A DNA stretch of 64,000 bases, taken from positions 1,568,001 to 1,632,000 of the forward strand of contig OY970325.1 in the NCBI GenBank assembly GCA_963717145.1, in the 5' to 3' direction. This DNA is from an uncultured Armatimonadetes bacterium (GTDB taxonomy: Bacteria > Armatimonadota > UBA5829 > DTJY01). Each line of letters starts with the position of its first letter. Within the stretch, counting starts at the first letter, position 1. Shown in pieces: positions 1 through 64,000 of the stretch. The notes beneath the pieces are model-generated. The model saw nothing but the letters and a program-made list of their open reading frames with translations, searched no databases and was not told the DNA's origin. A program made the translations under genes and the position numbers.

Positions 1-129
1 GTGAATGGCGCTCAGTGGAACCTGCTGGGCACATTCAACCTGAACGCAGGCGAGAACAGGATCCAGTTGTCATGCTGGACGACGACCGGCTACACAGTGA
101 ACGCTGATGCGGTCAAGATCAGCCGGTGA
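1..129 (+). CDS. 3' end of a gene with a golvesin/Xly-CBD-like C-terminal domain (partial, starts before the window)
   Basis: Frame 1 reads VNGAQWNLLGTFNLNAGENRIQLSCWTTTGYTVNADAVKISR*, homologous to the C-termini of the downstream amidases (W.SLG.F.L...SCWTTTGFVVVADAIKW). Confidence 0.8.
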   Translation: MNGAQWNLLGTFNLNAGENRIQLSCWTTTGYTVNADAVKISR

Positions 130-262
130 GAGGAATTACGCAACCTGCCCGGCTGTCTGAGGCGGATGGGCGCGAGAAGAAGGGGGGTGGTAAGTGTCAC
201 CTGTATGCCATTCAGCTCTGATCCGGATCATGCATTGTGAAATAGCAAGGAGGATTTGGTAA

Positions 263-1282
263 GTGAAGAAGTGTTTGACAATCGTACTAGTGATGGCATT
301 CGCCCTGGCAGCCAGCTATGCGTTCGCAGGCGTGGCAGGCCAGAAGATCTGCATCGACCCGGGCCACGGCGGCTCCGACCCCGGCGCTGTAGGCAACGGC
401 CTGCAGGAGAAGGTAATCAACCTCTCCATCGGCCAGAAGTTCCGCGACAAGGTGACCGCCGATGCCGCCACGCCGATCATGACCAGGAACAGCGACGTCT
501 ATGTCAGCCTGCAAGGGCGCTGCGATGTCAGCAACAACAATGGCGCCAACCGGTTCATGTCCACTCACGTCAATGCGGGCGGCGGAACAGGAATCGAGAC
601 GTACTCCTATTCGTCAACCGGCACAGGGGCCGATCTTCGCAACAAGGTCAACCCTGAGCTGGTTTCCCACATGGCGGCGGCCAACCGCGGCGTCAAGACC
701 GCCGGCTTCTATGTGCTGGTAAACACCACCGCTCCGGCCATCCTGGGCGAAGTCCTGTTCATCGATACGGCCGCAGATGCAGCAAAGCTTGCACAGGACA
801 GCTATCGAAACGAGGCAGCCCGCGCATACCTGCATGGTCTGCAGAGTCATTACGGCGAGGCTCCACACGATCCGGGCAGCGTTGCCGATATCATTATCGA
901 CAACAGCAGCGGCTCGTTCTATGCATCGGCCTCATGGGCTACAGGCGCTTCGGGCGGGTACAATGGAAGCTACCGATGGAGATCCACGACCGCGATCAGC
1001 GATCCCGCTGTCTGGACGCCGAACATCACAGCTTCCGGAAGTTGGACTGTCTATGCCTGGTGGGTTCAGGGAGCGAATCGCTCGGCCACCGCTCCGTACA
1101 TCGTAAGCAATACGGGTGGCGACACCACGGTGTACAAGAATCAGCAGTCAGGCGGAAGCTCGTGGCAGAGCCTCGGCAGCTTCAATCTCGGGACCGGCAC
1201 CGGCTATCCCACCAAGTTGTCGTGCTGGACGACGACCGGCTTCGTAGTGGTCGCGGATGCGATCAAGTGGCATAAGAACTAA
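263..1282 (+). CDS. Secreted N-acetylmuramoyl-L-alanine amidase (Amidase_3) + golvesin-like C-terminal domain, copy 1
   Basis: Signal peptide ending AYAFA; Zn-amidase motifs IDPGHGG, QEK, STHVNA, NRGVK, AILGE; IIIDN...ADAIKW C-terminal domain; RBS AAGGAGG. Confidence 0.92.
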   Translation: MKKCLTIVLVMAFALAASYAFAGVAGQKICIDPGHGGSDPGAVGNGLQEKVINLSIGQKFRDKVTADAATPIMTRNSDVYVSLQGRCDVSNNNGANRFMSTHVNAGGGTGIETYSYSSTGTGADLRNKVNPELVSHMAAANRGVKTAGFYVLVNTTAPAILGEVLFIDTAADAAKLAQDSYRNEAARAYLHGLQSHYGEAPHDPGSVADIIIDNSSGSFYASASWATGASGGYNGSYRWRSTTAISDPAVWTPNITASGSWTVYAWWVQGANRSATAPYIVSNTGGDTTVYKNQQSGGSSWQSLGSFNLGTGTGYPTKLSCWTTTGFVVVADAIKWHKN

Positions 1283-1567
1283 CCGCTATACCTAACATCC
1301 CGGGGAGACCGGAGTCTCCCCGGGGTCATCTGCCTTAGTCTGACTCAAGCGTCTGCGGCAGGTGATCCGCGGTGATACGGCCCAGTACTTTGAAAACGGT
1401 TCTTCACTTACCAGTGGCAGGGAAGCCAACAGTCAGAAGTGCCTGCTGACAGCGACACTCTCGCCAGCAGACAATCCCTCATGAGAGGAGGCGATGGGCA
1501 AGGCAGAAGATGGTAAGCCGTAGTATTCCCGTACAGAGCAGTACATTACGCAAAGGAGGAATCGCAA

Positions 1568-2590
1568 GTGAGAAAGGTACTAACAATCGTATTGGCCATG
1601 GCATTCGTCCTGGCCGCCAGTTGCGCCTTCGCGGGCGTGGCGGGCCAGAAGATCTGCATCGACCCGGGCCATGGCGGCTCCGACCCCGGGGCGGTAGGCA
1701 ACGGCCTCTACGAGGATAACATCAACCTCGACATCGGCAACAGGATGTACAGCCTGTTTGTAGCAGACGGTGCTACCACAACAAGGACTCGTTCGACCGA
1801 CGTCTATGTGTCCCTCCAGGGACGCTGCGACGTTTCGAACAACTTCGGCGCCAACAGGTTCGAGTGCACGCACTGCAACGCGGGTGGCGGCGTAGGGACT
1901 GAGACGTTCTCGTACTCGTCCACCGGGACGGCGGCTGACCTCAGGAACCGCGTCAATCCTGAGATCGTCGCCCATATGGGGACAACGAATCGCGGCGTGA
2001 AGACCGCTGCCTTCTACGTGTTGGTGAACACAACCGCCCCCGCCATCCTTGGCGAGGTCGCGTTCATCGACAACGCTGGTGACGCCGCCAAGCTGGGCAA
2101 TGCCACCTATCGGCAGGAAGCGGCCCGCGCATACCTGCACGGCACGCAGTCGCACTACGGTGAGACACCGCACGATCCGGGCGGCGGTGTTCCCGATATC
2201 ATCATCGACAACAGCAGCGGCTCGTTCTCGTGCTCGGCAACATGGGCTACCGGCACTTCCGCCGGCAAGTATGGCGCTGACTACCGCTGGAGAAGCACTG
2301 CCGCGGTCAGCGATGCTGCTACATGGACCCCGAACATCATCTCCGCAGGGGCCTACACCGTCTACGCATGGTGGGTTGCAGGCGCAAACCGCTCGGCGAA
2401 CTCCGCCTATCAGATTCACACCACTGGTGGAGACACCAACGTGTATGTGAATCAGCAGGCAAACGGCGGCGCGTGGGTCAGTCTCGGCAGCCACAGTCTT
2501 GCCACAGGCGGCGCCTGGGTCAAGAAGAGCTGCTGGGCGACGACCGGCTTCGTCGTTGTCGCAGATGCAGTCAAATGGCATAAGAACTAG
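1568..2590 (+). CDS. Secreted Amidase_3 + golvesin-like domain, copy 2
   Basis: Same architecture; DPGHGG, YED, THCNA, AILGE; RBS AAAGGAGG. Confidence 0.92.
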   Translation: MRKVLTIVLAMAFVLAASCAFAGVAGQKICIDPGHGGSDPGAVGNGLYEDNINLDIGNRMYSLFVADGATTTRTRSTDVYVSLQGRCDVSNNFGANRFECTHCNAGGGVGTETFSYSSTGTAADLRNRVNPEIVAHMGTTNRGVKTAAFYVLVNTTAPAILGEVAFIDNAGDAAKLGNATYRQEAARAYLHGTQSHYGETPHDPGGGVPDIIIDNSSGSFSCSATWATGTSAGKYGADYRWRSTAAVSDAATWTPNIISAGAYTVYAWWVAGANRSANSAYQIHTTGGDTNVYVNQQANGGAWVSLGSHSLATGGAWVKKSCWATTGFVVVADAVKWHKN

Positions 2591-2740
2591 GCCACGTCCA
2601 TGATCCGGGGAGACCTGGCTCTCCCCGGATCCATTGCCGGGGGATGGATACCAAACTGACCCAGCCTACCTCCGAAGCAGAGTAAGCAAGTGCACTAGCA
2701 GTAGGACAAACCGTTTGAACTCAAAAGGAGGGTTTGGTAA

Positions 2741-3774
2741 GTGAACAAAGCTCTAACAGTCGCATTGGTAGCGCTCTTCGTGCTCTCGGCCACCTGCGCA
2801 TTCGCAGGCGTGGCGGGCCAGAAGATCTGCATCGACCCGGGCCATGGCGGCTCGGATCCCGGCGCCGTGGGCCAGGGGCTCCAGGAGAAGACGATCAACC
2901 TCGATATCGGTTTGAGGATGCGGATCTGTTCAACCTGGACGCAGCTTCTACGAACATGACTCGAACTACCGACGTCTACGTCACCTTGCAGGGTCGCTGC
3001 GACATCGCCAACAACTGGGGCGCGAACAGGTTCATCTGCAACCACAACAACGCCCACGCTGACACCACGGCGAACGGCACGGAGACGTTCTCCTACTCAG
3101 GCACCGGGACGGCTGCGGACTTGCGCAACAAAGTCAACCCTGAGATCGTCGCACATATGGGCACCACCAACAGGGGTGTGAAGACCTACGGCTTCTACGT
3201 CCTTGTCAACACCAACATGGCGGCCATCCTGAGCGAGACGGCCTTCATCACGAACCCCGCCGATGCCGCCAAGCTCGGCAATCCGGCCTACCGCCAGGAA
3301 GCGGCCCGCGCACACCTGCACGGCACTCAGAGCCACTACGGCGAGGCCCCACACGATCCGGGCAGCGTTGCCGATATCATCATCGACAACTCCAGCGGCT
3401 CGTTCTCCGCATCGGCCAACTGGTCTACCGGCACAATGTCCGCTGACAAGTACGGCGCGGACTACCGCTTCCGCAGCACCGCCGCGACCAGCGATCAGGC
3501 AACATGGACGCCGAACATCACGGCTTCCGGTAGCTGGACCGTCTACGCCTGGTGGACAGTCGGCGCGAACCGCTCTGCGAACTCCGCCTACGCCATCACG
3601 CACTCGGGAGGCACCACTTCCGTATACGTGAACCAGCAGGTCAGCGGCGGCGTTTGGAACAGCCTCGGCGCCTTCACCCTCGGGACGGGCACCGGGTTCC
3701 CGACGCGCAAGTCCTGCTGGGCGACCACCGGCTTCGTCGTCGTTGCCGATGCGGTCAAGTGGCATAAGAACTAA
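2741..3774 (+). CDS. Secreted Amidase_3 + golvesin-like domain, copy 3, with a 1-nt deletion frameshift near 2922
   Basis: ORF 2741..2959 carries the signal peptide and DPGHGG; the frame of ORF 2734..3774 continues DLFNLDAA...; adding one G to atgcggatctg restores MRDLFNLD, matching FRDLLTLD of copy 4. Confidence 0.85.
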
Positions 3775-4042
3775 CCTGCCAGAGTCAGTGATCCGGGGGA
3801 ACTGCGGTCTCCCCGGATCGGTCTTCCCGCGCCCGACTCTCGCGGGTGCACACCAAACTAGCCCAGCCTACCTCCAACGGCTGCAAACCTGGAATGACGC
3901 AACTTGCGTAGCTCGAATGGCTGGTGTCATGGTTGACTGATCGCTCAACAGAAGGAGGTGATCTCCAAGCATATCGACGCTAATGAGGCAAGTGCACCAC
4001 CAGTAGGAAACAGAAGTTCCAATTCAAAGGAGGGTTTGGTAA

Positions 4043-5074
4043 GTGAGAAAGCTACTAACGTTCGCTCTAGTTCTGTCTCTGTCGTTCCTGCTCGCGACAG
4101 GAGTGTTTGCCGCGCTGGCAGGACAGAAGATCTGCGTTGACCCCGGCCATGGCGGCTCCGACCCGGGCGCGGTCGGCCAGGGACTGCAGGAGAAGTCGAC
4201 CAACCTCGACATCAGCCTTCGGTTCCGCGATCTGCTTACGCTCGATGCCGCTACGCCGATCATGACCCGATCGACGGATGTATATGTGTCGCTCCAGGGT
4301 CGATGCGACGTCGCGAATAACAACGGCGCAAACAGGTTCGAGTGCTCCCACTGCAACGCCTTCAACGGCACTGCAAAGGGCACGGAAACCTTCTGCCACC
4401 CGAACGAGACCACCACCGGGTACGACCTGCGCAACAAGGTCAACCCGGAAATGGTCGCCCATATGGGCACGGTCAACAGAGGACTGAAGACTAACACCTT
4501 CTACGTCCTTGCCAACACCAACATGGCCGCCATCCTCTGCGAGGTCGCATTCATCGACAACGCCGAGGATGCCGCCAAGCTCGCACAGGCCAGCTATCGC
4601 CAGGAAGCAGCCCGCGCATACCTGCACGGCACGCAGAGTCATTACGGCGAAGCGCCGCACGATCCTGGTGTTGCCGACATCATCATCGACAACACCTCCG
4701 GGTCGTTCTCCGTTGTCGGAGCCTGGTCTACCGGTACGAGTGCCGGAAAGTACGGCACGGACTATCGGTGGAAGAGCACTGCGACATCGGACAGCCCGGC
4801 CACCTGGACGCCGAACATCACAGCGTCCGGGAGCTGGCAGGTCTATGCATGGTGGGTGCAGGGAGGCAACCGCTCCAACAACTGTGCCTACAAGGTGACC
4901 AACACCGGCGGCACGACGAGCGTGTATGTCAACCAGCAGGCCGGTGGAGGCGCGTGGAACAGCCTTGGCGCCTTCAACCTGAATACCGGGACGGGCTATC
5001 CTGTTCAGCTCTCCAACGTGGCTACCACGGGATTCGTCGTGGTTGCAGACGCTATCAAGTGGCATAAGAACTAG
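4043..5074 (+). CDS. Secreted Amidase_3 + golvesin-like domain, copy 4
   Basis: DPGHGG, QEK, SHCNA, AILCE; IIIDN...ADAIKWHKN. Confidence 0.92.
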   Translation: MRKLLTFALVLSLSFLLATGVFAALAGQKICVDPGHGGSDPGAVGQGLQEKSTNLDISLRFRDLLTLDAATPIMTRSTDVYVSLQGRCDVANNNGANRFECSHCNAFNGTAKGTETFCHPNETTTGYDLRNKVNPEMVAHMGTVNRGLKTNTFYVLANTNMAAILCEVAFIDNAEDAAKLAQASYRQEAARAYLHGTQSHYGEAPHDPGVADIIIDNTSGSFSVVGAWSTGTSAGKYGTDYRWKSTATSDSPATWTPNITASGSWQVYAWWVQGGNRSNNCAYKVTNTGGTTSVYVNQQAGGGAWNSLGAFNLNTGTGYPVQLSNVATTGFVVVADAIKWHKN

Positions 5075-5222
5075 CTGGTCACATACGTATTCGGGGAGAG
5101 TTCGCTCTCCCCGAGTATCCATTCAGTCTCATACCCAGTGCCAATCGAAAGGTGGTGGTCCGCAAGCACACGGTAGGCACATCCGAAGTACAACAATGTC
5201 ACTACACAAGGAGGATTCGGTA

Positions 5223-5846
5223 ATGAAGAGAGCACTGACATTCGCATTGCTGGTGCTGTTCGTCCTGGCCGCAACCAGCGTATACGCCGGCCTGGCCGGG
5301 AAGAAGATCTGCATAGACCCAGGCCACGGCGGATCCGACCCAGGCGCTGTGGGCCAGGGTCTGCAGGAGAAGACGGTCAATCTGCAGATCACCAACAAGC
5401 TCTACACCAAGCTGATCGCCGACGGCGCTTCCTGTCAGAGAACGCGCTCGACGGATGTGTATGTGTCCCTGCAGGGACGCTGCAACATCTCGAACAACTA
5501 CGGAGCCGCGAGGTTCGTCAGTTCCCACTGCAACGCGTTCGACGGCAGCGCGCACGGCACGGAAACGTACTGCTACAGCGGTGGCAGCACCAATTCCTAC
5601 GATCTGCGCAACAAGACCAACCCGGAGTTGGTTGCCCACATGGGCACCACCAACAGGGGCGTTAAGACCGCCAGCTTCTACGTGCTGGTGAACACGAGCG
5701 CCCCGGCGATCCTCGGCGAGGTCGCGTTCATCGACAACGCCGGTGACGCCGCCAAGCTCGGCAGCGACACCTATCGGGGCTACGCAGCCCGAGCATACAT
5801 GCACGCACTGCAGAGCCACTACGGTGAGACTCCGCACGGCACCTAG
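5223..5846 (+). CDS. Secreted Amidase_3, catalytic domain only, copy 5
   Basis: ATG 5223 after AAGGAGG; MKRALTFALL signal peptide; amidase motifs intact; ends at GETPHGT* where the paralogs continue into the C-terminal domain. Confidence 0.9.
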   Translation: MKRALTFALLVLFVLAATSVYAGLAGKKICIDPGHGGSDPGAVGQGLQEKTVNLQITNKLYTKLIADGASCQRTRSTDVYVSLQGRCNISNNYGAARFVSSHCNAFDGSAHGTETYCYSGGSTNSYDLRNKTNPELVAHMGTTNRGVKTASFYVLVNTSAPAILGEVAFIDNAGDAAKLGSDTYRGYAARAYMHALQSHYGETPHGT

Positions 5847-5969
5847 TCGTGGCTGAGAGTATCGAATGATCCGGGGGCGCTCCGCCCCCGGATCCCCTCA
5901 GACGAATGTATCCTTGCAGGGGGCCGTGCGCCATCCGTAGAACTGCTCTACTACAAGCAGTGAAGAGGA

Positions 5970-7007
5970 GTGAAAGACTTGAAGAGACTCACCATCACGA
6001 TCCTGAGCGTTCTGTTCCTCACATCCATCGTTCTCGCCGAAGAGATCAAGATACCGATTGATGAAGGCGGAAAAGTAGCCAATCCGCCGGCAAGTCTCCA
6101 ACTCGAGTACAAGTTCAAGGTCGGCGAGTACCGCAGGTACGACATGGTCATGATTGGCGAGGGGCACGTACTGCTACCCGGCCAGACGGAGAAGTCCAAG
6201 CTCGAGGCAAGAAGCGAATTCACCTTTGCGCAGCATTGCGATGCTTACGTGCCCAAAGACGGCATCTGGCGCATGGAATGGGACATGATCAGAGGTGTGC
6301 TGAACCTTCCTGAGTTCGGGGAGATAACACTCACTATCCCGTCACTGCAGTTCGAGATCGACAAATACGGCAAGATCAGCAAGGTCATGGGACTCGAGGA
6401 ACTAGCCGTGGCGCCCGGCCTGCCTCAGCAGGACAGCATGGCGAAGACCCTCAGCCAACTCACTGCGCTCGGATTCCCGAAGAAGGAACTGAAGGTAGGA
6501 GACACCTGGGAACAGGAATACAAGATTGAGATCAAGGACCAGGAACCTGTGATGATGAAGACCACATCCAAGCTCCTCGGGTACGAGATCATGGACGAAG
6601 CTGATTGCGCCATCATCGTCACAACATACGAGACACCATTCAAGCTCACCGACAAGCCGGCCGCGGATGAGGAATCGAAACCCGCGGGCGCGGGCGATGC
6701 GACGGAGACAGATAAGGAAACGCCCACGGTCCTCACCGGTATTGAGAAAGGCGAGTTTACGGTTCATTTCGCCTACACGGAAGGCAAGATCATGCGTACC
6801 AACGGGATTCTCGAAGTCACAGCCGACCCGGAGGGCAAGAAGGCTTCCGCCATCGAGATCCCGATTCCGAAGGACGCATCTCCTGAGGTCGCCGCCGAAC
6901 TCAAGGCCGAGAATGAGAAAGCCAAGCACGACATCAGAATCAAGTACACCATGACGTCCGTTTTCAACCCAAAAATGCCCGAATCAGCAGTGGAGAAGCC
7001 CAAATGA
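5970..7007 (+). CDS. Hypothetical secreted protein (beta-rich, DUF6263-like appearance)
   Basis: 345-aa ORF, signal peptide (SIVLA), RBS GAGGAG, motifs LEYKFKVGE and PKKELKVGDTW. Confidence 0.7.
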   Translation: MKDLKRLTITILSVLFLTSIVLAEEIKIPIDEGGKVANPPASLQLEYKFKVGEYRRYDMVMIGEGHVLLPGQTEKSKLEARSEFTFAQHCDAYVPKDGIWRMEWDMIRGVLNLPEFGEITLTIPSLQFEIDKYGKISKVMGLEELAVAPGLPQQDSMAKTLSQLTALGFPKKELKVGDTWEQEYKIEIKDQEPVMMKTTSKLLGYEIMDEADCAIIVTTYETPFKLTDKPAADEESKPAGAGDATETDKETPTVLTGIEKGEFTVHFAYTEGKIMRTNGILEVTADPEGKKASAIEIPIPKDASPEVAAELKAENEKAKHDIRIKYTMTSVFNPKMPESAVEKPK

Positions 7008-8062
7008 AACTAGGAATGAACCGATTTGCACGAATTGCTCTGGTCTCAGTCTTGATCGCGTCAGTCTCCGCCGGCGCCGCGATGGCGGTCCAACTCGGAG
7101 AGGGAACCAAGCTCGGGCTCAACGGCAGTTTCATGTCGCCGATATGGTCGCCTGACGGCAGGGGACTTGCTCTGGCCGGGGAGAAATACGACGGCCTGTA
7201 CACCACAGATCTCTTCGGCAACATGCAGCTTGTCACAGACGCTCCACTGGCCGGATGGAAGCCGAATTGGTCCCCGGATGGGCAGTATCTTGCTTTCCGC
7301 AGCAGGGATGAAGTCGGCATGGGGATGAGGCTCAATGTCGCGGGGCCCGACGGCAAGACCAAGCAGATCTCCCCCACCCTCAACGATCTCTTCCCAGGCA
7401 CCTGGGGCAAAGATGGGCTCAACTACCGTTCCGGCGACGAGCTGATCACTGTGAACGAGAAGGGCGAGGTTGTGAGAACCTACAGCCTGTCGCAGGGACG
7501 AGGAATGCTGGCAAGAATAGCCGGCGTGGCCGGGTCAATGATGATGGGCCAGGTCACCGGGTCTACGTTCACTGCGCTCGGCCTGCTCCTGCCCTCTCAG
7601 TCGGCAGACGGGTTGCCAGCCGAGAGCGGGATCTACACCGACCCGGACAACCAGATCTGGATTGTCGACAAGGATGGCAACAAGAAGAAGCTGCTCGATA
7701 TGGAAGATGAACCGGCGGGGTACTTCAACCCTGTAGAGTCGAAGGACGGCGATTATGCGGTGTCGGGCATGAGCGGCAATCTGTATGTGACCGATCCTAC
7801 AACGGGCAAGACCACGGAGCTGGGCGTCGGCTCCAATCCCACCTGGTCGCCGGATGGCAAGTACCTGATATTCGAGCGTACCACGGATGATGGCAATGAG
7901 ATAACCTCCGGGGACCTCTGGATGGCCAGCGCAGATGGCACCTTCATGCAGCAGTTGACCAATACCACGGAGATCGAGACACAAGCGTCATGGTCCCCGG
8001 ACGGTCAGTGGCTGGTTTACGTGGTGGACGGGGTAGTCACTCTCGCCCCGGTGCAGCCGTAG
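7004..8062 (+). CDS. TolB-like beta-propeller protein (PD40 repeats), secreted
   Basis: Repeated WSPDG motifs, signal peptide, ATGA overlap with the upstream gene. Confidence 0.85.
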   Translation: MKLGMNRFARIALVSVLIASVSAGAAMAVQLGEGTKLGLNGSFMSPIWSPDGRGLALAGEKYDGLYTTDLFGNMQLVTDAPLAGWKPNWSPDGQYLAFRSRDEVGMGMRLNVAGPDGKTKQISPTLNDLFPGTWGKDGLNYRSGDELITVNEKGEVVRTYSLSQGRGMLARIAGVAGSMMMGQVTGSTFTALGLLLPSQSADGLPAESGIYTDPDNQIWIVDKDGNKKKLLDMEDEPAGYFNPVESKDGDYAVSGMSGNLYVTDPTTGKTTELGVGSNPTWSPDGKYLIFERTTDDGNEITSGDLWMASADGTFMQQLTNTTEIETQASWSPDGQWLVYVVDGVVTLAPVQP

Positions 8063-8612
8063 AGTGCTGCTCGGTGGCGGCTCGCGGCTTCTCCAAGCTC
8101 GACCCGTTCACGGGTTTCGCCCTACCGGAATCCTTTGGCGGAGATGGGGAGGAACTGCTTCGCTCGGCGGCGTTCGGCGGATTGGACTCCCCTACCCCGG
8201 CCGGCGGTTGCTTTTCTGTTCCGTCGAGGGTGATCGTCAGCCCGTTCTCGTCGGCACGGATGTCATTGCCCGCTTCGGCCGGCGTGCTCTGAGACGGCTC
8301 AGCGGAGGAGGAAGGACCATCCGCTCCATCCTCCGTCACCTCGAGCTTGATGTCCGGCCCATTGACCTTTGCTTCTTCCTGGGCAGGCAAGCGGCTCTCA
8401 TGAGCAGGCGTGTAGGCCGACGCGGCATCGGGCGGCTTGGCTTCCCGGTGAGATGATCCCCACCAGGGTCCGATGAGGAACAGCCCGACGGTGAAGGCTG
8501 CGGCAAGCAGCAGGAAGCCCAGCACGCCGAAGATCTTCATGCGGGCATCGATATTGCGATCCCTGGGGCGAAGCGGTCTGTTGGTACTCTGAATAGCCAT
8601 ACGAATCCCCAT
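8037..8612 (-). CDS. Hypothetical single-pass membrane protein with a low-complexity Pro/Ser/Glu tail
   Basis: One hydrophobic helix IFGVLGFLLLAAAFTVGLFLIG, then polar sequence; start uncertain (8612 or 8600). Confidence 0.6.
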   Translation of the reverse strand: MGIRMAIQSTNRPLRPRDRNIDARMKIFGVLGFLLLAAAFTVGLFLIGPWWGSSHREAKPPDAASAYTPAHESRLPAQEEAKVNGPDIKLEVTEDGADGPSSSAEPSQSTPAEAGNDIRADENGLTITLDGTEKQPPAGVGESNPPNAAERSSSSPSPPKDSGRAKPVNGSSLEKPRAATEQHSTAAPGRE

Positions 8613-8647
8613 AGAATAATACGATACCGACGCCCGATTTGTTGCGC

Positions 8648-10060
8648 CTAACCCGCGATTTTTCGCAACTCGGCCTGGGCGTCTTTGTTATTGGGATCGA
8701 TCTCCAGCGTCTGGCGGAAAGCTTCGGCTGCCTCGGCAGTCATCCCCTTGTGCAGGTAGCATCGACCGAGCTTGAAGTAGGCATCGGTGTAGTTGACATC
8801 CTTCTCCACCGCGCGCTTGAGTAGCGTGATCGCAGTATCCCAGTCGTTCTCGCTCGAGAAGGAAGCAGCCTGCGTGTACAGCTCCTTCGGATCTGCGGTC
8901 GTTATCGGACCACCGCTCTTTCGCGCAGCCTTCCAAGGCATCGCCGGCGTCGGCACCCACGTCTTGTAGACGCTCTGACGCAGAGCATCCACTACGCCGG
9001 TGCGACGAGAACTGTTGAACGCAAAGCCGGCGACACCGTTCGTACCCTTCTCCCTGCTCTCCTTGATCTGAGCGATCAGCGTATCCGTGCTGCCGACACT
9101 GATCCCGTTATAGGCATGGCGGCTATGCGCCCACTTGACCATAGCTGCGGTCCACTCGCTGAACAGCTTGGCTTCGTCAGGGCTGGTCTTGTAGTTCATC
9201 GGCACCACCGCATCGATGATACCCTCTCTCGTCCAGCGCTCCCAATCCTGAAGCAGCATGTTGTACGGATGGGTATCCTTGAACTGCTCCTTCATCGCCT
9301 GGCTGCAGACCGTTGATCCGGTCACCTTGACCCACGGCTTGAGAGCCTTTGTGCCCTCGTAAATCTGCCGAACGAGATCGGTAACGCGGTCGCGCCGCCA
9401 CTGACACCATTGCGGATCGTCAGTGAACGGTGCGGCCTTGGTACCTTTCTCCTTCTGATACCTGGCGACGGCCAGATCGGAGTAGCCAAAAGTTGGGTCG
9501 TAGTAGCGCACGTAGTCGAAATGGATGCCGTCGACGTCGTACTTCTTGACGACATCCAGGTAGATCTTTGCCGTATAGTCCTGCACCTCGCGAATGCCCG
9601 GGTCGAGCTGGAACTGCCCGCTCTTGTCGAGCCGGCCCTCATTGGTGCGATTGATCCACTCGGGGTGCTTGTTGAAGACGTGGCCGGGGCTCTTCGGACG
9701 CCTGGTGCCCTGCCAGACCTTGTAGGTATTGATCCACGCGTGGATCTCGAGTCCGGCCGCATGCCCCCTCTTGAGGGCGTATGCCAGCATGTCGAAATCC
9801 GGATCCTTCAGGTTTTCGGCCTTGGGCTCGTAGGCAGAATCGTAGTACGAGTCGCCGGCCTTCCGGACCTGTATGAAAAGCGCATTCAGGTTCGCCTTGC
9901 GCGCCATGTCGATTGTCTCGTCCACCTGCTCAGGCGTGAGCAGGCCGTTCTCCCAGGCCGATACCCACATGGCTCGAAACTCCGGCTTCTCCTGACCCCA
10001 TGCCATGGAGCACAGGCAAAGAAGACCAACGATGGCAGACAACACCGCTCTGTTAATCAC
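8648..10060 (-). CDS. Glycosyl hydrolase-like 10 family (YddW/DigH-like) protein with C-terminal TPR
   Basis: EFRAMWV, LNALFIQVR, GLEIHAWIN, LDPG, YDVDGIHFDYVRY, QDW..W motifs; TPR at the C-terminus; GTG 10060 after GGAGG. Confidence 0.85.
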   Translation of the reverse strand: MINRAVLSAIVGLLCLCSMAWGQEKPEFRAMWVSAWENGLLTPEQVDETIDMARKANLNALFIQVRKAGDSYYDSAYEPKAENLKDPDFDMLAYALKRGHAAGLEIHAWINTYKVWQGTRRPKSPGHVFNKHPEWINRTNEGRLDKSGQFQLDPGIREVQDYTAKIYLDVVKKYDVDGIHFDYVRYYDPTFGYSDLAVARYQKEKGTKAAPFTDDPQWCQWRRDRVTDLVRQIYEGTKALKPWVKVTGSTVCSQAMKEQFKDTHPYNMLLQDWERWTREGIIDAVVPMNYKTSPDEAKLFSEWTAAMVKWAHSRHAYNGISVGSTDTLIAQIKESREKGTNGVAGFAFNSSRRTGVVDALRQSVYKTWVPTPAMPWKAARKSGGPITTADPKELYTQAASFSSENDWDTAITLLKRAVEKDVNYTDAYFKLGRCYLHKGMTAEAAEAFRQTLEIDPNNKDAQAELRKIAG

Positions 10061-10339
10061 ATATACCTCCAAAGTACCAGGGGAAACTCATCAATCGCGG
10101 AATGTGGTGACCACACTCACTCAGAAGTTTGACCTGCGTCGGGTTGATTCCTTCCCAATGCGGGCATATACACTATGGCAGAGACCGCCTGCTCTCTTGA
10201 ACGGCACTAGCAGGCCTGCTTAGAATGCATGAGTTGCGCCTCTCCCATTCTTAGACGCAGCCCGAGCGCCACTTGTGCACAATCCCGGAATACAATATAC
10301 TAAGAACAGCCTCAGAGACACCGGGACAAGGTGATTCAC

Positions 10340-11710
10340 ATGCGTACCAGGTTTTTCAAAGCTACCCTCATACTGAGCATCCTCGGCGCGATGCTCTCAA
10401 CCGGACTGATCGCCGCCAAAGCCCGATTAGCGCCCCATCAGCTCACAATCTTTTTCACCGGCGATGATTGGGGCAAGTACAAGTACTGCATATGACACAA
10501 TGAACTGGGCCTCGGTGGGGCCCCTAGACTGGCTACGTATCTTCGGCAGACGGCAGCGGCCGTTCCAAATCGCCTCGTCATCCATCTTGGCGACATGATA
10601 ATGGACGCCGGGAAGCCCGGCGCAATCCAACTCGACTTCTACCGTTTTGCGTTGCCCTACATGGGTTACGATATGGCCGGGATCGGCGAACTCGAGGTTC
10701 GCGCGTACAAGTACGTTGACGAGCAGTCGATCGCCGACTTGGGCGTGCCTCTGGTCTGTGCGAACGTTCTTCGGGAAAAGGACGGCAAACCACTGGTCGG
10801 TAAGCCCTATATCATCAGGAAGATGCCATCCGGGCTGCGCGTTGCTGTGATCGCCGTCGTTGGCGACGCAATTGTATATCCCGACCTGCAGAAGGAGTAC
10901 GGGGTCCGGGTACTACCACCTGCCGATGTCCTCAAGGCGAACATGGAGAAGCTCAGGAAAGAGGCCGACGTAATCGTCGTGCTGGCGCATGTCACCTATG
11001 ACGGCGCGGTCGCACTCGCCTCGCAGGTTCCCGGGATCGACGCGATCCTCAGCAGCCACCCTTCAACCGTTAAGAAGGATTACGAGAAGGTCGGAGATAC
11101 CGTCGTCATGCACTGCCGGAAGGACTATCAGTACGTCGGCAAGCTCACACTGGACATCAGTGCCGACGGCAAGATCACATCGTCCGCCGGAGAGCAGGTT
11201 CCACTGAACGACAAGCTCGCCGACGACGCGGAGATCGCCAAGCTGATCGAGACTGCTGACAAACGACGATCTGACCACTACGACAGAATGGCCAAGGAGC
11301 AGACCGCTCTGCTGAATGGCATTCAGACCGAGTTCCCACGGTTCGTCGGCGGTGGTCAGTGCGCGAAGTGCCACAAGGATATCGATAAGTCGTGGAAGAA
11401 GACAAAGCATGCCAAGGCGCATGATGCGCTGAAGGGAAAAAAGGACCCGAACGCGTTTCGCAACCCATACTGCCTGTCCTGCCACACAACCGGCTTCGAC
11501 CTGGAGAGCGGATTCAGTCGTGAAGCGTTGACGCCGCACCTGAAGAACGTGCAGTGCGAATCGTGCCACGGGGCCGGCTCCCTGCACGTTCAGAAGCCTA
11601 AGGAGCCCGGATACGGCAAGATTTCCGACGCGAATTGCCTCCGGTGTCACGACAGAGGCAATAGCCCCGACTTCGAGTACGAAAAGTATCTTGCCCAAGT
11701 GCGACATTAG
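10340..11710 (+). CDS. Putative selenoprotein: signal peptide + UshA-like metallophosphoesterase-fold domain with C-I-U + tetraheme cytochrome c domain
   Basis: ATG 10340 is in frame with ORF 10595..11710; single TGA at 10493-10495 (codon 52) in ...TGDDWGKYKYCI*HNELGLGGAPRLAT...; CxxCH x4 (CAKCH, CLSCH, CESCH, CLRCH). Confidence 0.88.
10507..10523 (+). promoter_or_regulatory. Candidate bacterial SECIS hairpin 1
   Basis: GGGCCTC-GGT-GGGGCCC begins 11 nt after the in-frame TGA. Confidence 0.8.
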
Positions 11711-11809
11711 GTGTACAATAGAAGGTGTTGTTCCGGCGATATATCGCCGGGGTAACCCGTGGGCACGCCACGCGCGCAATACATACATCATTCCGGACGG
11801 TCAATACTC

Positions 11810-13252
11810 ATGAAAGCAAGATTCTGCAGAGCCGTTATCTCGACGTTCCTCCTTGGTGTGATGATGCTTACGTCGGGCATCGTCGCCACTCGCTCCATGG
11901 CGGGGAAGGCGAAGATCACCCCAGGCCAGTTCACCATCTACTTCACCGGCGACGACTGGGCCGGCTACAAAGGTAGCTGTGGGTGACACAGCGAAGAGGA
12001 TCTCGGTGGGATCCACAAAAGAGCAACCTATCTGAAGAAGGCGCTGGAAGCCTCGCCCAACCGACTTCTCATTGATCTCGGCGATCTCGTGCCGGGACTC
12101 GGTGAGCCGGCGGAGATCAAGCTTGGCCTATACAAGACGGCGCTGCCCGCCATGAAGTACGACGTGATCGGCGTAGGCGAACTGGACGTGCGCACTATCA
12201 AGGACACCGGCAAGTCGCCCTTCGATAGCGCCAAGATCCCGCAGATCTGCGCGAATCTGGTGCTCGAAGACACGAAGAAACCGCTCCTCAAGACACCTTA
12301 TGTCATCAAGGAGATGCCGAGCGGCCTGCGCGTCGCGGTCATCGGCATCATAGGCAATACGACGATGAACCCCCAGATGGCCAAGCAGATGGGTGTCATA
12401 ACCATGCCGCCGGAACAGGCCGTCCGCAAGGCTATCGGATCCCTCAAGGGCAAGGCAGACATCTTTGTCGTGCTGGCCCATTCCGGTTACGATGAGGCCA
12501 AGAAGTTGGCCGAGGCTGTCTCGGGCGTTGACATCGTTCTGAGCAGTCACCCGTCGGCCGTTACTACCGACTTCGAGCGCGTGGGCGATAATATTCTCAT
12601 GCACTGCAAGGGAAACAGCAAGTACGTGGGGAAGCTCGTGCTCGACATCGATGCTGACGGCAAGATCACCTCGGCGACCGGCACTCAGGACCTTCTGGAC
12701 GCCAAGACTGAGAAGGACCCGGCGATGCAGAAGCTCATAGATGATACCGAGGCGGCCGTTCAGAAGTTTTACTCGAGCCAGAACCCCAGGGTCGGCGGAC
12801 CTCCTATGACCGGCGACGCATCGCCCCCACGCGAGGACCCCAGGCCGTTCGTCGGCGCTCAGAGATGCATTGGATGCCACTTGTCCATTCACCAAACATG
12901 GCAGAAGACCAAGCATGCCCAGGCGTTCGCGGACATGACCCAGAAAGACCCCAACGCGACGATGAACCCTCATTGTCTCTATTGCCATACAACCGGCTAT
13001 ATGGTCAACGGCGGCTACACGACCGAGACCGAGACTCCCCACCTGCGCAACGTACAATGTGAGTCGTGCCACGGACCCGGCAGCAAACACCTCCGCAACA
13101 CCCAGGAGAAGGGGTACGGCGCTACGACCGAGCTGACATGCCGCAAGTGTCACGATGGCGCCAACAGCCCGAAGTTCGACTACGCGAAGTACCGAGAGAA
13201 GATCGTTCACAAGGCTGCCTCACAGATTGTGAAACCTGCAGAGCAGAAATAA
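11810..13252 (+). CDS. Putative selenoprotein paralog 2: signal peptide + UshA-like domain with C-G-U + tetraheme cytochrome c domain
   Basis: ATG 11810 is in frame with ORF 12089..13252; single TGA at 11984-11986 (codon 59) in ...TGDDWAGYKGSCG*HSEEDLGGIHKRAT...; CxxCH x4 (CIGCH, CLYCH, CESCH, CRKCH). Confidence 0.9.
11998..12014 (+). promoter_or_regulatory. Candidate bacterial SECIS hairpin 2
   Basis: GGATCTC-GGT-GGGATCC begins 11 nt after the in-frame TGA; same geometry as hairpin 1 with compensatory changes. Confidence 0.8.
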
Positions 13253-13272
13253 CGTCTGCACTAGTAGGCGTG

Positions 13273-13305
13273 AACCAGAGGCTTCCCCTGGGAAGCCTCT
13301 GGTTT
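13273..13305 (+). terminator. Strong hairpin after the selenoprotein pair (possible terminator)
   Basis: AACCAGAGGCTTCCC-CT-GGGAAGCCTCTGGTT; only a short T tail. Confidence 0.55.
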
Positions 13306-13316
13306 GCCGCACAATC

Positions 13317-14495
13317 ATGGAAAAAAGGACCATCCTAATGTCATTCTCTCGCGCCACTCGCCAACTCGTCATCGTGCTCATGATGCTCATCCTGGCGTCG
13401 TGCGCCTCTGCCTATGCGGACAGCTTCAAGGATGAGGTCGACATGGGCAAGGAGGGGGCCGCCGAGGTCGCGAAACAGAGCAAGTTTCTCACTGACGAGA
13501 AGCTGGTCAAGCGAGTGGAGACGATCGGTGACGCGATCGCGACCGTTGCCGTCTCTCGAGAGGTCCCGGCGTCCTACGGCAACTCGAAGCTCGCGCCGTT
13601 CAAGTACACTTTTCAGATCATCGACGACAAGGATGTGAACGCATTCTGCCTGTCGGGAGGCTACGTCTATGTGAACAAGGGTCTGCTCGACTACGTTCAG
13701 TCCGACGACGAACTCGCAGGTGTCATGGCCCATGAAATCGCCCACGCATCCCATCACCATATCATGCAGCTCGTCAAGGAGCAGAACAAACAGATGCTGA
13801 CCATGGCCATCGCAATCCTCGCCGGATATGCGATCGGCGGGGGACAGGGGGTAAGCGAGCTGGCGATGGGAGCGAACCTCGTGGCAATCGCAAAGATGAG
13901 CGCATACGGTCAGAAAGCCGAGAACGACGCCAACGTTACGGCCGTCGAATACATGACATCCGCGAAGTATAACCCCGTCGGGATGCTGACGTTCATGGAG
14001 CGGCTCGCCCGCGATGAGGTCCGCAAGCCATACATCGACTGGGGCATCTACCGCACTCACCCGCCTTCCTACGAGCGAGCGAAGGCGATCTCCCAACAGA
14101 TTGAGAAGAACGGCATCAAGGTGAACCGCCGCCTGGTCACGAGCTACCTCAAGGTTACTCTGAAGCCGGACGATGAAAAGGACCCCAAGTCGGTGCAGAT
14201 ATCGGTGGCGGACATGCCGATCGTCAAGCTGGCGGACTCCGGCGGAGTGAAGGCCCAGGCGCGTGCGGAGGCAGTGGCGAAGATGATCGACGCCGCTTTC
14301 CTTGCAGGGGCCCAGATGCGTGACATCAAGATGGGCATCACCGGAAGGTACGTCAAGATCAAGGACACGATCGTCATCGAGCCGACTCAGGAGGACGCCG
14401 ATCTTGCCGGTGTCACGATCCAGAAGGTCGCGGCCGATGCGGCGAAGTCACTGCGCAAGGTACTCTGGCAGGAGCAGTTGGACGCGAGCTACTAG
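13317..14495 (+). CDS. M48-family zinc metallopeptidase, secreted
   Basis: DVNAFCLSGG, SDDELAGVMAHEIAH (HExxH), THP motif; start may be 13338. Confidence 0.88.
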   Translation: MEKRTILMSFSRATRQLVIVLMMLILASCASAYADSFKDEVDMGKEGAAEVAKQSKFLTDEKLVKRVETIGDAIATVAVSREVPASYGNSKLAPFKYTFQIIDDKDVNAFCLSGGYVYVNKGLLDYVQSDDELAGVMAHEIAHASHHHIMQLVKEQNKQMLTMAIAILAGYAIGGGQGVSELAMGANLVAIAKMSAYGQKAENDANVTAVEYMTSAKYNPVGMLTFMERLARDEVRKPYIDWGIYRTHPPSYERAKAISQQIEKNGIKVNRRLVTSYLKVTLKPDDEKDPKSVQISVADMPIVKLADSGGVKAQARAEAVAKMIDAAFLAGAQMRDIKMGITGRYVKIKDTIVIEPTQEDADLAGVTIQKVAADAAKSLRKVLWQEQLDASY

Positions 14496-14581
14496 GGAAA
14501 CAAGAATGAGAGCGGACAGGTGGATACCCGTCCGCTCTTCAAATCGCTAATGTGTCTGTCGAAGCAAGGGATCTGGGTGTG

Positions 14582-14722
14582 TCACTTGCTCTTCTTTTTG
14601 ATCCGGCCGCCTGTCAACTCCTCGATGGTCTGGGGCCGCTCGAAATCGATGTTGGCGTCGGAAGCATAGCCGCCCTTGCGTGCTGTCTCGGGCATTGGCC
14701 GTGGGGTTTTTGCCTTTGCCAA
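14582..14722 (-). CDS. Possible small basic protein (46 aa)
   Basis: GGAGGTGG SD then TTG; LAKAKTPRPMPETARKGGYASDANIDFERPQTIEELTGGRIKKKSK; hairpin at about 14509-14540 downstream. Confidence 0.45.
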   Translation of the reverse strand: MAKAKTPRPMPETARKGGYASDANIDFERPQTIEELTGGRIKKKSK

Positions 14723-14872
14723 GTTGCCATCCACCTCCCCTCTGAACCAGTTCTTTCTTACTTACCATGCCCAATACCAGCGGTATCTAAACATGTGAAG
14801 GCTAGGTTGATAGACAACTGGTGTGTTCCACGAAGTGCGCTTGGTCGCTCACCATGGCCTGTCGTTTCGTCC

Positions 14873-16045
14873 TCAAGTCTCAGGCTCCCGAAGGGCCCGG
14901 CATATCAGCGCCCAGGCCTTCTCTCTGATGCGCGTGAGCACGAGGATCAGCTCCCTGCTGCCGGTGAGCTTCATGCCGCGCTCGATCTCCTCCGGCTCGA
15001 ACGGGACGCCGCGCTTCTTGACGATGATCTTTCCCGCATCGAGTTCCCGCAGCCGCTTGTTCACGGACTTCGGAGCAAACGGCATGCTTTCCAGTATCTC
15101 GTACGCGTCCCCGAACGGACTCGGGACGAGATCATCCGCCGACAGGTATGCGATCCGGTCGGCGAGTTTCCACGCGGAGATGTCACGAGCCAACTGCTCC
15201 ACGAGATGCGCCCGCACGATGCAGGCGTCGGGCTCGATGAGATAGCGTCCCGGAGCGCGTACCTCCACCGGACCGACGGTCTCCTGGATCATCGTTGCCT
15301 GCTGGGGAAGAACCGTCGCCCGCTTCTCCGCCTTCTTCAGCCGGCCAAACCAGACCAGCGCCTCCTTGCGTTCACCGCCCTCGGAGAGGAACTCGATCTC
15401 GCCACCGAGCGACTCCAAGTCCTCATCCGGGGTCGCGGGGGAGAGCTTGATCGCACAGTCGGGAACCTCGCGGATCAGTCGCCGGATGAACTCGATCGAG
15501 GGATTGAGATCGGCAAGCTTCCGGACGCGGCGGCCTCCCTCTCTACGAGATGGATCGAGGAAAGCCGCGTCGCCCTCCAGGGGCATCTCCGCGATGTCGG
15601 CGCAGACGAACCGCACTCGGTCCGAGAGGCCATAGACAGCCACATTCCGCGCCGCCATCGCCAGTCGCACGGGATCCCGGTCGACGGCGATCACAGGACC
15701 TCTCGATGCCAGACCGATCGTGTCGCCACCGATCCCACAGCCGAGGTCGAGCACGGTCACGCCGTCAGGAAACCTCTCCGCCCGGTAGCGGGAGATCACC
15801 TCGCTGGACGCCTGCTCAAGGGCCTCGCGGACGAAGAACATCTCGTCGGCACGCGTGAACTTCCGGGCTGCGCGCTTCCGGAGGTCGAGCAACTCGAGTG
15901 CGGCGGAGGAAACATCAGGCGGGTAGCGCTTCCGAAGAGTGGTGAGCCGTGTGAGGAAGTCCCCCGACAGTGACTTCGCCAGGTCGATGAGTTCAGCGCC
16001 CTCGGAACTCAGCAGGAACTCGGCTGTCGGGAGGTCGATTGGCAT
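14873..16045 (-). CDS. Class I SAM-dependent methyltransferase with THUMP-like C-terminal region
   Basis: ALEQAS, VLDLGCGIGGD, FLDPSRR, IKLSP motifs. Confidence 0.85.
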   Translation of the reverse strand: MPIDLPTAEFLLSSEGAELIDLAKSLSGDFLTRLTTLRKRYPPDVSSAALELLDLRKRAARKFTRADEMFFVREALEQASSEVISRYRAERFPDGVTVLDLGCGIGGDTIGLASRGPVIAVDRDPVRLAMAARNVAVYGLSDRVRFVCADIAEMPLEGDAAFLDPSRREGGRRVRKLADLNPSIEFIRRLIREVPDCAIKLSPATPDEDLESLGGEIEFLSEGGERKEALVWFGRLKKAEKRATVLPQQATMIQETVGPVEVRAPGRYLIEPDACIVRAHLVEQLARDISAWKLADRIAYLSADDLVPSPFGDAYEILESMPFAPKSVNKRLRELDAGKIIVKKRGVPFEPEEIERGMKLTGSRELILVLTRIREKAWALICRALREPET

Positions 16046-16064
16046 GTTTTGAACCGCCGGAACC

Positions 16065-16199
16065 CGTAGGGGAGGCCTTCAACGGCCTCCCGTTCTGTGG
16101 GCGACCGTCGAAGGATCGCCCCTACGGCATGTGTGGGCGACGGTCGAAGGATCGCCCCTACGGCATGTGTGGGCGACCGTTGAACGATCGCCCCTACGG
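16065..16199. repeat. REP-like cluster: GTAGGGGAGGCC unit plus three tandem ~36-bp units ending GATCGCCCCTAC
   Basis: TGTGGGCGACCGTCGAAGGATCGCCCCTACGG at 16096, with variants at 16132 and 16168. Confidence 0.9.
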
Positions 16200-16210
16200 A
16201 GATGCACGGC

Positions 16211-16810
16211 TCATTCGCGCCCAAGGACGGGGACACCAACCTTGGTGAGCAGCCGCCCGAGACAGTAGACCGGTAGTCCAACCACGTTGAAGTAGTCGCC
16301 GACGATCCCCTCAATGAGCACGGCGGCGCGCTCCTGGATGCCGTATGCGCCGGCCTTATCGAGCGGCTCACCGGTGGCGACATAGGCGTCGATGGTGGCA
16401 TCCGACATCGCGCAGAACCGGACTTCGGTCCGTACGTAGTCGCACGCCGTCCGCGCTGTCTCACCATTCGAACGCCGGATCACGCATACGCCGGTGTAGA
16501 CGTAGTGCGAGCGCCCCGACAGCATCCGGAGCATCCGGCGCGCATCCTCCGCATCGACCGGCTTGCCAAGAACCTGCTCATCGGCGACGACTATGGTGTC
16601 CGCGCCGATCACAATGCCGTCATCGATGCGAACGGCCACATCCTGTGCCTTGGCAGTTGCGGATTGAAGCACGTGCTGATCCGGTGGCCACAAAGGGAGC
16701 GTGGACTCGTCGAAATCGCTCGGCATCACGCGGAACGGCAATCCGATGAGCCGAAGGAGTTCCTGCCTTCGCGGTGATGCCGAGGCGAGGATCAGTTCAG
16801 TTGTGGTCAT
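16211..16810 (-). CDS. maf: Maf-family nucleoside triphosphate pyrophosphatase
   Basis: LILASASPRRQELL, IGADTIV, GKP, DKAGAYGIQ, NVVGLP. Confidence 0.95.
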   Translation of the reverse strand: MTTTELILASASPRRQELLRLIGLPFRVMPSDFDESTLPLWPPDQHVLQSATAKAQDVAVRIDDGIVIGADTIVVADEQVLGKPVDAEDARRMLRMLSGRSHYVYTGVCVIRRSNGETARTACDYVRTEVRFCAMSDATIDAYVATGEPLDKAGAYGIQERAAVLIEGIVGDYFNVVGLPVYCLGRLLTKVGVPVLGRE

Positions 16811-16823
16811 ACGATCATACCGA

Positions 16824-16898
16824 CGGAACGGCACGGCGACCGTTCCCTACGCTGAAGAGCCACACTCGCGGAACGGCACGGCGACCGTTCCCTACGCT
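16824..16898. repeat. Two direct copies of a GTAG-type palindrome (CGGAACGGCACGGCGACCGTTCCCTACGCT)
   Basis: Identical 30-mers at 16824 and 16869. Confidence 0.85.
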
Positions 16899-17427
16899 AT
16901 TTGCCGCCATGCCGCTGAACCTCGAACCGATAGAGGCACACCGGCTCGCCATCATATATGCCGGCCTTGCGCATGGCGATCATCACCTGGTCCTCGACGG
17001 TGTCGACACCTTCGAGGTCGGGAAGCAGCAGCCCGCGCTTGTGCCCGCTCTCGACGATGACGCCGTACTTCTTCACATCGAGGTCGGCGAGCCCCTCCAC
17101 GGGCTCGGGCGCGCCCATCACATCGACTGTGTACTCCAGGTCGCCCAGTTCCCGCTCCTGCACGGCATCGAATCGTGGATCGCATGTGGATGCACTGATC
17201 GCGTTCTGCACGATCTCGGCGGCAAGATTCGATTGTGTAGGTTCGATCGTGCCGATACATCCCCTGAGCTGCCCGAACTTCTTGAGGCAGATGAAAGCCC
17301 CCGCTCGCTCAGCCAACTCGGGTGTCACCAAGAGTGGAGCGGGCTTTGTCTTGCCGGAACGCACATACTCCTCGACGGTCTCTCTGGCGAGACTGACCAG
17401 CGCATCATCCTCATTCTCTTTGCCCAT
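16897..17427 (-). CDS. amrA: AmmeMemoRadiSam system protein A (AMMECR1 domain)
   Basis: [22 protein letters not shown] motifs. Confidence 0.9.
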
Positions 17428-17428
17428 G

Positions 17429-18040
17429 TCATCCCTCCGAAGCAGCCTTCCTGCCGAATCGGTTCTCTTTGCCCTGCATAAGGCGCACGATATTCGAACG
17501 GTGCTTGATGAAGACGTACACCGCGATGAAAACGCCGAAGATCTTGTATGCCGTTGGCGTCGGCTCTCGGGTTTGCCACATCATGATCGGAACGCTCGCA
17601 CATGCCAGCATCGACGCGACGGACACATATCGGGTGGCCGCAAACAACACGATCCAGATCCCGAACGCGATGGCGGCAAGCACGGGTACCAGCCCTATTC
17701 CAACTCCAAGACTTGTCGCAACGCCTTTGCCGCCCTTGAACTTCAGGAACACCGAGAGCGTGTGGCCCACAATGGCCATAACTCCACAACCGACCGCCAA
17801 CCACGCAGATTCCGGAGCGAACTGCTTGGCCATCAGAACCGGCACCAGTCCCTTGAGAACATCTGCAAGAAAAACGGTGATGCCGGGTCCGGGACCGAGC
17901 GTGCGGTAGACATTCGTGGCGCCGATGTTTCCGCTCCCGTGATCGCGGATATCGATCCCGCGCCAGGCTTTCCCGATAACGAGACCGAACGGAATGGCAC
18001 CGAGAAAGTAGCTCAGAATCAGCAGTATGGCGTAAGTCAT
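17429..18040 (-). CDS. plsY: Glycerol-3-phosphate acyltransferase PlsY
   Basis: [27 protein letters not shown] motifs. Confidence 0.96.
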
Positions 18041-18076
18041 GGCGTTTCGATCACGATTACGAGTAGGAGTACGACC

Positions 18077-19408
18077 TTATCCCTTACCCCGCTCGCCCTC
18101 CGCCTTGCGCGCGAAGATGCGAATGGGTGTGCCCTCGTACGGATGGGTCCTGCGGATCTGATTCTCCAGATACCGCTTGTAGGAAAAGTGCATCATCTCC
18201 GGGTCATTCACGAACAGGATGATCGTCGGCGGCTTGACGGCCGGCATCGTGACATAGTAGACCTTGAACTGCCGGCCCTTGTGCGTGAGCGGGTGAGAGT
18301 CCACCGCATCGTGGATCATCCGGTTGATCGTGCCGGTCGACAGACGCATCGCATGGCTCTGTGACGCCAGGATCGCCGAGTCGACCGCCTCCCGGACTCC
18401 CGTGCCCTCCTTGGCGGATGCAAACACGATCGGGGCATACGGCATGAATACCATCTCGTCCCGGAGCTTGGCGGCAAAATCCTTCATGCTCGCGCCCTGC
18501 TCTTTCGCGAGGTCCCACTTGTTCACGACGATCACCGCCGCCTTGCCCGCCTCGTGCGCATAGCCCCCTACCCGCTTGTCGCCGTCGGTGATACCCTCGT
18601 CCGCGTCGATCAGGAGCAAAACGACATCCGTGCGCTCGATTGCACGCACTGCGCGTAAGACGGAATAGTATTCGATGGACCTCTGAATCTTTCCTGCGCG
18701 TCTGATTCCCGCGGTGTCGATCAGCACGATGGGCTGGCCCTCGTGCTCGAAAAGCGTATCAACGACATCGCGCGTCGTACCCGGGATCTCGCTCACGATC
18801 GAGCGCTCCTCTTGGAGGATGGCGTTGAGCATCGAGGACTTGCCGACGTTCGGGCGGCCGATGATCGCGATTCGAATCGCCTCCTCAGGCAGGGCCTCCT
18901 GCTCCACGACGGGAGGCAGATTCTCGACCACCTTATCGAGGAGATCGGCGACACCATGGCCCTGAATGGACGAGATCGGGAACACCTCGCCCAGGCCGAG
19001 CGAGTAGAACTCCGCCGCATCGCGTTCCTGCTTGTCGTTGTCAGCCTTATTCGCAGCCAGTAGGACCGGCTTCTTCGAACGCCTGAGGATAGCGGCCACC
19101 TCCATGTCTGCGGCGGTCATACCCTCACGGACATCGACAACGAGGACGATGACATCGGCTTCCTCCATCGCGATGTCGGCCTGCTTCCGAACCTGGGAGA
19201 TGAGCGGATCCTCGTCGCCGAGGACCATGCCGCCGGTGTCGATGAGCACGAATTCGCGCCCGATCCAATCGGCCTCAGCATACAGGCGATCGCGTGTGAT
19301 GCCGGGCGTGTCCTCGACGATCGCGATCCTCTTGCCAACCAGACGGTTGAAAAGTGTTGACTTGCCGACGTTCGGTCGGCCGACGATAGCCACTACGGAA
19401 TCAGGCAT
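18077..19408 (-). CDS. der: Ribosome biogenesis GTPase Der (EngA)
   Basis: Two tandem GTPase domains (GRPNVGKS twice, DTGG/DTAG) and a KH-like tail. Confidence 0.97.
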   Translation of the reverse strand: MPDSVVAIVGRPNVGKSTLFNRLVGKRIAIVEDTPGITRDRLYAEADWIGREFVLIDTGGMVLGDEDPLISQVRKQADIAMEEADVIVLVVDVREGMTAADMEVAAILRRSKKPVLLAANKADNDKQERDAAEFYSLGLGEVFPISSIQGHGVADLLDKVVENLPPVVEQEALPEEAIRIAIIGRPNVGKSSMLNAILQEERSIVSEIPGTTRDVVDTLFEHEGQPIVLIDTAGIRRAGKIQRSIEYYSVLRAVRAIERTDVVLLLIDADEGITDGDKRVGGYAHEAGKAAVIVVNKWDLAKEQGASMKDFAAKLRDEMVFMPYAPIVFASAKEGTGVREAVDSAILASQSHAMRLSTGTINRMIHDAVDSHPLTHKGRQFKVYYVTMPAVKPPTIILFVNDPEMMHFSYKRYLENQIRRTHPYEGTPIRIFARKAEGERGKG

Positions 19409-19418
19409 TTGTCATCCC

Positions 19419-20810
19419 TCATGTATGATCTCCGTAGGGGCGATCCTTCAACGGTCGCCCGTCAACGCCGCGGCGGGCGACCGTTGAAGGATCGCCCCTA
19501 CGGAGATCATCCCTTGTCAGTTGGTCCCAGACCGCGATCGGAGAAGGTTCGACTGCGGTAACATTGGCGTTGACGGCGTTCCTGACATCATCGAGCGTCA
19601 CGTCGTCGAGAAAGCGGCCCTCGTTCAGTGCCACCGAGGGGATCAGTACGTGTTCATCCGGCCGAACGTCGGACAGCGCACTGATGACATCCTTCCCGGC
19701 CATCAGCCCCGCGACGGTCACCGTTTCGCCGAGGAAGTCGTTCACTACCTCACAGACCCGCGCACTCACACCGGGATGCCCGCTGAGCCACTTCGCCAAC
19801 TGCTCGACCATCGGTCGGGCAAGTGAGCCGGTGACCAGGACGTACTTACCCGGATCAGGCGCGCGGCCATTCTTCCTGCGGCGGATACGGGCCAGCTCAT
19901 CGACGAAGATCCTCGACACGCCGATGCCGTCTTCGAGTTGCGGGAAGCCCTCATATGCGGCCTTTGACGGGAATCTCCGGCCGGCACGAATGTACAACTC
20001 ATCTGATGGGAAGACCAGCCGCCTCCCAAAGCGTTCCATGAACTCCTTCTGCTTGCGCCGGCACAGATCGATCACCTCGCGGGCAGGCTGCTCACCCACC
20101 GGTTCGAGCGGATAGAGGCTCTCCCGATGCTTCGTCAAGCCAACCGGCACGACGGCGATCGACTCCGTGGCGGGATACAATGATGCGAGATCATCAATTG
20201 TGCGCTCGAGATGCTCTCCATCGTTCACGCCGGGGCAGAGCACGATCTGCGTATGAAACGTGATTCGCGAATCCGCCAGCCGCCTGAGATGCTCCATGAT
20301 GCGCCCGGCCCCCGGATTCCCGAGCATCTTCGCCCGAAGATCGGGCTCGGTCGCATGCACTGAGGTATAGAGCGGCGTCATCTTCTGCGAGCAGATACGG
20401 TCCATCTCCTCGCCCGTCAGATTAGTGAGCGTTATATAGTTGCCCTGGGTGAACGAGAGGCGATAGTCGTCATCCCGGACGTAAAGTGTCGGTCTGAGGC
20501 CCTTCGGCATCTGATGGAGAAAGCAGAAGATGCACGAGTTGACACACTTGTGAACGCCATCGAATAACTCCTCCTCGAACTCGATGCCGAGGTCATCGTA
20601 GGTGTCTTTCTCGATCAGCGATGTGAAAGATCGCCCACCTCGCACGTACTCGATGGCAACCTTCTCATCCGCCGACTCGAAGCGGCACTCCAGGATGTCC
20701 CGGATCGGCTTGCCGTTGATGGAGACGATCGAGTCTCCAGGCACGAGACCCGCATCGTCCGCGGGACCGCCCTCTGCGATATGTCTGATTGTGGAGTTGA
20801 GCTTAGGCAT
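19419..20810 (-). CDS. PDZ + radical-SAM-like DUF512 protein
   Basis: CVNSCIFC, DDDYRLSF, QLEDGIG, VTVAGL; last ~28 aa are encoded by a REPIN. Confidence 0.9.
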   Translation of the reverse strand: MPKLNSTIRHIAEGGPADDAGLVPGDSIVSINGKPIRDILECRFESADEKVAIEYVRGGRSFTSLIEKDTYDDLGIEFEEELFDGVHKCVNSCIFCFLHQMPKGLRPTLYVRDDDYRLSFTQGNYITLTNLTGEEMDRICSQKMTPLYTSVHATEPDLRAKMLGNPGAGRIMEHLRRLADSRITFHTQIVLCPGVNDGEHLERTIDDLASLYPATESIAVVPVGLTKHRESLYPLEPVGEQPAREVIDLCRRKQKEFMERFGRRLVFPSDELYIRAGRRFPSKAAYEGFPQLEDGIGVSRIFVDELARIRRRKNGRAPDPGKYVLVTGSLARPMVEQLAKWLSGHPGVSARVCEVVNDFLGETVTVAGLMAGKDVISALSDVRPDEHVLIPSVALNEGRFLDDVTLDDVRNAVNANVTAVEPSPIAVWDQLTRDDLRRGDPSTVARRGVDGRPLKDRPYGDHT

Positions 20811-20833
20811 TGGATACTTCTGCGCCCCTCCTC

Positions 20834-21673
20834 TCACACCGGGATCTTGAGGCGCTCGGCGACTTCCTCTACGATCCAGTCCGGGGTCGAGGCGCCGGCG
20901 GTCAGGCCGACTCTCTCAGCTCCTTCGAACCACGAGTCGTCTATCTCATCAGCGGTCTCGACGTAGTGAGTCGGGACTCCGGTCGCCGCACACAGTTCGG
21001 CCAAACGCCGGGTATTCGCGCTGTTTCGCCCACCGACCACAATCACGACATCGACGTCCTGCGCCATCTCGACCGCCGCTGTCTGACGCTCGGAGGTCGC
21101 ATGACAGATCGTGTTGAACGCCCGGACCTCGTCGGCCAGACGGGCGACCTCGCGGACGAGTTCCGTATAGGCGTCCAGAGTCTGCGTCGTTTGCGCGACC
21201 ACCGCGACCCTCTGCCCCAGCTTGTGGGATTGAAGGTCATCTGCGCCCGAGACCACGAGTGCGTCGTCCCCTGACCTGCTCAGGATGCCTCGCACTTCAG
21301 TGTGGCCTGCGTCGCCTAGAATCACAACCTGGTAGCCCTGGTCGTGCAGATCGCCTGCCAGATTCTGAACCTTTGATACGAACGGACACGTCACGTCGAG
21401 CATTTCGATGCCCATCTCAGTCGCGTGGTCCAGGATCGGTTTCGGTACGCCATGCGAGGGCATGACTATGATGCCGCCGGTGGGTGTGTCCTCAATACTC
21501 TCGACCGCCTGCACCCCGTTCTGCGCAAGGCGTTCCACGACCTGCGGGTTGTGGATCAGCGGCCCGAGGGTGTACATCCGCTTCCCCTCGGTTCGCGCCG
21601 CTTCCATGACCGCGTCGAGCGCCCTTCGGACGCCATAGCAGAACCCGGCTGACTTGGCAGTGATGATTTGCAT
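20834..21673 (-). CDS. ispH: 4-hydroxy-3-methylbut-2-enyl diphosphate reductase
   Basis: AGFCYGV, LIHNP, TCPFV, QTT, TICHAT, SANT, TAGASTP; the longer ORF start is REP-derived. Confidence 0.95.
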   Translation of the reverse strand: MQIITAKSAGFCYGVRRALDAVMEAARTEGKRMYTLGPLIHNPQVVERLAQNGVQAVESIEDTPTGGIIVMPSHGVPKPILDHATEMGIEMLDVTCPFVSKVQNLAGDLHDQGYQVVILGDAGHTEVRGILSRSGDDALVVSGADDLQSHKLGQRVAVVAQTTQTLDAYTELVREVARLADEVRAFNTICHATSERQTAAVEMAQDVDVVIVVGGRNSANTRRLAELCAATGVPTHYVETADEIDDSWFEGAERVGLTAGASTPDWIVEEVAERLKIPV

Positions 21674-21833
21674 GGACTTCGGAGTTCCGCAGGGGCGATC
21701 CTTCAACGGTCGCCCAGTCCCAGGGGCGACCGTTGAAGGATCGCCCCTACGGAATGTGGTTTCCCAAAGCGACAAGTGCCGGCCCCGCGTTCACGAGACC
21801 GGCACCAGTAGTTCACTAAGTGAGCGCGTGGAT

Positions 21834-23417
21834 TCACGCTTGCCGACTACGCATCAATTTTAACAGACCATACTCCATGCTGTCAACCAGAGCGTTCCAA
21901 CTCGCCTCGATGATGTTCGTCGAGACGCCGACGGTGTTCCAGGTCGTCGTGCCGTCCGTGGACTCGACGATCGCGCGCACACCGGCAGCGGTTCCATCGG
22001 TCGCGTTGAGCACGCGGACCTTGAAGTCGGTGAGCTTGATGTGCGCCAACTCCTCGGGATAGAACTGCTGCAGGGCTTTGCGAAGCGCACTATCCAGCGC
22101 ATGGACCGGACCATCGCCTTCCGCAACCGTAAGCAGTTCCTGGCCGTCCGCAATGACTCTCAATGTCGCCTCCGTGATCGGCTCCGGGTCGCTGCCTCGC
22201 TGCTCGACGATCACTCGGAAGCTCTTCAGATCGAACAGCTTCTGATACGATCCGACCGCCTTCTCTATCAGCAACTCGAACGACGCCTCAGCACCCTCGA
22301 AGGAGTAGCCCTTGCTCTCGAGATCCGTCACGCGGGCGAGCACTTCGCGCGTCTCCGGCGACTGCTTCGTGAGGTCGATGCCATACTTCTCGGCCTTGTG
22401 GGCGATGCTGCTCGCGCCTGCCAACTCGGAAATGAGAATCCTGCGCTCGTTGCCTACCAGCTCGGGACACATATGCTCGTAGGTCTCCGCGTTCTTCATC
22501 ATCGCATCCACGTGGACACCGGCCTTGTGTGCGAATGCGCTTCGCCCAACGAATGGCTGGCGGTCGTTCGGGACGATATTCGCGATCTCATCGACATAGT
22601 GAGAGAGCGCCGTCAGGTCCCGCAGCGACTCATTGGGTATACAATCGAAACACAGTTTGATCTGCAGGTTTGGAATGATCGAGATCAGGTTCGCATTGCC
22701 GCACCGCTCGCCGTAGCCGTTGATCGTCCCCTGTACGTGGAGCGCGCCATGTCGGACGGCGATGATGCTGTTCGCCACCGCCAGGTCTGAGTCATTGTGC
22801 GCGTGCATGCCGACACACACATCGATGGCATCCTTGACAGCATTCAGCACTTCAACCAACTCCGACGGAAGAGCGCCGCCATTGGTCTCGCAGAGGACGA
22901 CACAGTCCGCCCCCGCCGATGCCGCTGCCTTGAGCGTCTTCAGAGCGTACTCGGGATTCGCCTTGTACCCGTCGAAGAAGTGCTCTGCGTCGTAGATGAC
23001 CTCCCTGCCCTCGTTCTTCAGGAACTGGACCGAGTCGTAGATCATCTCGATGTTTCGCTCGAGTTCGACCCGCAGGGCCTCGGTCACGTGGAGGTCCCAG
23101 GACTTGCCGAAGATCGTGACTACCGGGGTCTCCGCCTCGATCAGCTTGAGAAGGTTGTGATCCTCTTCCGCGCGGACGTGCGCGCGTCGGGTGCTCCCGA
23201 ATGCGGCCAACTTCGCGTGAGAGAGAGGGATGTTCTTCATCCGCTCGAAGAACTCCTCATGTTTCGGATTCGAGCCGGGCCATCCGCCCTCGATGTAGTC
23301 GAATCCGGCTTCGTCGAGCCGATTCGCGATCTTGATCATATCGGCGACGGTGAATGAAACTCCCTCGCCCTGCGACCCATCGCGCAACGTCGTATCGTAG
23401 ATGTATATCTTCGGCAT
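21834..23417 (-). CDS. cimA: Citramalate synthase
   Basis: YDTTLRDGSQGEG, YIEGGWPGSNPK, FGKSWDLHV, YDAEHFFDG, HAHND motifs of the CimA subfamily. Confidence 0.92.
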   Translation of the reverse strand: MPKIYIYDTTLRDGSQGEGVSFTVADMIKIANRLDEAGFDYIEGGWPGSNPKHEEFFERMKNIPLSHAKLAAFGSTRRAHVRAEEDHNLLKLIEAETPVVTIFGKSWDLHVTEALRVELERNIEMIYDSVQFLKNEGREVIYDAEHFFDGYKANPEYALKTLKAAASAGADCVVLCETNGGALPSELVEVLNAVKDAIDVCVGMHAHNDSDLAVANSIIAVRHGALHVQGTINGYGERCGNANLISIIPNLQIKLCFDCIPNESLRDLTALSHYVDEIANIVPNDRQPFVGRSAFAHKAGVHVDAMMKNAETYEHMCPELVGNERRILISELAGASSIAHKAEKYGIDLTKQSPETREVLARVTDLESKGYSFEGAEASFELLIEKAVGSYQKLFDLKSFRVIVEQRGSDPEPITEATLRVIADGQELLTVAEGDGPVHALDSALRKALQQFYPEELAHIKLTDFKVRVLNATDGTAAGVRAIVESTDGTTTWNTVGVSTNIIEASWNALVDSMEYGLLKLMRSRQA

Positions 23418-23446
23418 TGTCACCTCGATCCTCACTGATGGTGAGG

Positions 23447-23962
23447 CTACGTGCACTTCGGGCCCGCGCCCGACTGAACCTTCGCGCGGGCATAGGCGAT
23501 CAGGCCGCCGGACGCGATCAGGTTCTGCATGAACTCCGGGAACGGCTGCGCCTGGAACGTCTGGCCAGTCGTCAGGTCCTTAATCGCGCCAGTGGCGGTG
23601 TCCACCTCGACTTCATCGCCCGCGCTGATGGCATCCGCCGCCTCTGGGCACTCCAGGATCGGCAGTCCGATGTTGATTGCGTTTCGATAGAAGATTCGCG
23701 CGAACGTCCGCGCGATCACGCACGACACGCCGGCTGTCTTGATCGCGAGCGGTGCGTGCTCACGCGACGATCCGCAGCCGAAGTTGTCGGCGGCTACGAT
23801 CATATCGCCCGGCTTGACCTTCTTGACGAAATCGGCGTCGATGTCCTCCATGCAGTGCGCAGCCAGCTCGTCCGGGTCGGATGTGTTCAGATACCTCGCC
23901 GGGATGATGACATCGGTGTCCACGTTGTCGCCGTATTTGAATGCGTTGCCCTTGAGTATCAC
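23447..23962 (-). CDS. leuD: 3-isopropylmalate dehydratase small subunit
   Basis: [25 protein letters not shown] start after AGGAGG. Confidence 0.95.
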
Positions 23963-23989
23963 GGTTGAAATCCTCCTGCTCACTGTGCC

Positions 23990-24106
23990 GTAGGGGAGGC
24001 CTTCAACGGCCTCCCGTCGGGCGGGCGTTGAAGCGCCGCCCATACGGCAACTGGCCGGCACAGAGGCGCGGCCACTACGTCCAGGCGGCACAAGGCACGC
24101 CCCTAC
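23990..24106. repeat. Composite cluster of different GTAG-type palindromes between leuC and leuD
   Basis: GTAGGGGAGGCC..., GGCCGGCACAGAGGCGCGGCCACTAC and GGCGGCACAAGGCACGCCCCTAC packed into ~115 bp. Confidence 0.8.
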
Positions 24107-25370
24107 ATGCCCAACTCGTCCGGGCCGCCGATGCGCCCGAGAACCGCCGATGCCGCCGCGACCGGCGGGCCCGACAGGTAGACCTCGGACTTCGGATGCC
24201 CCATCCGGCCAACGAAGTTCCGGTTCGTCGTCGCGATCGAGCGCTCACCCTCCGCGAGACAGCCCATGTGCCCACCGAGACATGGCCCGCATGTCGGCGT
24301 ACTCACCGCGCCGCCGGCCTCGACGAAGATGTCGAACAGTCCCTCGTGCATCGCCTGAGTCCAGATCTCCTGCGTCGCCGGGAGGATGATCAGCCGGACG
24401 TCAGGGTGGACCTTGCGTCCCTTCAGCACCTGAGCGGCAACTCGCAGGTCCTCGATGCGTCCGTTCGTGCACGAGCCGATGACCGACTGGTCGATCTGCA
24501 CGTTCCCGACTTCGCTGATCGGCTTCGCGTTCTCCGGCAGATGCGGGAACGACACCTGCGGCTCGAGCTTCGAACAATCTATCTCTACGATCTCCTTGTA
24601 CTTCGCGTCGGAATCGCTGGCGTAGACACTTGAACTCACGCTTGGCACGCTTCCTGACATACTCCAGCGTGATCTCGTCCGGCGGAATGATGCCGTTCTT
24701 CCCGCCGGCCTCGATTGCCATGTTGCACATGGTGAAACGATCCGCCATCGGGAGGTCATCGATCGCCTCGCCCGTGAACTCCATCGAGCAATAGAGCGCG
24801 CCGTCGACGCCGATCTTCCCGATCGTGTGGAGGATCAGATCCTTGCCGCCGACCCACTTATCGAGCTTGCCGTGGTAGACGAACTTGATCTGCTCCGGCA
24901 CCTTGAACCAGCACTCGCCGAGCGCCATCGCCGATGCGACATCGGTGCTTCCGACGCCGGTCGAGAACGCGCCGATCGCGCCATACGTGCAGGTGTGCGA
25001 GTCGCCGCCGATGATCGCATCGCCCGGGAGGACGAGTCCCGTCGTCCGGGAGCAGCGTGTGCTCGATGCCGACGCGGCCGATCTCCCAGAAGTGGGTGAC
25101 TCCGTACTTTCGAGCGAACTCGCGCATCGTCTTCACCTGCTGAGCGGACTTGATGTCCTTGGCAGGTGTGTAATGGTCCGGCACGAGCGCGATCTTCTCC
25201 TTGTCGAAGACGCAATCGACGCCGATCTGCGCGAACTCGCGGATGGCGATCGGCGCGGTGATGTCGTTCGACAGCACAAGGTCGAGCTTGGCGGTGATCA
25301 GCTCGCCCGGCTCGACGGCGCTCCTGTTACAGTGTGACGCGAGTATCTTCTCCGTTATTGTCTGGCCCAT
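24103..25370 (-). CDS. leuC: 3-isopropylmalate dehydratase large subunit (frameshifted in this sequence)
   Basis: [39 protein letters not shown] spread over several frames. Confidence 0.9.
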
Positions 25371-26910
25371 GGTCCGTGTCTTTCCTCTTCGAATGATAGT
25401 AAACCAGCTTGTTGATCGCCTGGATGTATGCCTTCGCCGATGCCTCCACGATATCGAGGCTCGCGCCGCGACCCGTATAGACGTTACGATCGTCGCCGAG
25501 CTTCACCGTGACCTCACCGAGAGCGTCGGTGCCGCCCGTGACCGCCTTGACGATGTAGTCGATGAGCGTGTGCGGAACCTGCACGATCTGGTCGATGCAC
25601 TGGTACACGGCATCGACCGATCCGACGCCGGTGGCGCAGCCGGTCAACTCGCCGCCCGCCGTCGATACCTTGATCGTGGCGGTCGGAATGCCCTCCAGGC
25701 TGGTCATCACCGTCATGTAGGCGAGTTGGTAGGCCTCGGGGATCGTGTAGACCTCATCCGCAACGATCGCCTCCAGGTCTTCGTCGAAGATCTCCTTCTT
25801 CTTGTCGGCGACCTCCTTGAACCTGGCGAACGCCTTCTCCAGCTCTTCCTTGCTCAGCTCGTATCCCAGCTCGACCAGGCGCTTATCGAAGGCGTGCCGG
25901 CCGGAGTGCTTCCCCAGGACCAGCTTGCTCTCGGTCAGCCCGATCGAAGTGGCGTCCATGATCTCATAGGTCGTCCGCTCCTGGATTACCCCGTGTTGAT
26001 GGATTCCGGCTTCGTGTGCGAACGCATTGCTGCCCACGACAGCTTTGTTCGCCTGAACCTGCAGGCCGGTGACATCGCTGACCAGACGGCTCGCGCGGTA
26101 GATCTCCTTCGTGTTGATCCCCGTGGTGATGTCCTTGAACACGTCCGCTCGTGTGTTCAGCGCCATCACCAGCTCTTCGAGGGCCGCGTTTCCCGCTCGC
26201 TCGCCAATGCCGTTGATGGTACATTCCACCTGATCGGCGCCTGCCAGGATCGCCGCCAGTGAGCCCGCCACCGCCAGGCCCAAGTCGTTGTGAAAGTGAA
26301 CGCTGAGTACAGCTTTGTCTATGTTTGGTACACGTTCCTTCAACACCCGAATGATCTCCGCGAACTCGTGCGGAATCGCGTAGCCGACCGTATCCGGGAT
26401 GTTGACCGTCGTCGCGCCTGCCTCGATGACCGCTTGAACGACCTGGCACAGGTAGTCCATGTCCGACCTGGATGAATCCTCCGCCGAGAACTCGACATCG
26501 TCGAGGTAGGACTTGGCGCGTTTGACCGAAGCGACCGCCAGATCGAGTACTTCCGCCCTGGACTTCCGCAGCTTGTGCTCGAGGTGGATGTCGGAGGTCG
26601 CGATGAACGTGTGGATTCGCGGCTTCTTCGAGTACTGCAGAGCCTCCCAGGCCCGGTCGATATCCGCGTTCGTCGCGCGGCAAAGGCCGGCTATCACCGG
26701 ACCCTTGATCTGCTGTGCGATCGTCTTGACGGACTCGAAGTCGCCGGGCGACGAGATCGGAAACCCCGCCTCGATGACATCGACATTCAGGCGGACGAGC
26801 TGTCGGGCAACCTCCAGCTTCTCTTTGATGTTCATGCTCGCCCCGGGCGACTGCTCACCGTCGCGCAGGGTCGTGTCGAAGATCCTGATACGCCTTGCCA
26901 CTTTGGACAT
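25327..26910 (-). CDS. leuA: 2-isopropylmalate synthase
   Basis: [36 protein letters not shown], regulatory domain. Confidence 0.95.
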
Positions 26911-27055
26911 CCCCCTTTCGTGTTTATTCTTACTCATACTCACCCTCACTCCGTAGGGGCGATCCTTCAACGGTCGCCCTACACTCGGGGCGACCGTTGA
27001 AGGATCGCCCCTACGGAGTGAGGGTGAGTAGAAATGGTGCTAGAAACCCCAACCC

Positions 27056-28050
<995 letters not shown>

Positions 28051-28185
28051 TTCATATCCTCCTGTCTTGTCATTCAGAACACAGATGACACAGATGGGAA
28101 AGGATGAGTTCGGATGGAGAAGGTCAAAGCGTGAAGCATTGCCATTCCATCAGTGCCATCCTCTGCCATCTGTCTGATCTGTGTT

Positions 28186-28686
28186 CTAAGCCTTGCTTAC
28201 GGTGTTCGTGCTCCGCGCATCATGGCGATGCGGCCGGTGCGGACCAGCTCGCTGGATCCCGTGCGCCATGAGCAGTTTCTCCATCGCGTCCACCTTGTCG
28301 ACGCTGCCGGTGACCTCGATCGTGAACGTCTTGTCGCTGATGTCGATGATCTTCGCGCGGAAGATATCCACGATCTGCATGATCTCGCCGCGCGTTGATG
28401 GCATCGGCGTTCACCTTGATCATCGCCAGTTCGCGCTCGACGATTGGCGATATCCTTGTAGTCGATCACCTTGATCACGTCGATCAGCTTGTTGAGCTGC
28501 TTCGTTGATCTGCTCCAGCACCGAGTCATCGCCGCCGACTACGATCGTCATGCGCGAGACCGTCGGGTCGTCGGTGATGCTGACCGCGAGCGACTCGATG
28601 TTGAACCCCCGGCGGGCGAACAGGCCGGAGACTCTTGCCAGCACGCCGGGCTTGTTCTCGACCAACACGGTTATCGTATGCTGCAT
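28186..28686 (-). CDS. ilvN: Acetolactate synthase small subunit (frameshifted in this sequence)
   Basis: [50 protein letters not shown] in different frames. Confidence 0.9.
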
Positions 28687-28703
28687 GAATACCTCCTGTT
28701 CAC

Positions 28704-30391
28704 CTACTCCGGTTGCTTCACCATCATCTCTTCGATGCTCTGTCCGGCGGGGATCATCGGGAACACGTTCTCCTCCGGGCACGACGCGGAAGTCCATGAT
28801 CACCGGCCGGTCGGTGATCTCGAGCGCCTTCTCGGATCGCCTCCTCGACGTCTTCCTTCTTGTCGATCCGCATTCCGACGGCGCCGTAGGCCTCGGCCAG
28901 CTTCACGAAATCCGGCTGAGCCGACATGTCCACACCGGAGTACCGCTTGTTCCAGAACAGCTCCTGCCACTGTCGCACCATGCCCAGGATAGCCGGTTGT
29001 TCAGGATCGCGACCTTGACCGGCATCTTGTTCGCGACGGCGGTCATCAGCTCCTGGATGTTCATCTGGAAGCTGCCGTCGCCCGCGATGACGAAGACCGT
29101 CTTGTCCGGGCAGCCGACCTGCGCGCCGATGGCCGCCGGGAAGTCCGTAGCCCATCGTCCCGAGTCCGCCGGACGACAGGAACTGCCGCGGGTACTTGCA
29201 CTTGTAGAACAGGGCGGACCACATCTGGTGCTGGCCGACGTCGGTGACGACGATCGCCTCGCCCTTGGTGGCCTCCCAGATCTTCTCGATCACGTACTGC
29301 GGATAGAGGCCATCCTCACCGTAGTGGAGCGGATACTCCTTCTTCCACTGCATGATCTGCTTGTTCCAGTCCGTCTCCTCGCGCGGCTCGACCTGCTTGA
29401 GCAGCTCGTGCAGGACCAGCTTGCAGTCGCCGACGATCGGGATGTCCACGTGGACGGTCTTGCCGATCTCGGCCGGGTCGATGTCGATGTGAATGACCTT
29501 CGCCTTCTGCGCGAACGCGTCGAGCTTGCCGGTGACGCGGTCATCGAACCGCGCGCCGACCGCGATCAGCAGATCGCAGTGAGCCACCGCATAGTTGGCG
29601 TAGGCCGTGCCGTGCATCCCGAGCATCCCGAGCGAATGCGGATGCGTCTCCGGTATCGCGCCCTTGCCCAGCAGCGTCGTCGCCACCAGGATGTGCGTCT
29701 TCTCCGAAAGCTCGAGAAGCTCCGGCGCGGCACCCGACGTGATGACTCCTCCGCCGGCGTAGAGCACCGGTCGCTCGGCGGCTGCAATCGCCTTCGCGGC
29801 CTTGTCGATCTGTCATCGGATGGCCGACGGTCGTAGGCTTGTACGATGGGATATCAGGCGTTTGTTACCGGCTTGTAGTCGAGCATACCGGTCGAGACAT
29901 CCATCGGGAATATCGATCAGCACCGGCCCGGGCCTGCCGGTCCTCGCGATGTGGAACGCCTCCGCCACGACGCGCGGAATGTCGTGCGCGTTCTTCACCA
30001 GATAGTTGTGCTTGGTGATCGGCATCGTGATGCCGGTGATGTCCGCTTCCTGGAACGCAGTCCTTGCCGAGCGCGGTCGTCCTGACCTGGCCGGTGATCG
30101 CGACCATCGGAATCGAGTCCATGTAGGCGGTCGCGAGTGCCGGTGACCAGGTTGGTCGCGCCCGGTCCGGACGTGGCGAGGCATACGCCCACCTTGCCCG
30201 GTCGCGCGCGCGTAGCCGTCCGCCGCGTGAGCCGCGCCCTGCTCGTGGCGCACCAGTATGTGCACAGAGCCCGTTGCAGTCATACAGGCAGTCGTAGATC
30301 GGGAGCATGACTCCGCCGGGATCCCGAATACCATCTCCACTCCCTCGTGCTTCAGCGATTCTATCAGCGCCTGTGCTCCGGTTATTTTCAA
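28704..30391 (-). CDS. ilvB: Acetolactate synthase large subunit (frameshifted in this sequence)
   Basis: [61 protein letters not shown]. Confidence 0.9.
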
Positions 30392-30408
30392 GCTCTTCCT
30401 CCACCACA

Positions 30409-30504
30409 GTTCGGGATGGAGTTGTACTCCATCCCGCATGACTGAATGCGGAGTTCAACTCCGCTGGTAGTTCCGGGTGCAGGAGTGCAACTCCTGCACC
30501 AACC
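30409..30504. repeat. Three short palindromes with a GGAGT(T/G)(G/C)(T/A)ACTCC core
   Basis: GGGATGGAGTTGTACTCCATCCC, GCGGAGTTCAACTCCGC, GGTGCAGGAGTGCAACTCCTGCACC; the same core occurs at 48693-48761. Confidence 0.75.
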
Positions 30505-30516
30505 GCCCTCTGGGGG

Positions 30517-32187
30517 CTACTTCACGATCGCGCCGGTACCGGCGGAAGTGACGTTCCGCGCATATCGCGCCAGATAGCCGGTCTTCACTTTCGGCTCCGG
30601 CGGCTTCCATGACTCGCGCCGCTCGTCCAACTCCTCGTCGGAGAGCCGGACGTTCAGCGTCTTGCCGGGTATGTCCATATCGATGATATCACCGTCGCGG
30701 ATCAGGGCGATGTTCCCGCCCTCCGCCGCCTCAGGCGACACGTGCCCGATCGAACCGCCTCTCGACGCGCCGGAGAACCGTCCGTCGGTGATCAGCGCGA
30801 CGTCCTTGTCCAGGCCCATGCCGACGACCGTCGCCGTCGGAGTAAGCATCTCCCGCATGCCGGGACCGCCCCTCGGACCCTCGTAGCGAATCACGATCAC
30901 CGCGCCCTTCTCGATTCGTTCGCCCTGAGCGCTTCCATCGCGTCGTCCTCGCAGTCGAAGACCTGCGCCTGGCCCTGAAAACTCCAGCACTTCCTCGGCG
31001 ACGGCCGACTGCTTCACGACCGCTCCGTCCTGGGCAAAGTTGCCTCTCAGGATCGCGAGGCCACCCTCCGCGTGGTACGGATTGTCCACCGAGCGAATCA
31101 CGTCCGGGCGATGGATCTCCCTGCCCTCGATGTTCTCGCCTGACGGTCTTGCCGGTCACGGTGATCGCATCCGGGTTCTCCATCAGGCCATGCTTCATCA
31201 GTTCGTTCATGACCGCCGGCACGCCGCCCGCCTCGTCGCAGGTCCTGAATGTGGTGCGATGCCGCCCGGGCTCAGGCTGCACGAGATGCGGCGTCTTGCC
31301 GCTCATCTCGTTGAACTTGTCGAGGTTCAGCTCGATACCCGCCTCGTGTGCAATCGCCGGCACGTGCAGGACGGTGTTCGTCGAGCAGCCCAGCGCCATA
31401 TCGACCGCCAGCGCGTTCTCGAACGCGTCGTGTGTCATGATGTCGCGCGGCTTGATGCCCTTCTCGAGAAGCTCCATGATCGCCATGCCGGCGTGCTTCG
31501 CCAGGCGGATCGCGTGCGCCGGTGACAGCGGGAATCGTGCCGTTGCCGGGCAGTCCCATGCCGAGCGCCTCGGTCAGGCAGTTCATCGAGTTGGCCGTGA
31601 ACATGCCCGCGCAGGATCCGCATCCGGGACACGCGGCCTCCTCCATCTCCGCAAGCTCATCCTCGGTCATCTTGCCGGCCAACGACGGCGCCGATGCCCT
31701 TCGAACATCTGGGTGAGCGATATGTCCCTGCCCCTTGTATCGGCCGGCCATCATCGGCCCGCCGCTGATCACGTATCGTCGGGATATTCACCCGCGCCGC
31801 CGCCATCAGCATGCCGGGGATGATCTTGTCGCAGTTCGGGACTCAGCACCAGCGCGTCGAACGCGTGCGCCTTCGCCATCGTCTCGATGGAATCGGCGAT
31901 CAGCTCGCGCGTGCCAGCGAGTACTTCATCCCCTCGTGGCCCATCGCGATGCCGTCGCAGACCCCGATCACGCCGAACTCGATCGGAGTGCCGCCGGCCA
32001 TCCGGACGCCGGCCTTCACGGCCTCGGTGATCTTGTCCAGGTGCATGTGGCCGGGGATGATCTCGTTCCACGAGTTGGCGATCCCGATCAGCGGCCGGCG
32101 CATCTCCTCGTCCGTGTAGCCCATCGCCTTGAACAGCGACCTGTGCGGCGCGCGCTCCAGACCCTTTTTGACAACGTCACTTCTCAT
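30517..32187 (-). CDS. ilvD: Dihydroxy-acid dehydratase (frameshifted in this sequence)
   Basis: [62 protein letters not shown]. Confidence 0.9.
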
Positions 32188-32281
32188 GAACAAACCTCCG
32201 GATTGGAGTGGTGGAGTGTTGGGGCATTGGACCCCATTACTCCACCACTCCATTGCTCCATTCGCCCGTCACTCCACTTAC

Positions 32282-32545
32282 GAAAAAACCCCTCATCCCC
32301 CTAGGGACGAGAGGCCATTCCTCACGCGGTACCACCCTAATGGACCGAGCGTCGATATTGCGCATACGGTCCTCTCAAGGGCGGGATAACGGCCGCCGGC
32401 CGGGAAAACCTAATAGTCCCGCTGCTGGGACGTTCAGCTTCCTGCTCCAAGGTGAGATTCAGCGGAAACCCGCGCTGCCTCGCACCGACCGGCAGCTCTC
32501 TGAAACGGCCTGATTCCGCCTACTAGCCTCTTCACAGCATGTGCT
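32282..32545 (-). ncRNA. T-box leader riboswitch, predicted Leu (CUC) specifier, with intrinsic terminator
   Basis: Minus strand: Stem I with AGTA, CAGAGAG, GGTGCGA and GAAT-CTC-A (CTC at 32454-32456); T-box AGGGTGGTACCGCG; terminator ending GAGGGGTTTTTT. Confidence 0.92.
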
Positions 32546-32561
32546 AGCTGGAATTTTTGGT

Positions 32562-32591
32562 ATCATAACACAACTCATCCGAATACGTCAA
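32562..32591 (-). promoter_or_regulatory. Sigma70-type promoter for the T-box/ilv-leu operon
   Basis: TTGACG-N18-TATGAT with an extended TG. Confidence 0.65.
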
Positions 32592-32733
32592 GTTTTTCCA
32601 CACCGACTGCGTAGGAGGGGTCTTGCGGCGTCTTGATCCTCCCCTGGAGGAAGTTAAGCCATGCTGATGTGCCATCAAACAAACAACCTGCGTACTCCCG
32701 GATCGCCACGATCTCGCACAGCCACCGACAAGG

Positions 32734-32761
32734 TTGACAGGCCAGATACGCAGTGTATAAT
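32734..32761 (+). promoter_or_regulatory. Consensus sigma70 promoter for the ankyrin gene
   Basis: TTGACA-N16-TATAAT; ATG follows 6 nt later. Confidence 0.7.
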
Positions 32762-32767
32762 GGGCAT

Positions 32768-34322
32768 ATGGTGAGCCGATCTATGAGCAAGAGACAGTAC
32801 GCCACCTGCGCGCTCGCGGCGGCCGCCCTCATCTTCATCGTGGGCTGCGGGACGCAGAGAGATGCGCTCCTGAAGGCGATCAAGGCCAACGACACGGCTA
32901 CGGTCAAGGTACTGCTCGCACGGCGTCCAGGTCTTGCCAACATTCAGGACAAGGATGGGTACACGCCCCTGCACCATGCCACAGGGAAGGGCAACGAGGC
33001 GATGGTGCGGCTGCTCGTCGCCGCCGGCGCGGATGTAAACGCAGAGTCCGTTGACGGCGTGACCCCGATGCTGAATGCAGCTTGCCTGCCGAAGGCTGCC
33101 GGTTACAAGACAGCCCTGTTCCTGATAGAAAGTGGGGCCGACGTATCCGCGAGAGACAAAGGCGGTGCCGACGCGCTCCATTACGCGGTTGCCGGCGGTT
33201 CGTTGGGATTGGTGAAACTGCTGATCGAGCGCGGAATCGATCCGAACCGGACTGACAAACAAGGATTCACCCCTTTGCGCGTTGCGATCTGCGGAATAGA
33301 CCATCCTATGGTCGCGTTTCTCTCCGCACACGGAGCCAAGCCGCTCAGCATCCAAGACGCAGGCGCCATAGGCGACATCAAATACATCCAGGCCGCGCTC
33401 GAAGAAGAACCCCCGAGACGTCGATTCTCATGACCGGGATGGCAGCACCGCGCTGCACCTCGCGGCAATGATGGGTCAACTCGAAGCGGTGGAATACCTG
33501 ATCTCCAAAGGAGCGAGTGTGGATCGGGGCGACCGGAACGGTCTCACCGCTCTGCACTACGCCACTTATGACAGGCGAGCAACCGTCGCTGAGGTGCTGC
33601 TTCAACACGGAGCAGATCCCAACCGGCTGACTGGTGCAGGCTCTTCTCCCCTGATCTACGCTGCATCAGATGGCGCTTCGGATGTCGTGCGCGTTCTCCT
33701 GGCGCACAAGGCAGACACCAGCCTGCCCGACGGGGACGGATGGTATGCGCTCCACCATGCGGCGAGCGGCGGCCACGAAGCCGTCGTCAAGATGCTGCTG
33801 GACCATGGGGCGGATGTCAGTCCGCGTGAGGCCAAGAAGCAGTACACCCCCCTGCACACGGCAGCATATAGCGGACACACAGGCACCGTGCGCCTTCTTC
33901 TTGACAACGGAGCCGATCCGAACGCCGCCGCCGAACGAGGTTGGACCGCGCTGGCCTGCGCGGCATGGGAGCACCAAGTGGGTGCGGGCAGGCTGCTGCT
34001 CGCCCGTAAGTGCAACGTAAACGCCAGGGATAGTGACGGGCGCACCCCTCTGCACATCGCAGCCGGCGGCAATGCCGCACCGTTTGTCGAACTGCTGATC
34101 TCCTACGGAGCGGACGTGACCGCTAAGGACAACTATGGCGAAACTCCACTACACAGTGCGGCGGAAGAGGGCGCAACAGACGCCGCAGAGGCGTTGCTCA
34201 GAAACGGCGCCGACATCAACGCAAGAGACTCCACTGGGGAGACACCTCACGCTCTGGCCCTCCTCAGCGGCAAGACAGCCATGATGAAACTGCTTGCCAA
34301 GCATGGAGGCAAGCTTCTCTAG
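32768..34322 (+). CDS. Ankyrin-repeat lipoprotein (split by a frameshift near 33400-33415)
   Basis: Lipobox-like FIVGC; many TPLH..A repeats; the second frame reads DVDSHDRDGSTALHLAAMMGQ into ORF 33468. Confidence 0.85.
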
Positions 34323-34330
34323 GCCCGTTA

Positions 34331-35263
34331 CTACGGCGTAACCGCCTGCCGGATCGCCATCAGCTTCTCCTCGGGCGTGTCGGTCGGGACGGCACATCCA
34401 CACGTGAGGATGAAGCCGTCAGCCCCCGCCTCCGCGATCGACGATCGGCCCTGGCTGAGCACTTGGTCCGCCGTCATCTCCGCGATGCCGACCTCGTCGA
34501 TGCCGCCTGCGATGCAGCCCTGGTGGATTCCGCGCGCCTCCGAGAGACTCGGGGGAGTCAGCCGGTTGCTCCATTCGAGCACATGGTTCGGGAGGTCGTG
34601 CAGGAGGTTGAACATGATGTCCGTGCCGTGGATATGCAGCACGTTGAACGGCCCGTACGCCATCGCCGCATCGAGGATCATGTAGTCGAGCGGCTTGAAG
34701 ATGCCCCCGTATTCCTCCTCGGTCATGGTCGTCGTCTGCGCTCCGTCGAGCGCGTAATATATGCCGTCGCCACCTTCCTGGATCCATGCCTGGCAGTAGT
34801 CCATCAGCGACACAGTGATCGCCCGGAGCGCCCGCACGACTCCCTGCGGATTCGCCCGGTAGTGCTCCATGAACTTCTTGCCGCAAATCTTCCCGGCGGC
34901 GTGATGAGGGTTGAACACCGTGTCGATAATCGGAACGTCAGGGCCGAGTTCGCGCCGCATGATCTTGAGAGCCTCGAGTTGGTGGGCGAAGTTGCCCTCC
35001 CTCGGGTTGAGCGGCTGAATCTTATTCCAGTCCTGAGGATCCTCGATCTCGGTCATCCCATCGGGCAGATCGAGGGGAAGATCGTGCATCACCTTCAGGA
35101 AATCGAGGTCATACTTGCGATAGAACTCGATCTCGGCGTCCGCGAGCGGCTGCCCGGACGGGAAGTCGAGCGCGAAGTGGTACCAGAAGCTCACCGGCAC
35201 GCGGTCGGCGCGCATGCATTGGACGGCGGCCATGACTCGGTCGCGTTTGCGTGTATCAGGCAT
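34331..35263 (-). CDS. Uroporphyrinogen decarboxylase (URO-D)/CIMS-like family protein
   Basis: DRVPVSFWYHF, LHIHG, AGGID, FILTCGCAVP. Confidence 0.8.
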   Translation of the reverse strand: MPDTRKRDRVMAAVQCMRADRVPVSFWYHFALDFPSGQPLADAEIEFYRKYDLDFLKVMHDLPLDLPDGMTEIEDPQDWNKIQPLNPREGNFAHQLEALKIMRRELGPDVPIIDTVFNPHHAAGKICGKKFMEHYRANPQGVVRALRAITVSLMDYCQAWIQEGGDGIYYALDGAQTTTMTEEEYGGIFKPLDYMILDAAMAYGPFNVLHIHGTDIMFNLLHDLPNHVLEWSNRLTPPSLSEARGIHQGCIAGGIDEVGIAEMTADQVLSQGRSSIAEAGADGFILTCGCAVPTDTPEEKLMAIRQAVTP

Positions 35264-35385
35264 GAGAATCCTCCTCTTCGGTAGACCGGCGGGATGTTCT
35301 TCCCCGCCCTGGGACCACGCTGTAGGGGCGTGCCTTGTGCCGCCGTGACCGCCTGCCGGGCGGCACAAGGCACGCCCCTACAGCG

Positions 35386-36803
35386 TCATTGATCGGTTTC
35401 CGGGACCGGGGCTGCGCCGTAGATCGCGTGGGGAGCGCCTACCCGGACCGCCCAGGCGCTGTCTCCGTACGAGTAGTGCCACCACTCCCCCGGATAGCTG
35501 CTGAATCCGGCGGCGAGCATGACATCGGCGAGCATCTGTCGGTTCTTCGCCGCTTGCGGAGTCGCCAGCCTGCTATACAGCGGCAGCGCGAGCATACCGC
35601 TCTTTTCGCCGCTCCCGCGGCACGACTTCATATCCAACTCCTCGCCGTCCGGGCCGAGGATCGTCAGATCGACGGCGGCGCCCGTGGTGTGACCGGGAGG
35701 ATGCTTGGCATCCGGTGGCGCGAGGAACTTGTTCGCCTCGCGTCGGAGCTGGCTCTTCGGCCACTCGGGATGCTGCTCCATCAGCCGGCCCATGAACTCC
35801 TCGTAGATCCTACGCTGATGCTCCATCGTGCGGAGGATCATCCTGACCTTCAGCTTATACCCCTCCGGAAGGAGTCCGTTCGCCTTCCGAAGCATTTCGA
35901 CGACCGTCTTCCGTCCCCAGGTAGGCCTGTCACGCAGCTCGATCTCGGGCACGTATACCGCGAGATCGACGAGCGGCTCACCGTTCTCGCGAACAGGTAT
36001 CCCATCGATCGCCGACACAGGCTCAGGGCGCGGATTGCTGAACGCCGTGTGCGGCTTACGGGCGACGATCACTATCGCGCCGGAATGCAGCTTTCGGAAC
36101 GGCTCGGCTGGATAGCCTCCGTAGAGTTCCATTCCCTCGAACCCGACCGCCTTGAGATGCGAGACGAGCAGGTCGCTCGTCAGCGCGCGCTGAGGGATCG
36201 CGTGCACGTGCATCTGCCAACCCTCGGAGTCCTTCACCATGACCACCAGGTTGAAAGTCAGAGTGTCCCCGTGGAAATCGAAGAACCGCTGAAATAGATA
36301 CTCCCTGCCCTGTGCCTTCCGGGCGGCGAGTGGCATGAATCGCTCCTGCTTGCCGACGATCTGGTCGTAGTTGTTGTTCTGGATGATGACGACTCCGCCG
36401 GGAAGCAAAACGTCGTGCATGGACTTAAGCGACGCATCGAGTTCCTCGTCGGAGAGCACGTGAGGGAGCGAATTGCCGAGACAGGTCACAGCGTCGAACA
36501 TGCCGCCGACCTTGTCGAGTTCGGTGAAACCGGCCCTGATGAACTCGATCGCTCGGTCGCCGGCATTCTCCCTGACTTCCTCACCATTGCCGGACTGGAA
36601 TCCGCCCCGACGACGTGGTAGCCCCAGTCATCGAAGGCGATGGCATGCTTACCGGTGCCGCACGCCGTGTCGAGAATCCGACTGGCGTTGTACTCCCTGA
36701 ATACGCGGGCGAAGAAGGCCCGTTCGCGCTTCAGGCGCTCCTTCCACGAGATCAGCAGGTCATAGTATGCGGCTACGGAGTCGTATGGTTCTTTGGTAGT
36801 CAT
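35386..36803 (-). CDS. Class I SAM methyltransferase fused to an M15D/VanX-like D-Ala-D-Ala dipeptidase domain (frameshifted near 36550-36605)
   Basis: ILDTACGTGKH and FDAVTCLGNSLPH; C-terminal half has PPGHTTGAAVDLT and EWWHYSYG. Confidence 0.8.
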
Positions 36804-36907
36804 CAGTTCTCAGTTCTCAGTCATCAGTAATCAGTGATCGGTCTTGGCGTTCTCGGCGTCTGGGCGGTTCCTTTTCCATTCCGCAATCCGCATTCCGCAT
36901 TCGCCAT

Positions 36908-37744
36908 TCAGTCCGGCCATTCGCCCTCGAAGACGATCCTTGCCGGCCCGGATGCCGTGATGTCCCGATGCTCCGGCCACTCGACCCGCAGTACCCCACC
37001 GGGCGACCGTACGGACGCCGATGTACCTGCAAGCCCGTGGAGGTTCGCCGCCACCAGCGCCGCACATGCGCCCGATCCGCACCCGAGCGTCGGCCCAACG
37101 CCCCTCTCCCACGTGCGAATCAGGAGCGACTCGGGCGACTCGACATGGCACCAGGTCACGTTGATCCGCTCAGGGAAGAGCGGGTGTTTCTCGATCTCGG
37201 CGCTGACCGGCGGGATCGTCTCCCAGAAATCCGAAACGTCCGCGAAGATCACCGCGTGCGGCGTCCCGACGAGTACGCAGTTGGCGGTGTACATCCCGCC
37301 ATCGACATTCACCTGGACGCTCAGGCCGTCCTCTGCCGGAACGGCAACCGGAATGTCATCAGCTCGGGTGCTGGGCGTGCCCATGTTCACGCTCGCGCAG
37401 CAGGCGTCCTCCTCATTGACCACTACCTCGGCACTGACGATGCCCGACATGGCCTCGAAGCTGATCGAACGCTTGCCGACCAGACCCCTCTCGAACACAA
37501 ATACTGCGCCGCACCGCATGCCGTTGCCACAGACATCCTCGGTGCCATCAGGATTCCACATGCGGAATCGGAAGTCCGCCGACTCCGACCGCGACATCAC
37601 GAGCAGGCCGTCCGAGCCGACGCCGAAGTGGTGCGCGCACATCTCCAGGGCCAGCGCCGACCAGTCCATCTCAGGCAGGTCCCGCGCGTCAATCAGCACA
37701 AAGTGGTTGCCGATCGCCTCGACTTTGGTGAAAGCAATAGCCAT
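36908..37744 (-). CDS. dapF: Diaminopimelate epimerase
   Basis: GVGSDG, NPDG..CGNG, GTPH, ERGVGPTLGCGSGAC. Confidence 0.93.
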   Translation of the reverse strand: MAIAFTKVEAIGNHFVLIDARDLPEMDWSALALEMCAHHFGVGSDGLLVMSRSESADFRFRMWNPDGTEDVCGNGMRCGAVFVFERGLVGKRSISFEAMSGIVSAEVVVNEEDACCASVNMGTPSTRADDIPVAVPAEDGLSVQVNVDGGMYTANCVLVGTPHAVIFADVSDFWETIPPVSAEIEKHPLFPERINVTWCHVESPESLLIRTWERGVGPTLGCGSGACAALVAANLHGLAGTSASVRSPGGVLRVEWPEHRDITASGPARIVFEGEWPD

Positions 37745-37811
37745 GTAGTGGCCGTGCCTCCGTGCCGGCCTTCTGTCACTATGGCCGGCACGGAGGCACG
37801 GCCAATACATG

Positions 37812-39902
37812 TTAAGCCTCGATCTCCTCGAACTGGAATTCGGCGGTCTCGGCCACCTGTTTGAACCAATTCATCTCCGGGTCTACCAGCATGAACCACC
37901 ACGCGGATGGACGATGGCCGGTGTACCTCAGACCTTTGCCGGTCAGGATGGCGTCCCTCACGAGCCATGCACGCGCCAGTTCGGCCTCATATTCGATGGC
38001 CTTGAGCATCTCTCGAGCGGCTACGATCTTGCCGCTCTTCTCCATACTCTGGACCGTCTCCTTCAGTTCCCGGCTCCGATTCTGAGCCTCGGTCGCCTCC
38101 GACCGCCTCTGGTCTATCCGCCGCTCGAGGTTGGCGCGCTCCATCTCGTGAGAAGCGATGCGCTTCTCGAGATCGTGTATCTGCGCCTCATCCGGTGAGT
38201 CCTGCCGGAGCTGCCAGATCTGATCGCGCAACGGCTTGATCGTGGTCCGAAAATGCTCGCCCTTCTCGGCCTCGAGCTGCTGGACTTCCTGCTTCAGTTG
38301 GTAGCTGAGGTCCTTGAGACGGATCGATTCTTCCTTCATCGGGACGGTGTGCTCGGAAAGGTCGCGGACGAGCACAGAGGTCCGCCGATACTCCTGAGCC
38401 CTGTCGCTCCACGACTCACCCTTGTAGCCTGCCAGGAACGCCACGAATTCCTCGGTGGTCGAGAACCCCCTGATCGTGTCGAGCAGCTTCTCCTGTGCAT
38501 CGGCCACGCTCCTCCAGGAGTCCGAGAACTCGACTGCAGTGATCTCCCCCTGGCCGAACGCCGATGCGAGGTGGCCGGGCAGTCTGAACGTCGCCTCCGT
38601 GGTCTTGAGCGCGTCCCAGGTACTGTATCCTATGCGGAGAATCGGGTGGAACTGCAGTCCAATCCCGCTCTGTTTCATCAGCCTGACCATCGTCCGGCAG
38701 CGAGGGATATACGCCGAACCCTCGAGGTTGAGAACGAACACGAACTCGCTTGCCATCATGAGCACGAGCGTCAAGGCCTTGCCAATCAGAGCAACCCCGA
38801 CCCCCAGGTGATCTTCCACCACTGCGGCAAGACTATCCAAGTCCTCGGGGCACGATGTGCATGGGATCCGGATCGGCTCGTCCGTATCGATCACGATCTC
38901 GCCGTCCCTCAGGCATACTGTCCCCCTACCCTTGCCCGGAATCACGATATCAAACGGGATTGCGCCTTCCGAGAACTTGTCGAGCGTATAGATATCCGAT
39001 CCGGCGACGGCTTGATCGTACGCCGCCTGACACGCGTCTCTGGTTCGCGGATCGAGAAAAGCACCCACCGGCCTGAACCTGGGAAGATGCGCGGTCGATC
39101 GGTTGAACGTGAACATCTCGAGGGATGACCCCAGTTCCAGGTTGCGCGGCTTGCGGCCAAGAAGGCGCTCGTAGAACATCGGCAGGAGGTCGCGGAACAT
39201 GCCGGCGACCGATGCATTCGGATTCGCGTCGGCATACTCTCTGACCTGCGCCAAAAGCTCGTCCGACACCCGAGACGCGCGCCTGGCATCCGGCTCCGAC
39301 AGTGACTCGATGCTCTCTCGAAGCCCCCAGGACAGCAGTTCGAGAAGATGGGGGAGAGCGTCGCGCAGTGGCACGCAGCACGAAACCTCGTTCCCGGAAT
39401 CGGCATGCACCAGCCCGCGCCAACCCCAGGCCTCGGTCGCGGTATCCACAAACGCCACCCGCCCGCCCGGGAAGTCCTTGCCCACCTTGTCGATCTGCAC
39501 GCCATGCTCGGTCAGCATCTCTCTGGTTGGAATGGTCTCGCTTCCAAACAGGCGCGAGATCTCCCCAGTCGCCACCCAGAGGTCGCGCGTGCTGCCATCG
39601 TTGTGCGGGAGGACAGCCCAGTCACTCTGAAGCGAAAGGGTCGTCGGGATCTTGGAGAAGTAGTCGGCATCGTGGATACCGATCACCATCGTTGTTTCCG
39701 GCAGCCGCTCATCGAGCACATGCCGAAGGATCGCCTTCATCGGCTCATCCCAGTAGACAGTCTGTCCCAGCGCGAGGAGCTTGACTCCCGCGAGTTCCGT
39801 TCTCAGGCGTGTTATGACAGGATCGAACTGCTCGTGCGACTTATCCATAGTTGACAGCGATTCGGATATCAGCGACGGGTGAGATGATAACATAGTCGGC
39901 AT
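37812..39902 (-). CDS. Hypothetical protein with a long C-terminal coiled coil
   Basis: 696-aa ORF with normal codon usage; start may be 39848. Confidence 0.75.
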   Translation of the reverse strand: MPTMLSSHPSLISESLSTMDKSHEQFDPVITRLRTELAGVKLLALGQTVYWDEPMKAILRHVLDERLPETTMVIGIHDADYFSKIPTTLSLQSDWAVLPHNDGSTRDLWVATGEISRLFGSETIPTREMLTEHGVQIDKVGKDFPGGRVAFVDTATEAWGWRGLVHADSGNEVSCCVPLRDALPHLLELLSWGLRESIESLSEPDARRASRVSDELLAQVREYADANPNASVAGMFRDLLPMFYERLLGRKPRNLELGSSLEMFTFNRSTAHLPRFRPVGAFLDPRTRDACQAAYDQAVAGSDIYTLDKFSEGAIPFDIVIPGKGRGTVCLRDGEIVIDTDEPIRIPCTSCPEDLDSLAAVVEDHLGVGVALIGKALTLVLMMASEFVFVLNLEGSAYIPRCRTMVRLMKQSGIGLQFHPILRIGYSTWDALKTTEATFRLPGHLASAFGQGEITAVEFSDSWRSVADAQEKLLDTIRGFSTTEEFVAFLAGYKGESWSDRAQEYRRTSVLVRDLSEHTVPMKEESIRLKDLSYQLKQEVQQLEAEKGEHFRTTIKPLRDQIWQLRQDSPDEAQIHDLEKRIASHEMERANLERRIDQRRSEATEAQNRSRELKETVQSMEKSGKIVAAREMLKAIEYEAELARAWLVRDAILTGKGLRYTGHRPSAWWFMLVDPEMNWFKQVAETAEFQFEEIEA

Positions 39903-39908
39903 CCTCGG

Positions 39909-40613
39909 TCAACGCTCCACCATCTGCGGTGTGAAATCCACGAGGTCCGCTGAGACCGCTTGGTACCTCACACCGTTTACCATTCCCTCCAACCAGGTCC
40001 CGATGCCGAGGTGAACATGCCCGTACACCAGGACATCGACCGACTGGCGCGAGAGCACCTCGGCGAACTCGTTCGGGCGGAGCTTCTCGTCAAACGGCGG
40101 GAAATGGAGCATCGCGATCCGAGTGCTCACGCTATCCGGGATCGAGCGCAGGCCGTTTTCGAGATAAGTCAGTTCGCGCTGAAATATGCGGGCCGACTGC
40201 TCCTCATCGACCAACTCCCCGCGCGCGTCCCAGTCCATGCGCCAGCCCCGCGTTCCTGTTATGCCCACAGAACCGATTACCACAGACGTCCCCTGCAGAA
40301 ACGTCAGGTTTCCATTTATCTCCCGCTGGATCTGTGAGGTCGCCTTCCGGTTCCACCAGTAGTCATGGTTGCCGCGAATCAGCAACTTCATGCCCGGGAG
40401 GTCGTCCACAAACTTCAGGTCCGGGCGCGCCTCTGAGAGTCGCATCGCCCACGAGAGGTCACCCGGCATCAGCACGACATCGTCCGGCCCGACGACACGC
40501 TCCCAGTTGGTACGTACCCGTTCCGCGTGGTTCTCCCACGCAGGGCCGAAGATATCCATCGGCTTCGGATTCGCTGACGAGAGATGCAGGTCGGAGATCG
40601 CGTAAATGCTCAT
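39909..40613 (-). CDS. Metallophosphoesterase (calcineurin-like)
   Basis: ISDLH, PGDLSWA, RGNHDYWW, YGHVH; TATAAT 9 nt before the ATG. Confidence 0.9.
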   Translation of the reverse strand: MSIYAISDLHLSSANPKPMDIFGPAWENHAERVRTNWERVVGPDDVVLMPGDLSWAMRLSEARPDLKFVDDLPGMKLLIRGNHDYWWNRKATSQIQREINGNLTFLQGTSVVIGSVGITGTRGWRMDWDARGELVDEEQSARIFQRELTYLENGLRSIPDSVSTRIAMLHFPPFDEKLRPNEFAEVLSRQSVDVLVYGHVHLGIGTWLEGMVNGVRYQAVSADLVDFTPQMVER

Positions 40614-40830
40614 GGTCAGTCGATTATACCCCAAACCGGCAAGTGACCGCGATTCGGCGACCTGCCGCTCCCCCACGCTGTAGGGGCGTGCCTTGTGCCG
40701 CCCGGTCTATTACCCGTCAGAGACATGGTTGTCACTTCGGGCGGCACAAGGCACGCCCCTACAGCGTGGGGGAGGGATCGGTCGATTGGCATGCGGGACG
40801 CGTTCGGGTATAATACCGGCGAGGTGCATT

Positions 40831-41574
40831 ATGAGCCAAGTTCAGATCATCGCGCACAGGGGCTACTCCGCGGCGGCCCCCGAGAATACACTGGCGGCGT
40901 TCCGCAAGGCCATCGAGCTTAAGCCTGGCATGATCGAATGCGACATCCGGCGCACGAAGGACGGCAAACTCGTCATCATCCACGACGCGACGCTCGAGCG
41001 GACGACGAACGGCAGCGGGAAGGTCGCGGATCACACACTTGAGGAGCTTCGGCAACTCGACGCAGGAAGCTGGTTCGCGCCGGAGTTCGCGGGCGAGAAG
41101 CTCCCGACGCTCGATGAGGCGATCGAGTGCATCAAGGGAAGCGGCGTCAAGCTGATCATCGAGATCAAGGAGCCCGGAACGGAGGATGACGTGGTCACGG
41201 CGCTCTACGATCATGGGATGCAGGATCAGTCGATGCTCTGCTCGTTCCACTACCAAGTCGGAGTGCGCATGCCCCAACTGGCACCCGAGATCATGTTCTC
41301 GCCGATCATCGCGCCAAAGGAGGAGGTCGGCCAGGACGAGGCGGTCGCGCTCGCGGATGAAGCGGCCACGGTGAACGGCTCGGTCTTCGCGGTACACTAC
41401 AAGGCGATCACCCCGGCGCTGGTGAAGGCGACTCACACGGCGAACATGCTGATGGAGGCCTGGACGGTCGATGACCCGGACGAGGTGCTCCGCCTGGCCG
41501 AGATGGGCGTCGATCTCATCGGCAGCAACAAGACCGCCCTCGCGATTGAGACACTCTCTGCAAGCCGGACGTAA
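40831..41574 (+). CDS. Glycerophosphodiester phosphodiesterase
   Basis: IAHRG, PENTL, IECD, IHD.TL.RTT, IEIK, WTVD. Confidence 0.93.
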   Translation: MSQVQIIAHRGYSAAAPENTLAAFRKAIELKPGMIECDIRRTKDGKLVIIHDATLERTTNGSGKVADHTLEELRQLDAGSWFAPEFAGEKLPTLDEAIECIKGSGVKLIIEIKEPGTEDDVVTALYDHGMQDQSMLCSFHYQVGVRMPQLAPEIMFSPIIAPKEEVGQDEAVALADEAATVNGSVFAVHYKAITPALVKATHTANMLMEAWTVDDPDEVLRLAEMGVDLIGSNKTALAIETLSASRT

Positions 41575-41581
41575 GCTCTGC

Positions 41582-41725
41582 GCCCCTCCTTACGAAGGAG
41601 GGGCCGGCCTCTGGGCCGGGGGAGGTTTCCTTGGCGATCTTGGCGTCTTGGCGGTTCCCCCTCTGCGGCCGAGCCGCCGGTAATACCCCCGCGGCCCAGA
41701 GGCCGGTCCCCCTTATCAAGGGGGA
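41582..41725. repeat. Inverted pair of CCCC.CGGCCCAGAGGCCGG(T)CCCC...AAGG element; another copy at about 50981-51020
   Basis: GGCCCAGAGGCCGGTCCCCCTT.TCAAGGGGGA is shared by both loci. Confidence 0.75.
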
Positions 41726-41839
41726 CATCTGTCTCCCCTCACCCTCTGCTCCCCCACTCCCATTCTCCCACACGCTCCATTGGCATCTCAGCCCTCCTCG
41801 TGCTATAATCTGAGCAGCAAACGATCTCAGGGGTACTCG

Positions 41840-42604
<765 letters not shown>

Positions 42605-42701
42605 ATCAGCGCTGTAGGGGCGTGCCTTGTGCCGCCCGGCTCGATACACCGTTGCGGGCGGCACAAGGCACGCCCCTACAGCGCTGGGTGAAGGAGAAGG
42701 A

Positions 42702-43082
42702 ATGCGAATTCCCGATGAGATAAGATTCGATTCCGACGGGTTGGTCCCGGCGGTCATACAGGACGCGGAAACCGGGCAGGTGCTGATGCTCGGGTTCATG
42801 AACCGCGAGTCGCTCCAGCGGACGCTCGATGAAGGCAAGGTCTGCTTCTGGAGCCGCTCGCGGAACAAGTTTTGGCTCAAGGGTGAGGAATCCGGCAACT
42901 TCCTCCTCGTGAAGGGCGTCTATGCCAACTGCTATGCCGACTCGCTACTCATCAAGGCCGAGCCGGTCGGCCCGACCTGCCATGCCGGCTACGATAGCTG
43001 CTACTACCGGCAGTTCACCGAGGATGGGCTCCAGGTGATCGCCGAGCAGGTCTTCGATCCGGCGGAGGTCTATAAGAAGTGA
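42702..43082 (+). CDS. hisI: Phosphoribosyl-AMP cyclohydrolase
   Basis: GLVPAVIQD, FWSRSR, WLKGEESGN, GPTCHAG..SC. Confidence 0.92.
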   Translation: MRIPDEIRFDSDGLVPAVIQDAETGQVLMLGFMNRESLQRTLDEGKVCFWSRSRNKFWLKGEESGNFLLVKGVYANCYADSLLIKAEPVGPTCHAGYDSCYYRQFTEDGLQVIAEQVFDPAEVYKK

Positions 43083-44581
43083 GAACGGCGACGAAGACCC
43101 GGAAGGCTGTCATTCTGAGCGCAGTGAAGAATCTGTCTCCGTGGGCCAGATTCTTCACTGCGCTCAGAATGACAGCCTTCCGCACAGGCATGGTTAGCGC
43201 ACTCGCAGTCCTTGCATGTGCGGCTGCGTGGGCGGCACCGGAGTACCGGGGCATTACCATACTCCACACGAACGACACCCACGGGCATCTGCTCCCCTTC
43301 AGTTTCGCTAAGCAGGTCAACCCGAAGGATAGCATCGCATCGATGCCTCACATCAGGGACATAGGCGGGATCGCACGCCGGGCCACGCTCGTTCACCGGA
43401 TCGAGGCCGAGTGCCGGGGGAACGTTCTGCTCCTCGACGCGGGCGATGCGCTCGACGGCACGCCCTTCTCCATCGAGTACATGGGCGAGGCCGATTTCGC
43501 CGCGATGTCGGCGGCCGGATACGACGCGATGACTCCCGGCAACCATGAGTTCAGTGCCTCGTACGACGAGTTCAACCGCAATGTCAATACGGCGACCTTC
43601 CCCATCGTGAGCGCCGATATCGTGGACCGGAAGTCAGGCAAGCTCGCCCTTCCGCCGTACACGATCTTCGAGATCGATGGCGTAAGGATTGCGGTCTTCG
43701 GGCTGACCGTCCCTGTCCCCAACTACCGAGCCGCGAAGGAAGGCTTCGACTTCCTCGATCCGATCCAGGCGGCAAAGGAACTGCTCCCACAGCTTCGAGA
43801 GAAGGCCGATGTCGTCATAGCGCTGTCCCACCTTGGCGTCGTCGACGACGAGCAATTGGCCCGCGAAGTGCCGGGGATCGACCTGATCGTGGGCGGGCAT
43901 TCGCACACGCGGCTGGCGAAACCTCTGTTCATCAGGACCAGGGAGCGGGAGGCATTCCGGATCGGCGGGACTCTCATCGTGCAGGATTACTGGTGGGGTG
44001 GCGAGTTGGGGCGGCTCGACCTCCGGCTCAGGCGCGACGGCGGGCCATTCACAGTGATGGGCTACGACGGCCGGCTGCTCCCGGTGACCGCTGACATCCC
44101 TGATGATCCCGAGACGAAGAAGGTCGTCGATCGCTACTATCGGCCGATCGCGCGGAAGTACGACGAAGTCATCGGGGAGACATCGGAGACTCTCTACGCT
44201 GGGCCCAAGCTGATCCGCCTGGTATGCGATGCCATGCGGGAGGCGTCAGGGGCGCAGATCGGCGTCTACGGTGGGCTGCGAGGCGATCTCCTTGCCGGCA
44301 AGATCAGGGTCTGGGACATTGCAGTTATGCTGCCCTTCAGGAACAAGTTGATGACCGCCGAGATCGCCGGAGGACAGCTTAAGCAGGCGATGAAGGCTCA
44401 TGGTCTCTTGTGTTCGGATATCGGAGAACCGCTCGACGATGACACGACCTACACCATCGCCACGGTCGACTTCTACCTGGGCAACGCTCTCAAGGATGCC
44501 AAGCCGATCAAGACCATCGCCGATGATTACCGCGACTCGGTGATCGCCTACATCAAGACTCTCGGGACAATCTCACCGTAG
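43079..44581 (+). CDS. Bifunctional metallophosphatase/5'-nucleotidase (UshA family)
   Basis: HTNDTHG, DAGD, GNHE, LSH, GGHSH plus C-terminal domain; alternative start 43190. Confidence 0.9.
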   Translation: MRTATKTRKAVILSAVKNLSPWARFFTALRMTAFRTGMVSALAVLACAAAWAAPEYRGITILHTNDTHGHLLPFSFAKQVNPKDSIASMPHIRDIGGIARRATLVHRIEAECRGNVLLLDAGDALDGTPFSIEYMGEADFAAMSAAGYDAMTPGNHEFSASYDEFNRNVNTATFPIVSADIVDRKSGKLALPPYTIFEIDGVRIAVFGLTVPVPNYRAAKEGFDFLDPIQAAKELLPQLREKADVVIALSHLGVVDDEQLAREVPGIDLIVGGHSHTRLAKPLFIRTREREAFRIGGTLIVQDYWWGGELGRLDLRLRRDGGPFTVMGYDGRLLPVTADIPDDPETKKVVDRYYRPIARKYDEVIGETSETLYAGPKLIRLVCDAMREASGAQIGVYGGLRGDLLAGKIRVWDIAVMLPFRNKLMTAEIAGGQLKQAMKAHGLLCSDIGEPLDDDTTYTIATVDFYLGNALKDAKPIKTIADDYRDSVIAYIKTLGTISP

Positions 44582-44674
44582 GGGCGACCCTTCAACGGTC
44601 GCCCGATAGGTCCGACGAACCGGGCGACCGTTGAAGGATCGCCCCTACCGAATGCGTACAAGGAAACACGAAAC

Positions 44675-46240
44675 ATGCCCAGATTCACCAGGCTCTGTAT
44701 TCTCTTACTGATTGGCATCGCCGTCCGCGTGCCGTCGGCCGCCCAGGAATATCGTGGGATCACGCTCCTCTACACGAATGACATCCACGATCACCTGCTG
44801 CCATTCAGCTACCCGGATCCGCCGAACAACAGCCTGGGTTATTCGAAGATGAAGGCGATCAAGAACATCGGCGGAGTGGCGCGCATCGCCACGTTGATCG
44901 ACCACGTCCGTCAGGAGACCAAGGGCAACACGCTTGCCTTCGACGCCGGCGACCTGCTCGAGGGAACTCCTCTCACCATCGAGTATCATGGCGCGGCCGA
45001 CTTCGCCGCGCTCTCAGCCGCCGGGTACAATGCGTTCGTTCTGGGCAACCACGACTTACAGGTATCGCTCGACCAGTTGCACAAGAACATCAGCATGGCC
45101 TCGTTCCCTGTGGTCTGCGCGAATGTAATCGACCGGAGAACCGGCAAGCTCCTCCTGCCGCCATACGCGATCTTCACGGTGCAGGATGTCAAGATCGCGG
45201 TCCTCGGCGTGACAGCCGACGGCGTCGCGGACGGACTGAAAGCCGTCAAGGAGGGCCTGACGGTCACCGATCCGGTCGCCGCCGCCAGGGAGTACGTCCC
45301 CAAGCTCCGCGAGCAGGCGGACCTCGTGGTCATCCTGAGCCACATGGGAGTCGGCGAGGACAAGAAGCTTGCGAAGGACGTTCCCGGCATCGACGTGATC
45401 TTCGGCGGACACTCGCACTCGTGGCAGAAGGAGCCGATCCTCGTCAAGAACCGCGACTGGGAACCGTTCCGCATAGACGGCACGATCAGCGCATACTGCT
45501 ACGAGCACGGCGGCGAGCTTGGGCGATTGAACCTCCGGCTGCGAAAGAACAACGGCCGGTTCGAGATCATGGGCTTCGACGGCGGGCTGATTCCGGTCAC
45601 GGCCGACATCCCCGACGATCCGAAGACTGCCAACGTGATCGACAGGTACTACAAGCCGATCGCACATCTGTATGACGAGGTCGTCGGTGAGGCCGCAGAC
45701 ACGTTCTTCAACGATCGCGCGGGAGAGAATACAATGCTCAACCTGATCTGCGATGCCATGAAGGAAGTCACCGGCTCGCAGGTCGCGGTCTTCGGTGAGG
45801 CGGGATGCCGGGGGGATGTCATCGCCGGCCCGGTCAAGGTCTGGGACCTGAGTCTCGTGATGCCGAATCCCTACAAAATGGTGACGATGCGGATCACCGG
45901 CGCGCGGCTGAAGGAGCACCTGGCGCTCCGCATCCCGGGCGTCTCCGCCGGGATGAAGTACAAGGTCGTCGGAGCGACTGCCACCGAGAGCCCGAGGAAA
46001 GGCCAGAGGGTCGGCACGATCGCCGAGTGTACCCTCGACGGCAAGCCGATCGACGACAACGCGATGTACACGCTCACGACCCACGAGTGGTTCCTCCAGC
46101 TTTTCTTCAAGGACATCACCGACGCAAAGATACTCGATCTGGACTGCCGCGGTGCGGTGGCGGAGTACTTCAGGAGACACAAGGTCGTCTCGCCCGTGAG
46201 GGATGGACGGCGCGACGTGGAGAGGGGCTTGCTCGGATGA
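44675..46240 (+). CDS. Second UshA-family 5'-nucleotidase, secreted
   Basis: YTNDIHD, DAGD, GNHD, LSH, GGHSH; tandem paralog of the upstream gene. Confidence 0.9.
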   Translation: MPRFTRLCILLLIGIAVRVPSAAQEYRGITLLYTNDIHDHLLPFSYPDPPNNSLGYSKMKAIKNIGGVARIATLIDHVRQETKGNTLAFDAGDLLEGTPLTIEYHGAADFAALSAAGYNAFVLGNHDLQVSLDQLHKNISMASFPVVCANVIDRRTGKLLLPPYAIFTVQDVKIAVLGVTADGVADGLKAVKEGLTVTDPVAAAREYVPKLREQADLVVILSHMGVGEDKKLAKDVPGIDVIFGGHSHSWQKEPILVKNRDWEPFRIDGTISAYCYEHGGELGRLNLRLRKNNGRFEIMGFDGGLIPVTADIPDDPKTANVIDRYYKPIAHLYDEVVGEAADTFFNDRAGENTMLNLICDAMKEVTGSQVAVFGEAGCRGDVIAGPVKVWDLSLVMPNPYKMVTMRITGARLKEHLALRIPGVSAGMKYKVVGATATESPRKGQRVGTIAECTLDGKPIDDNAMYTLTTHEWFLQLFFKDITDAKILDLDCRGAVAEYFRRHKVVSPVRDGRRDVERGLLG

Positions 46241-47772
46241 ACTCAGCGGATCTGATCCTGACGAACGGACGGTTTTTCACGCTCGACCCCGTGATGCCGT
46301 GGGCGGCGGCGGTTGCAGTCGCCGGCGACCGAATCCTCGCGACCGGCGGTCTCGATGAGATCGCGGCGTATAAGGGTCCGGATACCGAGGTCATCGATCT
46401 GATGGGCAAGACCGTCATCCCCGGCCTGACCGATTCGCATATCCACCTCGTGCTCTATGGCATGGATACGCTCTTCCGCGCAGACCTGGGCGGATGCCGG
46501 TCGATCGGTGAGATGCAGGACCGTCTCCGCGCGTTTGACAAGGAGCGGTCGCCGGAATGGATCATCGGCTGCGGGTTCGACCACGAGATCTTCGCCGAGA
46601 AGCGATTCCCCACTCGCCAGGACCTCGATGAGGTGAGCCGCGACAAGCCGATCATCGTCGTGAGGCTCTGCGGGCATGCGATCGTGGTGAACAGCAAGGC
46701 GATCGAACTCGGAGACGCCGACAAGCTGCCCGCATCCGGGCGAGAGACCGGCCTGCTGACCGAGGACGATCAGGACCCCGTGTTCGATCATGCGCCGAGT
46801 CCGACAGTCGAGCAGCGGACCGAGGCGATCCTCTTCGCCGCTGAGAAGGCGCGGGCGACCGGCATCACGGCGATCCACTGTCTGATCGGTCGCATGGAGG
46901 AGTTCAACATCCTCCGCAGTCTCCATGACGAAGACAGGCTGCCGATCAGATTCTACGTCCAGGTGCCATACAGCATCTTCCCACAACTCGCATCGGAGGG
47001 ACTCAAGACGGGTGATGGCGACGACATGCTGAGGATCGGCTCGGTCAAGATGTTCGAGGACGGCTCGATGGGCGCCTGGACTGCCGGCATGCGCGAGCCG
47101 TTCACCGACAGGCCAGACACCAGCGGTCTCTTGATGCGCACACAGGAAGAGCTGACGGAGATGGTGCGCAAGGTCCACAACGCCGGCTGGCAGGCGGCCG
47201 TTCATGCGATCGGTGACCTCGCGGTCGAGACCACGGTCAACGCGTTCGAGACGGTGCTCAACGAGACCGGCGAGGACAATAGAGTCCGCCGACACAGGGT
47301 CGAGCATGCCTCGATCCTCGCAGAAGACCTGGTCGAGCGGATGGCGCGGTTGCACATCCTGGCAGCCGTTCAACCTCAGTTCGTCATCACGGACTTCTGG
47401 ACGATCGACCGCGTCGGGCCGGAAAGATATCGCTGGACGTACCCGTTCCGCACGCTGATGGAGTCGGGCGTCCCGACGTCGCTCGGCTCGGACTGCCCGG
47501 TCGAGAATCTCGATGCGTTCGAGTTGATCTACCGCGCGGTGACACGGGATGAGCACAGTCAGTCGGAGTGCCTGACCGTAGAGGAGACAGTCCGCCTCTA
47601 TGCGCTCGGCGGGGCATACGCAGCCTTCCAGGAGAACATCCGCGGCTCGATCGAGGCCGGGAAGCTCGCCGACATGGTCGTCCTCGACACCGACATCTTC
47701 AACGTCCCACCCTCAGACATCCCCAGGTGCCGCCCGAGTGTGATCGTCCTCGGCGGTAAGCTCCAACCGTAG
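46237..47772 (+). CDS. Amidohydrolase 3 family (YtcJ-like)
   Basis: PGLTDSHIH, KMFEDGS, HAIGD, RVEHA, GSDCP, GKLAD; ATGA overlap. Confidence 0.92.
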   Translation: MNSADLILTNGRFFTLDPVMPWAAAVAVAGDRILATGGLDEIAAYKGPDTEVIDLMGKTVIPGLTDSHIHLVLYGMDTLFRADLGGCRSIGEMQDRLRAFDKERSPEWIIGCGFDHEIFAEKRFPTRQDLDEVSRDKPIIVVRLCGHAIVVNSKAIELGDADKLPASGRETGLLTEDDQDPVFDHAPSPTVEQRTEAILFAAEKARATGITAIHCLIGRMEEFNILRSLHDEDRLPIRFYVQVPYSIFPQLASEGLKTGDGDDMLRIGSVKMFEDGSMGAWTAGMREPFTDRPDTSGLLMRTQEELTEMVRKVHNAGWQAAVHAIGDLAVETTVNAFETVLNETGEDNRVRRHRVEHASILAEDLVERMARLHILAAVQPQFVITDFWTIDRVGPERYRWTYPFRTLMESGVPTSLGSDCPVENLDAFELIYRAVTRDEHSQSECLTVEETVRLYALGGAYAAFQENIRGSIEAGKLADMVVLDTDIFNVPPSDIPRCRPSVIVLGGKLQP

Positions 47773-48016
47773 TGGCCGCGCCTCCGTGCCGGCCTCTGAA
47801 CGGTTGCAGGCCGGCACGGAGGCACGGCCACTACGTCCATATCCCTTTTCGATCCCCTGACGACTCCTGTCGTCGGGGGATCGAACCGCTGGATTCCAGA
47901 GCAAGAACCCCCGACCCGCACTAAACTTCCCCATTCATGCCGCCGATAATAGTGCTACAAGTCGCCTCGTGTTCTGCACAGGCAGCAGACGTGATCTCCC
48001 TCGTTGAGGTGCGTAC

Positions 48017-48448
48017 ATGGCTAACTCGGAGTTTAGCATTACCCTGCGAAACTGCGCCGGTGTTCCGGTACTTGATCTTGCCGGCGACGTGAACAACAAC
48101 ACCCTGGGCAAGCTGGAGGACATGCTCGAAAGGTTGATCGGCGCGGGACACTACAACGTCATGATCAACCTCAAGAGGGCGGCCGCTCAAGGGCTGACCA
48201 ACCTGGAATCACTGAGGAAAGTGGCGCAGTTGATCCAGTCGCATTACGGCAATCTCGATGTCATCGCGGAGACCGAGCAGATCGCCAGCCTGGTCCAACG
48301 CAACGCGATCGACAAACTCTTCAGGTTTTGCACATCCGAGGGGCAGGCGCTCACAAGGATCCGGAGGATACCCGGACACACTGCTTCAGGGGTGAAATCC
48401 ACTCCCGCCAGATTGTTAGAAACGAGGTCAAAGCAGGTACAAGCATGA
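48017..48448 (+). CDS. STAS-domain (anti-sigma factor antagonist-like) protein
   Basis: VLDLAGDV, VMINL, length and pattern of STAS; canonical DSSG phospho-motif not evident. Confidence 0.6.
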   Translation: MANSEFSITLRNCAGVPVLDLAGDVNNNTLGKLEDMLERLIGAGHYNVMINLKRAAAQGLTNLESLRKVAQLIQSHYGNLDVIAETEQIASLVQRNAIDKLFRFCTSEGQALTRIRRIPGHTASGVKSTPARLLETRSKQVQA

Positions 48449-48660
48449 CGAATCAGAACTCACAGCTCAGGATCATCAACGTTATGGACCCGGTTATGTG
48501 CCTGCGATGCAGGAGCGCGCACATCGCCGAAGTGCTGTTCACCGACGGGTCGACCAAGAAAATGTTCTACTGCTCCCGGCTCGACTGCGACAACTGGAAC
48601 TGCAGCGGACAAGAGGTTTCGGAGATCGAGGAGACGGCGGTGGAGGAGCATAACGAGTAG
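48445..48660 (+). CDS. Small Cys-rich putative zinc-binding protein
   Basis: CLRC and CSRLDC; ATGA overlap with the STAS gene. Confidence 0.65.
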   Translation: MTNQNSQLRIINVMDPVMCLRCRSAHIAEVLFTDGSTKKMFYCSRLDCDNWNCSGQEVSEIEETAVEEHNE

Positions 48661-48692
48661 CCGCGAAGCTCAAAGGTAAAGGTTCGCAGATC

Positions 48693-48761
48693 GTTCGGGC
48701 AGCACCACCGCGTTCGGGCAGGAGTTGTACTCCTGCCCGAACGCGGTGGTGCTGCCCGAAC
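48693..48761. repeat. 69-bp palindrome between convergent genes
   Basis: GTTCGGGCAGCACCACCGCGTTCGGGCAGGAGT-TGT-ACTCCTGCCCGAACGCGGTGGTGCTGCCCGAAC. Confidence 0.85.
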
Positions 48762-48777
48762 ACGGTGGTGAACTGGT

Positions 48778-49560
48778 TCATTCGCCAAGACTGATGCGGC
48801 TTCGCTCGGCCTCGAGTGCAGCGTCGCGGACTATCAGGCGGTCGCCTTCCAGACGAACCGCACGGATGTCGTGATCGGAAGGGATGTATCCGCTCTCCGA
48901 GACCACATCGAGCCTTCGACCCCGAAACTCCCCCGTGCCCGAAGGCTTGAGAGCTGTGACCGCCGTGCCCGTGCTGCCCACATATTCGCGTGCGTCCTCG
49001 GTCGAGACGGCATACGTCCCCACCGTCTGATCGAGTCGCTGCCCGAGTCTCCGCCACGTGGCGGTCTTCGGCAGGTAGACAAGGAACGCCGCGACCACCA
49101 TGAGCGTGAACAGCGCCGAAGTCAACCCCGCAAAGACCGCGTTGACAGCCGCCCCGCCGAGCGCCCAGAAAAGGCCGAGGAAGACACCGATCACGCCCCC
49201 CACCCCGCTGATTCCGTGCCCCGGGAAGACGTGCGCCTCCATGAGTATCAGCCCTAACCCGATCAGGAACATGGTCACCCCGAGCCAGCTCGCCACTCCC
49301 GCGGTGATATAGACGGCGAACACGAGCGCCAGGCATGCGACTCCGCCGGTACCGGTAAGCCCCCAGGTGTTGATGGTGAGCAGGTCGATGATGAGCAGAG
49401 TCATCCCCAGGGCCAGTACGACAAACGTGACCCAGGGAACGAGCATCACGCTCTCGATCTGCTGCCACAGAGTACCGTCGGCGCGTGCAATGCCCTGCGC
49501 GAAGGCGGGAGCGCTCGCCAGCATCACCATATTCGCGGATATGAGGAGTCGTTTCAACAT
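48778..49560 (-). CDS. NfeD-family membrane protein
   Basis: Several TM helices, E...PG.G..G..G, C-terminal OB-fold G.A.T.LKPSG. Confidence 0.85.
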   Translation of the reverse strand: MLKRLLISANMVMLASAPAFAQGIARADGTLWQQIESVMLVPWVTFVVLALGMTLLIIDLLTINTWGLTGTGGVACLALVFAVYITAGVASWLGVTMFLIGLGLILMEAHVFPGHGISGVGGVIGVFLGLFWALGGAAVNAVFAGLTSALFTLMVVAAFLVYLPKTATWRRLGQRLDQTVGTYAVSTEDAREYVGSTGTAVTALKPSGTGEFRGRRLDVVSESGYIPSDHDIRAVRLEGDRLIVRDAALEAERSRISLGE

Positions 49561-49622
49561 CTTGACAGTCTTTCGCCGATCCCCCGACGACAGGAGTCGT
49601 CAGGGGATCGGTGCACTTTCGA

Positions 49623-49997
49623 CTAGTCCCCTGCGGAAAACCAATCGATCTTGCGGCACGTATTATACCGCACGACCGCGGCGAAAATCATGGCTCCCTC
49701 ATGGAGCCGCTCTCGAAAATGTGAGAAACATCGTTTGATCCGGTCCGCAACGCCGAGTCTCGACTCGGCGCGAACCTGCGAGCACATAGGCGCGAACTCG
49801 ATCCACAGGTCGAGTACCGGCTCATGTGGCGGTAAGTCATGGATCACCCCGAGAGCCTGCTGGAGTTCATCGAGTTCGTTGCGGCACGACTCGCAGCCGC
49901 TGAGATGGTCCATCAGGCGGGTCAGATCGGGCTCGATCAGATACTCCTCGAGATAGTCGGAAAAGAGTTCCTTTGCTTCCGGGCATCTCATCATCAT
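49623..49997 (-). CDS. Zinc-finger (zf-HC2) anti-sigma factor
   Basis: C...LFSDYL...HLSGCESC; overlaps the sigma factor stop. Confidence 0.85.
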   Translation of the reverse strand: MMMRCPEAKELFSDYLEEYLIEPDLTRLMDHLSGCESCRNELDELQQALGVIHDLPPHEPVLDLWIEFAPMCSQVRAESRLGVADRIKRCFSHFRERLHEGAMIFAAVVRYNTCRKIDWFSAGD

Positions 49998-50680
49998 TCC
50001 TCCTTGATCTGGTCCAGGTACGGCTTCATCTTGTCCTTGAATGCCATCCTTGCCCGGTGAAGCCTGGACTTTACATTTGAAAGTGACATCTCTGTAACGA
50101 GGCTGACTTCCTCGTATGATAGCTGTTCGAAGTCCCGCAGCACGATGAGCAGACGCTGGTCGGGCGGGAGGGTCGCCAGTACCGAATTCACGACCCGTTG
50201 GATCTCGTGCGTTTCAACTATTCGTTCCACATCGGCGGAGTCGTCGGAAATGAAATCGGTGTAGGGCTGGTCCTCCAGCATCGAGTCGAGCGACTCCTCG
50301 CGGACGCAGCTCTGCCGGCGTAACCGGTTGAGGCAGACATTGCGCGCGATGCTGTAGAGCCAGGTGGAGAACTTCGAGTCGCCTCGGAACGTGTGGGCGG
50401 CCCGGAGCACGTGACAGAACACGTCCTGGGTGAGGTCGTATGCATCCTCGCTCTTGACCATGCGGCTGACGATATTGAAGATCGAGGTCTGGTACTTCCG
50501 GAACAGGATCTCGAACGCGCGATCATCGCCCGCCAGGTACTTCGTGACGAGCGCCGCGTCGGTGTCCTGTTCGAGTACCGCGCTTGCAGTGGGTAGTCTA
50601 GGCATAGTCACTGTCATCTCGGCGTTTCCCATCCGATCATGCCTCCGTATCAGTTCGGCATCGATGGAGTCGCAAGCCAT
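49994..50680 (-). CDS. ECF-family RNA polymerase sigma factor
   Basis: DLTQDVF, FSTWLYSIARN, LSYEEV, VKSRLHRAR; start uncertain. Confidence 0.93.
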   Translation of the reverse strand: MACDSIDAELIRRHDRMGNAEMTVTMPRLPTASAVLEQDTDAALVTKYLAGDDRAFEILFRKYQTSIFNIVSRMVKSEDAYDLTQDVFCHVLRAAHTFRGDSKFSTWLYSIARNVCLNRLRRQSCVREESLDSMLEDQPYTDFISDDSADVERIVETHEIQRVVNSVLATLPPDQRLLIVLRDFEQLSYEEVSLVTEMSLSNVKSRLHRARMAFKDKMKPYLDQIKEE

Positions 50681-51042
50681 GTCGGCTGCCTCTACTGCTA
50701 CACTGATTTAGACAATCGGATTCGCCGAAAGTTGCACATCCTCGGCCCTATCATATCACATTCGATGCGCAGAGTTCCTTCATGGAGGGTAACACCTCAC
50801 GATCATGTACAGCGGATGTCATTCTGAACGCAGTGAAGAATCCGGCGGTGCGCAGACAGATTCTTCACTGCGTTCAGAATGACATCCGCGCGGGCAATTG
50901 TCAGCGATCGTGAACTCTTTCCATGGAGGAGTTGTGCCCGCCGTGGTTGAACAGTGATCGGGGGAGGTTCGCTGCATAGACCCCCTCGGCCCAGAGGCCG
51001 GTCCCCCTTCTCAAGGGGGATATTTCTCGGTGTGATCCACAT

Positions 51043-52167
51043 ATGCCGAAAGCCGCCCTGATCTACAGCCCCGAAATGACCGGCTACGATCTGGGCCTGA
51101 GCCATCCGATGCGACCGGAGCGGCTCAGGCTGACATATGAACTCGTCTCCGCCTACGGACTCCTCGGCGGCGATTCGAGGCTGATTCCGCCCATGCCGGC
51201 AAGCCGCTGTGATCTGGAGTCGGTGCACTCACCCGAATACATCGATGCCGTCATGGCCCTGAGCGCCGGCGCTGACGAGCCATCGCCCGCGGAATTCGGC
51301 TTCGGGTCGCTGGATAACCCGCCATTCATCGGGATGTATGAGGCTTCGCTCCTGTACACGGGAGCGTCGGTCCTGGCGGCCGACCTCGTCGCCCGAGGGG
51401 AGTGCGATCGAGTGTTCAGCATCTCCGGCGGACTCCATCATGCGATGCGGGAATGTGCGAGCGGCTTCTCCGTGTTCAACGATCCTGCGATCGCCATTCA
51501 GCGCCTCGGGCAGACGTTTGGCCGAGTCGCGTACATAGACATCGACGCGCACCATGGCGATGGCGTTCAGGCGGCATTCTACGAATCGAGCGATGTGCTG
51601 ACGATATCGATCCACGAGTCGGGGCACTTCCTGTTCCCCGGCACCGGCTTCACCGACGAGATCGGAATCGGCGCGGGCACAGGGTACTCGGTGAATATCC
51701 CGCTCACCCCCTCGACCTCGGACGACGTGTACCTGTGGGCATTCGACGAGGTCGTTCCTCCACTGATCGAAGCCTTCGACCCCGAGGTTATCGTCACTCA
51801 GCTCGGGGTCGATTCGCATTTTCAGGATCCTCTCGCGCACCTGGCGCTGACGAGCCGCGGGTTCAACGCGCTCGTGGAGCGCATAATCGGATTGGGTCGG
51901 CCACTGGTGGCTCTGGGCGGCGGCGGGTACAATCTCTCTGCAGTCCCCAGGCTCTGGGCGCTCGCCTATGGTCTCATGACCGGCCGCGAGATCGCGGAGC
52001 AGATTCCGCCCGCATACACGGCCAAGTACGGAATCACTCACTTGCATGACGTGGCTCAGCCCGGGGCGGCCCGGCACCAGAGGCACAACGTCCGCCCCGA
52101 TGCCGAGAGTGCCGTGCGCGACATCAAGCGCATGGTCTTCCCTGTCCACGGACTGAGCGGCGAATGA
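51043..52167 (+). CDS. acuC: AcuC/histone deacetylase family protein
   Basis: HPMRPERL, GGLHHA, DIDAHHGDG, LFPGTG, GGGGY. Confidence 0.88.
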   Translation: MPKAALIYSPEMTGYDLGLSHPMRPERLRLTYELVSAYGLLGGDSRLIPPMPASRCDLESVHSPEYIDAVMALSAGADEPSPAEFGFGSLDNPPFIGMYEASLLYTGASVLAADLVARGECDRVFSISGGLHHAMRECASGFSVFNDPAIAIQRLGQTFGRVAYIDIDAHHGDGVQAAFYESSDVLTISIHESGHFLFPGTGFTDEIGIGAGTGYSVNIPLTPSTSDDVYLWAFDEVVPPLIEAFDPEVIVTQLGVDSHFQDPLAHLALTSRGFNALVERIIGLGRPLVALGGGGYNLSAVPRLWALAYGLMTGREIAEQIPPAYTAKYGITHLHDVAQPGAARHQRHNVRPDAESAVRDIKRMVFPVHGLSGE

Positions 52168-52616
52168 AGGGCGACTCCACACTTGTAGGCGATGTATCCG
52201 CCGTCATCCATCGGCTGCCTGCATACGCAAAGCTCTCGTGGCTTCTCCTCCGCGATCCACATCTCTCGATGAGACACCGCGCGGCCCTCACCGCGGCTGC
52301 GGGCTACCTCATCAGTCCGATAGATGCTGTTCCGGGATTCATTCCAGTCATCGGCCAGATGGACGACCTGGCGGTGATGCTCCTCGCGCTCCGATGGATC
52401 CTGCGATCCATGCCGGCTGACCGCGCCGAGACCTATCTGAAGCAGTCCGGGATCGATATGGAGACCCTGAACGGCGATCTCGACCTGATCAAGCGGAACG
52501 GGCTCAAGATACTGAAGCGCGTGCGACTCGAGCTTGCGGTCGGTGCGGCATTCGTGTTGGGCGTGGGCAGATACGCGGGCAGGGAGATACGTCGCGGCCT
52601 CAAGGATCGCAAGTAA
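52164..52616 (+). CDS. YkvA/DUF1232 family membrane protein
   Basis: YLISPIDAVPGFIPVIGQMDD. Confidence 0.88.
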   Translation: MKGDSTLVGDVSAVIHRLPAYAKLSWLLLRDPHLSMRHRAALTAAAGYLISPIDAVPGFIPVIGQMDDLAVMLLALRWILRSMPADRAETYLKQSGIDMETLNGDLDLIKRNGLKILKRVRLELAVGAAFVLGVGRYAGREIRRGLKDRK

Positions 52617-52787
52617 GGGAAGGGCCAGGGTTCAAAGACCGTCTAGTCCTGAGTGCGCCTCTGGGCGTGTATCGAAGGACGGTCGCATGCGCGCCACGGT
52701 GTAGGGGAGAAGCATTGGCCCATCGGACTGCACCGACCCGCCGAGTCAGCGGCCAATGCTTCGCCCGATCTGAGTATGAGTATGAGT

Positions 52788-54155
52788 ATGAGTAGGAGCA
52801 TAGAGAGCAGAGACCGGATCATCGGAACCGACCACGCGTGGGCCACGGTATGGTGGCTCTCCTGGCCGGCGATGATCACGATGTTCCTGCAGACCATGAA
52901 TGGGATGCTTGACGGGATCTTCGTCGGTCAACTCGGTCCCGCCGCGCTCAGCGGCGTCGGTCTCGCGGGGCAGGTGAACATGGTGCTCATGGCGCTCGTC
53001 ATGGCCGTCGGCGTCGGCACCACCGCGCTCGTCGCGAGGTTCATCGGCGCAGGTCAGACGCAAGATGCTGAGGAAAGCGTGCGGCAGTCGATCCTCCTCG
53101 GCATCTTAGGGTCGCTCGTATCCGGCGTTGTGCTCGTGGCGGTCGCTCGCCCGCTCCTGCAGTTCATGGGCGGAGAGGGAGAAGCGCTCCGCCTTGGGAT
53201 GACCTACCTCTACATTCTCATCGCGGGCGTCACGCCGTTCTACCTCCTGCTCATCCTGACCGGTGTGTTCCGCGGGATGGGCGACATGTGGACCCCGCTC
53301 ATCGTCATGCTGGCAGTGACAGTCGTCAGCATCGCAGGCGACTATCTGCTGATCTTCGGGATCGGTCCGTTTCCGGCACTCGGTGTGGTCGGCGCGGGGA
53401 TCGCGACCGTGACATCGAGGGTCGTCGGAACGCTGATGCTGCTTTACTTCCTGGCCCGGTCTCAACTCGGCGGGTCATTGCGGAACGGATGGAATCCGGA
53501 CTGGGGCTGGTTCACCAGGATTCTGAAGATCGGCGGACCGGCGGGGATCCAGGGGCTGCTGCGGACGGGGGGCTCGGTCACGTACTACTCGATCCTGGGC
53601 CTCACCGCGTTCCCCGATCTCGCGATCGCAGCTCTGACGGCAGGTATCCGGACCGAGGCGCTGGCCTTCATGCTCGGACTCGCATTCAGCACCGCCGCGA
53701 CCTCGATGGTCGGGCAGAACCTCGGCGCCGGACAGCCCGAGAGAGCCAAGCGGTGCGCCTGGGCCGCCGCGTGGCAGGGCATCTGGATCATGGGCCTCGC
53801 GGGCCTGGGATTCTTCGTCCTGGCGCGTCCGATCGGCAGCCTGTACACCCACGATCCGCAGGTCCTGTCGCTGATTGTGAGCTATCTGCGGATCAATGCG
53901 ATCTCCGAGCCGTTCCTGGCGCTCTCGATGATCCTCACAGGGGCGATGCAGGGCGCGGGGGCGACTCGGGTGCCGGCGGTTGCGACGTTGGCGACCATGT
54001 GGCTGGTCCGACTGCCGTTGACCTACTACCTAACGATAACTCTCGACCTCGGGGCAGGTGGCGCGTGGATCTCGATGTCGGCCACCTCGATCCTCTCAGG
54101 CCTTGTGATGCTGGCGATCTTCAAGTGGACGCGTTGGGAGGAGACTTCTGTCTAG
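52788..54155 (+). CDS. MATE family efflux transporter
   Basis: About 12 TM helices; D.IFVGQLG, ARFIGAG, LGVVGAGIAT, VGQNLGAG; the start lies within a (TGAGTA)4 repeat and is uncertain. Confidence 0.92.
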   Translation: MSRSIESRDRIIGTDHAWATVWWLSWPAMITMFLQTMNGMLDGIFVGQLGPAALSGVGLAGQVNMVLMALVMAVGVGTTALVARFIGAGQTQDAEESVRQSILLGILGSLVSGVVLVAVARPLLQFMGGEGEALRLGMTYLYILIAGVTPFYLLLILTGVFRGMGDMWTPLIVMLAVTVVSIAGDYLLIFGIGPFPALGVVGAGIATVTSRVVGTLMLLYFLARSQLGGSLRNGWNPDWGWFTRILKIGGPAGIQGLLRTGGSVTYYSILGLTAFPDLAIAALTAGIRTEALAFMLGLAFSTAATSMVGQNLGAGQPERAKRCAWAAAWQGIWIMGLAGLGFFVLARPIGSLYTHDPQVLSLIVSYLRINAISEPFLALSMILTGAMQGAGATRVPAVATLATMWLVRLPLTYYLTITLDLGAGGAWISMSATSILSGLVMLAIFKWTRWEETSV

Positions 54156-54169
54156 TGGGGAGGAAAAAC

Positions 54170-54244
54170 TGGAGGCGTGGAGCGGATTCGAACCGCTGAA
54201 TAAGGGCTTTGCAGGCCCCCGCCTTACCACTTGGCTACCACGCC
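54170..54244 (-). tRNA. tRNA-Cys(GCA)
   Basis: GGCGTGGTAGCCAAGTGGTAAGGC...CTGCAAA...GGTTCGAATCC...CCACGCCTCCA. Confidence 0.95.
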
Positions 54245-54251
54245 CTGAAAA

Positions 54252-54326
54252 TGGAGCGGGAGACGGGATTCGAACCCGCGACATTCTGCTTGGGAAGCAG
54301 ATGCTCTACCACTGAACTACTCCCGC
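54252..54326 (-). tRNA. tRNA-Gly(CCC)
   Basis: GCGGGAG acceptor, TCTGC-TTCCCAA-GCAGA anticodon arm, TCCA end. Confidence 0.95.
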
Positions 54327-54354
54327 ACGCTTTGAGAACCACTTCGTGCTTTGG

Positions 54355-54429
54355 TGGTGGGCGATATTGGATTTGAACCAATGACCTCTTCCGTGTGAAG
54401 GAAGCGCTCTCCCCCTGAGCCAATCGCCC
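54355..54429 (-). tRNA. tRNA-Val(CAC)
   Basis: GGGCGAT acceptor, CTTCC-TTCACAC-GGAAG anticodon arm, ACCA end. Confidence 0.95.
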
Positions 54430-54445
54430 GTGTCGAATGGAAAGC

Positions 54446-54531
54446 TGGTGGGGATGGAGAGAGTTGAACTCTCATGCCCTTGCGGGCACTTGGCCCTCAA
54501 CCAAGCGCGTCTGCCATTCCGCCACATCCCC
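54446..54531 (-). tRNA. tRNA-Leu(GAG)
   Basis: GGGGATG acceptor, CTTGG-TTGAGGG-CCAAG anticodon arm, long variable arm, ACCA end. Confidence 0.95.
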
Positions 54532-54545
54532 ATGTCGGTAAAGGA

Positions 54546-54574
54546 ATTGTACCACAGGCCCCTGATCTTGTCAA
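54546..54574 (-). promoter_or_regulatory. Sigma70 promoter of the tRNA cluster
   Basis: TTGACA-N17-TACAAT with an extended TG. Confidence 0.8.
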
Positions 54575-54605
54575 CGCGGAATTCGATGCCAGAGACTGGA
54601 GCAAT

Positions 54606-54938
54606 CTACCCGTATAGAACATGGCGGAGACGAGTCGCCATCACGAACATGCCTGTCCATGAGAGGATGATGAGCGCATTATACACCGCAAGTACCCATC
54701 GGACGATGGTGATCACCTTTCTGGTCACCGGCCGAGCTATAAATGCAGGCCAGGGGACGCCCTTGATGGCGAGTAGCGGGGTCGAAACGAGGGCGAAGAT
54801 GATGGAGAGACCTATCAGTGTCTTCTCAGTGGCAACGGGGGTCCGGTGCAGGTGTTCCCAGATGTAGCCGTAGGTCTCCATGGCTGCAAGTCCGAGAACG
54901 AACCCGGTGAGTAGTCCTACTGCCCGTATCCGCGCCAT
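54606..54938 (-). CDS. Hypothetical membrane protein
   Basis: Three hydrophobic segments; ATG after AGGGGG. Confidence 0.55.
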   Translation of the reverse strand: MARIRAVGLLTGFVLGLAAMETYGYIWEHLHRTPVATEKTLIGLSIIFALVSTPLLAIKGVPWPAFIARPVTRKVITIVRWVLAVYNALIILSWTGMFVMATRLRHVLYG

Positions 54939-54946
54939 TTCGCCCC

Positions 54947-55393
54947 CTAGTATCCGTACCGCCGGCGCATGGACTTCCGATACCAACCGACAGCTGCCAG
55001 ATAGATGACGGCGCCGACGAGAGTCCCGGCAAGGAAGTACGGCATGGCGGCAGAACCCTCCAGGTCGTGGGGCGATGCATGAACGTGATCCATCGGGAAC
55101 ACGCTGAGGAGCAACCCGAGAGCCACCACGACGAACCAGAAGGCGAAGAGGGCAACAGCGCGACCTAGCAGGCTCTTGGGTGTGAGCGGACTGCCTTCAG
55201 GCCCGGTCATCCCATGGAGCGCCAGATCAACTATGTCGAGGTCATCATCCAGTAGCGCCAGTAACACCAACACCCCGATCGGGTAGAAGAAACCGGCGAC
55301 GAACTGCCATCCGGGCGTCTTGGGGGCGGCGAGCACCAGGAACGATGTCGCTATCACGATCAGAAAGCGTGTGCCGAAGACAACCCTGCGCAT
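54947..55393 (-). CDS. Hypothetical membrane protein
   Basis: Four hydrophobic segments. Confidence 0.55.
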   Translation of the reverse strand: MRRVVFGTRFLIVIATSFLVLAAPKTPGWQFVAGFFYPIGVLVLLALLDDDLDIVDLALHGMTGPEGSPLTPKSLLGRAVALFAFWFVVVALGLLLSVFPMDHVHASPHDLEGSAAMPYFLAGTLVGAVIYLAAVGWYRKSMRRRYGY

Positions 55394-55403
55394 ATCAGCA
55401 CCC

Positions 55404-55658
55404 CTACCTGTAGGCCGACTGCCTTGACTTCACAGCAGCGATTGTGACGACCTTCCGGTCATCGTCGATCTCGTAGATGATGCGCCAGTCGCCAACCCTG
55501 ATACGCCATTCCTCGCGAGCGGAGAGCTTCCTTGCGCCTCTCGGCTTGGGACTATCTTCGAGGGCATACATACGGGCGACGATGCGACGAACCAGATCGG
55601 CGGGAAACCGCCTAAGCTGCTTCCTTGCTGTCTCTCTGATCTCGACGCGGTATGTCAT
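55404..55658 (-). CDS. RelE/ParE-family toxin
   Basis: YRVEI..TARKQL...P.GARKL....WRIRVGDWRIIYEIDD...AYR. Confidence 0.9.
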   Translation of the reverse strand: MTYRVEIRETARKQLRRFPADLVRRIVARMYALEDSPKPRGARKLSAREEWRIRVGDWRIIYEIDDDRKVVTIAAVKSRQSAYR

Positions 55659-55860
55659 GGCCCTCGGCTCTAAGCTCCTCTACAAACTCATCAAACGGTC
55701 TGGTTGGCTCGCCCTTTGTCCTCCGAATATCCCGGATGTCTTCCAGGTCTTCCAACAGATCGTCGATCTCCGATATCTTGCTCAACAGCCGTTCCCGTTG
55801 GCGAGGGCTCATTTGCTTAATTGCATTCGCGATTTCATCGACTGACAGTTGTTGTGACAT
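55612..55860 (-). CDS. Putative cognate antitoxin
   Basis: Small acidic ORF overlapping the toxin start, LLEDLEDIRD motif; TGGTATAAT upstream. Confidence 0.7.
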   Translation of the reverse strand: MSQQLSVDEIANAIKQMSPRQRERLLSKISEIDDLLEDLEDIRDIRRTKGEPTRPFDEFVEELRAEGHDIPRRDQRDSKEAA

Positions 55861-55914
55861 GCTTTTCTCCTGGGCTCCTGCTCCATTATACCACAGCTTC
55901 TTCCGATGACCTGC

Positions 55915-56439
55915 CTAACAAGTAATGAGGCTCTTGATCTCGTAGCCCTGGAGCTTGTCGCGGCCGTTGAGGAAGTCGAGTTCGACGAGGAAGCAGATCC
56001 CGACCACGCGCCCTCCGAGTTCCTCCACGAGACGCGCGGATGCCGCCGCCGTGCCACCGGTCGCGAGCAGATCATCGATGATCAGCGCCTTCTGGCCGGG
56101 GACGATCGCGTCACGGTGCATCTCAACGATATTGGTGCCATATTCGAGGGAGTACTCGCACTTGATGGTATCGTGCGGAAGCTTTCCGATCTTGCGGACC
56201 GGTACGAAGCTCTTGCCGAGCTTCACCGCGACGGGCACGCCGAACATGAAACCGCGTGACTCGATCGCCACGATGACGTCCGGATCGGTCTCGGCCGCGT
56301 ACTCGCAGAACTTGTCGACAACCTCGGCGAGCGCCTCAGGGTTCTGGAGGATCGGCGTGATATCCTTGAAGATAATCCCGGGCTGCGGGAAGTCGGGGAT
56401 GTCGCGTATCAGGCTGCATGCCAGGAGATTTGATGGCAT
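55915..56439 (-). CDS. apt: Adenine phosphoribosyltransferase
   Basis: PDFPQPGIIFKDIT, ESRGF, IDDLLATGGT. Confidence 0.96.
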   Translation of the reverse strand: MPSNLLACSLIRDIPDFPQPGIIFKDITPILQNPEALAEVVDKFCEYAAETDPDVIVAIESRGFMFGVPVAVKLGKSFVPVRKIGKLPHDTIKCEYSLEYGTNIVEMHRDAIVPGQKALIIDDLLATGGTAAASARLVEELGGRVVGICFLVELDFLNGRDKLQGYEIKSLITC

Positions 56440-56464
56440 CTCGTTCGCTCCTTTCGAGTCGCAC

Positions 56465-56528
56465 GTAGCCTAGCCCCTTGTGGGCGTCTAGCAGAGCACG
56501 GAAGAACGCCCACAAGGGGCTAGGCTAC
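56465..56528. repeat. GTAG-type inverted repeat GTAGCCTAGCCCCTTGTGGGCG...CGCCCACAAGGGGCTAGGCTAC
   Basis: Perfect 22-bp arms. Confidence 0.85.
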
Positions 56529-56544
56529 GGATCTGTAACAGGCC

Positions 56545-57636
56545 CTAAGGTCCAAAGTCTATGAGCTTCGCCGGAGGGATGACACCCTTCTCCGTGATGA
56601 TCGCAGTCACATATTCCGCCGGTGTCACGTCGAACGCGGGGTTCCACGCGCAGACGCCCTCGGGAGCGATGCGGAGTCCGCCGATATGCGTGACCTCGCA
56701 TTCGTCGCGTTCCTCGATCGGGATGTGCGAGCCGTCTGGGATGGCGAAATCGACGGTGGAGATCGGAGCGGCCACATAGAATGGGATGCCGTGTGCCCTC
56801 GCCAAGACCGCCACGCCATACGTGCCGATCTTGTTCGCCGTATCGCCGTTCGCCGCAATTCGATCCGCTCCGACGACCACGCAGTCGATCATCCCGCGCG
56901 ACATGGCCCACGCGGCCATGTTGTCGGTGATGATCGTGACAGGCACTCCGATGCGCGCGAGTTCCCAGGCGGTAAGCTTCATGCCCTGAAGGCGAGGTCG
57001 CGTCTCATCCGCGATGACCTTGATGCGCTTGCCAGACTCGACCGCGGCCCGGATGACTCCGAGAGCGGTCCCGTAACCCGCGGTGGCGAGCGCGCCGGCA
57101 TTGCAGTGGGTGAGAACGGTCCAACCATCTCTGAGCAATTCAGCGCCGTTCCGTCCGAGCGCGCGGTTGATCTCGATATCCTCCCGGAGGATCGCGACGG
57201 CCTCCTCCTCCAGAACGCGCCTGATCTCGGTCACATCTGTAGGGGCGTGCCTTGTGCCGCCCGACGCGTGATCACTGGCGGCACAAGGCACGCCCCTACA
57301 GATGGTGGTTCGAGCGGTTCTGAGCATGCGGTCGATCGCCCAGAACAGGTTTACCGCGGTCGGGCGCGTCGATCGGAACTCGTCCGCGATCCCCTCGAAC
57401 CGGCGCATGAACTCGTCGGGATCGGTCGTTTCGATCTGACGCGCCCCGAGAGCCATCCCGAGCGCCGCCGTGACGCCGATCGCCGGCGCTCCCCGAACGA
57501 TCATGGTGCGGATCGCATCGGCGACATCGTGGTAGTCGCTGTAGTCGATGATCTTGAACTCGGCGGGGATGACGGTCTGGTCGATCAGACGGACCTTGCC
57601 GTCAACCCATTCCACCGGTCGAATGTCTTCCATCAT
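56545..57636 (-). CDS. mtnA: S-methyl-5-thioribose-1-phosphate isomerase, carrying an in-frame REPIN insertion
   Basis: [48 protein letters not shown]. Confidence 0.95.
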
Positions 57637-57713
57637 GCCTCCTGGTCGGCGAGGGCGAAGCATGTGCTCACGCACGCCAACGTTGTGTTACCCGGTGGGC
57701 ACATGCTTCGCCC

Positions 57714-58520
57714 CTACTCGAGGCGGGCGTGCTCCATAGCCGCCACGCAGTCGGGGCAGGGACCGCTGGGCATCCGCTCGATCATATCGAGGATGACGGT
57801 GCGCACACGATCGTTGTTCTCGCACAGGACCTTGACGATCTCTCCGGCGGTCACCGGCTCGATACCCTCCTGCCCGATGCAGCCCGCATCGTAGTCCGTA
57901 ATGAGCGAGATGTTGACATAACACATGCCAAGCTCGCGGGCGAGTATGACCTCCGGGTATTGGGTCATGTTCACCACTTCCCAGCCCATCTTTGTGAACC
58001 AGGAGCTTTCGGCGCGGGTCGAGAAGCGCGGGCCCTGGATGACAACCGCCGTCCCGCTTTCATGGACCGTGATGCTATGTGACTTGATCACTTCGACGGC
58101 AAGCCGGCGCATATGATCGCAGTACGGATCAGCTCCCATGATATGAACGGCAACGGGGCCGTCGTAGAACGTGTCCTTGCGCCCGGAGGTCCTGTCCACG
58201 AACTGATCGCAGACGACGAAATCACCGGGCTTGATGTAAGTCTGAAGGCTTCCGACGGCCGCCGGCCCGACGATACGGTTCACGCCCAACTGCTTCATCG
58301 CGTGAGCGTTCGCGCGGTATGGGATCATGTGCGGGGGGAGATTGTGATGCCGGCCATGCCTCGGTAGGAACGCCACCCTCCTGCCGCCAATGGTGACAAG
58401 ATGTATGAGATCGCTCGGCGCTCCATATGGTGTCTCGACCTTGATCTCCTCGACGTTCTGCAGGAACTCGTAGAAACCTGAGCCGCCGTAGACTCCGATC
58501 TCAGCTCGGTGTTCGGTCAT
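57714..58520 (-). CDS. mtnP: S-methyl-5'-thioadenosine phosphorylase
   Basis: GGSG, TPYGAPS, RHG, GPRFSTRAES, NMT, TDYD. Confidence 0.92.
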   Translation of the reverse strand: MTEHRAEIGVYGGSGFYEFLQNVEEIKVETPYGAPSDLIHLVTIGGRRVAFLPRHGRHHNLPPHMIPYRANAHAMKQLGVNRIVGPAAVGSLQTYIKPGDFVVCDQFVDRTSGRKDTFYDGPVAVHIMGADPYCDHMRRLAVEVIKSHSITVHESGTAVVIQGPRFSTRAESSWFTKMGWEVVNMTQYPEVILARELGMCYVNISLITDYDAGCIGQEGIEPVTAGEIVKVLCENNDRVRTVILDMIERMPSGPCPDCVAAMEHARLE

Positions 58521-59233
58521 ACGTCCGATTCCTCCCTGGCGACCTGGCATCTCGGATGCTGCAGCGCCTCGAGCGCGGCGGCCTGCTCGGCCTGCTTTTT
58601 GCTCTTACCCGATCCTCTGCCCAGCGGGACACCGTCGAGTTGGGCCTCGACGATGAACGTCTTGTCGTGATCCGCACCTGATTCGGTGACGACCTCGTAC
58701 CTGGGGGCCATCTTATACCGGCTCTGACTGATCTCCTGGAGGATCGACTTGTAGTTCCGGTGGTGCTCCTCCCGCTCGATGTCGTCGAGCAGCGGACGGA
58801 GCGCCTTCAGCACGAGCACCTTTGCCGCGTCGAGACCGCCTATGAGGTAGACGGCTGCGATCACCGCCTCGAACGCATCAGAGAGAATCGAGGCGCGGTT
58901 CCGGCCACCGGACTGCTCCTCTCCCGTGCTGACCAGGACTGTCTCAGACAGGCCGATCTTCTTGGCCGCCTCCGCCAGGATCGGCTCGCTGACTGTGACG
59001 GCCTTCGCCTTCGCCAGGTCGCCTTCCTGTCTCTCCGTCCACCTGGAGTAGAGGTGCTCGGCGACAACCAGACCGAGCACCGAATCGCCGAGGAACTCCA
59101 ATCGCTCGTTGCTGTCGAGGTTGGAGACTTCGCCGAGATACGACTTGTGCCTCAGCGCGTGCTGAAGCAAAGGCTGGTCGGCCTTCTTGATCTTCAGCCT
59201 GCGCGCCAGTTTCTGAAATTCAGATAGCGCCAT
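58517..59233 (-). CDS. rnc: Ribonuclease III
   Basis: NERLEFLGDSVL, DAFEAVI, dsRBD with SKKQAEQ. Confidence 0.96.
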   Translation of the reverse strand: MALSEFQKLARRLKIKKADQPLLQHALRHKSYLGEVSNLDSNERLEFLGDSVLGLVVAEHLYSRWTERQEGDLAKAKAVTVSEPILAEAAKKIGLSETVLVSTGEEQSGGRNRASILSDAFEAVIAAVYLIGGLDAAKVLVLKALRPLLDDIEREEHHRNYKSILQEISQSRYKMAPRYEVVTESGADHDKTFIVEAQLDGVPLGRGSGKSKKQAEQAAALEALQHPRCQVAREESDV

Positions 59234-59378
59234 GTGTACCCACTCCAGGAGTGGGAGAATGGGGGAACGGGAGACCCAAGCGCTCCCACTCTCCCATGCC
59301 CCCATTCGTTTTGATAATGCAGTAATCGGTAACGAGTAACAGGGAAGGCAGATCACGTTACTCGTTACCGATTACGTG

Positions 59379-60572
59379 TTAGCTGAGCTTCCCAACCGCC
59401 TCGCTGATGCGGGCGATGCCCTTCTTGATGTTGTCCATCGAGGTGGCATAGGACAGGCGGATATTCGAATCCGCGCCGAAGCCCGATCCCGGTATGACGG
59501 CGACCTTCGCTTCGTTGAGCAGGAACTCGGCGAACGCATCCGATCCGCTGATCGACTTGCCGTTGAACGACCTGCCGTAGAACGCCGACACGTTCGGGAA
59601 GACGTAGAACGCACCGCCCGGGTCGGGACAGACGACCCCAGGGATCGCGTTCAGGCTGCTCACGATCTCCTTCCGACGCTCGTCGAATGCCTTCCGCATC
59701 TCCTCCACGGCGTCCTGGGGGCCATTCAGTGCTTCGACTGCACCGGCCTGCACGAACGACACTGGGTTGGAGGTGCTGTGGTCCTGGATGCGGGACATGC
59801 CGCTGATGATCTCCTGCTCGGCGGCGGCATATCCGATGCGCCATCCCGTCATCGAGTGGCTCTTGGAAAGGCCGTTGATCGTGATGGTCAACTTCTTGAT
59901 GTCCTCCCCCAGCGATGCGATGCTGATCTGCTTGTTGCCGCCATAGACCAGCTTCTCGTATATCTCATCGGAGATCACGTAGATCCCCCTCTCGACGGCG
60001 ATCTTCGCGATCTCCTCGATCACGGACGGATCGTATACCGCGCCTGTGGGATTGCTCGGGCTGTTGAGAACGAGTGCCTTCGTCTTCGGGGTGATCGCCG
60101 CTCGGAGCATCGCCGGGGTCATTCGGAACCCCGTGCTCTCGTCCGTCTGCACATAGACAGGGACGCCCTCCGCGAGCTTGACCATCTCGGGGTAGCTGAC
60201 CCAGTAAGGCGCGGGGATGATCACCTCGTCGCCGGGATCCAGGAGCGCGAGCATCGTGTTGTAGAGAGAGTGCTTCGCGCCGATCGAGACGATGATCTGC
60301 GAGGGCTGATACTCGAGCCCGCTGTCCCTTTTGAGCTTAGCGCAGATTGCCGCCTTCAACTCAGGAGTGCCCGAAGTCGGCGTGTACTTGGTCATACCCG
60401 CTTGCAGCGCCTTGATCGCAGCGTCCTTGACGTTCTGTGGTGTATCGAAGTCCGGCTCACCTGCCCCGAAGCTGACGACATCGATGCCGTCAGCCTTCAT
60501 CTGCTTGGCCTTTGCCGTGATCGCCAGCGTCGGCGACGGATTCGCTCTTCTTGCTCTCTCTGAGATGGACAC
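59379..60572 (-). CDS. PLP-dependent aminotransferase class I/II (aspartate aminotransferase-like)
   Basis: GEPDFDTP, NSPSNPTG, DEIY, SKSHSMTGWRIG. Confidence 0.95.
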   Translation of the reverse strand: MSISERARRANPSPTLAITAKAKQMKADGIDVVSFGAGEPDFDTPQNVKDAAIKALQAGMTKYTPTSGTPELKAAICAKLKRDSGLEYQPSQIIVSIGAKHSLYNTMLALLDPGDEVIIPAPYWVSYPEMVKLAEGVPVYVQTDESTGFRMTPAMLRAAITPKTKALVLNSPSNPTGAVYDPSVIEEIAKIAVERGIYVISDEIYEKLVYGGNKQISIASLGEDIKKLTITINGLSKSHSMTGWRIGYAAAEQEIISGMSRIQDHSTSNPVSFVQAGAVEALNGPQDAVEEMRKAFDERRKEIVSSLNAIPGVVCPDPGGAFYVFPNVSAFYGRSFNGKSISGSDAFAEFLLNEAKVAVIPGSGFGADSNIRLSYATSMDNIKKGIARISEAVGKLS

Positions 60573-60610
60573 TGCTCTCGCTCCTCGCTTTCTACACCCG
60601 AATACTCAGC

Positions 60611-61336
60611 CTAGGACTCTTTCGAATCGTCATCCTCGTCTTCGTCGAGCGAGATGATGCCGCGCGTATCGTCGGCTGGTAAGATCTCCAAGTCGTCATT
60701 GTCGAGATCGAGGACCTGTTTGCCTTCCGTATCTGTCGCAGGTTCCTCGGTCTCTTCTTGAGTCATCCACCACGGCAGCGGCTCCTCGCCGGTGCCCTCC
60801 AGACTCGCCGCGTCGTCGGCGGGCTCGACGATGAGCGACTCCTCCGAGACCTCCCGTGCTTCAACCTGCACTGGCTCGGGTTCGTCGAGATCGACGATCG
60901 CGGGCTCCTGCTCGTCCTCAGGCAAATCCACAAGTCCCAGGATCGGGGCGGGCTGCTCAACGTCCTCCGTCTCGTCTGCGGTGTCGAACGACGGTGAGGA
61001 CAGCATGACGTCGCCGATCGGCGCGACCGGTGGAGTGAGCGCTTCCGACATGGCAGGCGCGAAGACTTCCGGTTCGGCAGGTGGCAGATCGAAAGTGAGA
61101 TCGGGCATCGGAGCCGGCGACTCGGGCTCGGCCAGTTCGGGAATCGGCGCCACGGGCACTGCCTGCTCATCGGCGACAAGAGCGGCAGCGATCGGTGCAC
61201 CGACAGGTGCGTTCGTATCCTTCAAGAGAATGAGCTGAGCCTTCTTGCTGTCGGACTTCTGAAGCTGAGCGAAGCACTTCCAACAAGCGGCGCGATCATC
61301 CTGGTTGCGTGACCCACATCTTGGGCAGAACTGCAT
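60611..61336 (-). CDS. Zinc-ribbon protein with a long acidic Pro-rich tail
   Basis: CPRC...CWKC at the N-terminus followed by D/E/P-rich sequence. Confidence 0.7.
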   Translation of the reverse strand: MQFCPRCGSRNQDDRAACWKCFAQLQKSDSKKAQLILLKDTNAPVGAPIAAALVADEQAVPVAPIPELAEPESPAPMPDLTFDLPPAEPEVFAPAMSEALTPPVAPIGDVMLSSPSFDTADETEDVEQPAPILGLVDLPEDEQEPAIVDLDEPEPVQVEAREVSEESLIVEPADDAASLEGTGEEPLPWWMTQEETEEPATDTEGKQVLDLDNDDLEILPADDTRGIISLDEDEDDDSKES

Positions 61337-61422
61337 CGGATTGCCCCCATTTCTGAGTAGACTGCAGAAGGGCCGGCACGGAGGCACGGCCACTACAGTC
61401 TAGCACTTACGGCGGTTCATGT

Positions 61423-62664
61423 CTATTCGTAGCGAGAGAAGATCAACGTCGCGTTGTGCCCGCCGAATCCGAACGAGTTCGACATCGCCACTCGAACGGC
61501 CAACTCCCGAGGCCGATTCGGCGTGTAGTCGAGATCGCACTCCGGGTCGGGAGTCTCGTAGTTGATCGTTGGCGGGATAATGCTGTCCCTGATGGCGCAC
61601 AGGCACGCGATGCCCTCGACAGCCCCACCCGCGCCGAGCAGATGCCCGGTCATCGACTTGGTCGAGCTGATGGCGACCCTATACGCGTAGTCACCGAAAA
61701 CGGTCTTGATAGCTGTAGTCTCCAGCTTGTCGTTCTGGTCGGTCGATGTGCCGTGGGCATTGATATAGTCGATCGCGTCGGGAGTCAAGCCGGCATTCGA
61801 CAGAGCTGCGGCCATCGCGCGAGCCGCTCCCTCGCCTTCCGGCGCCGGAGCAGTGATGTGGTACGCGTCGCCGCTCATCCCGTAGCCGATGACCTCGCCG
61901 TAGATAGTTGCGCCACGAGCAAGTGCATGATCGAGGCCCTCGAGGACAAGGATGCCCGAGCCTTCCGCCATGAGGAAGCCGTCGCGATCCATGTCGAACG
62001 GCCTGCTGGCGTGCTCGGGATCATCATTGCGTGTGGTCATGGCCTTCATGGAACAGAAGCCTGCGACGGCCATGGCGGTGATCGCCGCCTCTGAGCCGCC
62101 CGCGATCATCACGTCGGCGGCCCCGCGCCGTATCATCTCGCCGGCCTCACCGATCGCGTGGCTCGCAGTCGCACACGCCGAGGTAACAGCGAGATTCGGG
62201 CCCTTTGCACCGTAGATCATGGACACATGGCCGGATGCCATATCCGAGATGAGCATCGGCACGAAAAACGGGCTGACCCGCCCCGGCCCTCGCTCGAGCA
62301 GAATCTGGTGCTGCTCCTCCCAAGTTCCCGTGCCACCGATGCCCGAGCCGATCAGCACTCCCACTCTGTCCATGTCAGTGGATTCGAGATCGAGGCCCGA
62401 ATCCTCGACCGCGAGCTTTGTAGCTGCGACCGCAAACTGCACAAAACGGTCCATCCGCCTTGCCTCTTTGCGCTCCATGTACTGCTCGGGGTCGAAATCC
62501 TTGATCTCAGCGGCGATGCGAGTTGTATATTCGGACGTGTCGAAATGGGTGATAGGGCCCGCTCCGGAGACTCCTCCCAACAGCGCCTTCCAGAAGACTT
62601 CATGTCCGGCGCCGATCGGAGTGATCGCCCCCATACCAGTAACTACGACCCTTCGTCTGTCCAT
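61423..62664 (-). CDS. fabF: Beta-ketoacyl-ACP synthase II
   Basis: [27 protein letters not shown]. Confidence 0.97.
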
Positions 62665-62896
62665 ATTTCAATCCTCACTGATCACAGAGGGGCGGTGCAA
62701 CCTCAGGCGGTAGAAACGCGGGATTTCCCCGCAGTAGTAAAGCGGGGGTACCCCCGCAGTAGTGACGCGGGGAATCCATCTTCGGAATCGCTCATGGCTT
62801 ATGGTAAATGCGAATGGGCAAGCCCTGTTCTGCCACTAACCGTCAGCCATCAACCATTCCGAAGAGGGGATTCCCCGCACAGTTAAAGGTTAGGCC

Positions 62897-63133
62897 CTAA
62901 CCCTTGGCTTTCTCTTCGATGTAGCTGACTGCGTCCGCCACAGTGGTGATCTTCTCGGCGTCCTCGTCAGGGATCTCGACGTCGAACTCCTCTTCGAGCC
63001 CCATGACCAGTTCAACGACGTCAAGGGAATCGGCGCCCAGGTCGTCCACGAATGATGCGGTCGAGGTGACCTCATCCTCGTTAACGTCAAGCTGCTCAAC
63101 TACTACTTTCTTCACGCGATCCAATGTCGACAC
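62897..63133 (-). CDS. acpP: Acyl carrier protein
   Basis: [12 protein letters not shown]. Confidence 0.97.
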
Positions 63134-63145
63134 TTGTTCACCTCC

Positions 63146-63895
63146 TTACATTACCATTCCACCGTCAACGTTGATAACCTGGCCGGTGATATAGCTTGAA
63201 TCTTCTGTGCAAAGGAACAGGATCAGCCGGGCCACATCCTCGGGAGTCCCGAGTCTGTTCAACGGTATCTGTTTCGATATGCTCTCACGGACAGTGTCCG
63301 ATAGCTCGTCGGTCATCGCTGTCTGAATGAAGCCCGGAGCGACCGCGTTCACGTTGATCCCTCGCGAGCCGAGTTCCCTGGCGGTCGTCTTCGTGAGGGC
63401 GATTATCCCGCCCTTCGACGCGGAATAGTTCGCCTGACCGGGGTTTCCTATGATCCCCATGACCGACGCGACGTTCACGATCTTGCCACTCCGTTGCTTG
63501 AGCATGGCGCGAGTGACCGACTTGGTGCAGTTGAATGTACCCTTCAGATTCGTGTCGATCACGGCATCCCAGTCGGCCTCGGACATCCTGGGGATCAGCG
63601 CGTCCCGTGTGATGCCGGCGTTGTTGACCAGTATATCGACCTTTCCGAACTCGCCGAGTGTCGTCTCGACGATCGCATCGGTGTCGGACGGAAGGGCCAC
63701 ATCCGCCCGGATGGCGACCGCTCTGCGGCCGACTTTCCGCACCTCATCGGCGACCGCCTGAGCGGCTTCGATCACGTAGTCGGCGATGGCGATATCGGCG
63801 CCCTCGGATGCCAGGGCGAGGGCAACATAACGGCCGATTCCCTTGCCTTCCCTGCCCGCTCCGGTTACTATAGCAACTTTCCCTTCGAGTTTCAA
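63146..63895 (-). CDS. fabG: 3-oxoacyl-ACP reductase
   Basis: TGAG...GIG, NNAGITRD, NYSASK, VDGGM. Confidence 0.95.
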   Translation of the reverse strand: MKLEGKVAIVTGAGREGKGIGRYVALALASEGADIAIADYVIEAAQAVADEVRKVGRRAVAIRADVALPSDTDAIVETTLGEFGKVDILVNNAGITRDALIPRMSEADWDAVIDTNLKGTFNCTKSVTRAMLKQRSGKIVNVASVMGIIGNPGQANYSASKGGIIALTKTTARELGSRGINVNAVAPGFIQTAMTDELSDTVRESISKQIPLNRLGTPEDVARLILFLCTEDSSYITGQVINVDGGMVM

Positions 63896-64000
63896 GCTTG
63901 CGAATCCCTTCTGAGCTGCGCCACGCAATCCTCAAATGAGGCAACATCGCCGACGTTCCTGACCTGAACCGAGTCGCTGATGCGCTTGATCAGGCCGGCG
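63892..64000 (-). CDS. fabD: 3' end of malonyl-CoA:ACP transacylase (partial)
   Basis: AGLIKRI... C-terminal motif, TTGA overlap with fabG, conserved synteny. Confidence 0.7.
   Translation of the reverse strand, partial: AGLIKRISDSVQVRNVGDVASFEDCVAQLRRDSQA

Follow-up and report, generated by a model that had tools for sequence, protein, structure and literature searches.

Two neighbouring genes, here called gene A and gene B, each run as a single frame interrupted by one TGA, and the question is whether these codons are stops or are read as selenocysteine (Sec), and what kind of protein would result. Both lie in the window analysed here, a stretch of 64,000 nucleotides. From what follows, both in-frame TGAs almost certainly encode Sec, in two neighbouring exported proteins. 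As a whole, the locus is very probably a tandem pair of selenoproteins of an already catalogued family, with SECIS-directed Sec, an exported fusion to a haem domain and, as we infer, a haem-coupled redox role.

Two tandem frames with one TGA each

The layout of the two genes is given in Table 1. When each TGA is read through, neither gene contains any other stop or frameshift, and the two proteins align over their full length and across the TGA (45% identity, BLASTP E 1e-149). Both carry four CxxCH motifs, and both have a hydrophobic leader that lies only upstream of the TGA and is absent from the downstream ORFs called with table 11 (starts at 10595 and 12089). An earlier note on this DNA had described one frame per gene broken only by a TGA at the homologous position, paralog homology continuing on both sides of it and signal peptides only on its 5' side; translation and alignment agree with this description on every point, as does the NF041198 profile (see below), which continues past the TGA. 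The hairpin that follows gene B was absent from a consensus terminator scan because its T run is too short.

Table 1. Features of the gene A and gene B locus, in positions of the window.
Feature	Positions	Strand	Remarks
Gene A, exported UshA-like/tetrahaem cytochrome selenoprotein (as read here)	10340-11710	+	456 codons plus stop
Gene A, alternative start	10331	+	in-frame GTG
Gene A, predicted signal peptide	10340-10420	+	about residues 1-27, limits approximate; hydrophobic stretch in translation
Gene A, TGA read as Sec	10493-10495	+	codon 52, C-I-U-H
Gene A, SECIS-like hairpin	10507-10523	+	7-bp stem, GGU loop, begins 11 nt past UGA
Gene A, cytochrome c554-like tetrahaem domain	11351-11707	+	about residues 338-456
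Gene B, paralogous exported UshA-like/tetrahaem cytochrome selenoprotein (as read here)	11810-13252	+	480 codons plus stop
Gene B, predicted signal peptide	11810-11893	+	about residues 1-28, limits approximate; translation, pLDDT <50 at residues 1-24
Gene B, TGA read as Sec	11984-11986	+	codon 59, C-G-U-H
Gene B, SECIS-like hairpin	11998-12014	+	7-bp stem, GGU loop
Gene B, cytochrome c554-like tetrahaem domain	12842-13249	+	about residues 345-480
Possible terminator after gene B	13275-13305	+	12-bp G+C-rich hairpin, then TTT; by eye

Selenocysteine at the TGA codons

The earlier note had proposed that both TGAs are read as Sec, and had named as checks the genes selA, selB, selC and selD in the genome and Cys or Sec at the same column in homologs; both searches, like the hairpins described below, favour the proposal. 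In the genome, searched as one contig of 5.37 Mb (98% complete), selA (567 bits), selB (383 bits), selD (392.5 bits) and selC, the tRNA-Sec (70.6 bits), are all found above their cut-offs. The tRNA-Sec adjoins selA and is called tRNA-SeC with anticodon tca by ARAGORN, and selD of the same genome has one in-frame TGA of its own. Within the window, TGA closes 14 of 35 long frames and is therefore an ordinary stop there.

We then compared 42 usable homolog rows; besides the genome itself, their sources are 33 related genomes and a single public contig. The Sec column holds TGA in 21 rows and Cys in the other 21, and a Cys stands two residues before it in all 42. Among the best 150 cluster representatives, 106 cover the column and every one has Cys there (C-x-C in 104), while another 40 start just past it. 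A third paralog in this genome reads C-N-C at this place, and two near-identical orthologs from one genus differ in having TGA (L056) or TGC (L068). The UshA-like (seleno)protein family often changes between Sec and Cys.

Both genes have a stem-loop of SECIS type shortly past the UGA, at nt 15-31 counting from the U, by the consensus spacing and loop rule. Two pairs of the stem differ between A and B, in both cases by compensatory double changes. In the Sec forms of the A/B clade, a small set of nine related sequences (eight distinct), 56 of 56 cells are paired and four of the seven pairs are changed on both sides; none of 500 shuffles reached the observed pairing or covariation score, and slid controls were at most 68% paired. 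At that distance, 17/21 Sec forms vs 4/21 Cys forms have a hairpin with no gaps and 6 bp or more, and the gene A hairpin was also recovered by an inverted-repeat search. No SECIS family of Rfam matched the hairpins at E ≤ 1. Support for the hairpin comes from its position and covariation and not from folding energy, which in 60-91-nt stretches around the UGA was not below that of shuffles (z -1.09 to +0.62). When a single fixed hairpin is applied to the PCG[U/C] clade, which is more distant, only 80.7% of cells agree with it, no better than shuffles.

Could the TGAs be real stops, leaving either pseudogenes or, at each locus, a small leader peptide and a separate leaderless cytochrome? Gene calling with table 11 does yield ORFs at 10595-11710 and 12089-13252, and the database copy of gene B is the truncated form of 387 aa. 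However, a c-type cytochrome that lacks a leader cannot receive haem through cytochrome c maturation, homology extends upstream of the TGA, and the frames are otherwise intact; moreover, another 19 homologs, found in 17 genomes, also have TGA at this column and all others have Cys, the hairpin shows compensatory changes and the Sec machinery is complete. We regard real stops as most improbable. The chance that TGC or TGG codons were instead turned into TGA by faulty assembly or base calling appears vanishingly small: we found no point in its favour, and two independent genes here agree with independent assemblies of the 17 other genomes in having TGA at this column. In addition, contigs from soil metagenomes of three studies (85-99% alike) cross both TGA places gap-free, and the differences listed (40 of 247; the listed places reach 11668) include none at 10493-10495.

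A catalogued family with a remodelled nucleotidase domain and a haem tail

The best NCBIfam match of both proteins is NF041198, "UshA-like (seleno)protein" (A 228.9 bits, E 1e-67; B 246.3 bits, E 6e-73), and the next family scores at most 64 bits. Each protein matches both halves of the profile, in two stretches (positions 10-286 and 353-519 of the profile) that share a single frame running through the TGA, and each has the C-x-U of NF041198/COG0737 at the conserved column (C-I-U in A, C-G-U in B). Both score under the cut-off of 275 bits and are therefore divergent members, which also means that NCBI's own family model would miss them. The same holds for relatives of this lineage, of which 26/27 stay below the cut-off and one passes (276.2 bits). 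In a phylum-wide survey, 120 of 201 genomes were matched at E ≤ 1e-25, none above the cut-off, these matches being half-profile with ordinary nucleotidases and cytochromes mixed in. Orthologs of A are 62-77% identical and those of B 63-79%, in two sister clades, and the family comprises 488 cluster representatives at E ≤ 1e-30.

Members of NF041198, a model of 519 positions, share with A and B the same leader, a remodelled 5'-nucleotidase N-terminal domain and a tetrahaem c554-like tail. They differ by clade: the one that gives the family its name ('UshA_like_PCGU') reads P-C-G-U-G-G and has lost four phosphoesterase ligands, whereas the A/B subclade keeps them and reads F-T-G-D-D followed by C-G-U-H (C-I-U-H in gene A). 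NF049981, "UshA-like (seleno)protein family 2", is only a distant relative of the A/B N-terminal domain (21.6 and 29 bits against a cut-off of 140 bits), with a model of 262 positions, about half the length of NF041198; a table in PMC13188914 gives its motif as CxxU, and that of A and B is CxU. Selenoproteome surveys have included a selenoprotein family 'COG0737, UshA-like, CxU' from 2008 onwards (Zhang and Gladyshev, 2008; PMC2398784), and the CxU motif with COG0737 homology is also tabulated in the reviews PMC9312934 and PMC13188914; NF041198 is that family. A and B are thus not a new class, the UshA-like (seleno)protein family being already catalogued. In the literature searched, the family appears in catalogue tables, and we found neither a functional study nor an assay of it.

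Matches to the NCBIfam UshA-like (seleno)protein and Pfam Cytochrome_C554 models, which the earlier note had suggested comparing, were both obtained. Its view that standard gene callers truncate such genes holds for the database gene B and for the closest relatives of both genes: all 22 closest database relatives of A and B are N-terminally truncated and, like the two genes themselves, recorded without leader and Sec. In this form they resemble cytochromes of the cytoplasm, which cannot exist. Its description of the pair as hidden stands only in this sense of truncation in databases; the architecture, tetrahaem tail included, was already curated (NF041198, COG0737 CxU). Since the family is catalogued and a function is proposed from sequence, what we report is mainly an annotation fix, in which a selenoprotein specialist should find nothing surprising.

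The N-terminal domain resembles 5'-nucleotidases. In an AF2 model of gene B, built without haems (pLDDT 82.4), it matches 5'-nucleotidase folds with a Foldseek E of 9e-24 over ~310 aligned columns at 20-22% identity; phmmer against the PDB found cytochrome c554 and CD73, and a genuine 5'-nucleotidase-like gene in the window is 31% identical to the domain over 186 residues. The fold is common to UshA and CD73, but where these have a nucleotide-binding C-terminal domain, A and B have the cytochrome. We did not find the complete motif I-V dimetal and catalytic set with a nucleotide-binding C-terminal domain: the motif I His is replaced in 40/42 rows, neither Asn nor His stands at the motif III Asn/His positions in any of the 42, and the replacements are motif I His to W, motif III Asn-His to V-G and the second motif V His to S. 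At E ≤ 0.01, Pfam gave neither a metallophosphatase nor a 5'-nucleotidase C-terminal domain for A or B.

The C-terminal domain matches PF13435 (Cytochrome_C554) with 65.6 bits in A and 58.6 bits in B, above the gathering threshold of 20.8 bits, and the gene B tail aligns with PDB cytochrome c554 1bvb over the first three CxxCH motifs (phmmer E 5e-13). In the alignment of 42 sequences (A1), 14 columns are invariant and all fall in this domain: 12 belong to the four CxxCH motifs, and the other two are further His residues (H369 and H427). H467 is the majority residue in the consensus, so that one haem is left with no evident distal His; in cytochrome c554, haem 2 is five-coordinate. Nitrosomonas cytochrome c554 (PDB 1bvb/1ft5; PF13435) is a free electron carrier of 211 residues, whereas the version in A and B has ~130 residues and is fused to an enzyme-like scaffold. 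The linker between the domains of gene B (residues 325-343) has pLDDT <50 in the AF2 model, and the domain packing is therefore uncertain. Altogether, Sec decoding, export and the three-part architecture of A and B are strongly supported.

Possible workings of the Cys/Sec site

How might such proteins work? SelB and tRNA-Sec would decode the lone UGA, guided by the short hairpin 11 nt downstream, and the Sec-exported product would consist of the signal peptide, a remodelled 5'-nucleotidase-type metallophosphatase domain in which C-x-U takes the place of phosphoesterase motif I, and a c554-like domain predicted to carry four covalently bound haems. Phosphoesterase chemistry would be lost. The Cys/Sec pair would lie where this domain meets the cytochrome, could form a redox-active selenylsulfide or serve as a covalent catalytic selenolate, and would trade electrons with the haem chain, which would connect it to periplasmic electron carriers; the substrate, as a best guess, may be a small thiol/disulfide or a small inorganic species of sulfur or selenium. 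Electron exchange between a Cys/Sec redox centre and a c554-like haem chain, which the earlier note had also put forward, is the likeliest mechanism and a reasonable proposal.

The pair may instead be a metal ligand and not a free redox couple, with the haem chain serving a seleno-metal catalytic centre. In this clade, Sec59, Cys57 and His60 would join Asp92, His224 and His247 (and Asp48) in holding one metal ion in the former phosphoesterase site. Metal site 2 of metallophosphoesterases has four ligands, three of which are Asp(II), His(IV) and the first His(V); in the A/B clade Asp48, Asp92, His224 and His247 are kept in all 11 rows, with the motif III Asn/His gone, and His60 follows Sec in 9/11. 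However, the ligands are not family-wide: at three of those four positions the PCG[U/C] clade carries Asn, Gln or other residues, Asp48 is missing from the SCNC clade, and only C-x-C/U, GG and two other Gly are universal across the family. We hold a metal-ligand role to be possible but unlikely. It is decidedly improbable, in turn, that in the A/B subclade Sec is a ligand in a half-kept phosphoesterase metal site fed by the c554-like domain, with A and B forming a heterodimer with two centres; if true, such a periplasmic seleno-metal centre would represent an active-site type so far undescribed for selenoenzymes. For biochemical work on the family, the clade-specific half metal site and the conservation of A and B as a pair offer small leads.

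Sec could also act at a haem, as the distal ligand of, or beside, the haem that has no conserved distal His, with covalent sulfur chemistry like that of the Cys-ligated haem enzymes of TsdA or SoxAX type. The homology of the domain to cytochrome c554 and its one haem with no evident distal His are consistent with this, and so is the placement of the cytochrome: the active site of 5'-nucleotidases faces their second domain, and the cytochrome sits where that domain would be. This argument is, however, purely inferential, the AF2 model having neither haems nor a confidently placed linker, and we rate action at a haem as rather improbable. The reading we prefer has the Cys/Sec pair as a redox centre that would exchange electrons with the haem chain.

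A role of A and B as a stand-in for disulfide formation by DsbA/DsbB was considered and found unsupported. No match to DsbB, VKOR or DsbA was found in the genome itself nor in 5/5 genomes of the same bacterial family, of which one (G003) has no gene B homolog and another (G008) weak partial homologs only; the Dsb genes are missing with or without a gene B homolog, and no complementary pattern results.

As to a redox partner, the gene neighbourhoods gave none: the neighbours of A and B in the window are housekeeping or cell-wall genes, and the neighbours of 14 homolog loci include no redox partner common to them. An M48 peptidase gene was the one exception in this neighbourhood comparison.

Paralogous frames with a single in-frame TGA

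Genes A and B were translated with TGA taken as a residue. Each then gave one unbroken frame with exactly one TGA, and both read-through proteins have a hydrophobic leader at the start and four CxxCH motifs at the end. The two proteins are 45% identical end to end, in an alignment that crosses the TGA (E 1e-149). With translation table 11, each locus yields two ORFs, a short one with the leader and a long one that restarts at 10595 (A) or 12089 (B). The earlier note, which had described the two frames, their single TGAs, leaders and CxxCH motifs, is thus right in every detail. It had also predicted that gene callers would truncate such genes, and indeed 22/22 of the closest database proteins, including the 387-residue entry for gene B, begin after the alignment column of the two TGAs (hereafter the Sec column).

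Coordinates of the features discussed (G000, genome holding the window; L numbers, gene loci)
Feature	Location	Strand	Remarks
Gene A	window 10340-11710	+	456 codons
Gene A TGA	window 10493-10495	+	codon 52, context C-I-TGA-H
Promoter-like match	window 11691-11719		just upstream of the palindrome
Palindrome	window 11733-11750		perfect, 18 nt
Gene B	window 11810-13252	+	480 codons
Gene B TGA	window 11984-11986	+	codon 59, context C-G-TGA-H
Exported Peptidase_M48 gene	window 13317-14495	+	directly 3' of gene B
M48 gene, other loci	L076 2669-3907; L077 2633-3820; L079 2834-3991; L089 2800-3990		
Second tandem pair	window 43079-44581 and 44675-46240	+	500 and 521 aa
Third paralog	G000:C1:2702150-2703600 (L033 1411-2859)		Cys form, 482 aa, 33% identity to gene B
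selA and tRNA-Sec	G000:C1:1084344-1086707 (L001, L016)		
selD	G000:C1:4140327-4141253 (L010)		one in-frame TGA

Reading of the TGA codons as selenocysteine

The note had read both TGAs as selenocysteine (Sec) and had proposed a search for the Sec machinery. In the window's own genome (a single 5,366,867-bp contig, estimated 98% complete), selA (567 bits), selB (383 bits), selD (392.5 bits) and tRNA-Sec (70.6 bits) all scored above their cut-offs. The tRNA gene follows selA at a distance of about 900 nt and was called tRNA-SeC, anticodon tca, by ARAGORN. Given the in-frame TGA in selD, SelD is probably itself a Sec-containing protein. TGA is an ordinary stop in the window, since it terminates 14 of 35 long non-overlapping frames. 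Soil-metagenome contigs (three studies, 85-99% alike) cross both TGA sites gap-free, and the TGA of gene A is not among the 40 differences listed of 247 against them, none of which lies beyond 11668.

Homologs were searched in 41 genomes (the own genome and 40 relatives), most of which hold full-length copies, many with one in-frame TGA. For alignment we used 44 frames with 250 codons or more and two or more CxxCH motifs (L034, on the same contig as L037, was omitted beforehand); exclusion of L055 (a fragment without N-terminus) and L075 (unrelated N-terminus) left 42 rows. At the Sec column, where the note had called for Cys or Sec, 21 rows have TGA (genes A and B plus 19 others from 17 genomes) and 21 have Cys, and a Cys stands two residues upstream in 42/42. 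The third paralog of the own genome reads C-N-C at this column and is a member of an all-Cys clade that many relatives share. A search of 1.84 billion clustered proteins gave 488 representatives at E<=1e-30; among the best 150, 106 cover the Sec column, all with Cys (104 as C-x-C), 40 begin just past it, inside their first 30 residues, and the remaining 4 are incomplete in other ways.

For both genes, RNAfold predicted a hairpin (7-bp stem, GGU loop) spanning nt 15-31, counting from the U of UGA; we take this spacing and the G-rich loop to agree with the bacterial SECIS rule. Two pairs differ between the stems of A and B, changed on both sides. Across nine Sec-form sequences of the A/B clade (eight distinct), 56/56 cells were paired and 4/7 stem pairs showed double changes; none of 500 shuffles matched the observed pairing or covariation score, and pairing was at most 68% when the hairpin partner was slid by 1-3 columns. 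Because the sequence set is small and its members are kin, this covariation is support, not proof, for a recoding signal. The folding energy of the flanking 60-91 nt was not better than that of shuffles, and an Rfam search of the hairpins gave no match. In the full homolog set, a hairpin of 6 bp or more without gaps occurred at the same distance in 17/21 Sec forms vs 4/21 Cys forms. The PCG[U/C] clade has one codon fewer after Sec, yet its hairpin starts equally far from the UGA, so a spacing constraint from the UGA fits better than a by-product of coding; one fixed hairpin fits just 80.7% of cells in this clade, not better than shuffles. Altogether, the machinery, the recoding signal, the homologs and the TGA checks make us highly confident that both TGAs are read as Sec, in support of the note.

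Within one genus, the near-identical orthologs L056 (G005:C32) and L068 (G010:C14) carry TGA and TGC, respectively, which is a very recent Sec/Cys switch; L068 keeps an 8-bp hairpin and is one of the four hairpin-bearing Cys forms.

Family identity and the remodelled phosphoesterase site

Both models named in the note for comparison matched A and B. NF041198 ('UshA_like_PCGU', UshA-like (seleno)protein), a 519-position equivalog model, was the best NCBIfam match, though under its cut-off, and both of its halves were matched, including the tetrahaem tail (positions 353-519). Pfam Cytochrome_C554 was above threshold in both genes, and the Pfam search did not report a phosphoesterase domain. In an AlphaFold2 model of gene B (42-sequence alignment; mean pLDDT 82.4, low-confidence linker at residues 325-343), the N-terminal domain matches 5'-nucleotidase structures (E 9e-24); the nearest solved proteins by sequence are cytochrome c554 (5e-13) and CD73 (1e-12).

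'COG0737, UshA-like, CxU' appears as an entry with 76 Sec sequences in an ocean survey (Zhang & Gladyshev 2008, PMC2398784), and 'UshA-like protein, CxU' is tabulated in two reviews, one citing NF041198 by number (PMC9312934, PMC13188914). With the family in print, its architecture, CxU motif and Sec/Cys switching are already known, and A and B are divergent members of it; it is a large family in view of the 488 cluster representatives. Specific to the present case is that A (228.9 bits) and B (246.3 bits), like 26/27 scanned relatives of the lineage, fall below NCBI's NF041198 cut-off of 275. No assay or functional study of the family was found in the main texts of the literature searched.

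Phosphoesterase motifs were mapped onto gene B from the first gene of the window's second tandem pair, which is 5'-nucleotidase-like. In the gene B alignment, the C-x-U loop comes directly after motif I. Both A and B retain the Asp of motifs I and II, the His of motif IV and the first His of motif V; the His of motif I is replaced by Trp, the Asn-His of motif III by Val-Gly and the second His of motif V by Ser. By clade (gene B numbering), Asp48, Asp92, His224 and His247 are retained in 11/11 A/B rows, Asp48 alone in the 18 PCG[U/C] rows, and Asp92, His224 and His247 in the 13 rows of the all-Cys C-N-C clade, where Asp48 occurs in 1/13. The motif III positions hold neither Asn nor His in 42/42 rows, and the only universal residues of the N-terminal domain are Cys57, Sec/Cys59, Gly66-Gly67, Gly91 and Gly123. 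With metal-site residues replaced and only C-x-C/U and a few Gly universal, ordinary phosphoesterase chemistry is very unlikely and, as judged from the alignment, C-x-C/U is the constant feature of the family.

Invariant positions of the cytochrome domain comprise all 12 residues of the four CxxCH motifs plus two additional His; at another position, close to the C-terminus, His is the majority residue. With just these additional His, one haem would be left with no evident distal His.

The analysis shows or strongly supports that A and B are exported, that Sec is inserted, and that they carry four sites for haem attachment and a phosphoesterase site that has degenerated. As to mechanism, we give about even odds to a reading in which the Cys/Sec pair forms a selenylsulfide with redox activity or else works as a catalytic selenolate through covalent chemistry. 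In 5'-nucleotidases, the active site is located at the interface with the second domain; on this reading, the Cys/Sec pair would likewise be placed where the cytochrome domain adjoins, and electrons would pass along the haem chain between this pair and periplasmic carriers. The Asp and His residues retained in the A/B clade might instead hold a metal with Sec as a ligand, which we consider unlikely. Still less probable is a role for Sec at the His-poor haem, as its ligand or neighbour, comparable to that of Cys in TsdA or SoxAX-type enzymes.

Origin and surroundings of the pair

Database relatives fall into two sets, one sharing 62-77% identity with A and the other 63-79% with B. In a quick tree, they form two sister clades (SH-aLRT 100 and 99, joined at 98), and because the orthologs of each are separate in this way, the tree places A and B as not a recent duplicate. 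Three A-type and three B-type database proteins have matching 'longest contig' values (6680, 4442, 7987), which suggests, but does not prove, that relatives share the tandem arrangement. Three genomes of greater distance likewise hold family members in tandem, at L066 (G036:C168), L062 (G032:C259) and L069 (G022:C18); at L066, both copies lie in a single 960-codon frame (TGA read through) with eight CxxCH motifs.

The M48 gene is directly downstream on the same strand in 5/6 checked loci of the bacterial family (absent in L078) and was not found at homolog loci of other clades. Given this, and a strong hairpin between gene B and the M48 gene, the adjacency may be plain synteny; a functional link could also exist. 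At E<=0.001, the six genomes searched from the bacterial family (G000, G001, G003, G005, G008, G009) gave no match to DsbA, DsbB or VKOR. Dsb genes are absent there with or without gene B homologs (G003 has none, G008 only weak partial ones), so the idea of a DsbA/DsbB stand-in is unsupported. The remaining neighbourhood in the window consists of housekeeping genes.

The 99-nt spacer separating A and B holds the palindrome, which is not followed by a T run. The second tandem pair encodes ordinary-looking exported proteins of 5'-nucleotidase/UshA type, with no cytochrome tail and no TGA, in which the N-D-x-H and G-N-H motifs are retained.

Follow-up and report, generated by a model that had tools for sequence, protein, structure and literature searches.

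Each of two neighbouring genes in the window (the whole 64,000-nt stretch of DNA analysed) has an in-frame UGA followed by a 17-nt hairpin, and each hairpin is very probably a compact bacterial SECIS that directs Sec insertion. The assignment is based on the in-frame UGAs, the geometry of the hairpins, the conservation and covariation of their stems, the association of the hairpin with Sec over Cys sites, and the presence of a complete Sec machinery in the genome. Binding of SelB to the GGU loop and actual read-through are what these features would predict. The features are listed below.

10340..11710, + strand: gene A, 456 aa; a single open frame when translated with TGA as U
10493..10495, + strand: in-frame UGA of gene A, read as Sec; homologues have TGA or a Cys codon at this site
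10496..10506, + strand: 11-nt spacer between UGA and hairpin, gene A; same length as in E. coli fdhF and in the organism's own FdhA gene
10507..10523, + strand: putative SECIS hairpin A, GGGCCUC / GGU / GGGGCCC; 7-bp stem and 3-nt loop, from folding and covariation
11810..13252, + strand: gene B, paralogue of gene A, 480 aa; from translation
11984..11986, + strand: in-frame UGA of gene B, read as Sec; homologues have TGA or a Cys codon at this site
11987..11997, + strand: 11-nt spacer between UGA and hairpin, gene B; from the sequence
11998..12014, + strand: putative SECIS hairpin B, GGAUCUC / GGU / GGGAUCC; 7-bp stem and 3-nt loop, from folding and covariation

Gene A codes for a UshA-like (5′-nucleotidase-fold) domain followed in the same protein by a C-terminal cytochrome c554-like tetrahaem domain (Pfam Cytochrome_C554, E 8e-18), and its N-terminus carries a signal-like hydrophobic segment. 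Its Sec is codon 52, in the motif C-I-U-H; in gene B, with which it shares 45% identity, the Sec is codon 59, in C-G-U-H, and each gene has one in-frame TGA. Orthologues of gene B from two genomes of the same family (69% and 65% identity) have one TGA each. The best NCBIfam match of both proteins was NF041198, UshA-like (seleno)protein, which aligned to each in two stretches (228.9 bits, E 1e-67 for A; 246.3 bits, E 6e-73 for B). Both scores lie below the curated 275-bit cut-off of this equivalog model (UshA_like_PCGU), and a search of the whole genome gave no match above it. Both proteins have the CxU motif of the family, as C-I-U in A and C-G-U in B, gene A reading Y-C-I-U compared with P-C-G-U in NF041198. 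The motif sits between a T-G-D-D motif and a conserved Gly-Gly, and alignment to 5′-nucleotidase structures places it after the TNDxH-equivalent motif. UshA-like CxU proteins (COG0737) are already among the selenoprotein families listed in PMC2398784 and PMC13188914. The products would be two neighbouring secreted or periplasmic UshA-like haem selenoproteins, members of this catalogued family.

The genome encodes SelB (383 bits), SelA (567 bits), and SelD (392.5 bits), all above cut-offs; a tRNA-Sec gene (anticodon tca) adjoins selA, and the selD gene itself contains one TGA. Elsewhere in the genome TGA serves as an ordinary stop (851 of 1975 long ORFs end in it), and both genes are broken at the UGA by standard ORF calling, as they would be if the TGAs were genuine stops in split or decaying genes and the hairpins had an unrelated role, for example as pause or stability elements. 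We give almost no credence to this reading. The coding signal is the best of the six frames on either side of both TGAs, a single family profile spans each TGA, and the TGA separates a signal-peptide-like N-terminus on its upstream side from the catalytic and haem domains on its downstream side. Moreover, 174 homologous sites aligned to the UGA comprised 102 TGA, 52 TGC, and 20 TGT codons (here and below, counts overstate the number of independent events because the homologues are mutually related); many lineages keep the TGA, and the only codons that replace it are Cys codons.

Reading the UGAs as Sec codons, we examined the hairpins that follow them. The preliminary description had placed 17-nt hairpins with a 7-bp stem, a common U-G pair, and a GGU loop exactly 11 nt after each TGA, with two stem pairs exchanged between them, and had likened them to the E. 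coli fdhF element; all of this was borne out. At both sites the perfect 7-bp stem, including the one U-G pair, and the 3-nt loop form the minimum-energy and the centroid fold, with 18 nt between the UGA and the loop. At stem positions 3 and 4, A has G-C and C-G where B has A-T and T-A, with pairing kept, and the peptides encoded across the hairpins are GLGGA and DLGGI, respectively. The folding energy of hairpin A was −12.3 kcal/mol in a 43-nt context and −11.5 kcal/mol for the 17 nt alone, that of hairpin B −8.9 and −7.4 kcal/mol. Compared with 200 dinucleotide shuffles these energies are unremarkable (z −0.07 for A and −1.45 for B), with 86/200 and 21/200 shuffles, respectively, folding at least as well. 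As energy z-scores do not separate the hairpins from chance, we relied upon position and covariation; it is these, and not folding energy, that are above chance.

The bacterial SECIS model as given in PMC13188914 has a loop of 3–9 nt with G in the first two loop positions, a stem of 4–16 bp, a UGA-to-loop distance of 16–37 nt, and an energy limit of −7.5 kcal/mol. Both hairpins lie in coding sequence immediately 3′ of an in-frame UGA and fit this bSECISearch model (Zhang and Gladyshev) with a 3-nt loop, a 7-bp stem, a GG start, and a distance of 18 nt; hairpin B alone is marginally weaker than the energy limit and is within it in the 43-nt context. A search of Rfam over positions 10000–13500 (E ≤ 10) returned no SECIS family, the only matches being chance-level ones to unrelated eukaryotic and viral models.

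On the K-12 sequence, E. coli fdhF has the same arrangement as A and B: a UGA, an 11-nt spacer, and a 17-nt hairpin with a GGU loop start at 18 nt. This 17-nt fdhF element 11 nt from the UGA was reportedly defined experimentally as the minimal SECIS by Liu et al. in 1998. The fdhF loop is 4 nt (GGUC) whereas those of A and B are 3 nt, and its 5′ arm contains a bulged U whereas A and B form perfect, bulge-free helices. Its lower stem pairs the spacer with downstream sequence, and A and B are without a conserved lower stem; they also differ from fdhF in the U-G pair next to the closing pair. The organism's own FdhA gene, confirmed by TIGR01591 (883 bits, with the match spanning the UGA), resembles A and B in its 11-nt spacer, 7-bp stem, and GGU loop start 18 nt after the UGA, but its loop is 5 nt (GGUCU) and its stem sequence is unrelated.

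In the close clade, 7/7 pairing is kept at each of the 14 Sec sites (12 distinct sequences), and 84 of 84 stem cells are paired, compared with just 25–69% in slid controls. Double-sided changes occur in four of the seven stem pairs (GC/AU, GC/AU, AU/GC/GU, and CG/UA), and the stem covariation of 0.294, against 0.164 in shuffles, was reached by none of 500 shuffles. For the given peptides and the genome codon usage, only 1.4% (A) and 3.0% (B) of synonymous back-translations would be expected to pair 7/7; the probability of the hairpin given the peptide ranges from 0.3 to 6.3%. The third bases of the Leu codon (C) and the second Gly codon (G) are invariant, whereas that of the loop Gly is U, C, or A.

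Part of this pattern could arise from the protein. CUC-GGU-GGG, that is, the inner three pairs with the U-G pair and the loop, overlaps the codons of a conserved Leu-Gly-Gly, whose two glycines are conserved in Cys homologues as well and are matched in alignment by the GG of solved 5′-nucleotidases. The core is therefore not independent evidence of RNA selection. The Cys homologues also fold fairly well, the stretch being G+C-rich and Gly/Arg-coding: the best hairpins average −14.13 kcal/mol at Sec sites and −13.05 kcal/mol at Cys sites (one-sided Mann–Whitney p = 0.004), so energy discriminates the two poorly. Together with the unremarkable z-scores, this is what would be seen if Leu-Gly-Gly in G+C-rich codons merely happened to be self-complementary, without a decoding role. 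However, such a coding by-product is very improbable, as 7/7 pairing that is rare among synonymous versions is present at every Sec site of the clade, synonymous third positions in the stem are invariant, and four pairs covary. Of 101 Sec sites, 80 have a hairpin with a GG-start loop on a stem of six or more base pairs; of 70 Cys sites, only 4 do. In one of these four (L061), UGC stands in place of the UGA of the Sec orthologue (L062), and the diverged Cys orthologue L037 has just 4/7 pairs. The earlier claim that the exchanged pairs indicate selection on RNA structure and not on protein thus stands in part: what speaks for RNA selection is the outer pairs together with the synonymous third positions that do not vary, and the core has to be set aside.

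Because the putative SECIS lies within coding sequence, its stem couples codon U+5 with codon U+9. The observed codon pairs are GGC/GCC (Gly/Ala), GAU/AUC (Asp/Ile), GAC/GUC (Asp/Val), and AGC/GUU (Ser/Val). The stem also holds the synonymous third base of two codons, the Leu (CUC) and the second Gly (GGG), fixed.

Across the UshA-like CxU family the hairpin was found in two registers. In one, which includes this clade, the GG-loop lies over the Gly-Gly codons and begins 18 (or 21) nt downstream of the UGA (29/101 Sec sites); in the other the loop starts at 25 or 28 nt, over Ala-Arg-Arg-Ala codons (51/101). None of the 101 Sec sites had both. It is conceivable, and we put it forward tentatively, that the family SECIS exists in two mutually exclusive registers and hops by ~ 10 nt along a self-complementary G+C-rich coding stretch with the protein motif held fixed. 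Under this proposal it would impose RNA-driven residue covariation wherever it is placed, here at U+5/U+9, and the triloop form would be a natural 17-nt minimal SECIS without bulge or lower stem.

The preliminary description had further proposed that these hairpins represent the organism's SECIS consensus and can be used to find its other selenoproteins. Counting both strands, the 5.37-Mb genome contains 152 hairpins that combine a 7-bp stem with a GGT loop. Four of them sit 11 nt after a TGA: two are A and B, and the other two follow out-of-frame TGAs in stop-rich frames. The exact TGA-N11-hairpin (CTC GGT GGG) pattern therefore has no other in-frame site in the whole genome, and the scan did not detect enrichment of the 11-nt spacing. 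A covariance model of the clade hairpin (R1), with which 150 of 4556 first-look candidates were scored, found only genes A and B at E ≤ 10 and left FdhA undetected.

Known selenoprotein genes are likewise not marked by the exact hairpin: FdhA has a different loop, and SelD, PrxQ, and three further selenoprotein genes have a spacing unlike that of A and B. Across the eight selenoprotein genes the loop starts 18, 18, 18, 32, 21, 21, 24, and 16 nt after the UGA and is 3–6 nt long. It begins with GGU in seven of the eight, 18–32 nt after the UGA, and is AGUUUC in PrxQ. A genome-wide consensus of the form UGA-N11-(7 bp, CUC GGU GGG) would agree with the spacer, stem length, and loop start of FdhA and with the prevalence of GGU starts, but given the scans and the range of loop positions and lengths it is unlikely, and its strict form is already contradicted. 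Only a loosened descriptor, a GGU-start loop 18–32 nt after the UGA, recurs.

In the search for further selenoprotein genes, the loosened descriptor required a GG-start loop 16–34 nt after the UGA on a stem of six or more base pairs, with a coding signal on both sides. A codon-only coding score left 784 candidate read-through sites and was too noisy, and a 35-codon dicodon filter lost genes A and B themselves; a 60-codon window was adopted. With the coding filter the descriptor returned 7 of 247 sites, comprising four confirmed selenoprotein sites, two further genes, and one candidate site. In the two further genes the TGA is conserved in relatives and the UGA is spanned by no NCBIfam family. 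A third, TlpA/ResA-like gene came from the coding scan alone, as one mismatch in its stem makes it fail the descriptor. When 14 candidate read-through ORFs were compared with NCBIfam, a single family ran across the TGA in FdhA and PrxQ alone; eight of the 14 were adjacent genes or without clear resolution. The hope of finding other selenoproteins is thus realized by the loosened descriptor with its coding filter and not by the exact pattern.

The decoding that we propose for the two genes follows the ordinary bacterial scheme. With the UGA in the A site, ~ 11 nt of downstream mRNA would be inside the mRNA tunnel, which would place the hairpin right at the tunnel entrance. SelB-GTP carrying Sec-tRNA(Sec) would use its C-terminal winged-helix domain to bind the GGU loop at the apex of the hairpin and would deliver Sec in competition with release factor 2, after which translation would proceed into the UshA-like and tetrahaem body.

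The proposed mechanism is ordinary bacterial Sec insertion, the protein family and the SECIS model have both been published, and the current understanding of Sec decoding is unchanged by these findings. The loosened, organism-tuned descriptor is useful for retrieving other selenoprotein genes. The locus itself is a clear case of an RNA structure and a protein motif on the same nucleotides, and recognition of the SECIS restores two predicted full-length periplasmic UshA-like/tetrahaem selenoproteins that standard-code gene callers cut in two.

Genes A and B, the neighbouring genes for UshA-like haem proteins, lie in tandem in a source genome that is a single contig of 5.37 Mb with 60.6% G+C (window, positions 1568001–1632000). 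Each reading frame stays open only with read-through of a single TGA, and in both genes a 17-nt hairpin starts exactly 11 nt past that TGA.

Features of genes A and B and their paralogues (window coordinates unless stated)
10340–11710, + strand: gene A; TGA at 10493–10495, codon 52
10507–10523, + strand: hairpin A, GGGCCUC-GGU-GGGGCCC
11810–13252, + strand: gene B; TGA at 11984–11986, codon 59
11998–12014, + strand: hairpin B, GGAUCUC-GGU-GGGAUCC
43079–44581, + strand: UshA/SoxB-like paralogue (SoxB 172 bits, UshA 155 bits), no in-frame TGA
~44861–45550, + strand: second UshA/SoxB-like paralogue, no in-frame TGA
genome 2702218–2703597: haem-fused paralogue, Cys-type, with a C-N-C motif

Proteins A and B are 45% identical. 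A hydrophobic, signal-like N-terminus is followed by a 5′-nucleotidase/UshA-like domain (closest solved relative 3ivd, E 2e-27), in which T-G-D-D aligns with the T-N-D-x-H metal motif, and by a C-terminal cytochrome c554-like domain with four CxxCH. The top NCBIfam model is NF041198, "UshA-like (seleno)protein" (228.9 bits for A and 246.3 bits for B, both below the curated 275-bit cut-off). The 99-nt gap between the genes holds a perfect 18-nt palindrome (11733–11750; 7-bp stem, TATA loop, no T-run after it) that starts 22 nt past the gene A stop, perhaps a stem-loop between the genes or a weak terminator.

Judging by its gene content, the source organism would be capable of Sec decoding. Profile matches to selB (383 bits), selA (567 bits) and selD (392.5 bits) were all above cut-offs, tRNA-Sec adjoins selA, and selD has an in-frame TGA of its own. 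A reassigned genetic code as the cause of the in-frame TGAs was ruled out because TGA is otherwise an ordinary stop, terminating 851 of 1975 long high-GC3 ORFs.

Both hairpins fold into a 7-bp helix with a 3-nt loop; the third and fourth pairs of the stem read G-C/C-G in hairpin A and A-U/U-A in hairpin B. The preliminary description was right on every one of these details, from coordinates and spacing to the GGU loop and the exchanged pairs. Folding energies were −12.3 (A) and −8.9 kcal/mol (B) in a 43-nt context and −11.5 and −7.4 kcal/mol for the 17 nt alone; against dinucleotide shuffles they were unexceptional (z = −0.07 and −1.45). Counting both strands, the genome has only 152 hairpins with a 7-bp stem and GGT loop; four sit 11 nt past a TGA, two being those of genes A and B and the other two following out-of-frame TGAs. 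Hairpins A and B exceed chance by position and by evolution, though not by folding energy.

The fdhF element of E. coli K-12 likewise places a 17-nt hairpin 11 nt after UGA; its GGUC loop begins at +18 (loop starts are given as nt after UGA), one U is bulged and a lower stem is present. Hairpins A and B agree with it in spacing, in size and in the GGU that opens the loop, but have neither bulge nor lower stem. Both fall within the loop, stem, loop-G and spacing limits of the published bSECIS model (PMC13188914). In energy, hairpin A is clearly within the limit of the model and hairpin B is borderline. The length of the spacer would be explained by the ribosome, whose mRNA tunnel occludes ~11 nt (PMC4513850).

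The protein dictates part of the hairpin. At the inner core, CUC-GGU-GGG codes for Leu-Gly-Gly; Cys homologues and solved nucleotidases conserve the two Gly residues as well, so the invariant inner pairs, including the common U-G pair, are partly forced by coding. Given each peptide and the codon usage of the genome, however, just 0.3–6.3% of back-translations would yield a perfect hairpin (1.4% for gene A, 3.0% for gene B). The third bases of the Leu and second Gly codons never vary, though synonymous changes are available and GGG makes up only 22% of the Gly codons of the genome; the third base of the loop Gly codon does vary. The outer stem ties the fifth codon after Sec (U+5) to the ninth (U+9), with the residue pairs Gly/Ala, Asp/Ile, Asp/Val and Ser/Val, a coupling that is, on the sequences compared, RNA-driven amino-acid covariation. 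The earlier proposal of selection on RNA rather than protein is supported by the outer pairs and by the invariant synonymous third positions; the shared core does not count as independent evidence for it.

Homologous loci were chosen through conserved peptide patterns independent of the hairpin, from 401 genomes of the phylum (133 with a match), 11 genomes of the family (8 with a match), and from metagenome contigs and contigs of species representatives, with 80 loci taken from each of these two sets. At 174 sites the UGA-aligned codon was TGA (102), TGC (52) or TGT (20). In the close clade to which A and B belong, all seven pairs form in the identical register at 14 of 14 Sec sites (12 distinct sequences). 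In their alignment, 84 of 84 cells were paired and four of the seven pairs had changed on both sides; the observed pairing, double-change count and covariation score were each reached by 0 of 500 shuffles, and sliding the 3′ arm by 1–3 columns reduced pairing to 25–69%. A diverged Cys orthologue (L037) kept only 4/7 pairs. Orthologues from two genomes within a single genus (L061:2677–2715 and L062:2680–2718, − strand) are one base apart at the Sec position, L061 having Cys (UGC) and L062 Sec (UGA), and both have a perfect hairpin, AGACCUC-GGY-GGGGUCU. Sec and Cys seem to have been exchanged here very recently while the SECIS was kept, and the full hairpin of L061 fits recent conversion to Cys.

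Three sites with a short flank or an N were set aside before folding across the family. Between the remaining 101 Sec and 70 Cys sites, best-hairpin energy differed modestly (Sec −14.1 vs Cys −13.05 kcal/mol, one-sided p = 0.004), and the G+C-rich, Gly/Arg-coding stretch folds readily at both kinds of site. A structural descriptor (stem of ≥6 bp, ≤2 G-U pairs, 3–7-nt loop starting GG) divided them sharply, matching 80/101 Sec and 4/70 Cys sites, counts that are not independent events as the sites are mutually related. In these homologues of genes A and B (loci L067–L226), the loop started at +18/21, over Gly-Gly codons, in 29 Sec and 2 Cys sites and at +25/28, over Ala-Arg-Arg-Ala codons, in 51 and 2. 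None of the 101 Sec sites, and no Cys site, had both, which suggests that the SECIS of the UshA-like CxU family takes either of two registers that exclude each other.

To find other selenoprotein genes, each in-frame TGA of the genome was given a dicodon coding score for the sequence before and after it, and candidates were compared with NCBIfam. Confirmed selenoprotein genes are FdhA (TIGR01591, 883 bits, match spanning the UGA), PrxQ, SelD and UshA-like A and B. A further three are backed by TGA at the aligned site in relatives.

Hairpin loops of the eight selenoprotein genes (loop sequence, loop start)
UshA-like A: GGU, +18
UshA-like B: GGU, +18
FdhA: GGUCU, +18
SelD: GGUUC, +32
CarboxypepD_reg protein: GGUUC, +21
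Coiled-coil protein: GGUCA, +21
TlpA/ResA-like: GGUCC, one stem mismatch, +24
PrxQ: AGUUUC, +16

The preliminary description had taken hairpins A and B as the SECIS consensus of the organism, and this is true in a loose sense only: the loop starts with GGU in 7/8 genes, but spacing and stem are not common to them. The strict TGA-N11 scan it had proposed returned no in-frame site in the genome beyond genes A and B, leaving the other known selenoprotein genes unmarked, and a covariance model of the close-clade hairpin recovered only the same two at E ≤ 10, among 150 candidates scored of 4556 from the first look. A loosened motif followed 1987 of 167463 TGAs (1.19%), a rate much like that of control trinucleotides (1.16–1.26%), and was present at 4/5 family-confirmed Sec sites. 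With a coding filter it left 7 of 247 sites, four of them confirmed, two relative-backed (CarboxypepD_reg and coiled-coil) and one putative.

Further selenoprotein genes and a putative site (genome coordinates; the first three and the last outside the window)
3494781–3495884, + strand: CarboxypepD_reg protein (L016); TGA 3495213, K-P-G-G-U-G-P-Q-G-C (GGUGPxGC)
4507383–4509176, − strand: long coiled-coil membrane protein (L022); TGA 4507796, A-G-G-T-U-S-G-A-S-C
3626904–3627518, − strand: TlpA/ResA-like protein, thioredoxin-fold (L018); TGA 3627359, G-G-T-U-G
3576443–3576970, − strand: PrxQ-type peroxiredoxin (L015); TGA 3576775, T-S-G-U
895305, − strand: in-frame TGA, coding signal on both sides, 7-bp hairpin, GGAGGC loop; could be a chance match

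The CarboxypepD_reg gene has a 7-bp hairpin with its GGUUC loop after the TGA, which is kept at the aligned site in the relatives G020, G373, G238 and G393 (three copies); in all of them a hairpin of GGUC type follows. The site is spanned by no NCBIfam model, and the 2026 selenoproteome review does not use the word "carboxypeptidase" in its main text; the gene may represent an undescribed selenoprotein family. The coiled-coil protein (motif AGG[T/G]U, 6-bp hairpin with GGUCA loop) matches no Pfam or NCBIfam family, and its TGA is found at the aligned site in 8/8 loci examined across the class, with G-rich hairpin loops that mostly contain GGU. In the TlpA/ResA-like protein the TGA lies between the membrane anchor and the Trx domain, and a normal CxxC is also present. 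The site is TGA in three genomes and TGT in one more distant homologue; in two same-family genomes a hairpin whose loop contains GGU comes after the TGA. The PrxQ hairpin has one mismatch and is the only one of the eight without a GGU-start loop.

We have little doubt that hairpins A and B are SECIS elements, an assignment that is well supported. This type of element has been described before, and so has the protein family: the UshA-like (COG0737, CxU) family is listed in the 2008 GOS selenoproteome paper (PMC2398784) and in a table of the 2026 review (PMC13188914). What remains as most novel is the apparent use of two SECIS registers by a single family, along with the coupling between codons that this imposes.
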